From: Escherichia virus TH15
Direction: 5' to 3' (one strand)
Sequence record: MT446392.1
Length of the DNA: 64,000 nt
Shown: piece by piece, positions 1-64,000 of the stretch
How the letters are laid out: each line of letters begins with the position of its first letter
Numbering within the stretch: position 1 is the stretch's first letter
Translations under genes and position numbers: made by a program
The notes under the pieces: model-generated
What the model was told of the DNA's origin: nothing
Databases searched by the model: none
What the model saw: only the letters and a program-made list of their open reading frames with translations

Positions 1-4
1 TAAA

Positions 5-385
5 ATGTATAAAGTGTACGCGGATTATCAGGCAAACCCATCTGACAAACCAGAATGTCAAATTGGGTGGGCGCATGACACCCTGCTTGAAGCGGTAGAT
101 AACGCCCAGAAATTAGGATATAGTTACGTAGATATTGTTCAACCATCTGGAACGGTTATTACTCTTGAAGAATTCAAGAATATCAAAACAAACTTTTTAC
201 TCTTTGCTGGCGATAGCTATTATCCCCGGGGCGGTTATGCAGACCTAATCGCAAAAGCCGCTACCGAAGATGAACTGCGTGATATCATTAAAGAAAACGA
301 GAATAAGCCTCAATATGGTTCTAACCGTTTTGACTGGTGGCAGATTGTTAATGCCAATACTCATACTATTGTTGATGAAGGTTGA
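5..385 (+). CDS. hypothetical protein
   Basis: 126-aa ATG ORF; stop overlaps start region of next gene. Confidence 0.55.
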   Translation: MYKVYADYQANPSDKPECQIGWAHDTLLEAVDNAQKLGYSYVDIVQPSGTVITLEEFKNIKTNFLLFAGDSYYPRGGYADLIAKAATEDELRDIIKENENKPQYGSNRFDWWQIVNANTHTIVDEG

Positions 386-387
386 TT

Positions 388-864
388 ATGAATATTAAAT
401 TTGGTCAGACCATCCCTAAAGGTTATGTGATTGAAATTGAAACCTGGGAAAATGATGGTGACAACTATAAAACCCAGACAATATTTGGTGTAGAAGAACA
501 AGAAATCCAGCAGTACAAATATATCCTGGAACTTTTTCAAGGCTCTCATTGTAACTATCCAGATAAATGTGGTAATTCAGAATGGGACGTAGTTAAAGAC
601 TTTCTTATCGCACACATTGAATCTGGTGTAAAATCTGGTCAATTAACTCCTGAATTCATTAACAAAACACTTTGTATTGAAAATCTGGAAAACCTGGTTG
701 AAGGTGACAACGGCCAGGAATTTGAATTATTGTGTTCTCTCCAGGAATTGCTGGGCGAGCCGGTGGAATATGATAGCGTTTTGCGCGTAGTTTCGTGGGT
801 AAAATTATACATCATCGAAGAAGAAATCCAAATACCAAACGTTAAAGCACTTAATATGCTTTAA
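388..864 (+). CDS. hypothetical protein
   Basis: Track start 382 is TTG; ATG at 388 follows GAAGG SD. Confidence 0.55.
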   Translation: MNIKFGQTIPKGYVIEIETWENDGDNYKTQTIFGVEEQEIQQYKYILELFQGSHCNYPDKCGNSEWDVVKDFLIAHIESGVKSGQLTPEFINKTLCIENLENLVEGDNGQEFELLCSLQELLGEPVEYDSVLRVVSWVKLYIIEEEIQIPNVKALNML

Positions 865-942
865 GAGTTATGTGTTATTATTAATAAGTACCCTCTATTA
901 CCAAAGGTTCTTCCCTCAAAGAACCTCTCATAATAGAATTAA

Positions 943-1016
943 GGCCCTGTAGCTGGACGGTCAAGCGAGCGACTCATAATCGCTGGATGGTGGTTCGATT
1001 CCACCCAGGGCCACCA
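943..1016 (+). tRNA. tRNA, anticodon CAT (Met or lysidine-type Ile)
   Basis: Cloverleaf: acceptor GGCCCTG/CAGGGCC, anticodon stem AGCGA/TCGCT loop CTCATAA, T-arm GGTGG-TTCGATT-CCACC, encoded CCA. Confidence 0.85.
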
Positions 1017-1150
1017 AACTTATTTTAAATTATCATGGCGATAGGTATTGTAGATGCGGTTCGATTCCGTCCGGGGTAAGTGCCCTAGCATGCTTGGAGC
1101 ATGAGTGACTTAATATTGGTGGTTCGAGTCCACCCCGCTATGAACAAACA

Positions 1151-1226
1151 CGAGGCATAGCTCAGAAGGAAGAGCAAGGACCTTCTAAGTCCTAGGTCGT
1201 AGGTTCGATTCCTACTGTCTCGACCA
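1151..1226 (+). tRNA. tRNA-Arg, anticodon TCT
   Basis: Acceptor CGAGGCA/TGTCTCG, D-arm AGCTCAG, anticodon stem AGGAC/GTCCT loop CTTCTAA, T-arm GTAGG-TTCGATT-CCTAC, CCA. Confidence 0.85.
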
Positions 1227-1540
1227 AACAAGAAACCGGGTCGCTACCGGTAAGTCGTCGGACTGAAGTTCCCTGTTTAAGGACTGACATTAATAAATCT
1301 TTATGTTTTGTTAATGACCCCTTATCTCACAGCTGAAACGGCGCACCTAATTATCGATTCGAGGAAATATCTTTGCCGTAAGCCGAGTGGCGTTTTTGAC
1401 GGAACGTTCGGATATGGTCGAGATATGGCCTTTTAAAAATATTGAGTAGCGTCAACTACTTGATAACCGGGTTCGAATCCCGGCGTATCGTACAAACACT
1501 TGCCTAGCAGGTGGAACCCCGACAAGGTTACCCTAGGTTA

Positions 1541-1571
1541 AAGCCCCTCCCGAAAGGTTGGGGCTTTTTTA
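1541..1571 (+). terminator. rho-independent terminator after tRNA cluster
   Basis: GC stem AGCCCC/GGGGCT then T6. Confidence 0.6.
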
Positions 1572-1577
1572 TAAATA
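1570..1577 (+). promoter_or_regulatory. T4-type late promoter TATAAATA
   Basis: Exact TATAAATA ~27 nt upstream of ATG 1604. Confidence 0.45.
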
Positions 1578-1603
1578 TAACGTACCCATAACTAAGGAAA
1601 TTT

Positions 1604-2158
1604 ATGAAACTTTTAAAATATCTAAGCTGGATTCTGTTAGTGCCACTGGATTTCATTTCAATGATTCTGGCTGTTATCCTTGCACCATTTGTAGTGCCGT
1701 TCCATAACAAAAAGACTGGTAAGCTTCCGTTCGGATTTGACTGGATGATGACATACGATAATCCAATTGATGGTGACCGTGGTCATGTTAAACGTTGGGA
1801 AAAAATCAGAAAATGGCCGTTAGGTGTTTACTTCCAGCGAGTGGCCTGGCTCTGGCGAAATAAAGCCTACAATTTTGCTTATCATAAGCTGGGTCGCGAT
1901 TGCGATTCTAAATTCCATTATAAAGGTAATCCTGATGTTGAATCGGGCTCCCCGGATAAAGCTCACCATGGCTGGCTCTGGATGTGGAATGATAATGCAT
2001 GGGGCGTGTTCGCTTCCGTACCTTATCTTAAAGTTGGTGGAATCACCTTTTATCTGCGCGTGTATTGCGGTTGGAAGCTCAAAAGTCTTCTGTCCCGTCC
2101 TATCCCGAAAGCTATGTTAGCCTTTCATATCAATCCCTTCCGTTTTTATAAGAACTAA
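1604..2158 (+). CDS. hypothetical membrane-anchored protein
   Basis: 184-aa ORF, N-terminal hydrophobic helix, AAGGAAA SD. Confidence 0.6.
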   Translation: MKLLKYLSWILLVPLDFISMILAVILAPFVVPFHNKKTGKLPFGFDWMMTYDNPIDGDRGHVKRWEKIRKWPLGVYFQRVAWLWRNKAYNFAYHKLGRDCDSKFHYKGNPDVESGSPDKAHHGWLWMWNDNAWGVFASVPYLKVGGITFYLRVYCGWKLKSLLSRPIPKAMLAFHINPFRFYKN

Positions 2159-2162
2159 TCGA

Positions 2163-2186
2163 ACCCGCTCCGGCGGGTTTATTTTT
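2163..2186 (+). terminator. rho-independent terminator
   Basis: Stem ACCCGC/GCGGGT then T-rich run. Confidence 0.55.
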
Positions 2187-2205
2187 AATATTTCTTCAAA
2201 AAGTA

Positions 2206-2235
2206 GTGTACATCCGGATTGACCGGGTGCATAAT
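2206..2235 (+). promoter_or_regulatory. T4-type early promoter
   Basis: -35 GTGTACA, 17-nt spacer, -10 CATAAT; A-rich upstream. Confidence 0.6.
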
Positions 2236-2285
2236 GATTCCATACTGAGTTACACACTGAATCACAAAAACTTTGGAGAAATAAA

Positions 2286-2711
2286 ATGAACTTTCTGACC
2301 CTGACCTCTGCATTCTCTGTTACCCGCATCACTAACAAAATGGTTGCTGATGAAGTATGTGAAATCTGCATTCGTGAAGATGCACTTATCCATCTGACTT
2401 CAACCCAAATTGTTGCCATCGCCAAGTCCCTTAATTCTGAACTGAAGGTAAACACCAAACAGTCAAAAGAATCCATCATTGAATTAATCCAAGCTGAAAT
2501 GATTGAATTCCCAATTGAAGAAGTTAAAGAAGAAAAAATCCAGTCCAAATCTGGTAACGCCCGTGACATTTGCTTCCAGGCATTTGCAGAAATTGATATG
2601 AATGATAATGCAGCTCGTCGCGCTCTGATTGATGACCTGGTTACTACCCATGATATCAAAAAGACTGTTGTTCAGTCTTATGCTTCCAACTTCCGCAAAG
2701 CTCAAAAATAA
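2286..2711 (+). CDS. hypothetical protein (paralog of 2795..3238)
   Basis: 141 aa; C-terminal NxAARRALID...VQSYASNFRK shared with next gene. Confidence 0.6.
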   Translation: MNFLTLTSAFSVTRITNKMVADEVCEICIREDALIHLTSTQIVAIAKSLNSELKVNTKQSKESIIELIQAEMIEFPIEEVKEEKIQSKSGNARDICFQAFAEIDMNDNAARRALIDDLVTTHDIKKTVVQSYASNFRKAQK

Positions 2712-2722
2712 TTGAGAAAAGT

Positions 2723-2752
2723 GTTTTACTTCCAAGTGGGATAGTGTATAAT
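2723..2752 (+). promoter_or_regulatory. T4-type early promoter
   Basis: -35 GTTTTACT, -10 TATAAT, followed by conserved leader. Confidence 0.55.
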
Positions 2753-2794
2753 TATCCCATACTGAGTTACCAAATAAACAAACGGGATAATAAA

Positions 2795-3238
2795 ATGAAA
2801 ACTTCAAAACTGGTTAAGTACGTTAAACTGGCATTAAACAACTCTTCTGAAGCTGAAGCGCAATCCGCAGCGCGTATGTTCTTCAAACGTCTGACAGCTG
2901 AAGGTATTTCATTTAACCCGGCAGTATTTGGTATCACTCGTGGCGAAGCTGCTAAACTGGCAACTCTGGCAGGTAAAATTTTTAAAGGTCTGAATGATGG
3001 ACAGGTTAAACCAGAAGTTAAACCTACTCCTAAAGCTGAACCAAAAGCTGAGTGTAAGGCACCTAAACGCTCCGGTATGAGCAACAAAGATTTATGCTAT
3101 GATATGTTCAAAACTGTTAATATGTCTAATGGTGCTGCTCGCAGAGCTGTTATTGATATGATTGTGCGTGAGTTTGGATTCAACAAAGCATCAGTTCAAT
3201 CTTATGCTTCCAACTTCCGCAAAGAATTTGAAATTTAA
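2795..3238 (+). CDS. hypothetical protein (paralog of 2286..2711)
   Basis: ATG at 2795 after GGGATAATAAA; track ATG 2744 lies inside promoter. Confidence 0.6.
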   Translation: MKTSKLVKYVKLALNNSSEAEAQSAARMFFKRLTAEGISFNPAVFGITRGEAAKLATLAGKIFKGLNDGQVKPEVKPTPKAEPKAECKAPKRSGMSNKDLCYDMFKTVNMSNGAARRAVIDMIVREFGFNKASVQSYASNFRKEFEI

Positions 3239-3245
3239 TTCAAAA

Positions 3246-3265
3246 AGGGGGTATACAAGCCCCCT
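3246..3265 (+). terminator. GC hairpin (terminator-like) containing a promoter -35
   Basis: Stem AGGGGG/CCCCCT, 8-nt loop holding GTATACA. Confidence 0.5.
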
Positions 3266-3280
3266 GCTTTAAGGCATAAT
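3251..3280 (+). promoter_or_regulatory. T4-type early promoter embedded in hairpin
   Basis: -35 GTATACA in hairpin loop, 17-nt spacer, -10 CATAAT. Confidence 0.55.
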
Positions 3281-3319
3281 GATTCCATACTGAGTTACCA
3301 AATAAAACTGGAGAATAAA

Positions 3320-3625
3320 ATGAAATTCATCATCAACCTGGCGCTTGTTGACTTTGATAAAACTGGTAATTTCGCATCTGCTGAAAATATGATTCGCAAC
3401 ACTAAGTTCAAAGTGCAAGTCCAGCAGGCGGTAGCAAAAGAGTTCTTTACTGATAAATTAACCCACGTTGTCAATCACCTGAATGTGCAAGTTAAATTCA
3501 CTCGTAAAGCAGAAACTACAGTTGAATTTGATTTTGAATGTCGTTACCATGATGAATATGTTCGCCGCATCCTTAATATTGTATCTGATGAACTTTACTA
3601 TGGTGTGCAGGAAAACAAAATCTAA
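3320..3625 (+). CDS. hypothetical protein
   Basis: 101-aa ORF with GGAGAATAAA SD. Confidence 0.55.
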   Translation: MKFIINLALVDFDKTGNFASAENMIRNTKFKVQVQQAVAKEFFTDKLTHVVNHLNVQVKFTRKAETTVEFDFECRYHDEYVRRILNIVSDELYYGVQENKI

Positions 3626-3629
3626 ATCA

Positions 3630-3659
3630 GTGTACGCTTTAACGGGAACATGATAGTAT
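3630..3659 (+). promoter_or_regulatory. possible early promoter
   Basis: -35 GTGTACG, 17-nt spacer, weak -10 TAGTAT; overlaps 8-bp inverted repeat GGGAACAT/ATGTTCCC. Confidence 0.35.
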
Positions 3660-3701
3660 GTTCCCTGGATAATAAAACATTAACCAACTGAAGGAAATAC
3701 C

Positions 3702-4295
3702 ATGAATACTTTAAAGAAACTTGTTGAATTCATCCGCTCCAAACTGGGTACTGCAATGGCACAAAACCTGTCTATTGAAGACCAATATACTAAAGCGGCA
3801 ACAACCCTGATTGACAAGATTACTGAGCTCCAGACTGCCCACGTTAAGTCTGTTAATGAAGAAAAACGCATCCGCGAGTTAGCGAATGAAAAAGACCAGC
3901 TCGCTGCTTCAAAAGAGCGTGAAATCCGTAAACTGATTGCTGATGGTGCTGATGTTCAGGTCCATGCTAAACTAGGTCTCCTGTATCGCCACACGGCTAA
4001 ACAACTTCGTAAGAAGGCAGATGATTATGTTGAAATGCGTAATGAAATTAAATTGAAAGTTAAAGAGCTGGATGATTCTCGTCAGGAACTAGCTGTTAAA
4101 CTGGAATACATCCGCGAAACTCGTAAGGTATCTGCCCTGGGTATTGCGACTGCAGATGATGTTGTTGAAATCGCTGCATTGACTAAGATTGATATTGAAG
4201 ACACTCTGATGCGTGTTGAAACCTTCAAAGGCCCACAGGTTGGTGTGGATACCACATCCGCTGACATTGAAGAATACATCAATTCACTTAAGTAA
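3702..4295 (+). CDS. hypothetical coiled-coil protein
   Basis: 197 aa, charged heptad-rich sequence, AAGGAAA SD. Confidence 0.6.
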
Positions 4296-4301
4296 GATAA
4301 A

Positions 4302-4318
4302 AGGGGGCTTTGCCCCCT
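4302..4318 (+). terminator. GC hairpin, weak terminator
   Basis: Stem GGGGGC/GCCCCC loop TTT; no strong T-run. Confidence 0.4.
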
Positions 4319-4338
4319 AATTGGGAGAGGAGAATATT

Positions 4339-4893
4339 ATGACTTCATACGATAATCTTATATCAAATGTAGAATGGTTTGGCGGCAGTGGTCTTGCCAC
4401 TGAAACTAATACAGTTCTTTATAGAATCCGTGGTGACCTAGGTTATTCCAATGATTTCTTAAGAAGAACAACTAGTCGGGGCGATACTACCAAATTACCT
4501 TTTATTTTTGCTTTGGCTGAAGACCTTTCTTTCGCAGATGCCTTGGAAATTATTGACGTGAATCTGGGCATTCAACGAGTGGAATTCGCTGGACTACGTT
4601 ATTCAGTGTATGCATTAAACGACCCTAGCGATTATAGACAACTTATTGATGCAGACGATGATTATCATTTAGTGTGTTATTTGATGTTAGAAAATGGTGA
4701 CCACTTTGGAATGGTTGACCGCCGTCCAACTTACTCTGATATTAAAAATTATGATAAAGATGAGCTTACTATTTTGGCTGCTGAGTATACATCAGAGAGT
4801 CGTAAGCAACAACGGAAGCTTAATCGTTTTATTACTGAATGTCGTGAATATGCTAAAGGGGTTCAAAATGCGAACGCTATATCTGCCAAGTAA
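4339..4893 (+). CDS. hypothetical protein, C-terminal FITECR tail
   Basis: Track start 4321 is TTG; ATG 4339 after GGAGAGGAG SD. Confidence 0.55.
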   Translation: MTSYDNLISNVEWFGGSGLATETNTVLYRIRGDLGYSNDFLRRTTSRGDTTKLPFIFALAEDLSFADALEIIDVNLGIQRVEFAGLRYSVYALNDPSDYRQLIDADDDYHLVCYLMLENGDHFGMVDRRPTYSDIKNYDKDELTILAAEYTSESRKQQRKLNRFITECREYAKGVQNANAISAK

Positions 4894-5227
4894 ACCAGAA
4901 AAATTTGTATACGCGGACAAGATTGATAAAGACCTTATGCCTCCATTTGGAGCTTTGTCCATGTGCATCGTTGGGGTTATAATGATGGTGCTTTGTGGGG
5001 ATATGGATATCATTAGTGTCGGAGTCGCCTGGACACTAATAATCGCAACTCCTTTTATTACAGTCCTGAGTATGATTTTGATAAATGTGTGGCATCAAAA
5101 TCATATGAATAAAGGATATCGTGGACGAGTTAAAGAGTGGGAACAAAAATGTGTTTCCCTACAAAAAGAGCACAAAATTAAATGTGCAGAAGAATTTATC
5201 AAGGAGGTTCGCAATGGAACGGCCTAG
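4868..5227 (+). CDS. hypothetical membrane protein, C-terminal FIKEV tail
   Basis: ATG 4868 after AAAGGGG SD; hydrophobic helices; overlaps upstream gene end. Confidence 0.5.
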   Translation: MRTLYLPSKPEKFVYADKIDKDLMPPFGALSMCIVGVIMMVLCGDMDIISVGVAWTLIIATPFITVLSMILINVWHQNHMNKGYRGRVKEWEQKCVSLQKEHKIKCAEEFIKEVRNGTA

Positions 5228-5567
5228 TCTTGCACTACATGTTTATCAATTGGCTGAATATGATATTGGTGCCAATTTATTATTAGGGATTGTTACCGCT
5301 ATGCTCGGGGGCTTGGTTGGCCTGGTAATGACCACAGTTATGGCTGCAATCGAGGGAGTCATGCCTATTGAGATGGGCTTCTTTATGATAATTGCTCCGG
5401 CTGTTGTAGCCTATTTTATCCCGGTTGTGTATGATATCTGTCACACAAACACCTTGAATGCTCCCATCCGTAAGAGATACGCTTTGGCAATGGCTGAGTA
5501 TAATAAGTTCCTGGACAAAACAAAACGTAATGAACTTGAAACCTTTATTAAGGAATGTAAATCATGA
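5214..5567 (+). CDS. hypothetical membrane protein, C-terminal FIKECK tail
   Basis: ATG 5214 after AAGGAGG SD; hydrophobic helices. Confidence 0.55.
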   Translation: MERPSLALHVYQLAEYDIGANLLLGIVTAMLGGLVGLVMTTVMAAIEGVMPIEMGFFMIIAPAVVAYFIPVVYDICHTNTLNAPIRKRYALAMAEYNKFLDKTKRNELETFIKECKS

Positions 5568-5854
5568 ATAAAATTGAAATCGCTATCCCTAAGTATTATG
5601 ATGAGAAATCTGCAGAAAAAGCTATCTATTCTCTTCTAAATAAGACTTCTGAAATTGAAACACATTGTGAAGAAATCGCTGATGAATATGGCATTGAATT
5701 CAGCACCGGCGATTACGGCACAGGTCGTACATACCACCCAGTCGGTTATGAATGCTCTGAATGGTTTACCCATCATATTGAAGCCAATGGCGGTCGGGTT
5801 GAAAATGGTGTTGTTACCGTTGGTGCTTGGGTCTCCTCTTCTGAGATGTGTTAA
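5564..5854 (+). CDS. small protein, WVSSSxxC-tail family member 1
   Basis: 96 aa; ends GAWVSSSEMC; ATGA overlap with upstream gene. Confidence 0.55.
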   Translation: MNKIEIAIPKYYDEKSAEKAIYSLLNKTSEIETHCEEIADEYGIEFSTGDYGTGRTYHPVGYECSEWFTHHIEANGGRVENGVVTVGAWVSSSEMC

Positions 5855-5863
5855 GGAAATGGT

Positions 5864-6145
5864 ATGATGAACGATTACAGTAAAAATAAAGAACTGGCCA
5901 ACGCAGTAAACGAAATCCATAAAGCTATTCGGCGCGCCGAGGAAATTGCAGACAAATATGAGACTCATTTTAATATATACCCTGCTCGCGGTATGGGCGG
6001 TGACTATTATTCTCCTGGCGCCTTGAAAGCTGACCTTGCTCATTGGGAAAACTACGGTGAAGCCCAATACGCCATTGTTAACCAACATGACTACACAACG
6101 GACCTTGAAAAAGGTGGTTGGGTTTCCTCTTCTTCTGAATGTTAA
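5864..6145 (+). CDS. small protein, WVSSSxxC-tail family member 2
   Basis: 93 aa; ends GGWVSSSSEC; TAAGGAA stop-SD junction. Confidence 0.55.
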   Translation: MMNDYSKNKELANAVNEIHKAIRRAEEIADKYETHFNIYPARGMGGDYYSPGALKADLAHWENYGEAQYAIVNQHDYTTDLEKGGWVSSSSEC

Positions 6146-6153
6146 GGAATTAT

Positions 6154-6351
6154 ATGTCCCGTGAATTAGATTGTGCAATCCGTACTGCTGCGGCAGCTAT
6201 TGAAAACGTTATCCAGATTTGCAAAGAAGAACGCGAAGAAGCTGATATCTATATTGACGGTCAGCGTAATCTGGAACAACATATTACGCTTTATAATGGT
6301 TGTATTACTATTAGTGGTACCTCTTGGGTGTCCTCCTCTTACGAATGCTAA
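6154..6351 (+). CDS. small protein, WVSSSxxC-tail family member 3
   Basis: ATG 6154 after TAAGGAA; ends TSWVSSSYEC. Confidence 0.55.
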   Translation: MSRELDCAIRTAAAAIENVIQICKEEREEADIYIDGQRNLEQHITLYNGCITISGTSWVSSSYEC

Positions 6352-6359
6352 GGAAATAA

Positions 6360-6587
6360 ATGACTACTAAAACTGTTAAAGAAATTGAAGACCAAATCCG
6401 TGCACTAATCTGTGAAGGTGAACAGCTGGCCGATAAAACTGGTGAATACTTTCATGTATATGCTGACAGTCTTCAACGATATATTCCTGCGGGCTGTCCA
6501 GAATATGAAGAATATGACTGGATTCGCGGTGATTATGGTATCCCAGAAGGTAAAGGTTTCTGGTACACCTCCTCTATGTCTTGCTAA
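6360..6587 (+). CDS. small protein, WxSSxxC-tail family member 4
   Basis: 75 aa; ends GFWYTSSMSC; TAAGGAA junction. Confidence 0.55.
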   Translation: MTTKTVKEIEDQIRALICEGEQLADKTGEYFHVYADSLQRYIPAGCPEYEEYDWIRGDYGIPEGKGFWYTSSMSC

Positions 6588-6596
6588 GGAATAAAA

Positions 6597-6821
6597 ATGT
6601 CTGATATTAATGAATTAGAAAAAGCAGCTCTTGAACTGGCTGCGCTGTATAAGAAAGTTAAAGATATGGCTTCTGCTCAAGATTTCGGTATTGAGCTCGA
6701 TGATTATGATGGCGAAGTTCGTCTTGAAGACTGGTTGAACAGCTCTTGTTATGGTGAAGAAGCTGGTCGAACCTTCGTTGCTCACCCGGATGGTAAAATC
6801 TGGTACCCGAGCAGCTGCTAA
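6597..6821 (+). CDS. small protein, WxSSC-tail family member 5
   Basis: 74 aa; ends KIWYPSSC; TAAGGAA junction. Confidence 0.55.
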   Translation: MSDINELEKAALELAALYKKVKDMASAQDFGIELDDYDGEVRLEDWLNSSCYGEEAGRTFVAHPDGKIWYPSSC

Positions 6822-6865
6822 AATTATCACAAGGATGTGATAGGAGGACTTATGCACAAGATTTA

Positions 6866-6895
6866 GTATACAAGTCTAAAGAAACATAGTATCAT
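6866..6895 (+). promoter_or_regulatory. T4-type early promoter
   Basis: -35 GTATACA, 17-nt spacer, -10 TATCAT. Confidence 0.5.
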
Positions 6896-6923
6896 TATCT
6901 CGTCAACTAATGAGGAAATCAAT

Positions 6924-7154
6924 ATGTGGTATTACGCCCCAATGGCTGATGAGCCTGTGAAAATTAGTCGCGCTAAGTTTACAAAGATTTACGGCCTCGT
7001 TTATAAGAAGTCTGATTACGGTGTTCGTTTTGAAGATGCACACTGTATCAACGACCCTTATAATGAAGACCTCTATGGCAAATTGGTTCCTATCGTTAAG
7101 GGGTCCGCCTCTGAGATGATAGATGAATCTAATATCTCTGCTGCTGAAATTTAA
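6924..7154 (+). CDS. hypothetical protein
   Basis: 76-aa ORF after TGAGGAAA SD. Confidence 0.5.
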   Translation: MWYYAPMADEPVKISRAKFTKIYGLVYKKSDYGVRFEDAHCINDPYNEDLYGKLVPIVKGSASEMIDESNISAAEI

Positions 7155-7172
7155 GTTACTGAGGAAAATATT

Positions 7173-8132
7173 ATGATGTTAGTTATTGGCTCTCGCGCAT
7201 TACATAACGCCGGTCTGATTGAAAGTAAGAAAATTGAAAACTCTGATTGGGATTTTATCGCTGACCAGGGTTCCTGGAACAGCTTTAAAACCCAGATGAT
7301 GGGGCAGCATGTTCATGTGGATAACCCAGATGTGCAAGCTTTTAAATGTATGCACAATGGTAAAGAAACTTATTTTGAAGCGTACATCGTCCGCGCACTG
7401 ACAAGTGTTCGTGAGTTGACTGATGAGTTGCAAGAGGAAGATTTTACTTCCAGTTATCGTCTGCTCAAATATGCAAAGGCAAATATTCAGAAAGACCGTC
7501 TATCTGGTTTTTACTGGGCGACCCCTGATATTTGTCTGGCAATTAAATTGTCTCATCGTTACCTGAAGAACAATCCATTCTTCCTGAAGACAATGAGCCA
7601 TATTAATTACCTTCGTAATAAGGGTGTTGTTCTTAATGATGAACTACAAAAAATCATGCAACAACGACAGGCAGAAACACTGTCATATAGTCACCCTAAA
7701 CTAGACGTGGGCAAGAAAACTTTCTTTAATGATACAATCTATACCCTTGACCATGACTCCATCCACGAGGCCGTGGCGCTTGCTGATAAGCCTGCATATA
7801 AGTTCTATATGAAGGATGATTCAGAAGTCATGACCTCACGTGAAAAATTTGAAGCACTCCCTGATGTTATTAAACTGGCAGGGGTTTATGAAGAAGCATG
7901 TGTGCTCGCTCTGGAGCGTTCGCAGGTTCCTAACGAGTTTAGTATCCCGGCCAGTCATAGCTTCCATATGGCTCTGGAAAAAGTCTGCACCTCCATTACT
8001 TCTGGATGGTTTCGTGAGTATGCCTGGGAACATTACCAGGATGTGGTTAATATGTACAACACCCTGGGTCGCGAAGACTATGTTAAACGTTTCAAGGCTA
8101 ACCAGCATTTAATTCGTCCTTTTTCAAAATAA
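7173..8132 (+). CDS. hypothetical protein with possible nucleotidyltransferase-fold motif
   Basis: 319 aa; N-terminal IGSRALH...SDWDF resembles GS...DxD. Confidence 0.6.
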   Translation: MMLVIGSRALHNAGLIESKKIENSDWDFIADQGSWNSFKTQMMGQHVHVDNPDVQAFKCMHNGKETYFEAYIVRALTSVRELTDELQEEDFTSSYRLLKYAKANIQKDRLSGFYWATPDICLAIKLSHRYLKNNPFFLKTMSHINYLRNKGVVLNDELQKIMQQRQAETLSYSHPKLDVGKKTFFNDTIYTLDHDSIHEAVALADKPAYKFYMKDDSEVMTSREKFEALPDVIKLAGVYEEACVLALERSQVPNEFSIPASHSFHMALEKVCTSITSGWFREYAWEHYQDVVNMYNTLGREDYVKRFKANQHLIRPFSK

Positions 8133-8134
8133 GT

Positions 8135-8164
8135 GTGTACAACCAAATGGGGCTATGACATAAT
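8135..8164 (+). promoter_or_regulatory. T4-type early promoter
   Basis: -35 GTGTACA, 17-nt spacer, -10 CATAAT. Confidence 0.6.
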
Positions 8165-8191
8165 GGTCCCACAATCAATGAGGAAAATATT

Positions 8192-8878
8192 ATGAACGGT
8201 CCTAAAACTTTTAATAGTCAAGCTCGTGCAGTTGGTGGTTTTGCACATAACGTACAAAATGACCAAATCAAAAATGAACCAATGTTCTTTAACTGTGATT
8301 TGAGTTTTGCTTGGGATAATGGTGGTCCAATCACTCGTAGCTTTATTGCCAATCTCCCAATTGATTGGACTAATCAACATGTTGTGTTTGATTCACGTGC
8401 GCATATGTTAATGCCAGGTTGGTATCCAGCTATCCCTGGCTATCATCATGATGATGTTCCTCGTCCACCCATTCCAACAGGACAACATTTTATTACTGCA
8501 GGACAACCTGATTATGACAATCCTCGCTATTTGTCTGAACACATTCTTGGTCTTGTTAACGCTGATGTGTGCCCTACCCATTTTGCTACAGGCGAAGCCA
8601 CCTTTAGTGAAATCCCAGAAGGTGAACTGATTTATCGCCAATGGCATAAAGAAGTTCTGGCTAAAATTGAATCAGGTGAATTAGAGCAATGGGAAGCTCC
8701 TGACCGCACACTCCTGCAGTTTAATTGTCATACCTGGCATACTGGTTCCCAGACAGTGCGCAATGGCTGGCGTTGGTTTGGTCGTGTATCTCGTAACACT
8801 GACCGTGTTAAAAATATTACCAATGAAATCCGCGTTAATGCCCAAGTATATCTGGAATTCCCTATGGAGGGATGGTAA
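8192..8878 (+). CDS. hypothetical protein
   Basis: 228-aa ORF after TGAGGAAAA SD. Confidence 0.6.
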   Translation: MNGPKTFNSQARAVGGFAHNVQNDQIKNEPMFFNCDLSFAWDNGGPITRSFIANLPIDWTNQHVVFDSRAHMLMPGWYPAIPGYHHDDVPRPPIPTGQHFITAGQPDYDNPRYLSEHILGLVNADVCPTHFATGEATFSEIPEGELIYRQWHKEVLAKIESGELEQWEAPDRTLLQFNCHTWHTGSQTVRNGWRWFGRVSRNTDRVKNITNEIRVNAQVYLEFPMEGW

Positions 8879-9453
8879 TGATGTATGAACCCGGTTGCAT
8901 GGGTGATATGAAAGGTCCACAAGGATGTGCAGGTATTCCAGTTCCAAGAGATGAATTTATGATTACCAAAAGATATTGGGCAAACCTTGATGATGGTGAT
9001 GAAGGAATCAAGGTGGAAAACGTTGATTGGTCGCACTGTAACCGTCATATGAAAGAGCTTTTGATTGAGGAATATAAAATGAAGCACATCGTTAAAGGTT
9101 GGCAACCAGAACCACATAAAGAACAAACACCTGACCCATTGATTTGTTATAGTGAAAAATATGGTTTTCGTACATGGAGCGATGAATATGACAAGTTGGT
9201 GTGCTCCAGGTTCTATGTTTGGATGGGAATACTATTTTTTCCAATCCTGTGGTTTTTCCTGACAACGAAAAATGACTTGCCAATTTGCGTATTCGGGGCA
9301 GCAGTATCTGCGGCCATTGCAGGTATTATCGCATCATTTTTGTGGACCTCTGTTATTGAAGTACCTTTTCGTATTTCTAAAGTTAAAAAGGTATATGACA
9401 ATATCACAAAGAAAAATACATTAAACTCTTTTATTGAGGAATGTCGTAAATGA
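8878..9453 (+). CDS. hypothetical membrane protein, C-terminal FIEECRK tail
   Basis: GGAGG SD then ATG 8878/8881; hydrophobic helices; tail matches 4339-5567 family. Confidence 0.55.
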   Translation: MMYEPGCMGDMKGPQGCAGIPVPRDEFMITKRYWANLDDGDEGIKVENVDWSHCNRHMKELLIEEYKMKHIVKGWQPEPHKEQTPDPLICYSEKYGFRTWSDEYDKLVCSRFYVWMGILFFPILWFFLTTKNDLPICVFGAAVSAAIAGIIASFLWTSVIEVPFRISKVKKVYDNITKKNTLNSFIEECRK

Positions 9454-9686
9454 GTATTGCAATTTATATTAAATCAGAGTCATGTGATTCTTACCTGTAT
9501 TCCTATGATAAAGGTACGCCCGAAGTTGAAATCAAAGATGATTTAGAAATTGACCTGGACTTGTTCCGCCCGATTTCTGAATACAGAGTTCAAACTTCTA
9601 GTAGTGAATCGCCATCAACAGAAACACGTATTGAAATTATTATGGCCGAAATCTTTAAAAAATCTTGGGAACGTGATGATGAGTAA
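9450..9686 (+). CDS. hypothetical protein
   Basis: 78-aa ORF, ATGA overlap with upstream gene. Confidence 0.45.
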   Translation: MSIAIYIKSESCDSYLYSYDKGTPEVEIKDDLEIDLDLFRPISEYRVQTSSSESPSTETRIEIIMAEIFKKSWERDDE

Positions 9687-10137
9687 GAAAAACGTGGTGA
9701 AAGAATTATCTGCTGGCATTATTTTCATGACTGAAGATAAAGAGTTATTCATGGGTCGTGTGACTGGTTCTCGCAAACCGGGTATGCCTGCACATAAATG
9801 GGATATCCCTAAGGGTCATGTTGAAGCCGGCGAATCCCCGATTGAAGCGGCTATGCGTGAATGTGAAGAAGAAACAGGCTTTACCCAGTATGACCCGGCA
9901 TTCTTAAAAGACCTAGGCGAGTTCCGTTATTCAGATAACAAAAACCTTCACCTGTTTTTGTACACGGTCCCGGTCGAGCATGAGCAATTCAGACATAGTA
10001 AATGCTCCGCATATCATACATTCCCGGATGGTAGTTCGGTCCCAGAGTTTGATGCATTTGCTCTGATTAAACCGAGTCAATGGCAATACGTAATGGGTAA
10101 ATCGATGTATAAGGTTTTGACTCAAATTTTCGGATAA
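9676..10137 (+). CDS. nudE: Nudix hydrolase (T4 NudE-like)
   Basis: Nudix box GHVEAGESPIEAAMRECEEETG; ATG 9676 after GGAACG; position upstream of e as in T4. Confidence 0.8.
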   Translation: MMSKKNVVKELSAGIIFMTEDKELFMGRVTGSRKPGMPAHKWDIPKGHVEAGESPIEAAMRECEEETGFTQYDPAFLKDLGEFRYSDNKNLHLFLYTVPVEHEQFRHSKCSAYHTFPDGSSVPEFDAFALIKPSQWQYVMGKSMYKVLTQIFG

Positions 10138-10148
10138 TAAATACACAT

Positions 10149-10904
10149 ATGAATTATCTAAAAATATATGAATCTTTAATAGTATCTGCTATTAAAAGAC
10201 CTCTTACACAAGGATACACCGAAAAACATCATATTTTACCGAAATCGATGGGTGGTAATGATTCTATTGATAATTTAGTTACCCTTACCGCCCGTGAACA
10301 TTTTATTGCACACTTATTATTGGCAAGAATTTTTAAGAATCGCGAAATGTGGTCCGCTGCATATATGATGGCTTCAACAAGTCTAACTAACTCGGATAGA
10401 CATAGATGCTCGTCACATTTATATGAATTATTGCGTAAACAAGCGTCGGTATATAATTCAGGTGAAAATTCTCCAAATTGGGGAATAAAACGTTCTGAAG
10501 AAACACGATTAAAAATGTCAATTTCAAAAATGGGTATCAGGAATCCAATGTACGGTATTCCACAATGTTTGGAACACTCTCATAAAATTAGCCTTGGTGT
10601 TACCGAAGCTTTTAAAAATCCAGAAATGAAAGAACGCCACCGTCAAAGTGTTTCTGGAGAGAATAATGGGTTTTATGGAAAAAAACATTCCGAAAAAAGT
10701 TTGGAAAAACAGCGGAATACAAAACGGAAAGGATTTCCTTGGGACAATTATTTGGAATTGTACCCAATTTGGGTTTCATTAAATTGCCCCAAGCATCCAA
10801 CATTCACAAATGAACTTGTTAAATTGGGATACCCCAAAAAGAAGCTTGTTCGAATAGTGGAAGAGTTTAAAAATGAATATATTCGAAATGCTACGCATAG
10901 ATGA
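10149..10904 (+). CDS. HNH homing endonuclease
   Basis: HNH motif [31 protein letters not shown]; inserted between nudE and e. Confidence 0.8.
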
Positions 10905-11361
10905 AGGTTGTAAATTAGATTTGTATAAAGATACCGAGGGGTACTATACCATTGGTATCGGGCAACTGATAACTAAGAACCCATCGAAAGATGTTGCTCG
11001 TGCCGAGCTCGACAAGCTCATGGGTCGCGTCTGTAATGGTCGCATAACCCAGCACGAAGCTGAAACATTGTTTAACCGTTCGGTCGAAAAAGCTAAAGCC
11101 GGAATATTGAGGCATCCTGTCTTAAAACCTGTTTATGATGTACTGGATGAAGTTCGTCGTTGTGCACTCATTAATATGGTATTCCAGATGGGTGTTGCCG
11201 GGGTTGCTGGTTTTCCTAAGGGACTGCGATTGCTCAAGGCCAAATCGTGGGAAGCTGCTGCTAAGGAACTGGCGGACTCAAGATGGTATAAAGTCCAGAC
11301 TCCAAACCGGGCCAAACGAGTTATTGAAACTTTCCGTACTGGAACTTTTGACGCTTATTAG
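10873..11361 (+). CDS. e: lysozyme (T4 gene e endolysin)
   Basis: Near-identity in N-terminal [12 protein letters not shown]...[13 protein letters not shown] to T4 lysozyme. Confidence 0.95.
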
Positions 11362-11390
11362 TTTACATCTCCAAACGATAGGGTTATAAT
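11361..11390 (+). promoter_or_regulatory. T4-type early promoter
   Basis: -35 GTTTACA, 17-nt spacer, -10 TATAAT. Confidence 0.65.
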
Positions 11391-11416
11391 GACCCTATCA
11401 ACTACGGAGAACAAAC

Positions 11417-11833
11417 ATGACTCGCATTAATTTAACCCTGGTATCTGAACTTGCTGACCAACACCTTATGGCTGAATACCGCGAGCTTCCTCGCGTGTTT
11501 GGTGCTGTTCGTAAGCATGTGCAAAATGGTAAAAAGGTGTCTGACTTTAAAATCCCATCATCTTTTCTTTTAGGAACTGGTCATGTCACCTTCTTTTATG
11601 ATAAGCTTTTGTTCCTTAAAAACCGTCATCAAGAACTTATTGCTGAATGTTTAAAGCGAGGGTTTAATATAAAAGATATTTCTACCCAAGATTTAAATGA
11701 TATTCCTGATGAATGGAAGAATGATTATCAACCATCAATCTGGTCAATTGAAATCAGTCAATCCAGACTGAATGAGAAAATTTCTCAAAAGCCTACCTGG
11801 TACAAATACTATGGGAAAGCTGTGTACGCTTAA
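11417..11833 (+). CDS. denV: pyrimidine dimer DNA glycosylase (endonuclease V)
   Basis: [34 protein letters not shown] matches T4 DenV. Confidence 0.95.
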
Positions 11834-11851
11834 CTAAAAAGGTTGTATAAT
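11822..11851 (+). promoter_or_regulatory. T4-type early promoter
   Basis: -35 GTGTACG, 17-nt spacer, -10 TATAAT. Confidence 0.65.
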
Positions 11852-11881
11852 GATTTTATCAACCAAACAATGGAATATAAA

Positions 11882-12145
11882 ATGAAAACTTATCAAGAAT
11901 TTATTACTGAATCTGCCAAAGCTCCTGCTGGTTCCTTTAAAGTCCGTGCCTTCGCTGGTGATGCTGAAGACTTTGGCTCACTGAAGCGCAACGGTTATTC
12001 TTTCTTTGGTGGTGATGGTAAAGAAATTGTTACCTATGCAAAACGTCGCGAAATCGCATTCGTGGTTGCTGGTAAGAAAGTATCCCCAGAAGATATTGAA
12101 GTTGACTTTGAGACCTTTGGTATTGTTTCTGGCGGTAAAGCTTAA
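11882..12145 (+). CDS. internal-protein-like (capsid targeting sequence)
   Basis: Starts MKTYQEFITE, matching the T4 internal-protein capsid targeting sequence MKTYQEFIAE. Confidence 0.6.
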   Translation: MKTYQEFITESAKAPAGSFKVRAFAGDAEDFGSLKRNGYSFFGGDGKEIVTYAKRREIAFVVAGKKVSPEDIEVDFETFGIVSGGKA

Positions 12146-12147
12146 CT

Positions 12148-12176
12148 GTTTACTTTATGATGGGATAGTGTATAAT
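12148..12176 (+). promoter_or_regulatory. T4-type early promoter overlapping the next start codon
   Basis: -35 GTTTACT, 16-nt spacer, -10 TATAAT whose last bases form the ATG at 12175. Confidence 0.55.
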
Positions 12177-12474
12177 GTTAACTTATCAAGAATTTATCAC
12201 AGAAGCCAAAGTTCCTAAAGCATTTCAAATTGGGGTTCAAGGCAATTTAGACCAACAATATGTTGATGCTATTGTAGCAAGCCTCGGTAAACAAGGGGTG
12301 CAAGTGGATTTGGTTGATTTTACCAAAGGCAATACTTTTAATATTGTTACATCTAAAGGTTCTTTAGCTAAAGTTAAAAAGGCCTTTGGCGTAGCACAAG
12401 CATACGAAATCGACCATTCTGAATTCGAAAATAAAGGTCGCCAGAACACAATTAAAGGCTCTGGTTCTTTTTAA
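12175..12474 (+). CDS. internal-protein-like (capsid targeting sequence)
   Basis: Starts MLTYQEFITE; paralog of 11882..12145. Confidence 0.55.
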   Translation: MLTYQEFITEAKVPKAFQIGVQGNLDQQYVDAIVASLGKQGVQVDLVDFTKGNTFNIVTSKGSLAKVKKAFGVAQAYEIDHSEFENKGRQNTIKGSGSF

Positions 12475-12570
12475 TAAAGGCAAACCGACCCTCTCCTCAT
12501 GAACGTCGTGTCCTCTGAGTGATGGACCTTTCCCTACCTGTAATAAGGTCGAGCCCGAGTGCGGTAAGGG

Positions 12571-12600
12571 GTTTACATTCGGATACATGGATGAATTAAT
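12571..12600 (+). promoter_or_regulatory. possible early promoter
   Basis: -35 GTTTACA, 17-nt spacer, weak -10 ATTAAT. Confidence 0.4.
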
Positions 12601-12638
12601 GTGCCAAGGAATGGCCCCAAAACCTTAAGAGAAACAAT

Positions 12639-13184
12639 ATGAGAACTTTTTTAACTGGACCTTATCTATCCCTGATGAATGCTTTTACCCACCATTCTGA
12701 TGCTCGAATAGAAGAACTTTGTAAGACCGATTGTTATATTCCTCCAATGGAAGTCTTGCTCAAAGAATACTGCACACTCCGTATGGATGGCGGGCGACAA
12801 TCAGGTAAATCTACTGCAGTAACTAATTTTGCTGCTAACTGGATTTATGACGGAGGTACAGTAATTGTCCTGTCTAATACCTCGGCTTATGCAAGAATTT
12901 CATCCGATTCTATCAAAAATGATTTTATTCGTTTTAGCGCGGAAGATATTCGTTACCGGCTTTTCCATGATTCATTACGTAGCTTTATCGGTAATAAAGG
13001 TTCTAAATTCCGTGGCCTTGCGCTTTCACGCGTATTGTATATAATTGATGAACCTATTAAAGCTCCTGATATGGACAAGATTTACGATATCCATATGAAA
13101 ACTGTACAACACTGCTGCCATGCTCATTGTTTTAAAACGGGTGAAACAGTTCGTCCTCAATTTTTTGTGATTGGAATGCAATGA
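12639..13184 (+). CDS. small P-loop NTPase
   Basis: Walker A GGRQSGKST and Walker B VLYIIDEP. Confidence 0.65.
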   Translation: MRTFLTGPYLSLMNAFTHHSDARIEELCKTDCYIPPMEVLLKEYCTLRMDGGRQSGKSTAVTNFAANWIYDGGTVIVLSNTSAYARISSDSIKNDFIRFSAEDIRYRLFHDSLRSFIGNKGSKFRGLALSRVLYIIDEPIKAPDMDKIYDIHMKTVQHCCHAHCFKTGETVRPQFFVIGMQ

Positions 13185-13537
13185 TGAATACTATCGAAGT
13201 TTTTGAATATTGTTATAGCAGCTCCGCTTGTAATAAAAAGGCCCTCGTAGAAAACTATGAGATATTCCATTTTAAACCTAAACGGTATCGTTTGACTAAA
13301 GGTCCATTCAAGGGACAACAGGTTCTCTGTACCGCACCAAATGAACGTCTGATGAATATCATTCCATATTTCAAAATGGAATTCATTGGCAGACGTTATA
13401 AAGGGCTAATCACTCAAAGCCTGATGGCTTATGGCTCTGATCCGATTTTGATGGAACAAACCGAATTTAAAAAGTTTTATACAGGTTCAGCCGTTTTAGC
13501 TGAACCTAAAGGCTTTACGGTGGCCCATCATGGCTAA
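13181..13537 (+). CDS. hypothetical protein
   Basis: 118-aa ORF, ATGA overlap. Confidence 0.55.
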   Translation: MMNTIEVFEYCYSSSACNKKALVENYEIFHFKPKRYRLTKGPFKGQQVLCTAPNERLMNIIPYFKMEFIGRRYKGLITQSLMAYGSDPILMEQTEFKKFYTGSAVLAEPKGFTVAHHG

Positions 13538-13748
13538 ATTGATTATCGAAGGTTCTGATGAAGCCTTGAAAAGATTCGTTGAATGGTTTAATGGCCCGGG
13601 CGAACAAGACTTTCTGGAAGTCTGGGACGGTGGTCAATGGAATGGTAAAGAAATGGTTTACCCAACTACCTATATCTCCGTGCAAGGGTGGACTGACAGA
13701 CTTCGTTTGGTAGAATATGATATCGCAACTGGCGAGGAAGTGAAATGA
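13530..13748 (+). CDS. hypothetical protein
   Basis: 72-aa ORF, overlapping start. Confidence 0.5.
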   Translation: MAKLIIEGSDEALKRFVEWFNGPGEQDFLEVWDGGQWNGKEMVYPTTYISVQGWTDRLRLVEYDIATGEEVK

Positions 13749-14008
13749 TTGAAGATATCAAAGGTTACAAGCCACATACCGACGATAAAATCGGTAAAGT
13801 GAACGCTATTAAAGATGCAGAAGTTCGTCTTGGATTGATGTTTGATGCTCTGATTGAAGAAGCATATATCTTGAAAGAAAATGAAACAGAGCAACAAACC
13901 AAAGAAGATATGGATGCAGTGCAGGCTCTTAAGTATGCTAAGCAACATCTAAAAGAAGCCAGCATGTGGGCATGTCGTGCAGTATTTCGACCCGAGGAAA
14001 AATACTAA
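13745..14008 (+). CDS. hypothetical protein
   Basis: 87-aa ORF, ATGA overlap. Confidence 0.5.
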
Positions 14009-14313
14009 TGGCGCAGATTAATTCTGGTTTTGGTTATGAGTTATCAACCGCTTCTCATCGCCGCATAAATGATTCCAATCCGTTTGGATTCACATCGAAA
14101 CAGCCAAAAATTCAAAGTCTAGACGATTTCCAGGAAGTTATTCGTAAGGCCTTTCAGGACTACGGGAACTATCTTAAAGAAGATTCAAACGACTGTCTTG
14201 AAGAAGATGAAATTGCTTACTACGAGCAACGCCTTGAACAGCTTAAGAATTTGCACGCTGTTCGTGCCGAAGTCTCACAATCATTAAATAAGCTAATTCG
14301 TTTTAAAGAATAG
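14008..14313 (+). CDS. hypothetical protein
   Basis: ATG 14008 after GAGGAAAAA SD. Confidence 0.5.
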
Positions 14314-14342
14314 TGTACAAGCAGGTTGAAATGAGTTATGAT
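14314..14342 (+). promoter_or_regulatory. T4-type early promoter
   Basis: -35 GTGTACA, 16-nt spacer, -10 TATGAT. Confidence 0.5.
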
Positions 14343-14369
14343 TATCCCATCAAACAAAAGGAGATAATC

Positions 14370-14828
14370 ATGACTACTATCGATTCAAGTGTTTACATTC
14401 GCCGCAATAAACTTCGTCGTATTTTTGAAACGGAGTTCCTCAAAATTAATAATGCTATCAACAAGGCTTGTAAAGAAGCAGGCCTTGAAGCATTCTTCAT
14501 TAAGTACAGTCCACACCTGTTGGACCGTGCAATCCAACGTGAAATTGACGAACAATATGTTTTTGACTTGTTTGGAAAAATCACACCACATGTAAAAGAA
14601 ATTGTTGAATTCCTGGAGATGAAACCACTCCCGGAAGTTGAAGCACAAATTGACCCGAATGTGAACTACCGTCCACTTCGTCTGGAAATCACAGACAAGA
14701 ACCTATGGTTAGGAATGACAGTTAACCCAGCTCTTCCTGGGAAGTCTCCAACCATGTGTTGTCGTATGGCGTTTGTTAACTCTAATCGTCTGGAAGGAAA
14801 AATTAGCACAAAAGTGATTTATATCTAA
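14370..14828 (+). CDS. regB: RegB endoribonuclease
   Basis: MTTIDSSVYIRRNKLRRIFETEF...HLLDRAIQREIDE matches T4 RegB; ATG 14370 after AAGGAG. Confidence 0.85.
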   Translation: MTTIDSSVYIRRNKLRRIFETEFLKINNAINKACKEAGLEAFFIKYSPHLLDRAIQREIDEQYVFDLFGKITPHVKEIVEFLEMKPLPEVEAQIDPNVNYRPLRLEITDKNLWLGMTVNPALPGKSPTMCCRMAFVNSNRLEGKISTKVIYI

Positions 14829-14838
14829 TGGGGAATTC

Positions 14839-15381
14839 ATGAAAAAAGTAATAGCCACTTTACTATTGACAGTTAGTATGTCTGCCCATAGCGTAGAGCC
14901 TACTTTCAGTAATGAACAGATGGAAAATCTTCAATATGCGTATGCATTTGGAGAACAGTTCCAGAAAAATGGTAAGTACAAAGAAAATCCGCACCAACAT
15001 AATGGTTTGGGATATATCATGGCTGGATTAACCTGGCAGGAAAGTTCTGCCGGGGTTAATACAGGATTAAATAAAGATAAGCATCATGCATATGGTATAT
15101 TCCAAAATTATCTTCCAACCGTGCGCGAGCGCGTAAAACAGGTTGGGTGGACAATGACAGATAAAGAAATAATCAAGATGATAAGCAAGAGAGAGAACAG
15201 TGCACGCTGGGCTTATATTGAGCTTTCATACTGGTTGAACATTCACAAGGGGGACATAAGAAAAACACTATCATCATATAACGCAGGGTGGAATGTGAAA
15301 GCTGGAAATACGTATGCTTCACAGGTCCTAGAAAAAGCTAACTACTTAAAATCACGAGGCCTATTAAAAACGGTGGATTAA
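14839..15381 (+). CDS. periplasmic lytic transglycosylase (SLT-like) with signal peptide
   Basis: Signal peptide MKKVIATLLLTVSMSAHS; motifs WQESSAG, AYGIFQ, SYNAGWN. Confidence 0.65.
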   Translation: MKKVIATLLLTVSMSAHSVEPTFSNEQMENLQYAYAFGEQFQKNGKYKENPHQHNGLGYIMAGLTWQESSAGVNTGLNKDKHHAYGIFQNYLPTVRERVKQVGWTMTDKEIIKMISKRENSARWAYIELSYWLNIHKGDIRKTLSSYNAGWNVKAGNTYASQVLEKANYLKSRGLLKTVD

Positions 15382-15741
15382 ATGGTAAGAGTCATAACTT
15401 TAGCCATAGGGTTAGTATTCAGCACGGGAGGAATAGCTTCAGTACAGAGCGATGATAATAATAGCATCATAGAATATGCAACGAGGACGGCCAAAGATTA
15501 TTGTGCATCAAGCAATGTGGATTGTGTAATCCAGTTTAGTGCCAAACTCACTGCTGCATATAAAGACGGTCAAAATGATGTTGAACACACTCTTATGAAA
15601 AAGAGTATTTTATCCAACAAATATGAAAAGAAACTATTTGAAATGGATTGTATTCTGTCGAGTGCCAAATATAAAGCGGCCTGCACCAGTATGGTTGACA
15701 GGTTAGTCGATTCCTATAACAGAGGATTGAACTCTAAATGA
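15382..15741 (+). CDS. hypothetical secreted protein
   Basis: 119 aa; hydrophobic signal-like N-terminus; several Cys. Confidence 0.55.
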   Translation: MVRVITLAIGLVFSTGGIASVQSDDNNSIIEYATRTAKDYCASSNVDCVIQFSAKLTAAYKDGQNDVEHTLMKKSILSNKYEKKLFEMDCILSSAKYKAACTSMVDRLVDSYNRGLNSK

Positions 15742-16202
15742 TTGTTAACTATATTAAGGGCGATATTGTCGCCCTTTTTCTCGAAGGAAACATCATAGCT
15801 CATGGCTGTAATTGTTTCCATACAATGGGTTCAGGCGTTGCTGGCCAACTGGCAAAGGCTTACCCAAAAATTTTAGAAATGGATAAGACATCAACTGAAT
15901 ACGGTTCCCGAGAAAAACTCGGTGATATGTCTATCGTTTTTAAACATAAACCAACTGGATTTGGTATGTGCTATAACCTTTATACCCAGTATGAACCGGG
16001 TCCAAATCTGGATTATGGTGCTTTAGTAAATTGCATGATAGAATTAAATCGACAAGCAGAATCCCTTTTGTTCAAGCCTGTGATTTATATTCCCAGGATT
16101 GGATGTGGTATTGCAGGTGGTGATTGGGATAAGGTTTCCCGGTTAATTGATATGTTTACTCCTGACATTGATTTGATAGTGGTGGATTATGAGTCAAACT
16201 AG
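15738..16202 (+). CDS. macro-domain-like protein (putative ADP-ribose binding/hydrolase)
   Basis: GDIV...GNIIAHGCN...GSGVAGQL and IPRIGCGIAGG resemble macro-domain motifs. Confidence 0.55.
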   Translation: MIVNYIKGDIVALFLEGNIIAHGCNCFHTMGSGVAGQLAKAYPKILEMDKTSTEYGSREKLGDMSIVFKHKPTGFGMCYNLYTQYEPGPNLDYGALVNCMIELNRQAESLLFKPVIYIPRIGCGIAGGDWDKVSRLIDMFTPDIDLIVVDYESN

Positions 16203-16395
16203 TATTCTTAAAAATGCTCACTGTGAAAAGTGTAAATGGCCAGTTGTTTTTGCTTTATGCAACGATGAAATGATATGTGATTTTGATTATTGGTGCTATT
16301 GTTCTAATAAAGGGTGTGTGAATCATGCAGGCGCCGGTTTCTATTCCGGGTTTCAACCGTATCCAGACTTTGTAAAACAAGGTGAACCGAAATGA
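16189..16395 (+). CDS. hypothetical Cys-rich small protein
   Basis: 68 aa with 9 Cys. Confidence 0.5.
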   Translation: MSQTSILKNAHCEKCKWPVVFALCNDEMICDFDYWCYCSNKGCVNHAGAGFYSGFQPYPDFVKQGEPK

Positions 16396-16577
16396 GTTTA
16401 AGTATTAGTCAGAAAAGTAGATTGTTTGAGCTTATCCATGAGCTTTTGGACGAGCATACGGAAGCGAACGCTTTTTATGATGAATACGGCCCGATAGATG
16501 CCGAACATCAGGAAGAATTTGCTAATCGGTTTGATGAGAAAGAAAACGAATTAATTGCTTATGTGAATACTCTTTAA
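16392..16577 (+). CDS. hypothetical protein
   Basis: 61-aa acidic ORF. Confidence 0.5.
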   Translation: MSLSISQKSRLFELIHELLDEHTEANAFYDEYGPIDAEHQEEFANRFDEKENELIAYVNTL

Positions 16578-16586
16578 GAAGGTGAT

Positions 16587-17159
16587 ATGGCGAGTTTAAT
16601 TTATCATTACGCAGCAATGAATGCAGGCAAAACAGCTTCATTGCTGACTGCAGCTTATTCCTATAAAGAGCGTGGAATGAGTGTGCTTTTGCTAAAACCT
16701 GTTATTGATAATCGGGACTCGGAATCTGAAATTAAATCACGTATTGGTATTAGCCAGGAAGCAAACCTGGTAACGGCCGACATGAACCTGTTTGAATTCT
16801 ATAAATGGGCCGAGTCTCAAAAGGATATCCATTGTGTCCTGGTTGATGAAGCTCAATTTTTGTTACCAGAGCAAATTGACCAGTTAGCACGAGTGGTTGA
16901 TAATTACAATATCCCCGTTATGTGTTACGGGTTAAGAACAGATTTTCGGGGTCAATTATTTCCCGGTTCAGCCAGACTTCTGGCTATTTCGGATAAACTG
17001 GTTGAATTAAAGGGCGTCTGCCATTGCGGCCGGAAAGCAACCATGACCGCTCGAGTAATCGACGGTGCTGCTGTAAAGGACGGCGAGCAAGTGTTAGTCG
17101 GTGGGAATGAATCGTACGTATCTTTATGCAGGAAACATTGGCTCGAATTGACAAGCTGA
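16587..17159 (+). CDS. tk: thymidine kinase
   Basis: P-loop NAGKTASLL, VDEAQF, C-terminal CHCGRKAT zinc ribbon. Confidence 0.95.
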   Translation: MASLIYHYAAMNAGKTASLLTAAYSYKERGMSVLLLKPVIDNRDSESEIKSRIGISQEANLVTADMNLFEFYKWAESQKDIHCVLVDEAQFLLPEQIDQLARVVDNYNIPVMCYGLRTDFRGQLFPGSARLLAISDKLVELKGVCHCGRKATMTARVIDGAAVKDGEQVLVGGNESYVSLCRKHWLELTS

Positions 17160-17166
17160 GGTCCTT

Positions 17167-17442
17167 ATGATATATAAGATTTGGACGTATATCTCTATTT
17201 TTGTTATTGCTGGAATTGCATTTATCCCCACACAAACAGATAGCGAGAGATATGAAAGGGAAATTGAAATAGTAGCAAGCACGTACCATTCTGTTAATAA
17301 AGAATGCCCGAATAAAAATGGAATAAATTTACAAAAAGCACATTATATGCTGACTGTTACTAGCCCAGTGCAAAGAATATGGGTTGATAGACATTTTTCT
17401 GATTTATTTGCAATATATTGTTTCAAGTTTAAAAGATTATAA
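17167..17442 (+). CDS. hypothetical membrane-anchored protein
   Basis: 91 aa, N-terminal TM helix. Confidence 0.5.
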   Translation: MIYKIWTYISIFVIAGIAFIPTQTDSERYEREIEIVASTYHSVNKECPNKNGINLQKAHYMLTVTSPVQRIWVDRHFSDLFAIYCFKFKRL

Positions 17443-17445
17443 ATA
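17438..17445 (+). promoter_or_regulatory. T4-type late promoter TATAAATA
   Basis: Exact TATAAATA upstream of rI. Confidence 0.4.
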
Positions 17446-17516
17446 CAGTTACTAACTAGTATTCCGCTATGTTAAGGCTGCAAAGCGTAATCATGACCAA
17501 CAATAAGGAGTCCTTT

Positions 17517-17813
17517 ATGGACCTTATTCGAGGACTTTCTCTAAGTCTATTACTAATGGGCTGTTTAGGCCCAAATCTGTCCTCTGCTACAGATGGTAAA
17601 TTTACCCAGTATGCAGATAGTGCGATGCAAATCTATTCGCAATTCAAAGAACCCAGCGTCGAGCAGTCCGAACAATTTTGGGCTTTTATTAAAACCGAAT
17701 GGAACAATAAGAGTCAATGTGTAAATGAAATCACATGTCAAATTGATGGCCGGGCTGCTGCAGTCGAATACGCTAAATTAATGAAGGTAAAATTGGAAGA
17801 TGAAATTCGATGA
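17517..17813 (+). CDS. rI: lysis inhibition regulator rI
   Basis: Signal-anchor then EQSEQFWAF...AAAVEYAKLMKVKLEDE resembles T4 rI; position next to tk. Confidence 0.75.
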   Translation: MDLIRGLSLSLLLMGCLGPNLSSATDGKFTQYADSAMQIYSQFKEPSVEQSEQFWAFIKTEWNNKSQCVNEITCQIDGRAAAVEYAKLMKVKLEDEIR

Positions 17814-18183
17814 TTTCGTAACAGGTCGTGGGTCTGAGGTGGATTCATACATTGGGTGGCTATTAACCTCTTTAGCATATTTTAAGTCCGCCCATCTTGA
17901 AACCAAAAGTTACGCCCGCCATAAAGCTTATGATTTCTACTTCACAGAAATCCAAGGTCCACTCGACCAGTTCAGTGAGCAATGGTTAGGTTACAGCGGG
18001 AAACAATACAAAGCTGCATTACCGTCCGCCTCGGACTTGCCGAAAGATACAATTTTGTTTTTAGATGAAATGATTAAAAGCTCGGAAAGAGTCTATAAAG
18101 TTGTACCCAAGGCTATTCAATCGACTCTGGACGATATCGTTGGAGTTTTCTTTCAGACTAAGTATCTGTTAACACTAGAGTAA
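17800..18183 (+). CDS. hypothetical protein
   Basis: 127-aa ORF overlapping rI end. Confidence 0.5.
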   Translation: MKFDDFVTGRGSEVDSYIGWLLTSLAYFKSAHLETKSYARHKAYDFYFTEIQGPLDQFSEQWLGYSGKQYKAALPSASDLPKDTILFLDEMIKSSERVYKVVPKAIQSTLDDIVGVFFQTKYLLTLE

Positions 18184-18190
18184 TTCAAAA

Positions 18191-18216
18191 GGTCTGCCTT
18201 CGGGTGGACCTTTTTT
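18191..18216 (+). terminator. rho-independent terminator
   Basis: Stem GGTCTGCC/GGTGGACC, loop TTCG, T6. Confidence 0.6.
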
Positions 18217-18225
18217 CATTTAGGG

Positions 18226-18255
18226 GTTTACATCCTCATAAAAAGGGTGTACTAT
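18226..18255 (+). promoter_or_regulatory. T4-type early promoter
   Basis: -35 GTTTACA, 17-nt spacer, -10 TACTAT. Confidence 0.5.
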
Positions 18256-18283
18256 TATCCCATCAACTACTGAGGAGAACACA

Positions 18284-18487
18284 ATGAGAATTAAAAATAT
18301 CAAGATTGATGCAGTTAATACTGGTGATGAGGTTGTTATCTATCTTAATGATTATGCAATCTTTATGGACAGTGCCACTGATGAAGAAGTGGTTGAACTC
18401 TTACAGAAAGCTCCATTTGAACTGTGTGAAGAAGATGCTACTCATCTTTCATCAGCAATTTTCTCATTATCATATGTGGTGGAATAA
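18284..18487 (+). CDS. hypothetical protein
   Basis: 67-aa ORF after CTGAGGAG leader. Confidence 0.5.
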   Translation: MRIKNIKIDAVNTGDEVVIYLNDYAIFMDSATDEEVVELLQKAPFELCEEDATHLSSAIFSLSYVVE

Positions 18488-18723
18488 TGAAACTTACAAA
18501 TACCATGGTTTCATTGGAATATGAAACCAATAATCATATTCTTGAAATTAAGATATTTGATGACAGAAGCATATTTGCTGATTACAGGGGGTACAGAATC
18601 CGCTTGGAAAAGGAACAGCTTAAAGATGTTGAGCTTTTTAAAGAAACATTAAAAAGTTGCGGGTGTAAACTGAAAAATACTCAAGTCCAAGAATTAATTT
18701 CTACCATTATCAAATACTGGTGA
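18487..18723 (+). CDS. hypothetical protein
   Basis: 78-aa ORF, TAATG overlap. Confidence 0.5.
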   Translation: MKLTNTMVSLEYETNNHILEIKIFDDRSIFADYRGYRIRLEKEQLKDVELFKETLKSCGCKLKNTQVQELISTIIKYW

Positions 18724-18726
18724 TAT

Positions 18727-18909
18727 ATGATTACTTTAGAACAAATTGAAAAAATTATTAAACTCGCTCGCGATATTGAAATTGACTCATATGAACTAGC
18801 TGTTGAACATTGCGAAGGATATTCATATTCTGGGATAGAGCAGTGCAAACGTGATTTAAATGGTTCTAAAGAAAAATTAGTCGCTTATCTAAACGAGTTG
18901 AAAGCATAA
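18727..18909 (+). CDS. hypothetical protein
   Basis: 60-aa ORF. Confidence 0.5.
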   Translation: MITLEQIEKIIKLARDIEIDSYELAVEHCEGYSYSGIEQCKRDLNGSKEKLVAYLNELKA

Positions 18910-19166
18910 TGGCTGTTGGATTTGCAAAAGATGGTGCTGAACAGTTAGAGATGGAAGCGGTTGTACAAGCCGCTATCACCCATGCGAGAGCACAGGTTTC
19001 AGTTGAAAGGGAGTCTGCTAAATTCTGTTTTGACTGCGATGAAAAAATTCCTGAAGCGCGGAGACAAGCGATTAAAGGTGTGATATATTGTGTTGGTTGC
19101 CAATCAATGCATGATAAAGTTTTTAAACGTGAGCCACGTAACTGTTGGCATAGGAGCATGAGATGA
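18909..19166 (+). CDS. TraR/DksA-family C4 zinc-finger protein
   Basis: CFDCDEKIPEARRQAIKGVIYCVGCQ C4 motif. Confidence 0.6.
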   Translation: MAVGFAKDGAEQLEMEAVVQAAITHARAQVSVERESAKFCFDCDEKIPEARRQAIKGVIYCVGCQSMHDKVFKREPRNCWHRSMR

Positions 19167-19258
19167 TTTACTATCTTGAACCTTGGGCTTGGTTAATAAT
19201 GGCTGTAGGGCCTGTTTTAATTGGTTTATTCTTTTCATGGTTAGCGAGGAAACTGTAA
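19163..19258 (+). CDS. hydrophobic micro-protein (31 aa)
   Basis: ATG after TAGGAGCATGAG; single TM helix; TAATG junction to next gene; below track cutoff. Confidence 0.3.
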   Translation: MIYYLEPWAWLIMAVGPVLIGLFFSWLARKL

Positions 19259-19473
19259 TGTTATACGACCCTAGTGGTAATTCTGAAAATGGTGTGATTG
19301 TTCTGGAGCCTGAGCATCCGACTGGTGATGTATACCGTACCGTTGAAGTGTGTGAATGTAATTTCGTTGAAGGAAATACCGGTGGGATTTCCATTGAGCA
19401 AGATGATGATGTTATTTACCTGGATGCAAGCCAAGTAGAAGCTCTTTATAGTATTTTAAAACATAACCGTTAA
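19258..19473 (+). CDS. hypothetical protein
   Basis: ATG 19258 after GCGAGGAAA; track start 19183 lacks SD. Confidence 0.45.
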   Translation: MLYDPSGNSENGVIVLEPEHPTGDVYRTVEVCECNFVEGNTGGISIEQDDDVIYLDASQVEALYSILKHNR

Positions 19474-19485
19474 GAGGAAATTAAA

Positions 19486-20040
19486 ATGATTATTGAAAAA
19501 TCTGGGTTGTTTGGTGACCTGACTGCCGATGTAATTGATAATGCAATCGTGCTTAAACAAGAAGATGATACAGTCGTTTTGACCATTCAAGATATTCAGA
19601 ACCTGTACGAGTTGTCTGTTATTGATGCAGAGCAGTATATTCGAACTCGTAATCGTGTCTTTAAAATTAACGATGAAGTTGTGGCTTGGTTGTATCGAGG
19701 TGAAAATGGCTTTAATCTGGAAACCGAATGGGCTTGTTTATCCATTAAAAACCGTTCAGAATTTTTAGAGAAAATTTTTAAACTCTTCCAAGAAGAGTGT
19801 GTACCTGAGCTCGAATGGAAAATCCCCGGTTGTGATGCTATTATACATTCAAGCGAAACCTTTGAAGGTGATGAAGAAGGTGATTATAATACTGAATTCA
19901 GTGTCTACCAATATCAAGGTCGCGATATGTTATCTATCATCCAGACCCACGGTGGTGAAGCTGAAGTAGTATTCACTAAAGACGAATTAAAAGTTCTGGT
20001 AAAATACCTGAACACTGTTATCCCAACTATGAACCCTTAA
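19486..20040 (+). CDS. hypothetical protein
   Basis: 184-aa ORF after AAGAGGAAA SD. Confidence 0.6.
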   Translation: MIIEKSGLFGDLTADVIDNAIVLKQEDDTVVLTIQDIQNLYELSVIDAEQYIRTRNRVFKINDEVVAWLYRGENGFNLETEWACLSIKNRSEFLEKIFKLFQEECVPELEWKIPGCDAIIHSSETFEGDEEGDYNTEFSVYQYQGRDMLSIIQTHGGEAEVVFTKDELKVLVKYLNTVIPTMNP

Positions 20041-20050
20041 GGAAAATATT

Positions 20051-20503
20051 ATGATTATCAATACAAACTCTTGGCACGCTAAATTACACGACCGTTTTTA
20101 TGACCGTCATTCTCGACCACACTCTTTGTGTGCTTACTTCTGGAAAATTGTATGGGCCTGTTTTGTTTGTGCAGGTTTTATTGGCAGTACAGTCTTCTGC
20201 TTAACTGTTGCAGGTGCTGGTGTATTGGAGCAGTTCTTTGTATTAAGTATTCCGGTTGGTTTAGGGCTAGGGTTTATTTTAGGACTGGCTACAATGGCTA
20301 TTATTCTGGCGGTAGTATTTGGTTTAATGTATGGTCTAATGAATTTATGGTCCTGGTATGATTTACGTAAAGAAGAAAAAGAATGGGAACGAATTAAAGC
20401 TGGGCGTGAAGGCCGAGAAACTAAAGAAAACGTTTTCATTCAATATATCAAAGCTCGTAAATCTAAGATGTGCCCGGTAATCCATTTTGAGGCGAAGAAA
20501 TGA
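20051..20503 (+). CDS. hypothetical multi-pass membrane protein
   Basis: 150 aa with several hydrophobic helices. Confidence 0.55.
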   Translation: MIINTNSWHAKLHDRFYDRHSRPHSLCAYFWKIVWACFVCAGFIGSTVFCLTVAGAGVLEQFFVLSIPVGLGLGFILGLATMAIILAVVFGLMYGLMNLWSWYDLRKEEKEWERIKAGREGRETKENVFIQYIKARKSKMCPVIHFEAKK

Positions 20504-21510
20504 GAACAGTTATGAAGGGCTATTTTGGCTCACATCTTTATGGAACAAGTACTCCGGAATCTGATGTTGATTTTAAAGAAATCTTTGTTCCACACCCACG
20601 TGACATTCTGTTAGGTACGGCTATGAACCATACCAACTTGAACACGAATAATACGGCATCCAAAAACACTAAAGACGATGTTGACCACGAGCTTTATAGT
20701 CTGAAATATTTCTTTAAACTGGCGGCTGAAGGCGAAACTGTTGCTCTGGACATGATTCACACTCCGGCTAACCTGGTAGTCAAATCCGATTTACCAGATG
20801 TATGGAAGTTTATCCAAGACAACCGTTCACGGTTCTATACGACCAACATGAAAGCATATTTGGGGTACGTCCGTAAGCAAGCTTCAAAATATGGTGTTAA
20901 AGGTTCTAGACTGGCTGCTTTACGTGGTGTACTGGCAATTGTTAACCAGATTCCTGAACAGTGGGTTGACTACCAAGAAGATGGTTCGACTAAACAACGT
21001 CGCACTAAAGTTGAAGATATTAAGCATCGTCTCCCAGAGAACGAATTCTGTGAATGGGTATTCCATAACCATGAGAAAACTGGCCCTCAAACGTTTTATA
21101 CTGTTCTCGGTCGCAAATACCAAACTACTTTGTCATTAATCGAGCTTAAGCAATCTCTGAATAAACTTGATGCTGAATATGGTGAACGTGCTCGTAAGGC
21201 TGAAGCTAACGAAGGTATTGACTGGAAAGCTCTGAGCCACGCTTATCGTGCTGGATATCAGTTGAAGGAAATTTATATGACCGGTGACCTTCAATATCCT
21301 TTACGAACAGCCCCATTTATCCTTGAAATCAAACAAGGGCTACATGCTTTTAAAGATGTACAGGCTGAACTTGAAGCTATCGTTGATGAAGTCGAAACTA
21401 ATGCCATCTGGGCTGCTAAGAACGGTATGCCCGATAAGGTAGACATGAAGTTCTGGGACAAGTTTGTTGAAGAGGTATATCTTGACAACCACAATTCCTA
21501 TTATTGTTAA
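20500..21510 (+). CDS. putative nucleotidyltransferase-fold protein
   Basis: N-terminal GSHLYGTSTPESDVDF fits GS-x(9-13)-DxD nucleotidyltransferase motif; ATGA overlap with membrane gene. Confidence 0.65.
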   Translation: MRTVMKGYFGSHLYGTSTPESDVDFKEIFVPHPRDILLGTAMNHTNLNTNNTASKNTKDDVDHELYSLKYFFKLAAEGETVALDMIHTPANLVVKSDLPDVWKFIQDNRSRFYTTNMKAYLGYVRKQASKYGVKGSRLAALRGVLAIVNQIPEQWVDYQEDGSTKQRRTKVEDIKHRLPENEFCEWVFHNHEKTGPQTFYTVLGRKYQTTLSLIELKQSLNKLDAEYGERARKAEANEGIDWKALSHAYRAGYQLKEIYMTGDLQYPLRTAPFILEIKQGLHAFKDVQAELEAIVDEVETNAIWAAKNGMPDKVDMKFWDKFVEEVYLDNHNSYYC

Positions 21511-21516
21511 ATTCTA

Positions 21517-21540
21517 AGGACCCTTCGGGGTCCTTTTTTA
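21517..21540 (+). terminator. rho-independent terminator
   Basis: Stem GGACCC/GGGTCC, loop TTCG, T6. Confidence 0.65.
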
Positions 21541-21552
21541 TTTTAAAAAGTA

Positions 21553-21582
21553 GTGTACAACAAGATGGTCATGAGGCATAAT
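21553..21582 (+). promoter_or_regulatory. T4-type early promoter
   Basis: -35 GTGTACA, 17-nt spacer, -10 CATAAT. Confidence 0.6.
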
Positions 21583-21622
21583 GATTCCATACTGAGTTAC
21601 CAAATAAAAACGGGAGAATAAA

Positions 21623-21829
21623 ATGTTAGAATTAATCAAAGCTGCTGGTGAAAAAGGTCTGATGGTTAACACTCGTGACCCTGAACAACGTCAAGCATTT
21701 GGTGAGTTAAAAGCCAAAGGTCTGGTTAAAGCATCCCTTGGTATTGGTAATGCTTTGCGTGTGACTTTGACCCCTGCAGGTAAAGCAATGTTCTTCCCTA
21801 AACCATTACCAAAACGTCGTCGCAAGTGA
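21623..21829 (+). CDS. hypothetical basic protein
   Basis: 68 aa, C-terminal KRRRK. Confidence 0.5.
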   Translation: MLELIKAAGEKGLMVNTRDPEQRQAFGELKAKGLVKASLGIGNALRVTLTPAGKAMFFPKPLPKRRRK

Positions 21830-21835
21830 GGAATT

Positions 21836-22138
21836 ATGAAAAAGTATGAAATTGACATGATTGATGCATGTCTTAAATCTGCTGACCATTTTAAGTTGAA
21901 AATGCACAAGTTAAGAGGAATGGTCAAAACTCCAGAAGAGAAGAAACGTTATGCTCTGAAGGAGAAATGTAAAGCTCTTATCATGATGGATAAGATGCAA
22001 ATGGTCGCCGCAGAAGCCCACAGGACAAGAAAAGCAGAGGCCCTTGGTGTTTATATGGCTGAACAGATTCATCGCGCACAGCAAGCCGTTAAGAGCGCCT
22101 GGTTCAGTGGCAGTGATGGTGAAAGAACTTTTAATTAA
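21836..22138 (+). CDS. hypothetical protein
   Basis: 100-aa ORF after GAGGAA. Confidence 0.5.
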   Translation: MKKYEIDMIDACLKSADHFKLKMHKLRGMVKTPEEKKRYALKEKCKALIMMDKMQMVAAEAHRTRKAEALGVYMAEQIHRAQQAVKSAWFSGSDGERTFN

Positions 22139-22140
22139 AT

Positions 22141-22170
22141 GTGTACACCAGTATGGGAGCGTGACATAAT
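22141..22170 (+). promoter_or_regulatory. T4-type early promoter
   Basis: -35 GTGTACA, 17-nt spacer, -10 CATAAT. Confidence 0.6.
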
Positions 22171-22208
22171 GTTCCTATACTGAGTTACCAAACAAACGGG
22201 AGAATAAA

Positions 22209-22733
22209 ATGGAAGCCAAATCAATCTTTAATCTGATTAATTACAATAATGGTAATTTTAAATCAGAAGCACAAAGCAAGTTCTTTAATGATGTTGCTTG
22301 TGCAGGTGAGATTACAGTATCAGGCGGTCAAACTTATAAAAACGCCTGGAACTGGATTGTAAATGTTGATTCAGTTGGTATTGTTGATGTGTATAAAAAC
22401 ACCAACAAAAACCGCTCTTTGTTCTGGTCAAGAGAGACTAATGCTGAGTATCAGGCAACAAGAGCAAAGAAAAATATGCCTACTGAATCTGATGTACAGA
22501 ACATCAAATCAGATATCCAATATTATGATGGTCTGATTGCTGAACAACAAGCAGTGCTTGATAAGTTCAATGAAATCAAAGCATGTAAAGAGATTCCTGA
22601 ATTCATGAGGGAATCAGTTAATGAACAATACAATCTCACTTCAGAGCGTATTGAAACCTATACCAAACAAAGAGCAGAGCGCCAGGTACTCCTTCAGAAG
22701 TTTGAAGAGCGTTTAAAGACGGTTCTCGCATAA
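22209..22733 (+). CDS. hypothetical protein
   Basis: 174-aa ORF. Confidence 0.6.
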   Translation: MEAKSIFNLINYNNGNFKSEAQSKFFNDVACAGEITVSGGQTYKNAWNWIVNVDSVGIVDVYKNTNKNRSLFWSRETNAEYQATRAKKNMPTESDVQNIKSDIQYYDGLIAEQQAVLDKFNEIKACKEIPEFMRESVNEQYNLTSERIETYTKQRAERQVLLQKFEERLKTVLA

Positions 22734-22759
22734 ACGCTTTATACCAAGGATGGTATAAT
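22733..22759 (+). promoter_or_regulatory. possible middle-type promoter (MotA-box-like)
   Basis: AACGCTTTA, 12-nt spacer, -10 TATAAT. Confidence 0.4.
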
Positions 22760-22796
22760 GGTTCTGACCTTTGATTAATCTATTGAGGAAAATAAT

Positions 22797-23210
22797 ATGT
22801 CACAAGCAATTAATGAAATTCGTTCTGAAGTTAAAAAAGCAGTTAAATTTAACAGTATTCCGAGCACTAAAGATGTGGTTTTAAATGTTTTATATATGAT
22901 GTGGAATAAGTTCAATGTTTGTACTAATTCTGCTGAATTCACTAAAATCTTTAATAAAACAACGGGCTTGCTTACATTAGAAGACCGAGTCATGAAATCT
23001 CTTCATCGTTCAGGTATGTTGTCTCGTGCTAATGCCAAAATTTTACTTAAAAATTATAATAAAGGTTATGACCTTTATGGTCGTGCGATTAGCACCATGA
23101 CATTTGATGAAGTGGTCAAAGACCTTCATACTAACCAACGCCGTTTATTGGCATTAGGTGCTCGTTTAGCAAGCGGTCAAGATAAACAAATGACCTTTAA
23201 AAACCAATAA
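22797..23210 (+). CDS. hypothetical protein
   Basis: 137-aa ORF after TGAGGAAAA. Confidence 0.6.
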   Translation: MSQAINEIRSEVKKAVKFNSIPSTKDVVLNVLYMMWNKFNVCTNSAEFTKIFNKTTGLLTLEDRVMKSLHRSGMLSRANAKILLKNYNKGYDLYGRAISTMTFDEVVKDLHTNQRRLLALGARLASGQDKQMTFKNQ

Positions 23211-23319
23211 TTCTTTAGATTATAAACTATTTAATGTTATTAAAGGTCAAAATGAAGGCGAATACAGTATTTCTTCTTTTAGTGGATGTCAATACGAAAA
23301 CTGGAAATTCCATCTTCGT

Positions 23320-23646
23320 TTGGCTTTGTCTGAACTCGAACATCATGGGGTTCTTACCTTCTATGATGTTAAAACTGGAGGCGTCCAGCGTATTAAACTA
23401 TGTCAAATTAAAGACCGAGTTGTAGTTGATAGTCCTTCAGAACAAGCTCCTAAAATGGAACCTGTTCCAGTGCGAAGCAATGAAAAATATTCAGAGCAAA
23501 TTGAGCTTTTCACTAAACAGATTGAAGAGCTTAACATCACCATCCAGCAGCAAGATGATGAAATTTTCCGTCTGTCAGGACTGAATAATGCAGCGAAAGC
23601 CGAACGTCAGAAACTGATGAACGTTATTAAATTGCTTAAGGATTAA
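23320..23646 (+). CDS. hypothetical coiled-coil protein, start unresolved
   Basis: Frame open from 23236 with no in-frame ATG; track start is TTG; nearby ATG 23252 is in another frame. Confidence 0.35.
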   Translation: MALSELEHHGVLTFYDVKTGGVQRIKLCQIKDRVVVDSPSEQAPKMEPVPVRSNEKYSEQIELFTKQIEELNITIQQQDDEIFRLSGLNNAAKAERQKLMNVIKLLKD

Positions 23647-23648
23647 TT

Positions 23649-23729
23649 ATGGAATGGCTTGCTGTTCTTGGTTATGTATTCGTTGCCACAGGTATTCTGT
23701 GGCTGATATTCTCAAATATTGTAGGTTAA
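23649..23729 (+). CDS. hydrophobic micro-protein (26 aa)
   Basis: Single TM helix; TAATATG junction to next gene. Confidence 0.3.
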   Translation: MEWLAVLGYVFVATGILWLIFSNIVG

Positions 23730-23730
23730 T

Positions 23731-23946
23731 ATGGAAATTGTAGGTTTTATTCTCCTTTACTTTATGTTAGGATTCATGACGACCATTATCATTCATAAAT
23801 CGGGTGATTGGAATCCAATCGAAATTGAATCAAGTTATGATGCAGTATTCATTACACTAGTATGGCCTCTGCTTTGGTTTGCTTTGGCAATTATGATGGT
23901 GTTTTGGCCTATTGCTAAATTCTATGAAAAATTATTTGGACTATGA
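23731..23946 (+). CDS. hypothetical membrane protein
   Basis: 71 aa, two hydrophobic helices. Confidence 0.5.
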   Translation: MEIVGFILLYFMLGFMTTIIIHKSGDWNPIEIESSYDAVFITLVWPLLWFALAIMMVFWPIAKFYEKLFGL

Positions 23947-23947
23947 T

Positions 23948-24847
23948 ATGAAAATTAAAACTCGCGCTGAATATGCTAGTAGTTATGAACCACATGACGG
24001 TCGTGTGACTCGTCTTATCGCAATGAATTCTTTGGTTAACTTTGGCAAAATCAAATCAGGTTCTGCTACCCAGGGGTATGGTCAACGTATTGTAAGAATT
24101 AACTCTCTGAATGATTACTGCCGCCGCCCAGCGTTTTTGTTTGGTGCCACGGTTCGTAAGAGTATCAAGGAAATTCTGGCCGGCGGATTTCGTATTCGCA
24201 AAGCTCCGGTTAACATCAAGAACTATAATTTTAACTCTGACAACTTGATTATCAATATCAAGAATGATGGTGTACAGATTAAGTTCAAACCAACTACCAA
24301 GGGCGATGTTGCTCTTTGTCATAACTTTAAAGAGGTTATGGGTATTGCGCTGTTTTATATGCGCCATGCTGTTGAATCGTACACGTTTGATGAAGATACA
24401 AATTATATCCACCAAACGGAAAAATTCCTCAAAACTATAGTCATTGATATTAAATTAACTAAAGAATATCTTTTGTCTTATGCTCCTTATCAAGAGAAAA
24501 ATGAACCAGAAGAGGAAAAGGAACCAGAAATGGAACGTATCCCTACCGCATCATATGGCCCAGCATTTGCAGGTCAGTTTAAATCTTACGACCAGACTAA
24601 AATTTCACCACTGGAAGTTAAAAATATGTATCAATGGAAAATCCAGCCAAACAGCTCTCTTGAAATCTTTAACCCACCAATGAAGCCTATTGAGAGCTAT
24701 CATGCTGATGCTATCCGGGAATCAGTTAACCGCTTAAATGGTCTGATTGAAGATGAGAAAAAGGGTATCCAGGATGTTCTGAATCGCATCAAGAATATGG
24801 AAAAACAACGCAATAAATTGCAAGCGGCAATCAAAGCATTAAAATAA
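23948..24847 (+). CDS. hypothetical protein
   Basis: ATG 23948 just after upstream stop; 299 aa. Confidence 0.65.
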   Translation: MKIKTRAEYASSYEPHDGRVTRLIAMNSLVNFGKIKSGSATQGYGQRIVRINSLNDYCRRPAFLFGATVRKSIKEILAGGFRIRKAPVNIKNYNFNSDNLIINIKNDGVQIKFKPTTKGDVALCHNFKEVMGIALFYMRHAVESYTFDEDTNYIHQTEKFLKTIVIDIKLTKEYLLSYAPYQEKNEPEEEKEPEMERIPTASYGPAFAGQFKSYDQTKISPLEVKNMYQWKIQPNSSLEIFNPPMKPIESYHADAIRESVNRLNGLIEDEKKGIQDVLNRIKNMEKQRNKLQAAIKALK

Positions 24848-24848
24848 T

Positions 24849-24878
24849 GTTTACTTCCAAGGATGGAGGGAGTATAAT
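24849..24878 (+). promoter_or_regulatory. T4-type early promoter
   Basis: -35 GTTTACT, 17-nt spacer, -10 TATAAT. Confidence 0.6.
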
Positions 24879-24905
24879 GAATTCCTACTTTATGAGGAGA
24901 ACACT

Positions 24906-25898
24906 ATGACACGTAATGAATATATCCAGGCCTTTAACTCAACTATCGACACAAAAGTAAAACCATTAATAGGTGAATCGGCTATCCTTTTAATTATCAA
25001 TTTCTGGTTAAATCAGATTGACTCGACAATTGTTGCATCTGGACGCTTCAAGAAAGACATTGCAACTATTGCGAGTCGTGCTGGTAACGATGATATCAAG
25101 AAAACTTTTAAAAGTTCCCGAGTCCTGGCATACCTGGTTAATAAAGACCTTCTTAACAAGTTTGGTGTTGAATCCAGACGTGGTAAAGGTACAATTGGAT
25201 ATCATTGGTTTGGCGATGTTGAAAAATACTATCTTGATAAACAAGGCTATACTGCTTCTGAATTCGCAAATTGTTGGGCTCGTGAATTCAGAGATAACAA
25301 AATGTCTATCATCAAATCAGCGACAAAATTGATGGGTGGTGATTTTCGCACTATCTCCCATTTGGCTGAGCACATGATAAATGTTAAAGATTCTGGTGAA
25401 AACCAGGTAATTATTGCAGTTAAGTATGAATTCTTTACGCCAGTGGCTACTCCAGAAAATGTCAAAAAGTACCTTGATGTTGCCTGTACGCTTACTCATC
25501 AGCTGCAGTGTGCACTTAATTATATGCGCACTGTTGAAAAAATTAAAGTAGACCCTATCACCAGTGCTCATGGTTGGAAAGGTTGGAAAATTGTGGTGAC
25601 ATTACGCGAAGTTAAATGTGCAAAGCAACCAACTGTTGCAGAAATCTATAAAAAGAAAAGTGAGGAAATTATGAATGCTCCGCATGAAGTTACTACCCTT
25701 GAAGACCTGATTGATAACCTGAATAATGAGCCAGTGAAACAAAAAGCGCCTGAAATTGTTGCCCTGGAAACAGCGTATAATGAAGCTCTTGCTGTTAATA
25801 AAAAGGCAACTGAAGACTATACAAAAGCCAAGCGACTTTGGGAAGAATCAACCAATCGTCTGGATAAACTGGAACAGGCTCTGGAGCTGTTGAAATGA
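24906..25898 (+). CDS. hypothetical protein
   Basis: 330-aa ORF after TGAGGAGAA. Confidence 0.65.
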   Translation: MTRNEYIQAFNSTIDTKVKPLIGESAILLIINFWLNQIDSTIVASGRFKKDIATIASRAGNDDIKKTFKSSRVLAYLVNKDLLNKFGVESRRGKGTIGYHWFGDVEKYYLDKQGYTASEFANCWAREFRDNKMSIIKSATKLMGGDFRTISHLAEHMINVKDSGENQVIIAVKYEFFTPVATPENVKKYLDVACTLTHQLQCALNYMRTVEKIKVDPITSAHGWKGWKIVVTLREVKCAKQPTVAEIYKKKSEEIMNAPHEVTTLEDLIDNLNNEPVKQKAPEIVALETAYNEALAVNKKATEDYTKAKRLWEESTNRLDKLEQALELLK

Positions 25899-26212
25899 AA
25901 AATCGTTTAAGAGAAGATATTGCTGCAGCCTCTAATACAGATTTATTGAAATTTATTAAAGAAGCCGAGCTCGATGAAATTAAATTGAATGGAAAAATTC
26001 ATGGCTGTGATGATTATAGCCGAGATATTCCTGATTGGAATGCTATTATTAAAATTGTCGAACGTCGTGAAAAAGCTTCTAAGAACGTTCCTAACTGTCC
26101 TATGTGTGGAACTGAACAAGTCCAGTTGATTCAATGGCGACATAATCCGCTTCAGTATAAATGTCGCATGTGTAAACACAAATTTGAGAGAGATGAAAAT
26201 GGCAAAGCGTAA
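25895..26212 (+). CDS. hypothetical zinc-ribbon protein
   Basis: CPMCG...CRMCKH motif. Confidence 0.55.
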
Positions 26213-26444
26213 AGAATATGTTGAGACCGCCGAAAGGGTGGTCCGTGAATTAACTCTGGCCTATTATAAAGAACACGGCAAATTTCCGGATAGTTATTCG
26301 GTATTGAAATCCGCTTTAACCCGTTCGTATAATAATATCCTTACTGAAGTGCATGATATCAGAAATGCACACCTTAAAGAAACTGGAACAGAGCTTGACC
26401 GCTCTGAAGTATTCAAACAAGTATTAGGAATTCAAGATGTTTAA
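26199..26444 (+). CDS. hypothetical protein
   Basis: ATG 26199 after GAGAGAGATGAAA. Confidence 0.5.
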
Positions 26445-26700
26445 AGTATATGGCTATGATTCAAACATTCATCGTTGTGTTTTCTGCGACAATGCAAAAC
26501 GTCTACTTGACGTTAAAAAACAGCCTTACGAATTCATCAACGTGATGCCTGAAAAAGGTGTGTTTGATGATGAGAAGATTGCTCAACTCCTGGCTGCACT
26601 TGGTCGCGAATCCCAAATTGGTTTGACTATGCCACAAGTGTTTGCTCCTGACGGAAGTCATATTGGTGGCTTCGACCAACTGCGAGAATATTTCAAATGA
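26437..26700 (+). CDS. nrdC: glutaredoxin/thioredoxin NrdC
   Basis: [24 protein letters not shown]... near-identical to T4 NrdC. Confidence 0.9.
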
Positions 26701-26864
26701 TTGAATTAATGTTGGGTGTTTTGTATCTTATCATTGGTATTGGTTATGCTAAGACCCTAGCTAAATTAGATGATTTCGGTGCAGGTGATTTTTGTTGGTG
26801 GCTGACGTCTATGATTTGTTGGCCTTTATTTCTGGTTGGTGCTTCATTCTGGAACTTTAAATGA
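26697..26864 (+). CDS. hydrophobic small membrane protein (55 aa)
   Basis: ATGA overlap with nrdC stop; two TM helices; below track cutoff. Confidence 0.4.
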   Translation: MIELMLGVLYLIIGIGYAKTLAKLDDFGAGDFCWWLTSMICWPLFLVGASFWNFK

Positions 26865-26886
26865 TTGACGAATTTATGGTGGAATT

Positions 26887-27195
26887 ATGATTGGATTAAA
26901 TGAACAGACTATTTTTCTAGGTGATGGTACCGAAGATGACCTAGAATATAAACTCTATGAATACATGGTAGCCCTGGCGAAAGAAGAAGGTATTGACTTT
27001 GCTGTGGCTAATCCATATGGCGAGAACACCGTTGTAATCGGTGGCACTGCTTATGAAGTCCAATGGCAATACGTTGGGCTTGAATCTGAAGAATATGAAG
27101 AAGATAAGCATGGCGATTGGCATCCGGTTGGTCCTTGGTATTGGGACGACGGCGAGCCTGATTTTGAAGTAAGTAGTTATTGGTGTGACCGTTAA
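26887..27195 (+). CDS. hypothetical acidic protein
   Basis: 102-aa ORF. Confidence 0.55.
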   Translation: MIGLNEQTIFLGDGTEDDLEYKLYEYMVALAKEEGIDFAVANPYGENTVVIGGTAYEVQWQYVGLESEEYEEDKHGDWHPVGPWYWDDGEPDFEVSSYWCDR

Positions 27196-27311
27196 GCCAT
27201 GGTATACCGCTCGATGGGAAACTGTCGAGCCAGAGGAACCGGTTTACAACGGTTTCGAAACAGAGTATAATGAACCTTCAAACAATGATTTAATCGATAT
27301 GGAGTTTGGAT

Positions 27312-27485
27312 ATGAGTACCAAAATTGAAGTTGGCCGTCACAAAGGCCGTTTAATTGAACATTCTCTTTACGAGTTGTCGGATTCTCGTAAGTTACCTGA
27401 TGAAGAATCTGCTTTAATTTTTGCCGCGGCAGATTATATTCATTGGCTTGAAGCCCAACTTCGCTTTTCTGATGAGGTCTTTTAA
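27312..27485 (+). CDS. hypothetical small protein (57 aa)
   Basis: GGAG SD; TAATG junction to next gene. Confidence 0.35.
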   Translation: MSTKIEVGRHKGRLIEHSLYELSDSRKLPDEESALIFAAADYIHWLEAQLRFSDEVF

Positions 27486-27754
27486 TGTTTTTAGAAATTG
27501 TTAATATTCATGCTGCTCAATCAGGTTTTATGAAAGAGCTTCAAGACGCGGGATTTAAAAATGGTGATGTTATCCAGGCGTTAAGACAACGTTTTGACCC
27601 TGATGTTGAATGTAATGTTTGGGACGTTGTTGAAGCAGATGAATACCTTTTTGATACCATAGAAATTGAAGGGTCATGGACCTGTATCACTGAGTATATG
27701 ATAATTGATAATGGTAACGTTGAATGCCATTATCCTTGTTTTAGGATTGTTTAA
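27485..27754 (+). CDS. hypothetical protein
   Basis: 89-aa ORF. Confidence 0.5.
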   Translation: MFLEIVNIHAAQSGFMKELQDAGFKNGDVIQALRQRFDPDVECNVWDVVEADEYLFDTIEIEGSWTCITEYMIIDNGNVECHYPCFRIV

Positions 27755-27930
27755 TGAAAACTAAATTAGTCTATACTGAAAAATTAAATGGTGCCAAGGT
27801 CTGGAAACTTCTTATCAAAGGAAGTCCTACCGACCAGTTTATGGCCACCTGTGTGGGATTGTATACTCGTCCTACCAAAAAGATGATTCGTCAATTTAAA
27901 CGGTTGCATCGCTCTTTCTATAATATTTAA
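27754..27930 (+). CDS. hypothetical small basic protein (58 aa)
   Basis: TAATG junction; below track cutoff. Confidence 0.35.
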   Translation: MKTKLVYTEKLNGAKVWKLLIKGSPTDQFMATCVGLYTRPTKKMIRQFKRLHRSFYNI

Positions 27931-27966
27931 TAAATACCCTTATCTAATAATGGTAGGGGTTAAATT

Positions 27967-29043
27967 ATGCAAGATTATGGCCATTGGTCTGTATTTGAAG
28001 AAGTTGACATTAAAAATTATATTGGGTTTGTGTACGTGATTACATTTGAAGACGGTCGCAAATATGTTGGTGCTAAAAAGATTTGGAAACGAATCAAAGC
28101 AGCTCCATGCACATTCAAGCGCGGTCCCAAAAAAGGTTTTGAAGAATCTGATTGGAAAACCTACACATCCTCATCAAATGAGTTAAACTCAATTCTGGAA
28201 AATGGTATAAAGCCAAAAGAAATGATTATCATGGGTTGGTATCCAACTTGGGGTAAAACACTTATGGCTGAAATGGAAATGCAACTAGCTAATGATGTTT
28301 TGCGAGACCCAATGTGGCTCAACAAACAGATTGGTGGTCATTTCAACCCCAACTGTTTTGATGATTTGACTCAAGATGATATTGCTCGATGGATTGAATT
28401 TGACAAAGGCAATGAACATGTTAATTGGCCTGTGATGTATAAAATGGGTCAGAAAACTAAATATGTTAAACCTGACGAAGTTGAAAATTATTTGGCGAAG
28501 GGTTGGCAGTTTGGGCGTTCTCGTTCAGAAAAGCATGGAATAATTACCAATTGTTCTTCGTATAAAATTTGGGATTACCAGACTGATACGGAAGTTGAAG
28601 TCGTTAACCAAACCGAGTTCGCGCAAGAAAATGAAATCTCTGCAAGTCATTTAACCAGACTGTTACAGGGTGATTTAGACCTAATTCAGGAACGTTGGGG
28701 CTTACCTCCGACCATTGCACGACAAAGATACAAATTTGCTTTGGCTGATGATAGTGTAAAATTTATATCGAACGCTGATGTTGAACAATATTTTGGTGTT
28801 GGTCGCGGTGGTTGTGCAAAAATATTAAAAGATGGAAAAATTAAAAAGTTGGTCGTGGAAGACAAAAAATCGCATAAAGCAAAACTTGCAACCATGGATT
28901 TAGTCAAAACAGTTCGACATGAAAAAGTTTCACAAATGGAATTAAACTTTTTCAAAGATATGGTTAATCCGCTATCTCAAACTGAAAGAGATAACTTAAC
29001 AGTATGGCTCGAAAGCTATATACAGTATTTAAAAAACAACTGA
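27967..29043 (+). CDS. GIY-YIG homing endonuclease-like protein
   Basis: N-terminal IGFVYVITFEDGRKYVGAKK GIY-YIG-like motif; 358 aa. Confidence 0.65.
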   Translation: MQDYGHWSVFEEVDIKNYIGFVYVITFEDGRKYVGAKKIWKRIKAAPCTFKRGPKKGFEESDWKTYTSSSNELNSILENGIKPKEMIIMGWYPTWGKTLMAEMEMQLANDVLRDPMWLNKQIGGHFNPNCFDDLTQDDIARWIEFDKGNEHVNWPVMYKMGQKTKYVKPDEVENYLAKGWQFGRSRSEKHGIITNCSSYKIWDYQTDTEVEVVNQTEFAQENEISASHLTRLLQGDLDLIQERWGLPPTIARQRYKFALADDSVKFISNADVEQYFGVGRGGCAKILKDGKIKKLVVEDKKSHKAKLATMDLVKTVRHEKVSQMELNFFKDMVNPLSQTERDNLTVWLESYIQYLKNN

Positions 29044-29181
29044 GGAAATCGCTCAAATGATTAATTTTTATGGCTACATATTTTATGCTTTAGCTGAATC
29101 TATGAATGATATTATCCGCCGCATGGGTGACGAGTATCCTTCTCAATGGCTATTCCTCGTAACCAATACAGGACCTTTCTA

Positions 29182-29397
29182 ATGAATAATTTTCGCAATG
29201 CGGCGGCAGATATCCTGGCAAACATAACGCTTGTGTTGTTCATCGTTTGTCTGCTTATTCTGGCTATCCCGTTTGGTTTGCTGTTTGTTATCATCGGTTG
29301 GTTAAGCACTAATCCTGGCCTCGAAAGCTCTGAATTCAACAAAAGAATCCAGGCTATTCATAATACCATTGCAAAAATGCTGAAGGTGAAAGAATGA
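29182..29397 (+). CDS. hypothetical membrane protein
   Basis: ATG 29182; TM helices. Confidence 0.45.
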   Translation: MNNFRNAAADILANITLVLFIVCLLILAIPFGLLFVIIGWLSTNPGLESSEFNKRIQAIHNTIAKMLKVKE

Positions 29398-29693
29398 AAC
29401 GTTTTGAAGAATATGTAGCTACTAATTGGACCGCATGGGACAAGTTCGGTGATGAATGGTACTTCCATGACTGTGACTTGGACCCGAAATTCTTTGCTGA
29501 TAAAGAAGAAGACCTTAAAGATATCTATGCTCTATCTGAGATTCATGGAATCAAACCGACGGTTTATTTCTCTTTCGACGACACTGGTTTCCTTGTACAG
29601 GTTTATGTCCCGTATGCAACCGCCAGCGATGAAGAAGTTATTAAAACCTGGAACTACCAAGGAGTGATTTCCTGTGGGCCAAAACTCGACTAA
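29394..29693 (+). CDS. hypothetical protein
   Basis: 99-aa ORF, ATGA overlap. Confidence 0.5.
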   Translation: MKRFEEYVATNWTAWDKFGDEWYFHDCDLDPKFFADKEEDLKDIYALSEIHGIKPTVYFSFDDTGFLVQVYVPYATASDEEVIKTWNYQGVISCGPKLD

Positions 29694-29991
29694 GATTGAA
29701 ATCTATGGTATCCCCGAAGAAGTCGGTCGATGCCCTGGTTGTATGCACGTCAGGAGCCTTCTGGGCTCCTTAAACCTTCCTTATACATTCTATTCAGTCC
29801 TTAACAAACAAGGCTCTGAAATCGCTTATGACAGGCCATTAATCGTGTCTTTGGCTAAGCGTGCTGGATATCCTACCCTTAACATTCGTTACCCAGTGAT
29901 TTTTGTCAATGATGAAAAAATGACCAATATTCCTGCCTTTAAAACAAAACTGATATCCCTGGGGTATGACCAGGACTTAATTGAAGATTAA
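29674..29991 (+). CDS. thioredoxin/glutaredoxin-like protein
   Basis: CPGC motif after first beta-strand; GTG start preceded by AAGGAG. Confidence 0.5.
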   Translation: MGQNSTKIEIYGIPEEVGRCPGCMHVRSLLGSLNLPYTFYSVLNKQGSEIAYDRPLIVSLAKRAGYPTLNIRYPVIFVNDEKMTNIPAFKTKLISLGYDQDLIED

Positions 29992-30013
29992 AAAGGGGTG
30001 TACAAGCCCCTTT
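29992..30013 (+). terminator. GC hairpin (terminator-like) containing a promoter -35
   Basis: Stem AAAGGGG/CCCCTTT with GTGTACA in loop. Confidence 0.5.
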
Positions 30014-30027
30014 GAATGATGTATCAT
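29998..30027 (+). promoter_or_regulatory. T4-type early promoter embedded in hairpin
   Basis: -35 GTGTACA, 17-nt spacer, -10 TATCAT. Confidence 0.5.
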
Positions 30028-30058
30028 TATCCCATCAACTACTGATGAGGAAAACAAA

Positions 30059-30241
30059 ATGGTTATTCAAGATAAAGAAATTAAAGTTGACCGGTATTAT
30101 TCTGTAAATGGCTATCCTGTACAGGTAACCAAAGTGACTGACCAAGATGTATGGTATCGTCCTTTGAAATGGCCTGATGCTCCGTTGATGGTGTGTGACC
30201 GTAGCTTGTTCAATACAGTTGCAAAAGGACCTAAATTATGA
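30059..30241 (+). CDS. hypothetical protein
   Basis: 60-aa ORF after TGAGGAAAA. Confidence 0.45.
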   Translation: MVIQDKEIKVDRYYSVNGYPVQVTKVTDQDVWYRPLKWPDAPLMVCDRSLFNTVAKGPKL

Positions 30242-30486
30242 GCCTTAAATTGCACGCAATGAAAAATATCATTACCCTTAATCTGGATGATGAGCGTCTG
30301 ATTTTTCTCACCATCACTGATAAGAATATTGAAATTGCAAATGGTCCTAAGACTTATTGTTGCCCAGTAAAAAATTGGAAGCATGTAACCTTTTTGTCCC
30401 TGGGCGAACGTCTGGAAGACCTTAAGTTGGATTTGGGTATCAAAGATATCCAGTATATCAAAAATCTTATTGACGCTAACTGCTGA
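30238..30486 (+). CDS. hypothetical protein
   Basis: 82-aa ORF, ATGA overlap. Confidence 0.5.
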   Translation: MSLKLHAMKNIITLNLDDERLIFLTITDKNIEIANGPKTYCCPVKNWKHVTFLSLGERLEDLKLDLGIKDIQYIKNLIDANC

Positions 30487-30493
30487 GGTAACT

Positions 30494-30787
30494 ATGGGTA
30501 AAACTATTCGTCGCAAAGAATTGTCTGTAAAAGATTTTTATTATTCAGGGCGTCGTCAGGCGCGCTGTGGTGTAAGTCAGGAACAAGTTGAAGAAAATAT
30601 CTTCCGTTCAGACAAATGGAAGCGTATGCGTGGTGTTGATTCAGAAGTTAAGAATGAGATGAATCGTCAACTGCGTAAAGAAGTTCGTCAGTTGAAAAAA
30701 GATGTGTACGTTGAGGATGATTTTGATTATAATACTTCTCATCGTGTTGCAAAGCGTAAATCAAATGAATGTTACCGTTATAGCTGA
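30494..30787 (+). CDS. hypothetical basic protein
   Basis: Track start 30470 is TTG; ATG 30494 after GAGG. Confidence 0.5.
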   Translation: MGKTIRRKELSVKDFYYSGRRQARCGVSQEQVEENIFRSDKWKRMRGVDSEVKNEMNRQLRKEVRQLKKDVYVEDDFDYNTSHRVAKRKSNECYRYS

Positions 30788-30794
30788 GGAAAAT

Positions 30795-30926
30795 ATGAAT
30801 ATCAAACGAATGTTTTTTAAGCAGGGGTTATACACTTTAAATGCTACTCCAAAGGGTGATACAACTAAGTGGTCAGTAAATGACTGGATTAAATTCATTG
30901 ATGAAAATGGCAATTGGAAAATTTAA
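30795..30926 (+). CDS. hypothetical small protein (43 aa)
   Basis: ATG after TGAGGAAAA; upstream part of track ORF overlaps previous gene. Confidence 0.35.
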   Translation: MNIKRMFFKQGLYTLNATPKGDTTKWSVNDWIKFIDENGNWKI

Positions 30927-31124
30927 ATGAATCCTGAATCTAAATTATCACAGCGAATTGCCGAATCTCGTCGTCAGTTCTTTGAAAATATGATGGCCCA
31001 AGGTATTGATGACGAAGTTTTTCTGAACTGGTTTTGGAATCACAAATATTCAAGCTGTTCAGGAGCAATATTAATATCCGTCGCATTGATGTATGAAGGA
31101 TGGAAAGCCGCTAAAGCGCAGTAA
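30927..31124 (+). CDS. hypothetical protein
   Basis: 65-aa ORF. Confidence 0.45.
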   Translation: MNPESKLSQRIAESRRQFFENMMAQGIDDEVFLNWFWNHKYSSCSGAILISVALMYEGWKAAKAQ

Positions 31125-31191
31125 AAACCAACGGGGTCATGGTATAATGACCCCAAGGATAATAAAATTTTAATTGAATGAGGAATATATC

Positions 31192-31518
31192 ATGACTGCA
31201 TCTATCACTAACACCATCGCTAATTTCGCATTTGCTAAAGTCAACACTCTGATGAAATCTGGTTTCGTTACTCCTGAGATTCTGGACCAGTGGGAAGGTG
31301 ATGTACAGAAGTTGATTATTGCAGAAGGTCAGACAATGGGTAAAGCACGTATTCGTGAAAGCCTTGTTCAGTATATCCTGAATGAATTTGATGTAGTAGC
31401 GTTTGGTCTGCCGCTCCCACGTGAAAACAAAGAAGTTTCTGACAAAGCCATCAAGCGCATGAATTCCCAGCGCAAGAAAGGTTTTGTTGACCTGAAAATT
31501 GTTAAGGGCGAGAAATGA
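31192..31518 (+). CDS. hypothetical protein
   Basis: ATG 31192 after TGAGGAA. Confidence 0.55.
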   Translation: MTASITNTIANFAFAKVNTLMKSGFVTPEILDQWEGDVQKLIIAEGQTMGKARIRESLVQYILNEFDVVAFGLPLPRENKEVSDKAIKRMNSQRKKGFVDLKIVKGEK

Positions 31519-31781
31519 TTAAAATTAAACTCTCTCATTATGAGAAAAACCTGGAAATGATTACTATGAAAGAAGAACTCCTAAATGATATCCGCTTTAC
31601 GGGTTACGCAGTTCAATTTAATGATGTTGGTGTCCTCCAGATTGAAGGCGACCACTTTATTATTGAATATGAATTCAAGCAGTATTGGTTGTATGCCAAA
31701 GATGAAGTTGGCGGGATTGATTATGTTGACCAGTTTGATAAGCTTGATGATGTTTTAGAAGCTGCCCAATTGGTGCACTGA
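31515..31781 (+). CDS. hypothetical protein
   Basis: 88-aa ORF, ATGA overlap. Confidence 0.5.
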   Translation: MIKIKLSHYEKNLEMITMKEELLNDIRFTGYAVQFNDVGVLQIEGDHFIIEYEFKQYWLYAKDEVGGIDYVDQFDKLDDVLEAAQLVH

Positions 31782-32047
31782 TGCACATCAATCATACAAT
31801 GATATCCGTCCAGGACCTGGGAACGTTTTGGGTGGATGAATTCATGAAAATAACATTCTTCCCACACGCAGAAGGGTATGGCTCCTGGGAATCTCATATC
31901 AGCATGTTGAATGAAGGTCAATACCGCAACGAGCATGACCGGCTGATGGAATTCATTAGTGATGCTGAGGTTATCCCTTATATTGACATCCACGAATTTA
32001 AGGCAATTATGGAGAAGGTCTTCCAGGCTTACTGTTTACTTCGCTAA
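31781..32047 (+). CDS. hypothetical protein
   Basis: 88-aa ORF, overlap with upstream stop. Confidence 0.5.
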   Translation: MHINHTMISVQDLGTFWVDEFMKITFFPHAEGYGSWESHISMLNEGQYRNEHDRLMEFISDAEVIPYIDIHEFKAIMEKVFQAYCLLR

Positions 32048-32072
32048 CGCTTTGTATCAAGGATGATATAAT
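32046..32072 (+). promoter_or_regulatory. possible middle-type promoter upstream of gene 55
   Basis: AACGCTTTG, 12-nt spacer, -10 TATAAT. Confidence 0.4.
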
Positions 32073-32095
32073 ATTCATATACTAAGTGAGGCGAT

Positions 32096-32653
32096 ATGAA
32101 CGAAATTAAATTAACCAAGAATAACTATGTAAATAATAAAGAGCTTCTGAAAGCTATTTCGGAGTGGAAACAGAAGCTGAATGCGAACACCGACCCAAAT
32201 AAAATTATTCGCCAGAACGATGTTATTGGTCTGGCAATTATGCTTATAGCCGAAGGTCTTAGCAAACGTTTCAACTTTTCAGGATATACCCAATCTTGGA
32301 AGCAGGAAATGATAGCGGACGGAATTGAGGCCGCAATAAAAGGTCTTCATAACTTCGACGAAACAAAATACGATAATCCACATGCTTACATAACAATGGC
32401 TTGCTTCAATGCTTTCGTTCAGCGTATCAAAAAAGAACGTAAAGAAATGGCAAAGAAATATAGCTACTTCGTCCATAACGTGTACGATTCACGTGACGAC
32501 GATATGGTGGCTCTGGCTGACGAAACATTTATCCAGGACATCTATGACAAAATGACACAGTACGAATCCTCCTTAGTTAAAGCGCCAGGGTCTGATAAGA
32601 GCGCCAAAGATAAAGAAGGTGATTTGGATTTTTTATATGGAACATCAATTTGA
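32096..32653 (+). CDS. 55: late-transcription sigma factor gp55
   Basis: [16 protein letters not shown]...[19 protein letters not shown] matches T4 gp55. Confidence 0.9.
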
Positions 32654-32870
32654 TATTACCGATTTTTTAGATAAAATCGAGGAAGACTTTACAGCGCTCC
32701 CATATTTCATTAAACTTTATCTGCGAGACATAAAAGGTCTTCCAATTGATATCGACCCTTTAAACGTCCGGAATCTGGAATTTACTTCACCGGATAATAA
32801 CGTTGATTACCGTTATCATGTGGATAATGCTAATCTATATTTTACAATTGAGTTAACTCCCAAGGATTAA
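32637..32870 (+). CDS. hypothetical protein
   Basis: ATG 32637 overlapping end of 55. Confidence 0.45.
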
Positions 32871-32871
32871 T

Positions 32872-33183
32872 ATGCAAGCTCCAGATATTTCTCAACTGAC
32901 CGATAAGCAGATTGAAGAAGCACAGGAACGTCTCGAAGAAGCGAACGCACTCGAAGCTACCAGCCAGGCAGCAAAGATTCTGAAAAAGAATGCTCGTGAA
33001 ATTGAACGCCTGAATAAGCATGCTCAAGGGGCAGTGCTGGAAAACAATTTTGAAGCATACAAATATGCTTTAGTTAAACTGCGTGGAATTTACCGCCAAC
33101 CAGTTACGGAAGACCTGATTAAGTTGATGTGGGAAACTACTCGCAAGCAAATTTGGGAAATCGTAAATGGCATTAGTAAATAA
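32872..33183 (+). CDS. hypothetical coiled-coil protein
   Basis: 103-aa ORF. Confidence 0.5.
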   Translation: MQAPDISQLTDKQIEEAQERLEEANALEATSQAAKILKKNAREIERLNKHAQGAVLENNFEAYKYALVKLRGIYRQPVTEDLIKLMWETTRKQIWEIVNGISK

Positions 33184-33367
33184 ACCTTTTAAACGGCTTC
33201 TTGTTGGAGCCGCTTTCAGACTTCGCTCATATGGTAATATCTGTATTAAGCAGACTGAAACCGAATACAAAATGATTGGCCAGTATTCTGACGGTATTTT
33301 TCAGATTGAGCCAGTAGCGAAGGTGTGGGTTGATTCACATCAACTTAAGAAATGGTGGCAAAGGTGA
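33167..33367 (+). CDS. hypothetical protein
   Basis: 66-aa ORF. Confidence 0.35.
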   Translation: MALVNKPFKRLLVGAAFRLRSYGNICIKQTETEYKMIGQYSDGIFQIEPVAKVWVDSHQLKKWWQR

Positions 33368-33459
33368 TAACATGGACGGCGGGCTAATGAAAGACGAACA
33401 TCCAGATTTTTAAGAGGTCATATGAATGACGAGTACGAAAAAGTTTAAGAGACTACGTT

Positions 33460-33633
33460 ATGATGAATTCGACGGATTTTGATAAGATTAAATCTGACAA
33501 AAATGAGATGATGCTTCAATTTGAAGCCGCTCGTATTAAAGCAGAAAATGAAGGTACTATTACCTATAAACCCATCAAGTTCAAGTCTTCTCATGAACCT
33601 CTGTATGGTGTATTAATTGGAAAGGAAGCCTAG
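33460..33633 (+). CDS. hypothetical small protein (57 aa)
   Basis: ATGATG start, weak SD; stop inside terminator hairpin. Confidence 0.3.
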   Translation: MMNSTDFDKIKSDKNEMMLQFEAARIKAENEGTITYKPIKFKSSHEPLYGVLIGKEA

Positions 33634-33646
33634 TGCTTCCTTTTTT
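33623..33646 (+). terminator. rho-independent terminator
   Basis: Stem GGAAGC/GCTTCC then T6. Confidence 0.6.
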
Positions 33647-33670
33647 GCTTTATAGTCGGGATGATAAAAT
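33644..33670 (+). promoter_or_regulatory. T4 middle-type promoter (MotA box)
   Basis: TTTGCTTTA, 12-nt spacer, -10 TAAAAT; upstream of gene 47. Confidence 0.5.
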
Positions 33671-33690
33671 GAACCAACTGAGGAGAACAT

Positions 33691-33834
33691 ATGGAATTAT
33701 TTTTAGGATATGTCGTGTTATTCATGGCATTCTACACATTCACACGAACTTGTTGGATAGGATTCTTTTCTACTCCTGACGGGTTCATCTCATTAATTTT
33801 ATTTTGCATTGCGATAACGGCGCTTGGCTTATGA
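33691..33834 (+). CDS. hydrophobic small membrane protein (47 aa)
   Basis: ATG after TGAGGAGAACAT; ATGA overlap with gene 47. Confidence 0.4.
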   Translation: MELFLGYVVLFMAFYTFTRTCWIGFFSTPDGFISLILFCIAITALGL

Positions 33835-34850
33835 AAATTTTAAATTTAGGTGATTGGCACTTAGGTGTCAAAGCTGACGACCCATGGGCTCAAAACATTC
33901 AACGCGATGGTATTTTACAGGCGATTGCATATTCCAAGGCAAATGGGATTAAAGTCTGGATTCAATATGGTGATATTTTTGACGTCCGTAAGGCCGTAAC
34001 GCATAAGACGATGGAATTCAGCCGCGAGATTATGGAACTCCTTCGTGAAGCAGGAATTACTATGCACACGATAGTCGGGAACCATGACATGAATCTGAAG
34101 AATAAGATTCATCCTAATGCTATCACTGAACTCCTGAATAAGTATGACCATGTTAAAATCTACGACAAGCCAACGACTGTTGATTTTGACGGTTGTCAGA
34201 TTGATATGATTCCATGGATGTGTGACGAGAACGCGACTGACATTCATCAACACATCAAAACTTCTGGTGCCGAATATTGCATCGGTCATTGGGAATTAAC
34301 TGGGTTTTATTTCTATAAAGGATTGAAATCTCACGGACTTGAGCCTGATTTCCTTAAGAAGTACAAGCAAGTTTGGTCTGGTCACTTTCACACCATTTCA
34401 GAAGCTGCAAACGTTAAGTACATCGGTACACCATGGACATTAACAGCAGGTGATGAGAATGACCCGCGCGGATTCTGGGAATTTGATACCGAAACCGAAG
34501 AGATGAAATTTATTCCGAATGAAACCACCTGGCATCGGAAGATTTTCTATCCAAACGAAACTATTAACTACGACGACTTCAAAGACTTATCAGTCCGTGT
34601 TATTGTAGAAAAAGTCGATAAAGACCTGACCAAGTTCGAATCTGAATTAGAAAAGCGTGTGCATGAATTGCGTGTTGTCAATAAGGTTGATAACAGTGTT
34701 GATACATCAGATTCCGAAGAAGAGTTAGACATAAAACGCTTAACTGATATGATGGCAGAATATATCGATGCATTACCTGATGCCAATGAGAAAGAATCAA
34801 AAGCTCTCAAAGCATTGGCCAACAAATTATATCTTGAGGTGCAACCGTGA
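33831..34850 (+). CDS. 47: recombination endonuclease subunit gp47 (Mre11-like)
   Basis: MKILNLGDWHLG, GDIFD, GNHD phosphoesterase motifs; matches T4 gp47. Confidence 0.9.
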   Translation: MKILNLGDWHLGVKADDPWAQNIQRDGILQAIAYSKANGIKVWIQYGDIFDVRKAVTHKTMEFSREIMELLREAGITMHTIVGNHDMNLKNKIHPNAITELLNKYDHVKIYDKPTTVDFDGCQIDMIPWMCDENATDIHQHIKTSGAEYCIGHWELTGFYFYKGLKSHGLEPDFLKKYKQVWSGHFHTISEAANVKYIGTPWTLTAGDENDPRGFWEFDTETEEMKFIPNETTWHRKIFYPNETINYDDFKDLSVRVIVEKVDKDLTKFESELEKRVHELRVVNKVDNSVDTSDSEEELDIKRLTDMMAEYIDALPDANEKESKALKALANKLYLEVQP

Positions 34851-35110
34851 GACTTTATGATTTTAATGAAGCGGGACTTGAACATATCCGCGAATGTGAT
34901 GTGGTTGACGATGATAACCAACCGAATACGATTAAGTATTGGTTTGAAGCCATTACTGACCGGGAAACCGGCCAACTTATCAAAGTCTATGTAGTCACTG
35001 ATTGGGCTGTAGAATTTAGCTTTAATGTAATGGAAGATGATACTCCAGAGACATTAATTCATATGGCTGAATCATGTATCAAGGATGCTTATTACGATGA
35101 AGACTTTTAA
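34847..35110 (+). CDS. hypothetical protein
   Basis: 87-aa ORF between 47 and 46. Confidence 0.55.
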   Translation: MRLYDFNEAGLEHIRECDVVDDDNQPNTIKYWFEAITDRETGQLIKVYVVTDWAVEFSFNVMEDDTPETLIHMAESCIKDAYYDEDF

Positions 35111-36779
35111 GCTAAAGAAAGTTATCTATAAAAATATCATGTCAGTTGGAGCGCAAGCAATTACGGTTCAACTTGATAAAGTCCAGAAAACTCTGGTGAC
35201 CGGTAAGAACGGTGCAGGTAAATCAACCTTCCTTGAAGCCGTTACATTTGCATTGTTTGGTAAGCCTTTTCGTGATGTTAAGAAAGGGCAGTTGATTAAC
35301 TCGAGCAACAAAAAAGATATGCTCGTTGAATTGTGGATGGAATATGATGGAAAAGAATACTATATCAAGCGTGGGCAAAAACCCAATGTTTTTGAAATCT
35401 CTTGTGGCGGTGAACGTCTTGATGAATCTGCCAGCAGTAAAGACTTCCAAGCAGAATTTGAACAGCTTATCGGAATGTCATACGCCAGTTTCAAACAGAT
35501 TGTCGTGCTCGGCACAGCTGGATATACCCCTTTCATGGGCCTATCCACTCCTGCAAGAAGAAAACTTGTCGAAGACCTGTTAGAGGTTTCTGTACTGGCG
35601 GATATGGATAAGCTGAACAAATCTCTTATCCGTGAAGTCAACAGTCAAATCCAGGTGATTGATGTTCAGCATGATGGTGTTGTGCAACAGATTAAAATCT
35701 ACCAGGACAACGTTGAAAAGCAGAAAAAATTATCAGGTGATAATCTGCTGCGGTTGCAAACGATGTATGATGATTTGGCTTCAGAAGCTCGTGATATCAA
35801 ATCAACGATTGATGAAGCAACGACAAGATTGACCGAGATTATTTTGGGCGAAGACCCTGAACAGGAACTGACGAAAGTCAAGCAAGAATCGTTCCTGATT
35901 AAATCGAAAATCGATAGCTTCCGTAAAGTAATCGGTTTGTACGAGAAAGGCGGTTGTTGCCAAACGTGTTTGAGTCAATTGTCGCCAGGAGACTCCATAG
36001 TCCCCAGGATTGAGACAAAGATTGAAGAGTATAATCGTGAGTCTGATAGCCATAAAGCTCTCCAGGCCTCCATTCAGGAGCGATTTGATGCGTACGCTGA
36101 AGCAAGACAAAACCAACGTACAATAGCTCAAGAGATTCAAACTAAGAAACAAACATTAATCCAGACTGTGGATAAAGCTAAAAAGGTTAAGACGTTAATT
36201 GAACAAGCTAAGTCTGAATTCATTGACCATGCCGATGATATTAAAACGCTTCAAGACCAGCTTGATAAAATAGTCAAACAGAAATCTGACCTTGTTATGG
36301 AAAAATATCAACGTGGTATCTTAACTGATATGTTGAAAGATTCTGGAATCAAAGGCGCGATTATTAAGAAATATATTCCTATCTTTAATAAGCAAATTAA
36401 TGCTTATCTGAAAGTTATGGAAGCTGATTATAGTTTTACGCTTGATGAAGAATTCAACGAAACAATTAAATCTCGTGGGCGTGAAGACTTTAGCTATGCA
36501 TCATTTAGCCAGGGTGAAAAAGCTCGTATCGATATTGCATTGTTGTTTACATGGCGTGATATTGCTGCGAAAGTATCTGGTGTGCAAATTAGTACGTTGA
36601 TTCTGGATGAGGTCATGGATTCAGCCACTGACGCCGAAGGCATCAAAGCTATCCAGGCAATTATCAATAAATTAGAAGGTCAAAACGTGTTTATCATTAG
36701 CCATCGTGAACACGACCCAGAAGCATATGGGCAGCATCTTCAAATGAAAAAAGTTGGTCGATTTACTGTTCTGGAATGA
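35097..36779 (+). CDS. 46: recombination endonuclease subunit gp46 (Rad50-like ATPase)
   Basis: Walker A GKNGAGKST, coiled coil with CxxC hook, C-terminal signature/Walker B; ATG 35097. Confidence 0.9.
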   Translation: MKTFKLKKVIYKNIMSVGAQAITVQLDKVQKTLVTGKNGAGKSTFLEAVTFALFGKPFRDVKKGQLINSSNKKDMLVELWMEYDGKEYYIKRGQKPNVFEISCGGERLDESASSKDFQAEFEQLIGMSYASFKQIVVLGTAGYTPFMGLSTPARRKLVEDLLEVSVLADMDKLNKSLIREVNSQIQVIDVQHDGVVQQIKIYQDNVEKQKKLSGDNLLRLQTMYDDLASEARDIKSTIDEATTRLTEIILGEDPEQELTKVKQESFLIKSKIDSFRKVIGLYEKGGCCQTCLSQLSPGDSIVPRIETKIEEYNRESDSHKALQASIQERFDAYAEARQNQRTIAQEIQTKKQTLIQTVDKAKKVKTLIEQAKSEFIDHADDIKTLQDQLDKIVKQKSDLVMEKYQRGILTDMLKDSGIKGAIIKKYIPIFNKQINAYLKVMEADYSFTLDEEFNETIKSRGREDFSYASFSQGEKARIDIALLFTWRDIAAKVSGVQISTLILDEVMDSATDAEGIKAIQAIINKLEGQNVFIISHREHDPEAYGQHLQMKKVGRFTVLE

Positions 36780-36802
36780 GCCTCTTATTGAGGCTTCATT
36801 TT
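36779..36802. terminator. bidirectional terminator hairpin between convergent genes
   Basis: Stem GAGCCTC/GAGGCT(T)C with T-rich flank. Confidence 0.5.
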
Positions 36803-37501
36803 GCAGTTATCAAAATGCCAACGTTTCATATTAGCTGGTGTACCGACTACATTACAGTGTGGACACTGAATTTTGGGGTCCACCTTTTTCTTCCGGTTTG
36901 GATTGGATTTGCAGAATTGTCGGTGAGTGGATATAACACACTTTTTACCTTCAATACCACAAAATTCACAAGTTAAAATTTCATGTTTAGCTTGTTTTAA
37001 TCCTACTGAAATTTTTTGCTTTCGTTCTTCTGAAATAGTATGAACAACCTTGTTTGGACCTTTGGAACAGTTATCAAAATGCCAACGATTCATATTGCCA
37101 ACGAGACCGGTTTTTCCACAATGTGGACATTCAACTCTCGGTTTTAATTTGGCAGATTCTGACATTTTCTTTCTGGTTTCATCGGAGAAAATTTTATTTT
37201 GTTGAGCTTCCAAGTTTTTACGACGAAGCCATCCAAATAATTTGTTTTTGCTTCTGTCGGTGTTTGGTGCAGAAACTGTCATCATGCGTGCGGCATAGAC
37301 CAAAGAAGCATTATTTGGATGCATTTTGACCAACAGTTGATGACAAACGAAATGTTCCTCGGGAGTTAAATCAACAAGATTTGAAGCGTCGTCTGCCCCA
37401 CCCATACAACGGGGTATAATGTGATGACTTTCAGAGTATGTGGTTAATTTGCGATTCAATGCTCTGCTAATAAGCTTTTGGTAAATGATGTTATAATTCA
37501 T
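36785..37501 (-). CDS. HNH homing endonuclease with zinc-finger repeats
   Basis: SESHHIIPRCMGGADDASNLVDLTPEEHFVCH plus repeated CPHC...WHFDNC; start at internal ATG with AAGGG SD. Confidence 0.7.
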   Translation of the reverse strand: MNYNIIYQKLISRALNRKLTTYSESHHIIPRCMGGADDASNLVDLTPEEHFVCHQLLVKMHPNNASLVYAARMMTVSAPNTDRSKNKLFGWLRRKNLEAQQNKIFSDETRKKMSESAKLKPRVECPHCGKTGLVGNMNRWHFDNCSKGPNKVVHTISEERKQKISVGLKQAKHEILTCEFCGIEGKKCVISTHRQFCKSNPNRKKKVDPKIQCPHCNVVGTPANMKRWHFDNCKMKPQ

Positions 37502-37541
37502 ATCAGACCCTTGTTTGATACTGCAACGGATAATATTATTT

Positions 37542-37733
37542 ATGAGCAATTTTTTAACCGGGCAGCATTTACTGGCTGTCCCCGAAATTAAACGATATGT
37601 GTTAGTTAATACCTTTTCGAAAGATGAACACCTAGTTACTGAACGTGACTTACAAAACGCTTTCGGTGAAGAATATGTTAAAATAATCGCGAACAGACAC
37701 AAAGCCTGGTTCGCATATGAATACTTTGATTAA
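37542..37733 (+). CDS. hypothetical protein (uncertain)
   Basis: 63-aa ORF in divergent intergenic region; weak SD. Confidence 0.3.
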   Translation: MSNFLTGQHLLAVPEIKRYVLVNTFSKDEHLVTERDLQNAFGEEYVKIIANRHKAWFAYEYFD

Positions 37734-37756
37734 TTGAATTGAATAGAGAGAATATT

Positions 37757-38164
37757 ATGAACAACGTAACTGCTAAAGATATCCAAGTTAAAACCATCCG
37801 CACCGACGCTAACCCACATAACCAAAACCGCATCCGTAAATCCTGGGTCCTGGCATGTGATGAAGTATCTGCCACCCGTCTGAAATCACTTCCTCAAGAA
37901 GTTAAATTTATGTTGTATGGTGTTATTGATACTGATGTATCTGATAAGTGGATTGAACTGATGCAACGTCATTACACCGAATCTCTGGCAGCTGGTGCTA
38001 AACTGGTTATCGACCGTGACGGCTCCGAACGTCTAGAAGATGATTACTGTGTTGACTTCGATGACCACCTGGTCCAAGCTGGTTCTATTATTGCTGCGCA
38101 ACTTCCAGAGTATATTGAATCTCTTCCGGAAGCTATCCGCAAACAAATGGCAGTTGTTGCGTGA
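37757..38164 (+). CDS. rpbA: RNA polymerase-binding protein RpbA-like
   Basis: Position between 46 and 45 as in T4, similar size; not sequence-verified. Confidence 0.45.
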   Translation: MNNVTAKDIQVKTIRTDANPHNQNRIRKSWVLACDEVSATRLKSLPQEVKFMLYGVIDTDVSDKWIELMQRHYTESLAAGAKLVIDRDGSERLEDDYCVDFDDHLVQAGSIIAAQLPEYIESLPEAIRKQMAVVA

Positions 38165-39048
38165 ATTTGATTTATAAAATAACCTTTATAACAAGGGAAC
38201 AAAATAACGAATTCCCTTGTTATTATATTGGTTCAAAGGTTGATGCGACATTTAACGGTCAAAATATTCTCGACAAAAATAATAAAATTTATACAGGTTC
38301 TCCGAATTCAAAATACACTAAGCTGTATAATGAATTGATTGATAGAGGTGACTATATTGTTACTATCATTGGAGAAACAAAGCAGGACCCAAGAAAAATA
38401 GAAAATATTTTTCAAATGTCAGTTAAAGCTGTAACCAATGAGAAGTACTTTAATAAAACGTATGCTCACGACCAAAGCCGGTATGATGCTCCTGGATATG
38501 CTCCATACCGAAACTTGAAAACAGGTAAAGTCGTTAAATTGCATCCATCTGAACTTACATCTGATTATGTTGGTGTTCGTAAAGACTGCTCAATTTCGGA
38601 TAAGCACATTCAAGCAATTAAAGACTTTCAAAAAGAATATTGGACTGCCGAAGCTCGACAAGCAAGGTCTATTGAAGTCAAAAATCGTTATAAAGATGCC
38701 GAGTATGCTTTAAAATTCAAAGTTATAATGAATACATCTGAAGTATACGAAAAATATTTAAAATCAATTACTGAATATTGGAATAATTCAGATAATAGAA
38801 TAAAGGCTTCAAAACGAGCAACTGAAAGAAATGCTAGTCCTGAGTTTAAAGAAAAATTTAGGAAATCCAAAGCAAGGGGAACCTGGTTGCAGTATGAAGA
38901 TGAACTTAAAACATTGTGGAATGCTTTAGGTCAACCGGGGTATATTAAGTTTAGAAAACACGCCATTGAACATGGGTTTAATGATGAAAATTATCAGGGT
39001 GCAATCCGGTCCTGGTCAAATTATTATGTTAATAGGAAAATGAAATGA
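38161..39048 (+). CDS. GIY-YIG homing endonuclease-like protein
   Basis: N-terminal IYKITFITREQNNEFPCYYIGS motif; GTG/TTG start; inserted between rpbA and 45. Confidence 0.65.
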   Translation: MNLIYKITFITREQNNEFPCYYIGSKVDATFNGQNILDKNNKIYTGSPNSKYTKLYNELIDRGDYIVTIIGETKQDPRKIENIFQMSVKAVTNEKYFNKTYAHDQSRYDAPGYAPYRNLKTGKVVKLHPSELTSDYVGVRKDCSISDKHIQAIKDFQKEYWTAEARQARSIEVKNRYKDAEYALKFKVIMNTSEVYEKYLKSITEYWNNSDNRIKASKRATERNASPEFKEKFRKSKARGTWLQYEDELKTLWNALGQPGYIKFRKHAIEHGFNDENYQGAIRSWSNYYVNRKMK

Positions 39049-39740
39049 AATTTAGTCGTGACACCATCGCAGTTCTGAAAAACTTCACCTCCATCTACTC
39101 TGGCATTATGCTTAAGCCGGGTAATACCATCTTGACTCGTTCCGTAACTGGAGCGTCATATGGCGAAGCCGAAATCAATGATACAATTGACTTTGAAGCT
39201 GCGATTTATGACCTGAACGGCTTCTTAAGTATCCTGGGCCTGGTAACTGACCAAGCTGAAGTATCTCTAGCTGAAGACGCATCAAACATCATTATCAAAG
39301 ACCAACGTTCAACGATTCACTGGCCTGCAGCAGACCCGAGCACTATCGTGTTCCCTGCTAAGAAGATTCCTTTCCCGGTAGCTAAGGTTATCTTCGACCT
39401 GAAAGGCAGTGACCTGCAGCAGCTTCTGCGTGTGGCTGGTGGTTTGTCTCTGGATACTTTTGCAATCACCAACAAAGACGGTAAGATTGTTATCCATGGT
39501 TATAACCAGCTCGAAGATAAAGAATTAGCGCGTCCATTGTATTCCCTGGTGTGTGGTGATTACGAAGGTGATGCAGCGTTTAAATTTATCATTAACAAAC
39601 TGAACATGAAAATGATTCCGGCTGATTACCGTGTTATGCTTTGGGCGAAAGATGATAAATTTGCTACGAAGTTTGAAGGCACACAAGCAAGTTATGTGAT
39701 TGCAATGGAACAAGGCTCTAGCCACGAATTCCAAGATTAA
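39045..39740 (+). CDS. 45: sliding clamp gp45
   Basis: 231 aa; extensive match to T4 gp45 (IHWPAADPST, FIINKLNMKM, LWAK). Confidence 0.95.
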   Translation: MKFSRDTIAVLKNFTSIYSGIMLKPGNTILTRSVTGASYGEAEINDTIDFEAAIYDLNGFLSILGLVTDQAEVSLAEDASNIIIKDQRSTIHWPAADPSTIVFPAKKIPFPVAKVIFDLKGSDLQQLLRVAGGLSLDTFAITNKDGKIVIHGYNQLEDKELARPLYSLVCGDYEGDAAFKFIINKLNMKMIPADYRVMLWAKDDKFATKFEGTQASYVIAMEQGSSHEFQD

Positions 39741-39743
39741 TAA

Positions 39744-39761
39744 ATGGGGCTTCGGCCCCAT
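39744..39761 (+). terminator. GC hairpin with UUCG loop
   Basis: Stem ATGGGGC/GCCCCAT; no T-run. Confidence 0.4.
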
Positions 39762-39794
39762 GGAGTATTGAGTAGAAACTAATGAGGAAAATAT

Positions 39795-40754
39795 ATGTTA
39801 ACGGTTAATGACAAAGAATTCATGTGGGAACAAAAATACCGCCCAGGTACATTATCAGAGTGTATTCTGCCGGCTCATGATAAAGAAACATTAGAGGCGA
39901 TTGTTAAAAAAGGTTTGATTCCTAACTTGATTCTGGTCAGTAGTTCCCCTGGTACTGGTAAGACAACAGTTGCGAAAGCTATGTGCGCGGATACGAATTC
40001 TGATATGCTGTTTGTTAACGGCTCCGATTGCCGAATTGACTTTGTGCGTAATGAATTGACTCGCTTTGCATCATCCAAATCAATCGAAGGACGCCGTAAG
40101 GTAATCGTGATTGACGAGTTCGACCGCGCGGGTCTGGCGGAATCCCAGCGACACCTCCGTAGTTTCATGGAAGCTTATTCAAGCAACTGTTCTATCATTA
40201 TGACCGCGAACAACATCGATGGTATCATCACTCCATTGCAGTCCCGTTGTCGTGTGATTAAATTCGGTGAGTCAACCGATGAAGACCGCACCTCCATGCT
40301 TAAGCAGATGATTCATCGTTCAGTGGCTATCTGTAAGAACGAAGGTGTTGAAATCGAAGACCTGAAAGTTGTTGCTGCCCTGGTTAAGCATAACTTCCCG
40401 GACTTGCGTAAGACAATTAACGAGCTTGACCGTTACTCTGCGAAGGGTGTTATCGATTCTGGTATCTTAAGTATCGTGACAAATAATCGCACTCCAATCG
40501 ATGATGTGATTGATGCCCTTAAAGACCGTAACTTTAAAGTTCTTCGTGGTCTGGCACCGAAATTTGCAAACGATTATTCAAACTTCATTGCCAAGCTCGC
40601 TGATGAAATGTATGGCAAACTGACTGGTGCAAGCATCATCCGTATGTATGAAATTGTGGGTGAGAACAATCAGTATCACGGGCTGGCAGCGAACACCGAA
40701 GTTCACCTGACCTACTTGTTTGCTCAACTGGCTGGGGAAATGAAATGGCTGTAA
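39795..40754 (+). CDS. 44: clamp loader large subunit gp44
   Basis: AAA+ Walker A SPGTGKTT, Walker B VIVIDEFD, SRC motif. Confidence 0.95.
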   Translation: MLTVNDKEFMWEQKYRPGTLSECILPAHDKETLEAIVKKGLIPNLILVSSSPGTGKTTVAKAMCADTNSDMLFVNGSDCRIDFVRNELTRFASSKSIEGRRKVIVIDEFDRAGLAESQRHLRSFMEAYSSNCSIIMTANNIDGIITPLQSRCRVIKFGESTDEDRTSMLKQMIHRSVAICKNEGVEIEDLKVVAALVKHNFPDLRKTINELDRYSAKGVIDSGILSIVTNNRTPIDDVIDALKDRNFKVLRGLAPKFANDYSNFIAKLADEMYGKLTGASIIRMYEIVGENNQYHGLAANTEVHLTYLFAQLAGEMKWL

Positions 40755-41323
40755 GTCTCTTTGATGATGACGTTCAATTAAACGAACATGAGGTTGCGTG
40801 GAAATCACGCGACTTTAACAAAATTCAGGAATTGTCTGATTCATACAAAGAGAAAGCCGAAAATGAATTGTTTGCGATTCTTAATGATGTCACCGTGAGT
40901 AAAAAGCCTCGGTGTCTGATTCAATCGGAAAACTATAATAAATTTTGGTTGGACAATGCCCTGAGCCAACATGTTGATTGTATTATGCAGGTCAATGTGA
41001 TGAACTTAATCGGGGCCGGGTTAACAGACCAGCAGCATTACAATTATCTGTTGCATGCAGTTCCACAAGGCAAGCGTTATGGCAAATGGGCGAAGGCTGA
41101 GCCGGATGTAGTCAGCGTCCAGCTTGTGTTAAAGCTTTTAATGAAATATTATACAATTAATGCAGATGATGCTTTGATGTATATGGAAACATTGAAAGTC
41201 AAAGGTAGTCTTAAAGATGTTTTGAAAAAGACAAAGGGTCTGGTGACGGATGAATTCTTAAAGACCGTTACCAGTAATGTGAAAGAACAAAAAGAAATTA
41301 AAAAACAAATATTGGAATGGTAA
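40745..41323 (+). CDS. 62: clamp loader small subunit gp62
   Basis: 192 aa directly after 44 with overlap; T4 synteny. Confidence 0.85.
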   Translation: MAVSLFDDDVQLNEHEVAWKSRDFNKIQELSDSYKEKAENELFAILNDVTVSKKPRCLIQSENYNKFWLDNALSQHVDCIMQVNVMNLIGAGLTDQQHYNYLLHAVPQGKRYGKWAKAEPDVVSVQLVLKLLMKYYTINADDALMYMETLKVKGSLKDVLKKTKGLVTDEFLKTVTSNVKEQKEIKKQILEW

Positions 41324-41324
41324 A

Positions 41325-41693
41325 ATGATTGAAATTACATTAAAGCAACCTGAAGACTTCCTGAAAGTTAAAGAAACTCTGACCCGTATGGGCATCGCAA
41401 ATAATAAAGACCGTGTGCTGTACCAGAGCTGTCACATCCTCCAAAAGCAAGGTCGTTACTATATTGTTCACTTCAAAGAAATGCTGCGCATGGATGGCCG
41501 CCAGGTGGATATTGATGGCGAAGACTATCAGCGCCGTGATTCCATCGCTCAACTGCTCGAAGACTGGGGCTTAATCGCTATCAAAGAAGAAGAGCATAAT
41601 GAATTGTTCGCAGTAACAAATAACTTCCGTGTTATCTCATTCAAACAAAAAGACGACTGGAAGCTCGTGGCCAAATATACAATTGGAAATTAA
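41325..41693 (+). CDS. regA: translational repressor RegA
   Basis: MIEITLKQPEDFLKVKETLTRMGIANNKD... near-identical to T4 RegA. Confidence 0.9.
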   Translation: MIEITLKQPEDFLKVKETLTRMGIANNKDRVLYQSCHILQKQGRYYIVHFKEMLRMDGRQVDIDGEDYQRRDSIAQLLEDWGLIAIKEEEHNELFAVTNNFRVISFKQKDDWKLVAKYTIGN

Positions 41694-41694
41694 T

Positions 41695-41913
41695 ATGAAT
41701 ACTGAAATTAAACAAGAATTGATGAATGACATTAAAGTTGCTTATGGATTGACTGAAGACCAGACCGTATTTGACCTTGATGAAGATTTACAGCTAGAAT
41801 TCCAAAAAGAATTTGAAAGGGCTGTTAATCCAAACTGCAAAGTTTTCCAAGCCGTTATTAAAACTATTACATCCGAAGGCGTAAGGTATACTCGTCATGC
41901 GGTAGAAATTTAA
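41695..41913 (+). CDS. hypothetical protein
   Basis: ATG 41695 overlapping regA stop. Confidence 0.5.
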   Translation: MNTEIKQELMNDIKVAYGLTEDQTVFDLDEDLQLEFQKEFERAVNPNCKVFQAVIKTITSEGVRYTRHAVEI

Positions 41914-41916
41914 AGC

Positions 41917-41937
41917 AAAGGGACTTCGGTCCCTTTT
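41917..41937 (+). terminator. rho-independent terminator
   Basis: Stem AAAGGGAC/GTCCCTTT loop TTCG. Confidence 0.6.
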
Positions 41938-41998
41938 GTAGTATAATAGCGTCAAGTCATAAAACAAAAGTCAATCACTCGACTATAAAGGAAACCAA

Positions 41999-43522
41999 AT
42001 GCAAGAATTTTATTTAACTATCGAACAAATCGGTGACAACCTGCTCGAACGGTACATTGACAAGAATGGTCATGAACGTGTTCGTGAAATCCCTTATGCT
42101 CCATGCTTGTTTATGCATGCTCGCGAAGACCAGGCTGCAAAGTATACAGACATCTATAATAAAGGTTGTGTGAAAAAAGAATTCGATTCCATGCGTGATG
42201 CATCCCAGTGGATGAAGCGCATGAACGATATGGGCCTCGAAGCTATGGGTATGGACGATTTCAAACTCGCGTACCTGAGCGACCGTTACCCACATGAAAT
42301 CAAATACGATTCAAGTAAAATCCGTGTGGCTAACTTCGATATCGAGGTGACATCTCCTGATGGGTTCCCTGAGCCGTCTGAAGCACGTCACCCTATCGAT
42401 GCCCTGACGCACTATGATTCGGTAGACGATAAATTCTATGTCTTTGACCTTTTGAGCTCGCCATACGCCACTGTGGAGCAATGGTCTATTGATATTGCTG
42501 CTAAGCTGCAGGAAGATGGCGGTGATGAAGTCCCCGAAGAAATCCTGGAAAAAATTGTTTATATGGCTTTCGATTCAGAAGAAGAAATGCTCCAGCAGTA
42601 TTTGGTATTCTGGAACGAGAAAACTCCGGTTATGTTAACTGGTTGGAACATCGAGAAATTTGATATTCCGTATATCTACAACCGCATTAAAAATGTATTT
42701 GGTGAAGCTACGGCCAAACGTCTGAGCCCACATCGTCGTACAAAAGTTAAAGTCATTAACAACGGCTTTGGTGAAGAACAAGAAATCATTCAGATTCTGG
42801 GTATCTCTGTTCTGGATTATCTGGACCTGTACAAAAAGTTCAGCTTCACAAACCAACCGTCTTACTCGTTGGACTATGTTGCGGAATCTGAGCTGGGTGT
42901 TGGTAAACTTCCGTATGATGGCCCGATTTCTAAATTACGTGAATCCAATCACCAGCGATACATCAGCTATAACATCATTGACGTTTATCGTGTTGTGCAG
43001 ATTGACCGTAAGCGACAGTTCATTAACCTGAGCCAATCGATGGGTTATTATGCAAAGATGCAGATTCAGTCTGTATTCAGCCCAATCAAAACTTGGGATG
43101 CGATTATCTTTAACAGTCTGAAGACTCAAAACAAGGTTATCCCTGAAACCAAATCACATGTTCGTCAATCGTTCCCTGGTGCATTTGTTAAGGAACCGAT
43201 TCCGAACGCATACAAATATGTAATGAGCTGTGACTTAACATCTCTGTATCCGAGCATCATCCGACAGATTAACATCAGTCCAGAAACGATTGCCGGGTCA
43301 TTTGCACCAGCCCAGATGCACGAATACATCGCAGGAACTGCTGACCGTCCATCTGATGCATTTAGTTGTGCGCCAAATGGTATGATGTATTTTAAAGATG
43401 TTGCGGGTATTATTCCGACAGAAGTTGAGAAAGTTTTTAATCAACGAAAAACCGAAAAGAAAAAGATGTTGGCGGCACAACGTAATAGTGAATTGATTAA
43501 AGAAATTTTACATGGAAAATAA
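41999..43522 (+). CDS. 43: DNA polymerase gp43, N-terminal fragment
   Basis: 507 aa: 3'-5' exonuclease region and pol motif A (DLTSLYPSII); ends where the endonuclease gene begins. Confidence 0.9.
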   Translation: MQEFYLTIEQIGDNLLERYIDKNGHERVREIPYAPCLFMHAREDQAAKYTDIYNKGCVKKEFDSMRDASQWMKRMNDMGLEAMGMDDFKLAYLSDRYPHEIKYDSSKIRVANFDIEVTSPDGFPEPSEARHPIDALTHYDSVDDKFYVFDLLSSPYATVEQWSIDIAAKLQEDGGDEVPEEILEKIVYMAFDSEEEMLQQYLVFWNEKTPVMLTGWNIEKFDIPYIYNRIKNVFGEATAKRLSPHRRTKVKVINNGFGEEQEIIQILGISVLDYLDLYKKFSFTNQPSYSLDYVAESELGVGKLPYDGPISKLRESNHQRYISYNIIDVYRVVQIDRKRQFINLSQSMGYYAKMQIQSVFSPIKTWDAIIFNSLKTQNKVIPETKSHVRQSFPGAFVKEPIPNAYKYVMSCDLTSLYPSIIRQINISPETIAGSFAPAQMHEYIAGTADRPSDAFSCAPNGMMYFKDVAGIIPTEVEKVFNQRKTEKKKMLAAQRNSELIKEILHGK

Positions 43523-44210
43523 ATTGCATTTTGTGTATAAAATTACAAATAACATTAATGGTAAAATTTACATCGGTGTTCACAGCACCGATGATATTAA
43601 TGATGGATATTTGGGCAAAGGTACTTTAATTCAGAAAGCTATTAAAAAATATGGGAAATCTAATTTTAAAAAGGAAATTTTGGAATTTTTCGAGGACCGC
43701 ACTTCAGCCTTTGACAAAGAGCGAGAGCTTGTAACCAGAGAATTTGTCAGTTTGACAACAAACTATAATTTAAAAACTGGCGGCGAAGGTGGTGCAATGT
43801 ATGGTAAAACCAATCCGATGTATGGTCGAACATATAGGAAGTCGGAATCAGAGAAGACCCAAATTTCGTTGCGATTTAAAAATGTTCCCAAAACCAACCA
43901 GCACAAACAAAACCTATCCAATTCATTACTCGGTAAACCCAGACCGGACATCGCTGAGAGACAGCGCGGATTGTTACCCTGGAATGTTAATTCTATTCGC
44001 AATAACAAAACCAGACTAAGAAAATTCGCCGACCTGGATATTATTTTCGATTATTGGTCTAGTCATAAATGTGGTGTTAAAGCATTAGCGAATTGGTATC
44101 AACTGGCGACGTATAATGAATTAGCATCCGTTATGCGATTCATTAAAAAGTATGGTGACCCGCGACTGAATGGTGATTGGAAAAAATTTAAGGCTGACTA
44201 TGAATATTGA
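43512..44210 (+). CDS. GIY-YIG homing endonuclease inserted in gene 43
   Basis: N-terminal HFVYKITNNINGKIYIGVHS GIY-YIG motif; overlaps both polymerase ORFs. Confidence 0.75.
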   Translation: MENKLHFVYKITNNINGKIYIGVHSTDDINDGYLGKGTLIQKAIKKYGKSNFKKEILEFFEDRTSAFDKERELVTREFVSLTTNYNLKTGGEGGAMYGKTNPMYGRTYRKSESEKTQISLRFKNVPKTNQHKQNLSNSLLGKPRPDIAERQRGLLPWNVNSIRNNKTRLRKFADLDIIFDYWSSHKCGVKALANWYQLATYNELASVMRFIKKYGDPRLNGDWKKFKADYEY

Positions 44211-45375
44211 TTATAATGCTGATTTTACAGAAGAACAAATCGAATACTTAAAAACTTTGTCTAAAGATGAATTGGAACACCATTTATACAATTCTCAAAT
44301 GGCTGAAGTAGCTGCAAACACCGCGCAGATTAACCGTAAACTGCTTATCAATAGCTGTTATGGTGCTCTGGGCAATATCTGGTTCCGTTACTTTGACCTG
44401 CGAAATGCAACTGCGATTACATCTTTCGGGCAACTTGCATTGCAGTGGATTGAGCGTAAAGTTAACGAATACTTCGATAGTGTTTGTGGTACAAGTGGTG
44501 AGACTTACGTATTCTATGGCGATACTGACTCCATTTATATCCAGTGCGATAACCTGATTAAAAAGGTTGGTGGTGAATCTAAATTCCGCGATACAAACCA
44601 CCTGGTTGACTTCATGGACAAGTTTGCAAAAGACCGTCTGGAACCGGCAATTGATAAAGCTTTCCGTGAACTGGCCGAATACATGAACAATAAACAGCAC
44701 CTTATGTTTATGGACCGTGAAGCGATTGCATGTCCTCCGCTGGGTTCTAAAGGCGTGGGTGGATTCTGGACGGCGAAGAAGCGTTATGCGTTGAACGTGT
44801 ATGATATGGAAGGCACACGATATGCTGTTCCGAAACTGAAAATTATGGGTCTGGAAACTCAAAAGTCGAGCACTCCAAAAGCATGTCAGAAAGCTCTGAA
44901 AGAATGTATCCGTCGCATGCTGCAAGAAGGTGAAGAATCTCTGCAGACATACTTCAAGGAATTCAATAAGGAATTTAATGAGCTTAACTACATGACCATC
45001 GCAGGTGTATCATCGGTTAACAACATCCAGAAATATAATGAGGGCGGTTTCCCTGGATTTAAGTGCCCGGCTCATATCAAAGGTGTGCTTGCATATATGC
45101 GTGCAACTAAAGGGCTGAAGACTGTTCCGCAAATCATGGAAGGGGAAAAGGTGTATGTGCTTCCTCTTAAAGTTGGTAATCCGTTTGGCGAAACCGTGAT
45201 TGCGTGGCCATCAGGGATTGAACTCCCGATTGAAATTCGTGACCAAGTCTTGCAGTGGATGGACTACAACACACTGTTCCAGAAGACTTTTGTTAAGCCA
45301 TTGACAGGGTTCTCTGAAGCAGCTAAGGTTGATTACGAGAAAAAAGCATCTCTTTTTGATATGTTTGATTTTTAA
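44200..45375 (+). CDS. 43: DNA polymerase gp43, C-terminal fragment
   Basis: 391 aa: pol motif B KLLINSCYGALG and motif C YGDTDS; 507+391=898 aa, the length I recall for T4 gp43. Confidence 0.9.
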   Translation: MNIDYNADFTEEQIEYLKTLSKDELEHHLYNSQMAEVAANTAQINRKLLINSCYGALGNIWFRYFDLRNATAITSFGQLALQWIERKVNEYFDSVCGTSGETYVFYGDTDSIYIQCDNLIKKVGGESKFRDTNHLVDFMDKFAKDRLEPAIDKAFRELAEYMNNKQHLMFMDREAIACPPLGSKGVGGFWTAKKRYALNVYDMEGTRYAVPKLKIMGLETQKSSTPKACQKALKECIRRMLQEGEESLQTYFKEFNKEFNELNYMTIAGVSSVNNIQKYNEGGFPGFKCPAHIKGVLAYMRATKGLKTVPQIMEGEKVYVLPLKVGNPFGETVIAWPSGIELPIEIRDQVLQWMDYNTLFQKTFVKPLTGFSEAAKVDYEKKASLFDMFDF

Positions 45376-45377
45376 GT

Positions 45378-45407
45378 GTTTACAATGGCAAAGGATTGCC
45401 GTATGAT
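45378..45407 (+). promoter_or_regulatory. T4-type early promoter
   Basis: -35 GTTTACA, 17-nt spacer, -10 TATGAT. Confidence 0.5.
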
Positions 45408-45447
45408 TACTCCATCAATTACTGATGATTAACTTAAGGATATTAAA

Positions 45448-45690
45448 ATGGAAACATTAATTGCGGGTACTGTTGTTCTTGGTGCTGGTTCTTTCTTCTT
45501 GGCTGCACTGACCTATTTTCTACCGTGGATTATCGCGCTACTGCGTGGAACCAAAAGTAATTGCGGAATCTTCTTTGTTAACCTTCTGTTAGGTTGGACA
45601 ATGGTTGGGTGGTTTATTGCGTTTATTTGGGCACTCGTTGCTGAACGTAAATCAAACGCACAGTTAATTATCATCAAGGAAACCAAATGA
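45448..45690 (+). CDS. imm: small membrane protein, Imm-like
   Basis: 80 aa, two TM helices, adjacent to 43 as T4 imm; not sequence-verified. Confidence 0.45.
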   Translation: METLIAGTVVLGAGSFFLAALTYFLPWIIALLRGTKSNCGIFFVNLLLGWTMVGWFIAFIWALVAERKSNAQLIIIKETK

Positions 45691-45830
45691 AGATAATTAC
45701 AATTATTGTACTGATTGCATTTTTTAGTATGTCAATCTATTGGGCAATAATGACTCCGCATATGATTCCAACTTTAATTTTGGGTTGGATATTTTTGGGA
45801 CTCCAAGCCCGTTATGAATGTTTTAATTGA
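45687..45830 (+). CDS. hydrophobic small membrane protein (47 aa)
   Basis: ATGA overlap with imm-like gene; below track cutoff. Confidence 0.35.
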   Translation: MKIITIIVLIAFFSMSIYWAIMTPHMIPTLILGWIFLGLQARYECFN

Positions 45831-45840
45831 GGAAAATACA

Positions 45841-46344
45841 ATGAAAAAGTTAGCTATCGCAGCTGTTATGCTGCTATCTGGTTGTGCTTACCAGGGTGAT
45901 GTAGTTAATGTCAGTGAAATTGGTAAAGCGCGAATTGCTGCAGACCGTCAGGTGCATAATGGTTCCTTTGATTTCAAAGGTGGTACTGGGCTTATCTACA
46001 AACGCGACAATAGTCAGTGTGGAAATAACTGCGCGAAATATGCTCAACAAGAAATTGAGTACAAACGCGAGCAAGCTGCGAAGCATGATGAAGTAATCGC
46101 TAAATTAGAAGCAGAAACTAAGCGACAAAATGACTTGGATACTGTTAACCAGATTTCACAGGTCTGCATGTCTTACATCAATATGCAGATAAACATCATG
46201 CGCGCGGAAGCTTATCAGGCAGCGGAGACTGGTTCTCCAAAAGCCAATGAGTATCGCGATATGTATCAGCGTTCTGCTCAAAATCGTCTGAGCTATATTA
46301 ATAAATGTGTGGCTAAAGAGAAAGCCCGCCAAGGTATTAACTAA
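45841..46344 (+). CDS. putative lipoprotein
   Basis: ATG 45841 after TGAGGAAAA; signal peptide with lipobox LLSGC. Confidence 0.6.
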   Translation: MKKLAIAAVMLLSGCAYQGDVVNVSEIGKARIAADRQVHNGSFDFKGGTGLIYKRDNSQCGNNCAKYAQQEIEYKREQAAKHDEVIAKLEAETKRQNDLDTVNQISQVCMSYINMQINIMRAEAYQAAETGSPKANEYRDMYQRSAQNRLSYINKCVAKEKARQGIN

Positions 46345-46348
46345 CATT

Positions 46349-46376
46349 AATTGCTCTAAAAATACAGTGATATAAT
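46349..46376 (+). promoter_or_regulatory. T4 middle-type promoter (MotA-box-like) for uvsX
   Basis: ATTGCTCTA, 13-nt spacer, -10 TATAAT. Confidence 0.5.
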
Positions 46377-46429
46377 TATCCTATCTTAAACCTGTGAGAA
46401 AAATATAATGGTGCCTATGGAAAAAATGA

Positions 46430-47608
46430 ATGTCTATTGCAGATTTGAAATCCCGTTTGATTAAAGCTTCTACATCCAAAATGACCGCGACTCTTACCAA
46501 GTCCAAGTTTTTTAATGATAAAGATGTAGTTCGTACAAAAATCCCGATGCTGAACATTGCAATCAGCGGTGCACTAGATGGTGGTATGCAGTCAGGTTTG
46601 ACTATTTTTGCTGGTCCGTCAAAACACTTTAAATCCAATATGGGTTTAACGATGGTCTCTGCATATATGAACAAATACCCCGAAGCAATCTGTTTGTTCT
46701 ATGATTCAGAATTTGGTATCACAGAAGCCTATCTGCGTGCAATGAAAGTAGACCCGGAACGTGTTATTCATACACCAATCCAGTCGGTTGAACAATTGAA
46801 AGTTGATATGGTTAACCAGCTTGAAGCAATTGAGCGTGGTGAAAAAGTCATTATCTTTATTGACTCAATCGGTAACATGGCGTCGAAAAAAGAAACAGAA
46901 GATGCGATGAACGAAAAAGTCGTTGGTGATATGACTCGCGCTAAATCCCTGAAATCTCTGTTCCGTATTGTTACCCCATATTTTAGTATCAAGGATATTC
47001 CTTGTGTCGCGGTTAACCATACAATTGAGACGATTGAGATGTATAGCAAAACCGTTATGACCGGTGGTACAGGTGTTATGTATTCTGCGGACACCGTATT
47101 CATTATCGGCAAACGCCAGATTAAAGAAACCGGTAAAGAGCTTGAAGGTTTCCAATTTGTACTGAACGCCGAAAAATCTCGTATGGTCAAAGAGAAAAGT
47201 AAATTCTTCATTGATGTAAAATTCGATGGTGGTATTGACCCGTATTCTGGCCTGCTTGATATGGCAATGGAAATTGGATTTGTGGTGAAGCCGAAAGTTG
47301 GTTGGTATAACCGTGAATATCTTGATGTTGAGACCGGTGAAATGGTCCGCGAAGAAAAATCATGGCGAGCAAAAGATACTAACTGCACTGAATTCTGGGG
47401 CCCGCTGTTCAAGCACGAACCTTTCCGTGATGCAATCAAACGTCATTACCAACTGGGTGCAATCGATAGCAATGCTGTTGTTGATGCCGAAGTTGATGAG
47501 CTTATTAGTTCGAAAGTTGAAAAATACTCTGCACCAGAAGGCAAATCAAAACCATCTGCGGCAGACATCGAAAACGATTTAGATATGATGGAAGACCTTG
47601 ATGAGTGA
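46430..47608 (+). CDS. uvsX: recombinase UvsX (RecA-like)
   Basis: 392 aa; long identical stretches to T4 UvsX (KSRLIKASTS, FAGPSK, KSKFFIDVKFDGGIDPYSGLLDMA). Confidence 0.95.
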   Translation: MSIADLKSRLIKASTSKMTATLTKSKFFNDKDVVRTKIPMLNIAISGALDGGMQSGLTIFAGPSKHFKSNMGLTMVSAYMNKYPEAICLFYDSEFGITEAYLRAMKVDPERVIHTPIQSVEQLKVDMVNQLEAIERGEKVIIFIDSIGNMASKKETEDAMNEKVVGDMTRAKSLKSLFRIVTPYFSIKDIPCVAVNHTIETIEMYSKTVMTGGTGVMYSADTVFIIGKRQIKETGKELEGFQFVLNAEKSRMVKEKSKFFIDVKFDGGIDPYSGLLDMAMEIGFVVKPKVGWYNREYLDVETGEMVREEKSWRAKDTNCTEFWGPLFKHEPFRDAIKRHYQLGAIDSNAVVDAEVDELISSKVEKYSAPEGKSKPSAADIENDLDMMEDLDE

Positions 47609-47942
47609 TATCGATTTATCTGATTTAGATAATTTCGAGAAAGATGCGGAGGGAGCTAAGGCTCCTTCTGTGCCTTACTACGAAAAAAGTTTGGAGATTA
47701 TCCGGCAATCCATGGGAACTGTACGACAGGAAATTCTGTTATCACTTCCCGATGGGTCCAGTCACATCGTGTACGTAACCGGAATTAAAATTGAACCATC
47801 TGGAAAAGTTTCAGTTGATTTCGGCACCCCTTCTGAAGACCGCAAAGCGGAGCTTGCAGTGCATGTAGAAAAGTGTGTTACAATGCAAATACAAGATGAA
47901 ATTGATAAGATTAAAATGAAAAAGAGGTGGTGGAAGTGGTAG
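47601..47942 (+). CDS. 40: gp40-like protein
   Basis: Size and position between uvsX and 41 as T4 gene 40; ATG 47601. Confidence 0.5.
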   Translation: MSDIDLSDLDNFEKDAEGAKAPSVPYYEKSLEIIRQSMGTVRQEILLSLPDGSSHIVYVTGIKIEPSGKVSVDFGTPSEDRKAELAVHVEKCVTMQIQDEIDKIKMKKRWWKW

Positions 47943-49366
47943 AAACTATTTTATCCCAGCTACTCTTTAACAAGGAATATTTTGTTAAAGTCTGGCCATA
48001 TCTGAATAATACATATTTTGAAAAGGGTCCTGCGAAGACCCTTTTTAATACGATTAACGAACATGTAAAAGAATATCAAGCAGTGCCAACTAAGACTGCA
48101 CTTGATATCGCGCTCGACGGTTCTGACCTTTCTGAAGTTGAATATGAAGGCACAAAGAAACTCTTAGGAGTCCTGGCCGATACTCCAGAAGACCAGGAAT
48201 GGTTGGTCAGAGAAACCGAGAAGTATGTACAGAAGTCTGCGATGTTCAATGCCACATCCAGGATTATCGAAATCCAGAGTAATGCCGAACTTCCGAAAGA
48301 TAAGCGTGATAAACGAATCCCGGATATCGGGGCTATCCCTGACATTATGCGCGATGCATTGTCTATTTGTTTTGACTCTGCTCTGGGCCATGACTGGTTA
48401 AACGATTACGAAGCTCGATTCCAGACTTATCTGAACAAATCGAAGAAAGTTCCGTTCCGTATTAACATCCTGAATAAAATTACGAAGGGTGGAGTTGAGT
48501 ACGGTACAGAGAACGTTTTACTAGCCGGGACAAACGTCGGGAAATCCCTTGGACTCTGTTCATTAGCCGCTGACTATCTTCAGACTGGTCATAACGTTCT
48601 TTATATAAGCATGGAAATGGCTGAAGAAGTATGTGCCAAACGTATTGATGCCAACTTGCTGGATGTGTCTCTGGATGATATTGATGAAGGTCATATATCA
48701 TGGGCGGAATATAAAGCTAAGATGGAAAAATGGCGTGCTTCCGGGACTCTCGGGACTCTGAAGATAAAACAATATCCAACTGGGGGCGCGCATGCGGATA
48801 CCTTCCGTGCATTACTGAACGAGTACAAACTGAAGCAAGGATTTGTACCAGATGTGATTATTGTTGACTACCTGGCAATCTGCGCAAGCTCAAGACTGAA
48901 AACGTTTACCGAAAACAGTTACGGCCTGATTAAGATGGTTGCAGAAGAACTTCGTGGTCTGGCGGTCGAGAAAAATGTGGTCCTATGGACCGCGGCGCAG
49001 ACAACCAGGGGCGCGAACGTTGCAGCTGAGATTGATATGGCTGACATCGCAGAATCCTTTGGTATTGCTCACACGGCTGACTTTATGTTGGGTGTTGTTG
49101 AGACCGAAGAATTCGCTCAAATGGGACTGCAGTTAATCAAACAGCTTAAGTCTCGTTATGGCGATAAGAACTACTATAATAAATTCAAGATGGGTGTTAA
49201 GAAAGGTAATCAACGCTGGTATGAGGTTGATGATGATTCAGCTCCTAAACAAGGCCCTACGGTGAAAGAAGCCACTGGTGAGATGAATCGTCAGGCTGAA
49301 ATGAATAGACAAACCAGGGTCAACAGGAGCGACCTGGATGACCTTGCCGCTCAAATGAAATTTTAA
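47936..49366 (+). CDS. 41: replicative DNA helicase gp41
   Basis: DnaB-like; Walker A AGTNVGKS; GTG at 47936 gives MVETILSQL matching T4 MVEIILSHL. Confidence 0.9.
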   Translation: MVETILSQLLFNKEYFVKVWPYLNNTYFEKGPAKTLFNTINEHVKEYQAVPTKTALDIALDGSDLSEVEYEGTKKLLGVLADTPEDQEWLVRETEKYVQKSAMFNATSRIIEIQSNAELPKDKRDKRIPDIGAIPDIMRDALSICFDSALGHDWLNDYEARFQTYLNKSKKVPFRINILNKITKGGVEYGTENVLLAGTNVGKSLGLCSLAADYLQTGHNVLYISMEMAEEVCAKRIDANLLDVSLDDIDEGHISWAEYKAKMEKWRASGTLGTLKIKQYPTGGAHADTFRALLNEYKLKQGFVPDVIIVDYLAICASSRLKTFTENSYGLIKMVAEELRGLAVEKNVVLWTAAQTTRGANVAAEIDMADIAESFGIAHTADFMLGVVETEEFAQMGLQLIKQLKSRYGDKNYYNKFKMGVKKGNQRWYEVDDDSAPKQGPTVKEATGEMNRQAEMNRQTRVNRSDLDDLAAQMKF

Positions 49367-49374
49367 AATATTTT

Positions 49375-49397
49375 AAAAGGGGCTTACAGCCCCTTTT
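49375..49397 (+). terminator. terminator hairpin containing a promoter -35
   Basis: Stem AAAAGGGG/CCCCTTTT, loop CTTACAG. Confidence 0.6.
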
Positions 49398-49411
49398 TCT
49401 TATGTTATAAT
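49383..49411 (+). promoter_or_regulatory. T4-type early promoter embedded in terminator hairpin
   Basis: -35 CTTACA in loop, 17-nt spacer, -10 TATAAT. Confidence 0.5.
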
Positions 49412-49437
49412 GACCCTATCAACTACTGGAGAATAAA

Positions 49438-49755
49438 ATGAAAACTATTGATTGCAAAGCGGAATACAAAGTTTATTATCATGGCTCAAGCTCTAATGCT
49501 GGAATCCAAAATATGCTTTGCCCTCCTGATGCAACTGGTGTTCTGTCAGAAGTTGGGCGCAAGAAAAATTTAGGGCGTGTGTTTTTTACTGAAGATATTG
49601 GTTTGGCACGTATCTATGCAGGAAGAGCAGCTCGTTCAGTGGGAGGAGAACCCCGTCTTTATCGTGTGATTGCACCTGTTGATGTGGTTTGTTTAAATGA
49701 TACTAAAGGCGCAACAGTTTATCACGCAGACTGGGCGTTTTGTGAGGAAATCTAA
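49438..49755 (+). CDS. hypothetical protein
   Basis: 105 aa; ends EEI with GAGGAAATCTAA forming SD of next gene. Confidence 0.55.
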   Translation: MKTIDCKAEYKVYYHGSSSNAGIQNMLCPPDATGVLSEVGRKKNLGRVFFTEDIGLARIYAGRAARSVGGEPRLYRVIAPVDVVCLNDTKGATVYHADWAFCEEI

Positions 49756-49968
49756 ATGTATAAATTAGAGAACGTAGTGTTTATTGGTTGGTTTGAAAAT
49801 GGTAATATGTTTACCAAAGAAACCGCGCTGGATGTTAGTGACCAAAAAATGATTGAATGGGTTACGGTGCAGTATGCAGAGGTGAATAATGCGCTGGTGA
49901 AAGCCTTTGTTAATGACAATAAAGTTTTTGAATGTGATTATCGTATCCACTTATCTGAGGAAATCTAA
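49756..49968 (+). CDS. hypothetical protein
   Basis: 70 aa; NALVKAFVNDNKVF shared with next gene; ends EEI. Confidence 0.5.
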   Translation: MYKLENVVFIGWFENGNMFTKETALDVSDQKMIEWVTVQYAEVNNALVKAFVNDNKVFECDYRIHLSEEI

Positions 49969-50310
49969 ATGGCTTTTAATCCAGAAGACCGCGTAAAAGT
50001 AACAATCAAAGTGAGTGCTGTTGGCGTTCCATCTTTTGAGCGCTCAAGTATGTTCCATCCCGCAGGTATTCACTGGTATGTTCAGAAGACTGCTGATAAC
50101 TATAATGCGCTTGTTGAAGCTTTTGTTGATGACAAGCTAATTCATAAAGTAGACATGCGTAAGGGTACCGCATTGCGTAATCTGATTTTGACCGTTGAAG
50201 CGCAACTGTTAAATGAAGAAATCTGCCTTACTGATATTGAAGCAGCTCTTCATATTGCACGTGCTGAATATTACAACTTGACCGGTTTTTCAGTTGAAGG
50301 CGAAAAATAA
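49969..50310 (+). CDS. hypothetical protein
   Basis: 113 aa; paralogous core NALVEAFVDDKLIH. Confidence 0.5.
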   Translation: MAFNPEDRVKVTIKVSAVGVPSFERSSMFHPAGIHWYVQKTADNYNALVEAFVDDKLIHKVDMRKGTALRNLILTVEAQLLNEEICLTDIEAALHIARAEYYNLTGFSVEGEK

Positions 50311-50340
50311 GTGTACAACAAAGGGATAATGCAGTATATT
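50311..50340 (+). promoter_or_regulatory. T4-type early promoter
   Basis: -35 GTGTACA, 17-nt spacer, -10 TATATT; flanked by 9-bp inverted repeat AGGGATAAT/ATTATCCCT. Confidence 0.5.
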
Positions 50341-50368
50341 ATCCCTATCAACTACTGAGGAGATTGAA

Positions 50369-50662
50369 ATGAAAAAGTTATTAATCGCGGCAATTCTTAC
50401 CGTAGCATCATGTGGTACAGCTCCTGTAACCGCTGGACTTGATAAAGACCTTTGTGAGTGGTCTATGACTGCTGACCAGACTGATGTTGAACATCAGATT
50501 TATGCTGATATCATGAATATTACTAAACGTGACCGCCCAGATATGGTTAAAGAAGTATCTGACCAACTGGCTTCTGGCGACGTTATGCAGTATAACTATG
50601 TTCTGTATTGCGATGCTTCATTTGACAACAGCAAGATTGTTCAATGGGTTACAGGTGAATAA
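50369..50662 (+). CDS. putative lipoprotein
   Basis: Signal peptide with lipobox TVASC. Confidence 0.55.
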   Translation: MKKLLIAAILTVASCGTAPVTAGLDKDLCEWSMTADQTDVEHQIYADIMNITKRDRPDMVKEVSDQLASGDVMQYNYVLYCDASFDNSKIVQWVTGE

Positions 50663-50663
50663 A

Positions 50664-51104
50664 ATGATTAACAGAAATTTAGTTATCAAAAAACTTCGTT
50701 GTAAAAATCAAAATGCACAGGCATACAGGATGTTTTGGAGCGACGACCCCATCCAATACCTGGGTTATTTTCTTGTTGATAGTGATAATAGAATTACGTT
50801 TGCTCATAAACTTCTTAACAAAGAATTAAACCATTGGCAAGAACTTATTGCGGTCAAGTCTAAATTATTTTCGCGCAATACAATGCACCAATTGGTTTAT
50901 TTTTTCGCTGATGGTATTCCTGACAAGGTTGAATTTGATGGGTTTGAATTTAAAGACATCAACCCTGATAATGAATTGAATGACAGTATTGTTAATATGG
51001 GTATCCCGGGTAAGTACATCAAAAACAGTCTTTTGAAACTTCTGGAAACTCCTGTATATTCAGTTGACGACCAAATTTTTAATGCCTTCATGAAGCGAGA
51101 TTAA
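50664..51104 (+). CDS. hypothetical protein, C-terminal DDQIFNAFMKRD tail
   Basis: ATG 50664 after GGTGAATAAA; track ATG 50529 overlaps upstream gene. Confidence 0.55.
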   Translation: MINRNLVIKKLRCKNQNAQAYRMFWSDDPIQYLGYFLVDSDNRITFAHKLLNKELNHWQELIAVKSKLFSRNTMHQLVYFFADGIPDKVEFDGFEFKDINPDNELNDSIVNMGIPGKYIKNSLLKLLETPVYSVDDQIFNAFMKRD

Positions 51105-51105
51105 T

Positions 51106-51465
51106 ATGAGTTATTATAATTTTCTGAATTTTGAACTGGTGAGCAATAATGATGGTAATGCCCGTTATGAATTTCGTGAGCCTCGGTTTAATCAGGCGAT
51201 TGGTTATATTATCGTTAAAGATGATGTTATCATAAAGGCTCGCTCATTTATGGTAATGAGTGGACCTTATGAAGATACTCGTGGCTATCCATTTGATAAA
51301 AAGAATGTACGCGATTGTGCAGCATGGATAACCGGAAACCCTGAAATTGGGGTCATGATATCTACTGAAGCAAATGACATTCTGGAAGGGGCTTGGGTTA
51401 AAGCTCAAGAACTGCCTACTGATATTGATGACCAGATTTTTAATGCCTTCATGAAGCGAGGTTAA
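51106..51465 (+). CDS. hypothetical protein, C-terminal DDQIFNAFMKRG tail
   Basis: 119 aa; last 12 codons repeat those of previous gene. Confidence 0.55.
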   Translation: MSYYNFLNFELVSNNDGNARYEFREPRFNQAIGYIIVKDDVIIKARSFMVMSGPYEDTRGYPFDKKNVRDCAAWITGNPEIGVMISTEANDILEGAWVKAQELPTDIDDQIFNAFMKRG

Positions 51466-51466
51466 T

Positions 51467-51688
51467 ATGTTTGTTTTGACCCAATTCTCTAAAGCAATAT
51501 ATAGTTACTCTTGTCAGTGGGAAGTCTTTATTGATACTCCTTCGCCTAAGTATGGTGTTTTTGGACGAGTAACTACACAAGCTTACGTTGCGCGACCGAC
51601 TAAACGTCAGATTCGTAAGCTTAAAAAGGCACATCGTCAATTGATTAAAAGAAGGGAACAATATGAGTGCAATGTGTACGGGCTCTAA
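51467..51688 (+). CDS. hypothetical basic protein
   Basis: 73-aa ORF. Confidence 0.45.
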   Translation: MFVLTQFSKAIYSYSCQWEVFIDTPSPKYGVFGRVTTQAYVARPTKRQIRKLKKAHRQLIKRREQYECNVYGL

Positions 51689-51854
51689 GATTTCGGTCTT
51701 CCAGATTTTTGAAGAATATGAAATCGTGTCGCAAGACCAAGAAGCAATCCATGTTATCGCTGATGATGGTGTTACCTGGATTATTCCATTGTATCATGAA
51801 GACACTTATGAAGTGACTGATGCAAATGGTGATAAAGCTATCTTCGTTGTATAA
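51663..51854 (+). CDS. hypothetical protein
   Basis: 63-aa ORF. Confidence 0.4.
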   Translation: MSAMCTGSKISVFQIFEEYEIVSQDQEAIHVIADDGVTWIIPLYHEDTYEVTDANGDKAIFVV

Positions 51855-51857
51855 ATA
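51850..51857 (+). promoter_or_regulatory. T4-type late promoter TATAAATA
   Basis: Exact TATAAATA 17 nt upstream of ATG 51874. Confidence 0.45.
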
Positions 51858-51873
51858 GCGGAAAGGGGGTGTT

Positions 51874-52041
51874 ATGAAAACATTCAAAGATTTTATAAAC
51901 GAAGATATGGTTGCAGGTGATGCAGGTGGAAACCCAACTAATATCGCAACAGGTACCACTTCCGGGGCAGTTGTCAATAAAGGCCCTGAACAAATCCCAT
52001 CAAAAAAGCGTAAGAATAAAGACGATAAACCTACAGTATAA
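51874..52041 (+). CDS. small protein with capsid-targeting-like N-terminus
   Basis: 55 aa starting MKTFKDFINED after GGAAAGGGGG SD; below track cutoff. Confidence 0.4.
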   Translation: MKTFKDFINEDMVAGDAGGNPTNIATGTTSGAVVNKGPEQIPSKKRKNKDDKPTV

Positions 52042-52058
52042 TGGTCCTTCGGGGCCAT
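52041..52058 (+). terminator. GC hairpin with UUCG loop
   Basis: Stem ATGGTCC/GGGCCAT. Confidence 0.4.
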
Positions 52059-52073
52059 TGAAATGAGGAAACT

Positions 52074-53102
52074 ATGTCATATATTGATAGAGAATTTGCA
52101 ATCAGAGCTTTATCGTATCAACCACGTTATAGAGAAGTCACCGGGAGCACATTTAAGGCAAACTGTCGTTGTAAGGTTTGCGGTGACTCCCAGAAAGATT
52201 CACACAAGGCCCGATTCTGGGCGTATACCAATCCGTCTGATGGTGCGGTTTACGTGAAATGTTTTAACTGTGACTACTCCACGCATATAAGCAAATACAT
52301 AAAAGAGTTTGAGCCGGATTTGCACCGGGAATATATGGTTGAGAAGTACAAGGAAAACGCCTTCGGTCGACAACGTAATGAAGTTGCAGAAGCTCCGAAA
52401 GAACAAGAAAAAACTCCGGTTATTGAAGAGCTTGCTTTTTGCGAAAGAATCGATACTTTACCAGAAGAGCATCCGATAGTTAAGTATGTAAAAAGTCGGT
52501 GTATTCCGAGCAATGTTTGGAACCGGTTATGGTTTACAAACAAATGGCCTGCATTAGTTAACTCCGTTAATCCTGGGACGTATAAGAATGAAACGAATGA
52601 ACCACGCTTGGTTATTCCTATCTTCAACGGCAAAAAAGAAATCGAATCTTTCCAAGGACGAGCTCTTCGCAAAGATGCACCACAAAAATATATCACAATC
52701 AAAGCTCACCCAGAAGCTTCCAAAGTCTACGGAGTAGACAAGATTGATGAGCGCAAACGTGTGTGGGTAATGGAAGGTCCGATTGATAGTTTGTTTATCC
52801 CTAACAGCATTGCGATAACTGGCGGCACATTGTCATTGGAAGCGGTTCCTTATCCAGAAACCAGAGTATGGGTAATGGACAACGAGCCAAGACATCCTGA
52901 TACGATTAAACGTATGAAGAAGCTCGTTGAGGCTGGTGAAGCCGTTATGTTCTGGGATAATGCGCCATGGCATACAAAAGACATAAATGAGATGGTTAAA
53001 TCAGAAGGGGCAACCCCTGAACAAATCGAATCATATATGGCTGATAACGTTGCCCAAGGGTTGATGGCAAGAATGCGACTTTCGAAGTACGCAAAAGTTT
53101 AG
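52074..53102 (+). CDS. 61: DNA primase gp61
   Basis: 342 aa; zinc-binding CRCKVCGD...CFNCDY, C-terminal TOPRIM; matches T4 gp61. Confidence 0.9.
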   Translation: MSYIDREFAIRALSYQPRYREVTGSTFKANCRCKVCGDSQKDSHKARFWAYTNPSDGAVYVKCFNCDYSTHISKYIKEFEPDLHREYMVEKYKENAFGRQRNEVAEAPKEQEKTPVIEELAFCERIDTLPEEHPIVKYVKSRCIPSNVWNRLWFTNKWPALVNSVNPGTYKNETNEPRLVIPIFNGKKEIESFQGRALRKDAPQKYITIKAHPEASKVYGVDKIDERKRVWVMEGPIDSLFIPNSIAITGGTLSLEAVPYPETRVWVMDNEPRHPDTIKRMKKLVEAGEAVMFWDNAPWHTKDINEMVKSEGATPEQIESYMADNVAQGLMARMRLSKYAKV

Positions 53103-53299
53103 GAAGGGATTCCGGTAAAGTAACCGATGATGGAATGGATATGCTCCATTGTGACCTGGGGTAAGATAACCCCTTGTGTTGCGGCGATAGGCACAACCAG
53201 TAAGTTCCATAGGAAAACATCAAGAGCTAAAAAACCCATGATAAGCTTCTTGTCTTTCTTACTGGTTAATTTCCATATCTGATAGAATAATGTTCCCAT
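53099..53299 (-). CDS. small hydrophobic membrane protein (antisense paralog B)
   Basis: Minus strand; start at internal ATG with GGTGGA SD; paralog of 53308..53505. Confidence 0.45.
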   Translation of the reverse strand: MGTLFYQIWKLTSKKDKKLIMGFLALDVFLWNLLVVPIAATQGVILPQVTMEHIHSIIGYFTGIPS

Positions 53300-53307
53300 A
53301 ATTCCAC

Positions 53308-53505
53308 CTATACAAGGCCGATTAATGCCAGTGAAACATCTACAACTGATTCGAAGGCAACGACTGGAAGCACAAGACCGTGCGCCAGTGCAATCGGTGC
53401 TACAATAAAGTTCCATAAAAGAACTATACCTAGCACAGAAAACGTCAGAATCATTCGCTTGCGACTGCCTTTGATGGCTTGAATTAAACTAGAAAGTTTT
53501 AGCAT
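53308..53505 (-). CDS. small hydrophobic membrane protein (antisense paralog A)
   Basis: Minus strand; strong SD AGGAGG 4 nt before ATG; 65 aa, two TM helices; no + strand ORF here. Confidence 0.5.
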   Translation of the reverse strand: MLKLSSLIQAIKGSRKRMILTFSVLGIVLLWNFIVAPIALAHGLVLPVVAFESVVDVSLALIGLV

Positions 53506-53524
53506 ACATCCTCCTTTCTTTTAT

Positions 53525-53551
53525 TTATGCTTCAACTCAATATGATATAAT
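53525..53551 (+). promoter_or_regulatory. T4 middle-type promoter (MotA box) for gene 56
   Basis: TTTATGCTTCA, 11-nt spacer, -10 TATAAT. Confidence 0.5.
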
Positions 53552-53587
53552 TAACATACAAACAACATGAATTGATAAGGAAAAATA

Positions 53588-54106
53588 ATGGCACATTTTA
53601 ATGAATGCAGTGGTCTGATTACTGGTGTTGATAAAGCTGAAGAAGCTTATTTTAATGCTCTGATTCACGAAGATAAAGACCCTCTGCAAGTTATGCTTGA
53701 TATGCAGAAATCATTGCAGGTTCGTCTGGCTAATGACCGCGAATATTGCTATCATCCAGATAAACTGGCCACTGCGGGTGATGTTGTTGCCTGGATGCGT
53801 GAACAAAAAGATTGTATTGATGACGAATTCCGTGAACTTCTGACATCCCTTGGTGAAATGTCCAAAGGTGAAAAAGATGCGTCGGCTGTGTGGAAAAAAT
53901 GGAAAGCTCGTTACCAAGAAGCTCAAGCCAAGCCAATTTCTGAAATGTCTCCTGAAGACCAGCTTGAAATTAAATTTGAACTAATTGACATTATGCACTT
54001 TGTATTCAACATGGCTATTGGCCTTAATATGTCAGCAGAAGAAATATTCAAGCTTTATTATCTGAAGAATAAAGCCAACTTTGAGCGTCAAGACAACGGT
54101 TATTAA
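53588..54106 (+). CDS. 56: dCTP pyrophosphatase gp56
   Basis: MAHFNECSGLITGVDKA...REYCYHPDKLATAGDVVAWMREQKDCIDDEFRELLTSLGEMS near-identical to T4 gp56. Confidence 0.9.
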   Translation: MAHFNECSGLITGVDKAEEAYFNALIHEDKDPLQVMLDMQKSLQVRLANDREYCYHPDKLATAGDVVAWMREQKDCIDDEFRELLTSLGEMSKGEKDASAVWKKWKARYQEAQAKPISEMSPEDQLEIKFELIDIMHFVFNMAIGLNMSAEEIFKLYYLKNKANFERQDNGY

Positions 54107-54109
54107 TGA

Positions 54110-54117
54110 TATAAATA
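54110..54117 (+). promoter_or_regulatory. T4-type late promoter TATAAATA
   Basis: Exact TATAAATA ~32 nt upstream of soc. Confidence 0.55.
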
Positions 54118-54148
54118 CATCTGTAATTAAACAACAAAGGAGTTTATT

Positions 54149-54382
54149 ATGGGTGGTTTCGTTAATATCAAAACCTTTACGCATGCAGCTGGTGAAGGTA
54201 AAGAAGTTAAAGGTACCGAGGTTTCGGTTCCGTTTGAAATCTATTCTAATGCGCATCGTATTGCTAATGCTCATTATCAGACTTTCCCTTCGGCGGTAGC
54301 GGCCTACTCAACTGTGGTCACTGATGCTGCTGACTGGAAGACCAAAAACGAGGCAATGTTTACGCCGACTGCTATTGTTTAA
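54149..54382 (+). CDS. soc: small outer capsid protein Soc
   Basis: GFVNIKTF...AHYQTFPS..AAYSTV matches T4 Soc. Confidence 0.8.
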   Translation: MGGFVNIKTFTHAAGEGKEVKGTEVSVPFEIYSNAHRIANAHYQTFPSAVAAYSTVVTDAADWKTKNEAMFTPTAIV

Positions 54383-54384
54383 TT

Positions 54385-54410
54385 AAAGGGAACCTTCGGG
54401 TTCCCTTTTT
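54385..54410 (+). terminator. rho-independent terminator
   Basis: Stem AAAGGGAACC/GGTTCCCTTT loop TTCG then T-run. Confidence 0.65.
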
Positions 54411-54433
54411 GCTTTTAATAGAGATGGTATAAT
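54408..54433 (+). promoter_or_regulatory. possible middle-type promoter
   Basis: TTGCTTTTA box-like, ~10-nt spacer, -10 TATAAT. Confidence 0.35.
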
Positions 54434-54458
54434 TATTTCAATTACAGAGGAGAATACT

Positions 54459-54656
54459 ATGTTAAACCGTTGGATTAAACCAAATAAAACTTTAGATGAA
54501 GTTATTGCCCATGATGTCCATTTTAAGTATGGCCTGGGTGTGTTTGATGAGGTTATCGTACATTCATTCATGATGCACGATGATGATTCTTTAGAATTCA
54601 ATATTGAAATCCGTTGTGATGATGGTAAAGTTGAATTTAAACGAGGTTTCCTATGA
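54459..54656 (+). CDS. hypothetical protein
   Basis: 65-aa ORF after AGAGGAGAA. Confidence 0.5.
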   Translation: MLNRWIKPNKTLDEVIAHDVHFKYGLGVFDEVIVHSFMMHDDDSLEFNIEIRCDDGKVEFKRGFL

Positions 54657-55000
54657 TTAGTTGGCTCAAGAATTTATTCAAGACTAAACCAGGTGAAGGT
54701 GTGGTTCCTATTGCGCCATCGGATGTTAAACTAAGAGAATATGTTTACATGGGTGATGGTATGATGGAAGAAGTTATTCGTCAACCAGAAAAAGCTGGTA
54801 ATGTTGGCACAGGTGCATTGCCGTTGAATTCTAAAAAGTTAAAAGAACATTTGGATGCTCGCCGTACAAGTCATATCGGTACTACTTCGATTGTGGTGAC
54901 TGCGGCTGCGGTTAGTTCGTGGACAGGTGATTCATCTTATTCATCTTATTCATCATATGATTCAGGAAGCTGCGATTCGTCTTCCAGCTCGTGTGATTAA
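54653..55000 (+). CDS. hypothetical protein with Ser/Tyr-rich C-terminal tail
   Basis: 115 aa ending SSYSSYSSYDSGSCDSSSSSCD. Confidence 0.5.
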   Translation: MISWLKNLFKTKPGEGVVPIAPSDVKLREYVYMGDGMMEEVIRQPEKAGNVGTGALPLNSKKLKEHLDARRTSHIGTTSIVVTAAAVSSWTGDSSYSSYSSYDSGSCDSSSSSCD

Positions 55001-55195
55001 ATGAGAATTACAAGTTGGCTTAAAGATTGGTTAGTTACTCCAGGGATTGATGATTCCTGGGTAGCCCGAGCCGAGGAAGAAATGCAACGTGAAGCCGAAG
55101 AATGGGCTGCTAATGGTATTAAAGCCATGCAGGAAAAGAAGACTGAACGAGCAGCCCTTAAACTGATGCGTGATATCTACGGAGATAAATCATGA
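55001..55195 (+). CDS. hypothetical protein
   Basis: 64-aa ORF. Confidence 0.45.
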
Positions 55196-55341
55196 CACAA
55201 GAAGAAGCTGAACGCCAGGCAAAAGAAGCACTGGATTTGCTTTTGAAAATTGGCAGTAAAATGATGGAAGAAAACGAAAAGTACATCAAGGAAAATAAAG
55301 TTCCTGATGGTCCATTAGTCGGTAAGAGGAAAACATTATGA
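55192..55341 (+). CDS. hypothetical small protein (49 aa)
   Basis: ATGA overlaps both neighbours. Confidence 0.35.
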
Positions 55342-55826
55342 AAGTATACGAATTAGAATTTTACGTCCGTGATTCGGCAGGCCAAACACGACCTTACGAT
55401 GCAACAGCCTGTCTTATCTTTGCATATAATGGCATGGATTCGGTTACTGAGTTGGAAACAAAATTAATGAACCTGACGATGCCAGAAAATGTCACGATGA
55501 AGGTATTTCATAACAAAAACGTTAATGTGGCTGAAGGGTGTCCGTTTACTGTTTCCGAAGCTCTACACATCAAAGGCTATCGCCACCCGGACCCATATGC
55601 AGAAGGTACTGCGGATATTTTCTATAAAGATAGAGATAAAATGGCCACTGAACGACTTAAAGGTCGCACATATCTGATTTCCACTACCGACGACCTTGCT
55701 GAAGTTGAACGTCAGATTTGGAAGCACTTTGATATTGGTCTACGCTTTACTTTAACAGAAGAAGCTATTCAAGATACTAAAATGCGTGCTCGTATGTATG
55801 GTTACGGTCCGATTGGTGGTTACTAA
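55338..55826 (+). CDS. hypothetical protein (mrh-position)
   Basis: 162 aa; position between soc and the ART genes corresponds to T4 mrh; not sequence-verified. Confidence 0.55.
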
Positions 55827-56002
55827 TGGATTTATTTGAACTTTTTGAAGAGCCTAAAGCGCATACGGAAGCCCGTGTGGACCTAGTTGACGAACTTGAT
55901 GCGATTATACAGAAGCATGGTTTTAGTCTCCCATTGGAAGTTCTACGCGACCTGGCCTCATATTACGACGACCCACCTCCGTGGGCACCATGGGGGAAAT
56001 GA
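55826..56002 (+). CDS. hypothetical small acidic protein (58 aa)
   Basis: TAATG junction; below track cutoff. Confidence 0.3.
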   Translation: MDLFELFEEPKAHTEARVDLVDELDAIIQKHGFSLPLEVLRDLASYYDDPPPWAPWGK

Positions 56003-56235
56003 TGAACTGGTTAACAAATATTCCCACATCGGCGCAGGATATCGACCGTAAACACGCTCATAAGGAAATCGAGCAACAAAAAATTAATCGTGTACAAAGG
56101 CTTAAGATTGAATCCGAGACAATTAAAGCCAAACGACCAACAGAATCGAAAAGTTCTTACTCATCATGCCAATCCCCAATTGGCATGGCCGCAGACATCG
56201 CTATCTTCGGCGTCCCACTTGGAGTATTTAAGTAG
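55999..56235 (+). CDS. hypothetical protein
   Basis: ATG 55999; track start 55981 is GTG. Confidence 0.4.
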   Translation: MMNWLTNIPTSAQDIDRKHAHKEIEQQKINRVQRLKIESETIKAKRPTESKSSYSSCQSPIGMAADIAIFGVPLGVFK

Positions 56236-56264
56236 TTTACTTACTCCCCTCCTAATGACATAAT
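56235..56264 (+). promoter_or_regulatory. T4-type early promoter
   Basis: -35 GTTTACT, 17-nt spacer, -10 CATAAT. Confidence 0.6.
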
Positions 56265-56291
56265 GGCCTTTCTTACAACAGAGAGGCCATT

Positions 56292-56852
56292 ATGAACATC
56301 ATCAAATCTGATACCGAACCCAACCAGTTAAAATTTAGTGAAATGGAGATAGCTTCATTGTTTGAATGTCGCACATCAAAGGTTGACAAAACCTTGCATT
56401 CAAACGTCAACTCAATCATCAAGTCAAGGTTATCTGTACCTGATACAGTCTTGTATCGCGGGGTTACCCAGCAAGAGATTGATTTGTTAGATGAAGCAAA
56501 AGAATCAATGCAACCTTTTGAATTTGGAAGAATAACTTCCTTTACAGAAGACTACGGTATTGCCAGGGATTTTGCTGCAATGGAATATGTGACAAGGACT
56601 ATCGTCAGATTGAATCAGACCAAAGCTTTTTGTTACCATGATGCGATGCGCAAAATCGCGCTTGATGTTCCACTGGAATTCTTCAATACTGCTTCTGGTT
56701 CCAAACAGGCAGCTACATTAAGGCGTGAAGAATACATGGACATGATTGATTCTGAGCTTGAATGGTTTGTTCCAGTTGACCAGAAATACGTGATAGTTGA
56801 TGCTGGATTTGTTGGTGATTATTATGTTCTTGACTGTGTACAAGAACAATAA
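56292..56852 (+). CDS. ADP-ribosyltransferase-like protein (ModB position)
   Basis: R-S-E-type motifs: LYRGV, TSFTED, SELEW; T4 synteny soc-mrh-modB-modA-srd. Confidence 0.6.
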   Translation: MNIIKSDTEPNQLKFSEMEIASLFECRTSKVDKTLHSNVNSIIKSRLSVPDTVLYRGVTQQEIDLLDEAKESMQPFEFGRITSFTEDYGIARDFAAMEYVTRTIVRLNQTKAFCYHDAMRKIALDVPLEFFNTASGSKQAATLRREEYMDMIDSELEWFVPVDQKYVIVDAGFVGDYYVLDCVQEQ

Positions 56853-56865
56853 GACACGTTAAGAT
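56836..56865 (+). promoter_or_regulatory. possible early promoter
   Basis: -35 GTGTACA inside upstream coding end, weak -10 TAAGAT. Confidence 0.35.
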
Positions 56866-56896
56866 GTTCCTATCAACTACTGATGAGGATAATAAA

Positions 56897-57511
56897 ATGC
56901 TGTACACTGATGACGTTTTGAATGGAATTATTGACACTGCCGCTTCTAGTGAGTCTTTTCGTGACCAATGTCAAGCAGAGATTGATGCTCTTTATACAGA
57001 TAATGAGCAATCAGTACTCTGGCAGTGTATGGAAAATAAACCCGACCTGATTCAAGAAGACTTAACCAGGATTATCCGCAACAATCTGACTAAAGAAATT
57101 CCTACAAAATTGTATCGTGGGATTTCGCAGAAAACCATGGAATACCTGGAATCAGAAGGGTGTGTTGGCGGGATTATCAACTTTGACAGAGTGATGAGTT
57201 TTTCCAGGGACTGGCAGGTTGCAAGAAATTTCGCATCATATAGCTTCTATGGTACAAGGAATATTTTCTGCATAAACAATGCACCTTATGCGTATAACTA
57301 TCAGGAAGCAATCTTTAAAATGATTTGCGGCGCTCCTCCTGAAGAGTTCAATGGTGCATATCCAGAAGCAACCAGGAAGTCAAACTTACACCTGGTTAAT
57401 GATGAGGATGAGTTTATGTTTCCCGCTGGGACTACGCTTCGCGTAGATTTAATTGAGACACACCCATTGAATAACCTGTATACTGTTTGGCATTTAACTG
57501 TTTTGAACTAA
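56897..57511 (+). CDS. ADP-ribosyltransferase-like protein (ModA position)
   Basis: LYRGI, MSFSRD, EDEF motifs; ATG 56897 after TGATGAGGATAATAAA. Confidence 0.6.
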   Translation: MLYTDDVLNGIIDTAASSESFRDQCQAEIDALYTDNEQSVLWQCMENKPDLIQEDLTRIIRNNLTKEIPTKLYRGISQKTMEYLESEGCVGGIINFDRVMSFSRDWQVARNFASYSFYGTRNIFCINNAPYAYNYQEAIFKMICGAPPEEFNGAYPEATRKSNLHLVNDEDEFMFPAGTTLRVDLIETHPLNNLYTVWHLTVLN

Positions 57512-57570
57512 CTAAAGACCTTAGAACCATTATACACAGTAAAAATAAAAGCGTTAAAGGTGAAAAAGTA

Positions 57571-57599
57571 GTGTACATAAAAGATGAATAGTGTATAAT
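57571..57599 (+). promoter_or_regulatory. T4-type early promoter
   Basis: -35 GTGTACA, 16-nt spacer, -10 TATAAT. Confidence 0.6.
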
Positions 57600-57646
57600 G
57601 ATTCCGTACTGAGTTATTCAATCGTCCGTAAGATGAGAAAAATATC

Positions 57647-58393
57647 ATGACTTTATCAAAAACCAAAACGCTGAAAGTTAAACGTCGTCTGGAACACACT
57701 CAAGCTTCTGCTAAACGTCGCGGTAAGGACTTTAACCTGGATTTCAATTACCTGGTTAACATTCTTGACCAAAAAGTTTGTGCTTATTCTGGTGAAGCAT
57801 TTAATAACTCTATTGAAGGTGAGAAGTTATCATTAGAGCGTTTTAACAATGATATTGGTTATATCAAAGGTAATGTTATTCCTGTTAAAAAGAAATACAA
57901 TACCATGCGTTCTGATTGGTCCCTGGGTGAGCTTAAACAACGTCGTGATGATGTTGCTGTAAAAATTGCTCGCCCATCTGCCAAGAAGATTGAAAAGTTA
58001 AATCTGACTTCAGAGAAATGGGAACAGATTAAAAAGTCATACAACCATATAAAGAACATCCAGCACAAACGTGAGAATCGCGTTAAGCATTATGCCCAAA
58101 TGAGTAAATCAGAGCAGTCAAAAGAAAACCAATTAAAAATGGTTGCTCTGAAGGCTCGCATTGATGGTTCCCGTATTGCGGAAGGTCATGAGCTTACTAA
58201 ATTGAACGTCTTACTCAAAGGTAATGACTGGAAAGTTACCAAGAAATTAACTGATGCTGAAACGCTTTTTGATTGCTATGATAAAATCATTCAAGGTCTT
58301 GAGCGTTTTGAGAAGATTGGTTTTATTGGTAAATTAAAACTGAAACGTGGTCTACCTTTGAACGCGTCAATTTTTAAACTGATTAGAGGTTAA
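57647..58393 (+). CDS. hypothetical basic protein (srd-position)
   Basis: 248 aa between ART genes and dda, where T4 srd lies; not sequence-verified. Confidence 0.5.
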   Translation: MTLSKTKTLKVKRRLEHTQASAKRRGKDFNLDFNYLVNILDQKVCAYSGEAFNNSIEGEKLSLERFNNDIGYIKGNVIPVKKKYNTMRSDWSLGELKQRRDDVAVKIARPSAKKIEKLNLTSEKWEQIKKSYNHIKNIQHKRENRVKHYAQMSKSEQSKENQLKMVALKARIDGSRIAEGHELTKLNVLLKGNDWKVTKKLTDAETLFDCYDKIIQGLERFEKIGFIGKLKLKRGLPLNASIFKLIRG

Positions 58394-58394
58394 T

Positions 58395-58694
58395 GTGATG
58401 TACTACGCTTATGTATTGGTTTACAAAGATAAGGATGGATTTGAACATCCATTGGAGTATGATGGGAAGGTTACCTTGTATACCACAAAGTTCGCCGCGG
58501 ATTATGAACTTGCCAACTATTCATACACCACAAAAAGATATTTAAGTATGGGACGTATTGAAACTTTGTACATTCCAAGAAAATGGTGGTTTGATAAGCG
58601 GGAAACCAAAACTGTGTTCCCTACAGAAGACCGTGCAAGAGAACTGAAATTGGTTTTAGATACTGTTAATGTTAAGCGAGTAAAATTGGCATGA
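58395..58694 (+). CDS. hypothetical protein
   Basis: 99-aa ORF. Confidence 0.5.
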   Translation: MMYYAYVLVYKDKDGFEHPLEYDGKVTLYTTKFAADYELANYSYTTKRYLSMGRIETLYIPRKWWFDKRETKTVFPTEDRARELKLVLDTVNVKRVKLA

Positions 58695-60019
58695 TTAAAT
58701 TTGAAGACTTGAACACAGGACAAAAAGAAGCTTTTGATTATATCACCCAAGCTATTCAGCGACGTTCAGGGGAATGTATCACTCTGAATGGTCCAGCTGG
58801 TACAGGTAAGACTACTCTGACAAAATTTGTCATTGACCACCTAGTACGTAATGGAGTTTTGGGAATTGTGCTTGCTGCACCAACTCACCAGGCAAAAAAG
58901 GTTTTATCCAAATTGTCTGGTCAAACAGCGAATACAATCCATAGCATCCTGAAGATTAACCCAACCACATATGAAGACCAAAACATTTTTGAACAGCGCG
59001 AAATGCCTGATATGTCAAAATGTAATGTTCTGATTTGTGATGAAGCAAGTATGTATGACGGGCCTCTGTTTAAGATTATTTGCAATTCTGTTCCTGAGTG
59101 GTGTACCATTCTTGGGATTGGTGATATGCACCAGCTGCAGCCAGTTGACCCAGGAAGCACACAGCAAAAGATAAGTCCATTCTTTACACATCCTAAGTTC
59201 AAACAGATTCATCTGACTGAGGTCATGCGAAGCAATGCTCCTATCATTGAAGTGGCGACAGAAATTCGTAATGGTGGTTGGTTCCGTGATTGCATGTATG
59301 AAGGCCATGGTGTACAAGGTTTCACCTCACAAACCGCTTTAAAGGATTTCATGGTAAACTATTTCAGTCATGTAAAAGATGCTGATATGTTGATGGAAAA
59401 CAGGATGTATGCGTACACGAATAAATCAGTTGAAAAACTGAATAATATTATTCGTCGCAAGCTCTATGAAACGGATAAAGCATTTTTACCGTATGAAGTC
59501 CTGGTTATGCAAGAGCCGCACATGAAAGAGCTGGAATTTGAAGGTAAGAAATTCAGCGAAACCATTTTTAATAATGGTCAGTTGGTTCGTATCAAGGATT
59601 GCAAATACACTTCCACCATTCTCCGTTGTAAAGGGGAATCGCACCAGTTGGTAATTAATTACTGGGACCTGGAAGTTGAGTCAATTGATGAAGATGAAGA
59701 GTATCAGGTTGACCGTATCAAAGTTTTACCAGAAGACCAGCAACCAAAATTCCAGGCATATCTGGCGAAAGTTGCTGATACATACAAACAGATGAAAGCT
59801 GCTGGTAAACGTCCAGAGTGGAAAGACTTCTGGAAAGCACGCCGGACCTTCTTGAAAGTTCGTGCTCTTCCAGTCAGTACAATCCACAAGGCGCAGGGTG
59901 TTTCAGTAAACAAAGCATTCATCTATACTCCATGCATCCATATGGCTGAAGCTTCATTAGCGAGCCAGTTGGCTTATGTAGGAATCACACGAGCGAGGTA
60001 CGACGCATATTATGTATAA
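58691..60019 (+). CDS. dda: DNA helicase Dda (SF1B)
   Basis: Walker A GPAGTGKTT, LICDEASM, C-terminal KAQGVSV; matches T4 Dda. Confidence 0.9.
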   Translation: MIKFEDLNTGQKEAFDYITQAIQRRSGECITLNGPAGTGKTTLTKFVIDHLVRNGVLGIVLAAPTHQAKKVLSKLSGQTANTIHSILKINPTTYEDQNIFEQREMPDMSKCNVLICDEASMYDGPLFKIICNSVPEWCTILGIGDMHQLQPVDPGSTQQKISPFFTHPKFKQIHLTEVMRSNAPIIEVATEIRNGGWFRDCMYEGHGVQGFTSQTALKDFMVNYFSHVKDADMLMENRMYAYTNKSVEKLNNIIRRKLYETDKAFLPYEVLVMQEPHMKELEFEGKKFSETIFNNGQLVRIKDCKYTSTILRCKGESHQLVINYWDLEVESIDEDEEYQVDRIKVLPEDQQPKFQAYLAKVADTYKQMKAAGKRPEWKDFWKARRTFLKVRALPVSTIHKAQGVSVNKAFIYTPCIHMAEASLASQLAYVGITRARYDAYYV

Positions 60020-60251
60020 GGTATATAAAGAAGATTTAGATAATCTTATCTACGGTATTCATGATGCCGTTGAATTTTACGAAGATAATCCGACTATCGT
60101 CCAACAGGGCAATTATGTTTTACTGGAACTGAGTCTTATCCAGAAACGTATGGCTGCGATTGAATATTTTAACAATGAAGAGCCAGGGATTTTTATCTCT
60201 GACTATGTTGCTGGTGAAATTCAGAAATTAAAAGAGATGTGCGATGATTGA
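60012..60251 (+). CDS. hypothetical protein
   Basis: 79-aa ORF. Confidence 0.5.
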   Translation: MYKVYKEDLDNLIYGIHDAVEFYEDNPTIVQQGNYVLLELSLIQKRMAAIEYFNNEEPGIFISDYVAGEIQKLKEMCDD

Positions 60252-60927
60252 TGCTATTATTGACTTTGAAACTCTGGGAAACGGCTCGAAGGGAGCCGTT
60301 ATTGACCTGGCTCTGATTACATTTGAATCTGACCCTGCTATTGTGGAATCGTTCGAAACTCTGGTTAATCGCGGTAAACGAATTAAGTTCAGCCTAGAAT
60401 ACCAGAAAGGTAAACGTCTGTTTGACACAACAACTATGGGTTGGTGGAAAAAGCAATCTCCAGAAGCTCGTGTTAACCTGGCGCCGACGGCACAAGATGT
60501 TGATACTCTGACTGGTATCCAACAAGCGATTGATTATCTGAAGGGTAATGGAATTAACAAATACGAAAGCCTTATGTGGTGTCGTGGAATGTCTTTTGAC
60601 TTCCCGTTGTTTGTTGACCTTATTCGCGACCTGCAGCGCAATGAGGGTATCCCTGAGCGCGAATTGAATACCTATGACCTGGAACCAGTTGTATTCTGGA
60701 ACCAGCGAGATATCCGAACAGCAATCGAAGCACTGTCACTCGTCCGTAAGATGTGTGAAACTCCGTTACCGAAGGGGACTTTGGATGGATTTGTAGCGCA
60801 TGATAGTGTGCATGATTGTGCGAAAGATATTCTTATGTTGAAGTACGCCCAGCGCTATGCTCTTGGTTTAGATGAAGTTCCTGCCGAAGAAGATGCAGAC
60901 CCGTTATCTTTACCAAAAAAACGATAA
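60244..60927 (+). CDS. dexA: exonuclease A (DEDD family)
   Basis: 227 aa; IIDFETLG, HDSVHDCAKD; matches T4 DexA. Confidence 0.9.
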   Translation: MIDAIIDFETLGNGSKGAVIDLALITFESDPAIVESFETLVNRGKRIKFSLEYQKGKRLFDTTTMGWWKKQSPEARVNLAPTAQDVDTLTGIQQAIDYLKGNGINKYESLMWCRGMSFDFPLFVDLIRDLQRNEGIPERELNTYDLEPVVFWNQRDIRTAIEALSLVRKMCETPLPKGTLDGFVAHDSVHDCAKDILMLKYAQRYALGLDEVPAEEDADPLSLPKKR

Positions 60928-60933
60928 AAAGTA

Positions 60934-60963
60934 GTGTACAAGGCCAATGGAAAGAGACATAAT
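60934..60963 (+). promoter_or_regulatory. T4-type early promoter
   Basis: -35 GTGTACA, 17-nt spacer, -10 CATAAT. Confidence 0.6.
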
Positions 60964-60994
60964 CATCTCATCAACTACTGATGAGGAAAACAAA

Positions 60995-61252
60995 ATGATT
61001 ACTTCTTTTAAAATTGGTCAACAATATGAAATGTCTGCTATTCAAGCTGCTGAAGCAGGTCTGACCAAAGCGTTTGAATGTGCATTTACAAATATTCGTG
61101 GTAAAATCTTTACTGTCAATAAAGTTGCAGTATATGATAAAGAAACAGACATGAACAAAGGCATCTACCTGAACGTGTCAAACGCAAAAGGTCGTCGTGA
61201 AATTATGGTTGTGCAACCTAATCAACTAGCGATGTTCAACGAGGTGGCATAA
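60995..61252 (+). CDS. hypothetical protein
   Basis: ATG 60995 after TGATGAGGAAAACAAA. Confidence 0.5.
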   Translation: MITSFKIGQQYEMSAIQAAEAGLTKAFECAFTNIRGKIFTVNKVAVYDKETDMNKGIYLNVSNAKGRREIMVVQPNQLAMFNEVA

Positions 61253-62007
61253 TGAAACCAGAATTTATTGACTTTGATATCACAAGCATGTATGTTTGCC
61301 CAATTAAACCATTAAAACTTGAGAAACAAAATATGACTATTGAAATTAACAAAACTTATCATCTGATTGAACCTATTATTCAAAACGCAGCTATGATTTC
61401 TGGGTATGAAACTCTGACTGATGCTTTAGGTGAAGGTGAATTTGTTGTTGAAACTTTTGTAAAAAGTAACTGGTTTGATAAAGCATATATTTTGCATGCC
61501 CGTCGTCTGGATACTAATGAAGTAGAAAAAATTATGGTTTATGAAGCTGAGATTGAACTTTTCAAAGAAGTTGAAGAAACTCCTATTAAAGTTGGTAAAA
61601 CATATCAGCTTATTGAAGATGATAGTCAGTTTGGAAAGACTGTCGCACTGCATGCAGGTTGGCGTGTGCTGAAAGGTATTTTTGGATTTACTCCATTTAC
61701 CGTAAAAACAGTTAAGTACCGCACTCACTTAAGCATCTTTGAATTTACTGCAGTCAATGAATCAGGCGAGCATCTTGAAGCTATCCTTTACCCGCGTGAA
61801 TCTGTACTGCTGGAAGAAGTTAGCGAGCTGGGTGACCCTATTGACTTGCTATGTAAACCAGTTCAAATCAAACGCCCATTTAACAGTTCCATTTGTGGTT
61901 GGGTAACAGACCAGTGGATTGAAGATGGTGTTGAACTCCTGAACGTCGTCCATGCTGGTGAATTTACTGTTGTCCCGCGTTCCATGGTTGTTCAAATTTT
62001 TAATTAA
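61252..62007 (+). CDS. hypothetical protein
   Basis: 251 aa; C-terminal GWVTDQWIEDGVELLNVV shared with next gene. Confidence 0.6.
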   Translation: MKPEFIDFDITSMYVCPIKPLKLEKQNMTIEINKTYHLIEPIIQNAAMISGYETLTDALGEGEFVVETFVKSNWFDKAYILHARRLDTNEVEKIMVYEAEIELFKEVEETPIKVGKTYQLIEDDSQFGKTVALHAGWRVLKGIFGFTPFTVKTVKYRTHLSIFEFTAVNESGEHLEAILYPRESVLLEEVSELGDPIDLLCKPVQIKRPFNSSICGWVTDQWIEDGVELLNVVHAGEFTVVPRSMVVQIFN

Positions 62008-62012
62008 GTTTA

Positions 62013-62042
62013 GTGTACAAACTCTTGGGGCCAGAGTATAAT
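62013..62042 (+). promoter_or_regulatory. T4-type early promoter
   Basis: -35 GTGTACA, 17-nt spacer, -10 TATAAT. Confidence 0.6.
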
Positions 62043-62084
62043 GGTCCCACTGGAGAATAAACTTATTAACCAAGAGAGAAAATT

Positions 62085-62639
62085 ATGAAAGTTGAAGCTG
62101 GCGAAATCGCTCGTGTATCCAAAAAATCTCGTTCAAGAGCTGCTGGACGTTTTGTTGAGGTTGTCGGTATTCGTACTAATTTAGTAGGCGGAATTAAAGA
62201 AGTTAAAGTGCGCATCATTCCTAAAAATGGTCAGACTGAAACTCAATTCGCTTACGTGCATCCTAAATTCCTGGAATCAACCGAATTTACTGGGTATATC
62301 GCTCCTGTGGTTGAAGAAGTTGAATCCCATGATGGATACGTATGCGAAAGCAATGATATTCGTGGTGTGATTGCCCAAGACGTTGAAACCATTGACCAGT
62401 CTCATGTTGGGGTTGATTTTAAATGGAAATTAGGTAAAGGTGTCTTTTTTGTTTCGCCTAAGCCATTTGAATACATTTGCAAGTATGGTCCGACTTATGA
62501 AACCACTAGTATGTCTGGTTATATCACAGACCAATGGGTTGAAGATGGGGTTAAACTGTATAATATTGTGTTCCTTGGTACCTTTAAGGTAATTCCTGAA
62601 AGCTTTATCGTTGAGTATGCTGATATTCATTTTGCTTAA
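62085..62639 (+). CDS. hypothetical protein
   Basis: 184 aa; C-terminal GYITDQWVEDGVKLYNIV paralogous segment. Confidence 0.6.
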   Translation: MKVEAGEIARVSKKSRSRAAGRFVEVVGIRTNLVGGIKEVKVRIIPKNGQTETQFAYVHPKFLESTEFTGYIAPVVEEVESHDGYVCESNDIRGVIAQDVETIDQSHVGVDFKWKLGKGVFFVSPKPFEYICKYGPTYETTSMSGYITDQWVEDGVKLYNIVFLGTFKVIPESFIVEYADIHFA

Positions 62640-62689
62640 ATTATAAAATAATGATAGGGTAATTTTGCCCTATCAATGAGGAGAATATT

Positions 62690-62914
62690 ATGTTCAATGA
62701 AGATTGTGTGACCACTTCCCTGACCGCTGAAGAGTTTTGGGACACCGCTGAAAGTGATAAAGTGATTGTTAAGAAAAACATCAATGAGTTTCTTTGCACA
62801 ACTGATATCATTTATGTGTATGAAAATAAAGACGCACAGCTACCAAGCTATGCTTTGTTCCGCGAAGAGTCAGAAGATGGTACAGATTTTTGGAAGGAGA
62901 CTTATAATGTCTAA
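62690..62914 (+). CDS. hypothetical protein
   Basis: 74-aa ORF after TGAGGAGAA. Confidence 0.45.
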   Translation: MFNEDCVTTSLTAEEFWDTAESDKVIVKKNINEFLCTTDIIYVYENKDAQLPSYALFREESEDGTDFWKETYNV

Positions 62915-63266
62915 ATTTGAAACTGATAAATGGTATTATTTTAAAGACAATGCTTCTGAAAGTAGATTCCGTTTGTTATGCACGGATAATGATAATATAG
63001 CTGATGCTATAATCAATGGCGAAGGGTTTAGACCAGTCAAAATTGAAGGTGGCGATGTGTATAAAATAGAATTGTCAACCGGTGGGATGGAGAGTCTATT
63101 CATAACAGAAGAGGAATTCCATTTCTTTGAAGAAGAAAAAGATGACGGCGATGAAGAAACTGAAGCTCCAGAAATCACTGCATTCCCATTGACTAAAATC
63201 ACCATTAGTAATAATGAAGAAGCCTGGTCAGTTTTCCAGATGTTGAAAGCACACTTTAAGGAATAA
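62907..63266 (+). CDS. hypothetical acidic protein
   Basis: ATG 62907 after GGAGACTTATA. Confidence 0.5.
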   Translation: MSKFETDKWYYFKDNASESRFRLLCTDNDNIADAIINGEGFRPVKIEGGDVYKIELSTGGMESLFITEEEFHFFEEEKDDGDEETEAPEITAFPLTKITISNNEEAWSVFQMLKAHFKE

Positions 63267-63273
63267 TTTAGAG

Positions 63274-63447
63274 ATGCCACTTTATGATTACAAATGTCAA
63301 TCCAAAGACTGTGCGAAAGAATACGAAAAAATCAAGAAAATCTCTGAAAGAGATAATGATGTTTGCCCTGATTGCCATCGGCTGGCTGTTCGGCTAGTCT
63401 CGGCCCCTAAACATGTTAATGGCGGGTTTTACGACCTGCTTAAATGA
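63274..63447 (+). CDS. FmdB-like zinc-ribbon small protein (57 aa)
   Basis: MPLYDYKCQSKDC...CPDCH pattern; below track cutoff. Confidence 0.4.
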   Translation: MPLYDYKCQSKDCAKEYEKIKKISERDNDVCPDCHRLAVRLVSAPKHVNGGFYDLLK

Positions 63448-63453
63448 GGAAAT

Positions 63454-63714
63454 ATGAAATATATTAATCGTTCTATCGCCGGGCTGGTTTTGGCTGTTTC
63501 ATTGGCTGGTTGTACTGACGCAGATAATGCCGTTCGTGTATTAGATGCAAACGGCTATGAGCAAATCCAAATCACCGGATATAACTGGTTTGGATGCTCT
63601 AAAGATGATTTCCAGCATACTGGTTTTACAGCAGTGGGTCCAACTGGTAAGAAAGTTGAAGGAACTGTTTGTTCTGGATTGTTGCTCAAGAACAGTACCA
63701 TCCGATTTGAATAA
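63454..63714 (+). CDS. putative lipoprotein
   Basis: Signal peptide with lipobox LAGC. Confidence 0.55.
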   Translation: MKYINRSIAGLVLAVSLAGCTDADNAVRVLDANGYEQIQITGYNWFGCSKDDFQHTGFTAVGPTGKKVEGTVCSGLLLKNSTIRFE

Positions 63715-63720
63715 GGCCTT

Positions 63721-63747
63721 ATTGCTTTAAAATATGTGACTTATAAT
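63721..63747 (+). promoter_or_regulatory. T4 middle-type promoter (MotA box)
   Basis: ATTGCTTTA, 12-nt spacer, -10 TATAAT. Confidence 0.45.
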
Positions 63748-63753
63748 ACCTCC

Positions 63754-64000
63754 ATGAACTTAAAACAATTTATTGAAGAAAATCTTTTAACTAAAAATCC
63801 GAATAGACTAAACGGAAATTTATTTAAAAATGATTTAGAATTTGCAAAGAAATTTTGGGAAAAACATCCCGAGGAAGCAAATGCCTTTAGAGCAGAAGCA
63901 CTGGAATGTCAGGGAGGTAAAAGAGAACAACATCCGTATAACGAGGTCTGTTATCGTATTTTACATGATATAAAAGGGAAAGTCCTGTGTAAGTGTGGCA
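63754..64000 (+). CDS. hypothetical protein, 3'-truncated by window end
   Basis: Frame open to window end; ATG only 6 nt after the -10, so start uncertain. Confidence 0.35.
   Translation, partial: MNLKQFIEENLLTKNPNRLNGNLFKNDLEFAKKFWEKHPEEANAFRAEALECQGGKREQHPYNEVCYRILHDIKGKVLCKCG

Follow-up and report, generated by a model that had tools for sequence, protein, structure and literature searches.

The window, by which is meant the whole 64-kb stretch of phage TH15 DNA that was analysed, contains two adjacent genes for ADP-ribosyltransferases (ARTs) at the position of T4 modB and modA, and a hairpin covers the start of the first. The locus is probably a pair of early ART genes in which translation of the first gene is set, through this hairpin, by the promoter from which the transcript originates. 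Gating by promoter of origin is the most likely reading and a simple on/off hairpin is less apt, because the 5' arm contains the -10 element of the gene's own early promoter.

The ART gene calls are ordinary. TH15 is a T4-like phage with about 94% identity to the Gaprivervirus VR7, in whose record modB and modA are already annotated at both positions. The pair is likewise annotated in SP18, VR20/25/26 and others, and the identification of the genes therefore adds nothing new.

The two ADP-ribosyltransferase genes

56292..56852, + strand: ART gene 1 ("modB" by position), 186 aa; motifs LYRGV, TSFTED and SELEW; residues R56, S83 and E155-x-E157
56897..57511, + strand: ART gene 2 ("modA"), 204 aa; motifs LYRGI, MSFSRD and EDEF; residues R74, S101 and E170-x-E172

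The first-pass annotation had described the genes as adjacent paralogs with arginine, serine and acidic motifs in ART order. They are paralogs (30% identity, BLASTP E 6e-17) and every motif was recovered in its place. Gene 2 probably begins at ATG 56897, which has a GAGGA Shine-Dalgarno (SD) sequence 7 nt to its 5' side and agrees with the VR7 annotation; the alternative in-frame ATG at 56864, giving 215 aa, is the less likely start.

The gene order, 61-56-soc-mrh.2-mrh.1-srh-modA.4-modA.3-modA.2-ORF023c-ART1-ART2-srd-dda.1-dda-dexA, matches that of T4. The pair fills the syntenic slot between modA.2 and srd, which bears out the proposed modB/modA position. Its placement between soc and the srd-position gene is correct as to order, but soc and the pair are separated by eight small ORFs.

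Alignment to T4 ModA and ModB, which the first-pass annotation had suggested as a check, was significant (27-36% identity). The BLASTP E values for the two window proteins are 2e-23 and 7e-26 against ModB and 7e-12 and 1e-20 against ModA. Both match PHROG 832, "RNA polymerase ADP-ribosylase" (E 1.8e-28 for gene 1 and 6.3e-39 for gene 2). Homologs at 95% and 62% identity carry the Pfam family PF26816 (Mod_ADP_RT); a scan of the two proteins with a model set that did not include PF26816 gave only a sub-threshold DRAT match. A profile built from four sequences retrieved 17 homologous proteins, as against two for a single-sequence query, and this alignment was the basis of the AlphaFold2 models. 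The R and S are invariant and both E residues nearly invariant in 19 aligned sequences (T4 ModA/ModB and database homologs). R56 of gene 1 aligns with R73 of T4 ModB, which is essential for catalysis (PMC10468400).

Absence of an ART fold from predicted structures would have spoken against the assignment, and the fold, with its split beta-sheet NAD-binding core, is present in both AlphaFold2 models (pLDDT 87.3 for gene 1 and 91.5 for gene 2). The best Foldseek matches in the PDB are HopU1, C3bot, iota-toxin Ia, CDTa, Certhrax and the Tre1-type toxin 6drh (probability 1.00, E about 1e-6, TM 0.5-0.58). At E<=1e-3, 87 chains were matched by gene 1 and 101 by gene 2, the top-listed ones all being ARTs. 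In the gene 1 model R56 lies in strand 54-57, S83 (SFT) in strand 82-85 and E155-L-E157 where strand 157-160 begins. The corresponding elements of gene 2 are R74 in strand 71-75, S101 (SFS) in strand 100-103 and E170-D-E172 at strand 172-175. Both proteins thus have the R-S-E arrangement: the Arg falls on strand 1, the Ser of S-x-S/T follows on strand 2, and the E-x-E motif comes last, ahead of strand 5. A sequence search of the PDB with both proteins found no relatives, only noise at E>0.1, and there appears to be no solved structure of ModA or ModB.

Fold and placement of the catalytic residues are shared with the R-S-E bacterial toxins (C3 exoenzymes, iota toxin Ia/CDTa/VIP2, HopU1, Certhrax and 6drh). 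The phage proteins differ from these in having only 10-15% sequence identity to them, a family-specific N-terminal helical region and no translocation or immunity partners. Together, alignments and models support the placing of both genes, at their syntenic position, in the T4 ModA/ModB family of the R-S-ExE clade, with a predicted ART activity.

Which of the two corresponds to ModA and which to ModB is less simple. In a neighbour-joining tree gene 1 falls outside the clade of T4 ModA, T4 ModB and the other syntenic copies (100% bootstrap), except that the syntenic copy of Jiaodavirus KP185 likewise falls outside. It groups neither with T4 ModB nor with the first-position genes of Mosigvirus and Dhakavirus. 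Gene 1 being a divergent outlier, "modB" names a position only, and the gene product need not share the targets of T4 ModB (S1, EF-Tu, trigger factor, RNAylation). Gene 2 forms a cluster (100% bootstrap) with the genes at the second position in Dhakavirus and Mosigvirus; its grouping with T4 ModA has no bootstrap support, and its BLAST score is higher with T4 ModB (88 bits) than with T4 ModA (74 bits).

Hairpin and candidate promoters at the start of gene 1

56259..56273, + strand: 5' arm of the hairpin, CAUAAUGGCCUUUCU (RNA fold)
56280..56294, + strand: 3' arm of the hairpin, AGAGAGGCCAUUAUG, holding the SD GAGAGG (56281-56286) and the AUG (56292-56294)
56235..56241, + strand: -35 element GTTTACT of a T4-type early promoter (promoter scan, TTTACT-17-CATAAT with TG)
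56256..56264, + strand: extended -10 element, TGa CATAAT (promoter scan)
56271, + strand: predicted modB transcription start, the seventh base after the -10 element (promoter geometry)
54409..54433, + strand: upstream promoter-like site, TGCTTTT, 11 nt, TATAAT, resembling the MotA-box middle consensus
56837..56865, + strand: early-promoter-like site of gene 2, GTGTACA-17-TAAGAT, partly within the 3' end of gene 1 and followed by the leader AUCAACUACUGAUGAGGA

The first-pass annotation had noted an 8-bp inverted repeat before gene 1 (AATGGCCT, 56262..56269, and AGGCCATT, 56284..56291) and suggested folding of the RNA. The repeat is exact and does cover the SD, but its extent and its overlap with the ATG were understated: it is the core of a 15-bp stem (56259-56273 with 56280-56294, loop of six nucleotides, UACAAC) that contains the SD and all three bases of the AUG. 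The minimum free energy is -23.7 kcal/mol, compared with -7.75 +/- 2.49 for 200 dinucleotide shuffles, none of which was as good (z -6.4). No other local fold on the + strand of the window is as stable as the hairpin; only 3 of 21,319 sliding windows of 45 nt reach -22.9 kcal/mol, and all three overlap it.

An intrinsic terminator was considered for the hairpin and rejected, as there is no U-tract on either strand and the terminator scan made no call. These two results also weigh against the wider idea of a processing or termination element, that is, a site for RNase III or another nuclease, or a stop or pause for the mrh-modA.2 operon. The intergenic location behind a series of small ORFs would suit such an element, but a 15-bp stem is short for RNase III, the hairpin has no match in Rfam, and it would be left unexplained that the SD plus AUG always form the 3' arm and the -10 element always the 5' arm. 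This origin of the hairpin is highly unlikely.

The -10 hexamer (56259-56264) doubles as the opening six bases of the 5' arm, where its partner is AUUAUG. GTTTAC at -36 to -31 is the T4-type early consensus (PMC1524935). The -10 element has a C at -12 and is weaker than TATAAT, yet this form is common among the candidate promoters of the window, and the 27 nt from its end to the ATG equal the distance at other short-leader early promoters there. The late motif TATAAATA does not occur in the hairpin arm; the promoter has the early sigma-70 form of -35, TGn and -10. In T4 the early promoter Pe12.8 is named among those 5' of modA/modB (PMC6024815), and the T4 GenBank records hold no promoter features for the modB/modA region. 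With a start at 56271 the transcript would keep only 3 nt of the 5' arm and have a leader of about 21 nt.

Transcripts that carry both arms would probably arise, judging from motif and position, at the promoter-like site at 54409..54433 and cross mrh.2 to ORF023c into modB. The site follows the middle-promoter consensus, (a/t)3TGCTTtA-N11-13-TataAT (PMC1524935), and lies directly 3' of the soc terminator (54385-54408); the terminator scan found no site of comparable strength between it and 56292. Rho-dependent termination between this site and modB is possible.

Gene 2 has equivalents of its early-promoter-like site in Mosigvirus, Dhakavirus and L035. T4 has none, and its modA overlaps modB by ATGA. 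The leader AUCAACUACUGAUGAGGA is also present at other early genes of the window, which is rich in repeated early promoter/leader cassettes.

Conservation and covariation of the layout

The layout can be described as GTTTAC(A/T)-17-TGnTAxxxT, with the -10 element paired to xxAUG and the +1 region to the SD. It was found in at least 10 lineages of Tevenvirinae (Gaprivervirus, Tequatrovirus (T4), Mosigvirus, Dhakavirus, Gelderlandvirus, Winklervirus, Marfavirus, Jiaodavirus and two metagenomic lineages), with the -35 element at a constant distance in at least 10. The stem sequence is different in each lineage while the pairing is kept. The Jiaodavirus stem is weak (-7 to -15 kcal/mol) and has an internal loop. 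Copies of the ART gene at non-syntenic positions do not have the hairpin. Base composition by itself favours part of the pairing, namely that of a TATAAT-like -10 with an AT-rich xxAUG.

In alignment A4, from which the pairs were counted, 90.6% of the cells are paired, compared with 81.9% in shuffles (0/500) and 37-50% with the partners slid; LC53, EI and KP185 use a shifted register, which lowers the A4 percentages. In an alternative MAFFT alignment (A5) the Dhakavirus sequences were out of register in the 3' arm. Both sides have changed in 6 of the 13 pairs, and the covarying central positions, -4 to -7, show GC, AU, UA and CG. Cognate 5' and 3' halves fold with a mean of -18.3 kcal/mol and chimeras with -10.2 (0/20,000 permutations). 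The hairpin, put forward in the first-pass annotation as a candidate for translational control, is thus real, strand-specific and conserved with compensatory changes, and it fits such control.

These comparisons bear on whether the stem is an unselected by-product: the -10 resembles TATAAT, the initial transcribed region is rich in C and U, the SD is rich in purines and the spacer before the ATG is AT-rich, and these elements might pair by chance. TATAAT/ATTATA-type sequences are by nature close to self-complementary, and weak pairing between AUG and -10 (-4 to -9 kcal/mol) is found at several other early promoters in the window. Pairing of -17 to -23 kcal/mol, however, is restricted to modB (-22.9) and regB (-16.6) among about 25 early-promoter/leader matches, the covariation lies at central stem positions free of promoter and SD consensus, and chimeric arms lose 8 kcal/mol on average. 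The single-base stem differences within the VR7 group are moreover transitions that preserve a wobble pair. Chance pairing is accordingly an unlikely origin of the stem.

A palindrome acting in the DNA, as an operator for a dimeric DNA-binding protein (or a cruciform) at the modB promoter with the RNA fold incidental, would be classically positioned over the -10 and +1. The stems contain G.U pairs, which would be A.C mismatches on the opposite strand, and in 12 of 14 sequences the sense RNA folds more stably than its antisense counterpart, the mean difference being 4.65 kcal/mol. Pairing kept while the sequence varies between genera is the signature of an RNA structure rather than of a protein site, and in every case the 3' arm coincides exactly with the SD plus AUG. 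Against this evidence a role in the DNA is very improbable.

Proposed control of gene 1 and known systems

Gating by promoter of origin would operate as follows. The sigma-70-type early promoter of gene 1 lies in the DNA that encodes the 5' arm, and transcripts from it (+1 at about 56271) would lack this arm, leaving the ribosome binding site (RBS) open for translation. Read-through transcripts, for example from a middle-type promoter after the soc terminator, would contain both arms, fold, and be translationally silent for gene 1. The computed cost of opening the region from -15 to +5 differs accordingly, 2.4 kcal/mol in the own-promoter RNA and 22.6 in the read-through RNA; in eight other lineages the values are 2-5 and 13-19 kcal/mol. 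With translation dependent on the origin of the transcript, synthesis of the enzyme would be limited to the brief firing of early promoters despite ongoing transcription of the region. The purpose may be a temporal limit on a toxic enzyme; over-expression of T4 ModB is lethal.

Toxicity of ModB, together with the high stability of the hairpin, also suits a constitutive attenuator, in which every modB transcript has the full hairpin and the enzyme is always kept very low, with occasional opening by ribosomes, helicases or a phage factor. The pyrimidine at the predicted +1 and the imperfect -10, CATAAT, can be counted on the same side. Such an attenuator is nevertheless rather unlikely. A T4-type -35/TGn/-10 is found at a fixed distance in every lineage, with the -10 inside the 5' arm, and conserving this coincidence would be pointless if the promoter were unused. 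An opening cost of 22.6 kcal/mol would allow essentially no protein, yet T4 ModB is produced and matters for burst size (PMC10468400). Translational coupling is unlikely as the opener, because the upstream ORF stops at 56235, 24 nt before the stem.

Under gating by promoter of origin, gene 2 would escape the hairpin because a separate early promoter serves it and its leader is unstructured; T4 modA would instead be coupled to modB through the ATGA overlap. Feedback by ModA on early promoters was considered as a reason for the design and not adopted. Deletion of modA in T4 leaves the early shut-off unchanged (PMC2988021), and such a loop is therefore unsupported.

The regB gene in the window has a structure analogous to the modB hairpin, which suggests a rule rather than a single case; RegB production has been described as tightly regulated. 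A "promoter-embedded anti-RBS" grammar of Tevenvirinae for dangerous early enzymes (modB, regB), preserved through compensatory changes in at least eight genera and undescribed for early genes, is a tentative extension, which may well not hold. ModB has drawn attention for its attachment of NAD-capped RNAs to ribosomal proteins, and the toxicity of both Mod enzymes makes their cloning difficult. If gating by promoter of origin is correct, it gives a testable account of how the phage confines ModB to the first minutes of infection: translation would halt automatically once the early promoters shut off, even with the DNA still transcribed from upstream. The length of the leader would then decide expression, a handle for the cloning and engineering of modB-type genes, and control by alternative 5' ends in T4 would extend from late to early genes.

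The T4 modB and modA genes have a like position (3' of the mrh/modA.2 cluster and 5' of srd) and similar size, and share with the window genes the R / S / E-x-E residues, the predicted ART fold and the early-promoter drive. T4 modB also bears a homologous promoter and hairpin; the separate promoter of gene 2 is one difference. The PeSL cassettes of T4-like phages are, like the modB element, composites of a stem-loop and an early promoter in early regions (PMC4122927). In the PeSLs a terminator stem-loop comes before the promoter and has been discussed as a recombination substrate (PMC4122927), whereas the modB promoter is embedded in the stem, whose other arm is formed by the RBS downstream.

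The closest parallels are the T4 genes e, soc, 49 and I-TevI, in which the SD and/or AUG are buried in long RNAs and transcripts from a promoter that leaves out the 5' strand are translatable (PMC3014915). The modB hairpin has the same stable helix over the SD and start codon and, with the start as predicted, a promoter in the 5' arm; from its sequence it would belong to this class as an early-promoter variant. The reviews consulted do not list modB among the known examples, and older T4 literature may mention the hairpin. The e, soc, 49 and I-TevI genes use late (gp55) promoters, a type that the modB promoter does not match, and their expression is delayed until late infection. The internal promoter of modB is instead of the early sigma-70 type and would confine expression to the first minutes, with the -10 hexamer itself serving as the anti-start-codon.

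The gene pair and its locus

Along its whole length, the 55300-58400 region shares 94% identity with Escherichia phages UPEC01, VR7, VR20/25/26 and SP18 (sequence search), which belong to the genus Gaprivervirus in Tevenvirinae. The genes run in the order 61, 56, soc, mrh.2, mrh.1, srh, modA.4, modA.3, modA.2, ORF023c, ART1, ART2, srd, dda.1, dda, dexA, the same as in T4, and the VR7 record has modB and modA annotated at exactly the positions of the ADP-ribosyltransferase (ART) pair. Annotation and gene order thus agree with the first-pass annotation, which had placed the pair at the T4 modB/modA position; the gene pair itself is already known.

56292-56852: gene 1 (ART1, modB by position)
56897-57511: gene 2 (ART2, modA), likely start ATG 56897, 204 aa

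The start of gene 2 is most likely ATG 56897; the in-frame upstream ATG at 56864 is less likely, as a GAGGA Shine-Dalgarno (SD) sequence and the VR7 annotation both favour 56897.

The ART motifs reported earlier, and their coordinates, were all correct. Both proteins match T4 ModA and ModB (BLASTP) and PHROG 832, RNA polymerase ADP-ribosylase (E 1.8e-28 for gene 1, 6.3e-39 for gene 2), and Pfam PF26816 Mod_ADP_RT is present in two database homologs, 95% and 62% identical. Alignments with T4 ModA/ModB and 17 database homologs show no variation at the LYRG Arg or the SF(T/S) Ser, and next to none at either Glu of E-x-E. The Arg aligns with R73 of T4 ModB, mutation of which abolishes ADP-ribosylation and RNAylation (PMC10468400). 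The AlphaFold2 models are confident (pLDDT 87.3 for gene 1, 91.5 for gene 2) and place R on strand 1, S on strand 2 and ExE on strand 5. Both models have the ART fold, the top Foldseek matches in PDB all being ADP-ribosyltransferases (HopU1, C3bot, iota Ia, CDTa, Certhrax and toxin 6drh); the refuting condition set in the first-pass annotation, a structure prediction lacking this fold, was thus not borne out.

The two genes are paralogs (30% identity, E 6e-17). A neighbour-joining tree of 15 copies places gene 2 with its second-position counterparts from Dhakavirus and Mosigvirus (100% bootstrap); its grouping with T4 ModA has no bootstrap support. Gene 1, with 23-31% identity to every other Mod-family copy compared, falls outside the clade of the other syntenic copies, all but that of Jiaodavirus KP185 (100% bootstrap). 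The name modB thus denotes position alone and gives no basis for inferring which targets gene 1 has. This divergent Gaprivervirus gene nonetheless sits behind a conserved promoter and hairpin, which suggests either that the gene was replaced while its control region stayed in place or that it evolved very fast. Further Mod-family ART copies occur away from the locus: modB_2, found in some Tequatroviruses (Escherichia phage UFV-AREG1) in the nrdC region with a nucleotidyltransferase as its neighbour, and a copy in the 261-kb Klebsiella phage AM_K6.

The hairpin at the start of gene 1

56259-56264: -10 of the gene 1 promoter, predicted +1 at 56271
56259-56273 / 56280-56294 (+): hairpin stem, 15 bp, loop UACAAC

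The 8-bp inverted repeat described before gene 1 is exact but forms only the core of a longer, 15-bp stem, in which the whole of the AUG is buried, as is the SD (GAGAGG). RNA folding confirmed a stable structure, with a minimum free energy of -23.7 kcal/mol against -7.75 +/- 2.49 in shuffles (z -6.4), and no other 45-nt local fold on the + strand is as stable anywhere in the 64-kb window.

A comparison was made of the beginning of the first (or sole) syntenic ART gene in T4, T4-like contigs, Mosigvirus, Dhakavirus, Gelderlandvirus S16, Winklervirus LC53, Marfavirus EI, Jiaodavirus and two metagenomic lineages. The layout GTTTAC(A/T), 17 nt, TGn-TAxxxT is common to all and fits the T4-type early promoter consensus, which has GTTTAC at -36..-31 (PMC1524935). 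Throughout, the bases around the AUG are paired by the -10 hexamer and the SD by a CU-rich stretch at +1. The stem sequences vary from lineage to lineage.

Stem arms (5'/3') in four of the sequences
T4: AUGAUAGCUUCU/GGAGGCUAUCAU
Window: CAUAAUGGCCUUUCU/AGAGAGGCCAUUAUG
Comparison sequence L035: UAUAAUUGACCUC/GAGGUCAAUUAUG
Marfavirus EI: GUGUUAGUAUCUCUU/GGAGAUACUAACAUG

GC, AU, UA and CG alternatives are found at -1 and -4 to -7 (pair table indexed from AUG). In the MAFFT alignment both sides change in six of 13 stem pairs, and paired cells make up 90.6%, against 81.9% in shuffles (0/500) and 37-50% with partners slid. Chimeric hairpins, with the 5' half from one phage and the 3' half from another, lose 8 kcal/mol on average (0/20,000 permutations as good). 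The palindrome could instead act as a DNA operator, but this is very improbable: G.U pairs occur in the stems and, for 12 of 14 sequences, the sense strand folds more stably than the antisense, both of which point to RNA. The RBS hairpin is absent from the non-syntenic ART copies (UFV-AREG1 modB_2 and AM_K6).

In T4 (2400-2404 of the sequence compared) and most lineages the modB SD coincides with the RegB cleavage motif, GGAG(G). The GAGAGG of the window (56281-56286) and close relatives does not contain GGAG, and by its sequence the modB mRNA of the window may therefore escape RegB inactivation at this site.

Given the position of the -10 and the predicted +1, RNA begun at the gene's own promoter would retain just 3 nt of the 5' arm. 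Opening -15..+5 is computed to cost 2.4 kcal/mol in this transcript versus 22.6 in RNA begun 150 nt upstream; in eight other lineages the cost is 2-5 versus 13-19 kcal/mol.

Other early-promoter matches and structured sites

14314-14375 (+): regB element, early promoter GTGTACA-17-TATGAT
56837-56865: early-promoter-like site of gene 2, GTGTACA-17-TAAGAT, then a weakly structured leader

Among all T4-type early-promoter matches in the window, just one besides modB strongly pairs the AUG with the -10. It precedes regB (ATG 14370, 152 aa; PHROG 1323, E 4e-72), where the -10 together with the bases that follow it (14334-14348) is paired to GGAGAUAAUCAUG at -16.6 kcal/mol, the same design as for modB. 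In T6, MX01 and Shark_ER15 it is instead the promoter spacer (-35 to -10) to which the regB SD is paired, so that the anti-SD is also missing from own-promoter transcripts; such pairing of the SD was absent in F48 and Phi1 in the same comparison (sequences including L030, L031 and L033). RegB production has been described as tightly regulated, its promoter being off 2-3 min after infection.

Gene 2 has its own early-promoter-like site in the window, Mosigvirus, Dhakavirus and L035, and with its weakly structured leader would not be subject to the hairpin. T4 modA, in contrast, overlaps the modB stop (ATGA) and is without such a promoter. The gene 2 site (56837-56896) is one of several early cassettes, GT(G/T)TACA-17-TAxxxT then (C)CCAUCAACUACUGAUGAGGA(A)AACAAAAUG, the others being leaders before the ATGs at 18284, 30059, 50369 and 60995. 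The cassette holds a small CAUCA/UGAUG stem adjoining the SD, precedes several early ORFs and is reminiscent of mobile PeSL-type regulatory cassettes.

Two further hairpins were observed. At 11362-11412 (+), upstream of an ORF starting at 11417, a 10-bp hairpin, GATAGGGTTATAATGACCCTATC (-18.9 kcal/mol, 45-nt window), carries in its loop the -10 of an early-promoter match (GTTTACA-17-TATAAT), with the SD outside the stem. At 51229-51273 (+), within ORF 51106-51465, the 3' arm of a stable hairpin (-18.0 kcal/mol) is GAGUGGACCUUAUGA, an SD-like sequence plus ATG, and judged from this could mark a sequestered internal or alternative start.

Transcript origin and proposed control of gene 1

54385-54408 (+): strong intrinsic terminator after soc, AAAGGGAACC-TTCG-GGTTCCCTTT and T-run
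within 54385-54433 (+): TGCTTTT-11-TATAAT, immediately after the soc terminator

The latter site resembles a MotA-box middle promoter that would serve mrh.2 and the genes after it, and the terminator scan found no strong terminator between it and modB; read-through into modB is therefore plausible. In T4, Pe12.8 is an early promoter named among those upstream of modA/modB (PMC6024815).

We infer the gene 1 start site, the existence of read-through RNA and the effect on translation, as follows. Initiation at its own early promoter would give RNA without most of the 5' arm and leave the RBS open, whereas read-through RNA with both arms would have it closed. ModB synthesis would then be limited to the early-promoter period; cells die when ModB is over-expressed.

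The control element has good comparative support, is directly testable and concerns an enzyme under current study, though a T4 specialist would find the mechanism unsurprising. For this type of control the searched reviews and papers list e, soc, 49 and I-TevI alone and do not name modB, which older T4 papers may describe. In these T4 genes a promoter inside the inhibitory structure gives translatable RNA (PMC3014915), the same principle as proposed here. The relieving promoter is late in the T4 genes and would be early at gene 1, and the element would extend the known alternative 5'-end control of T4 with a different promoter class.
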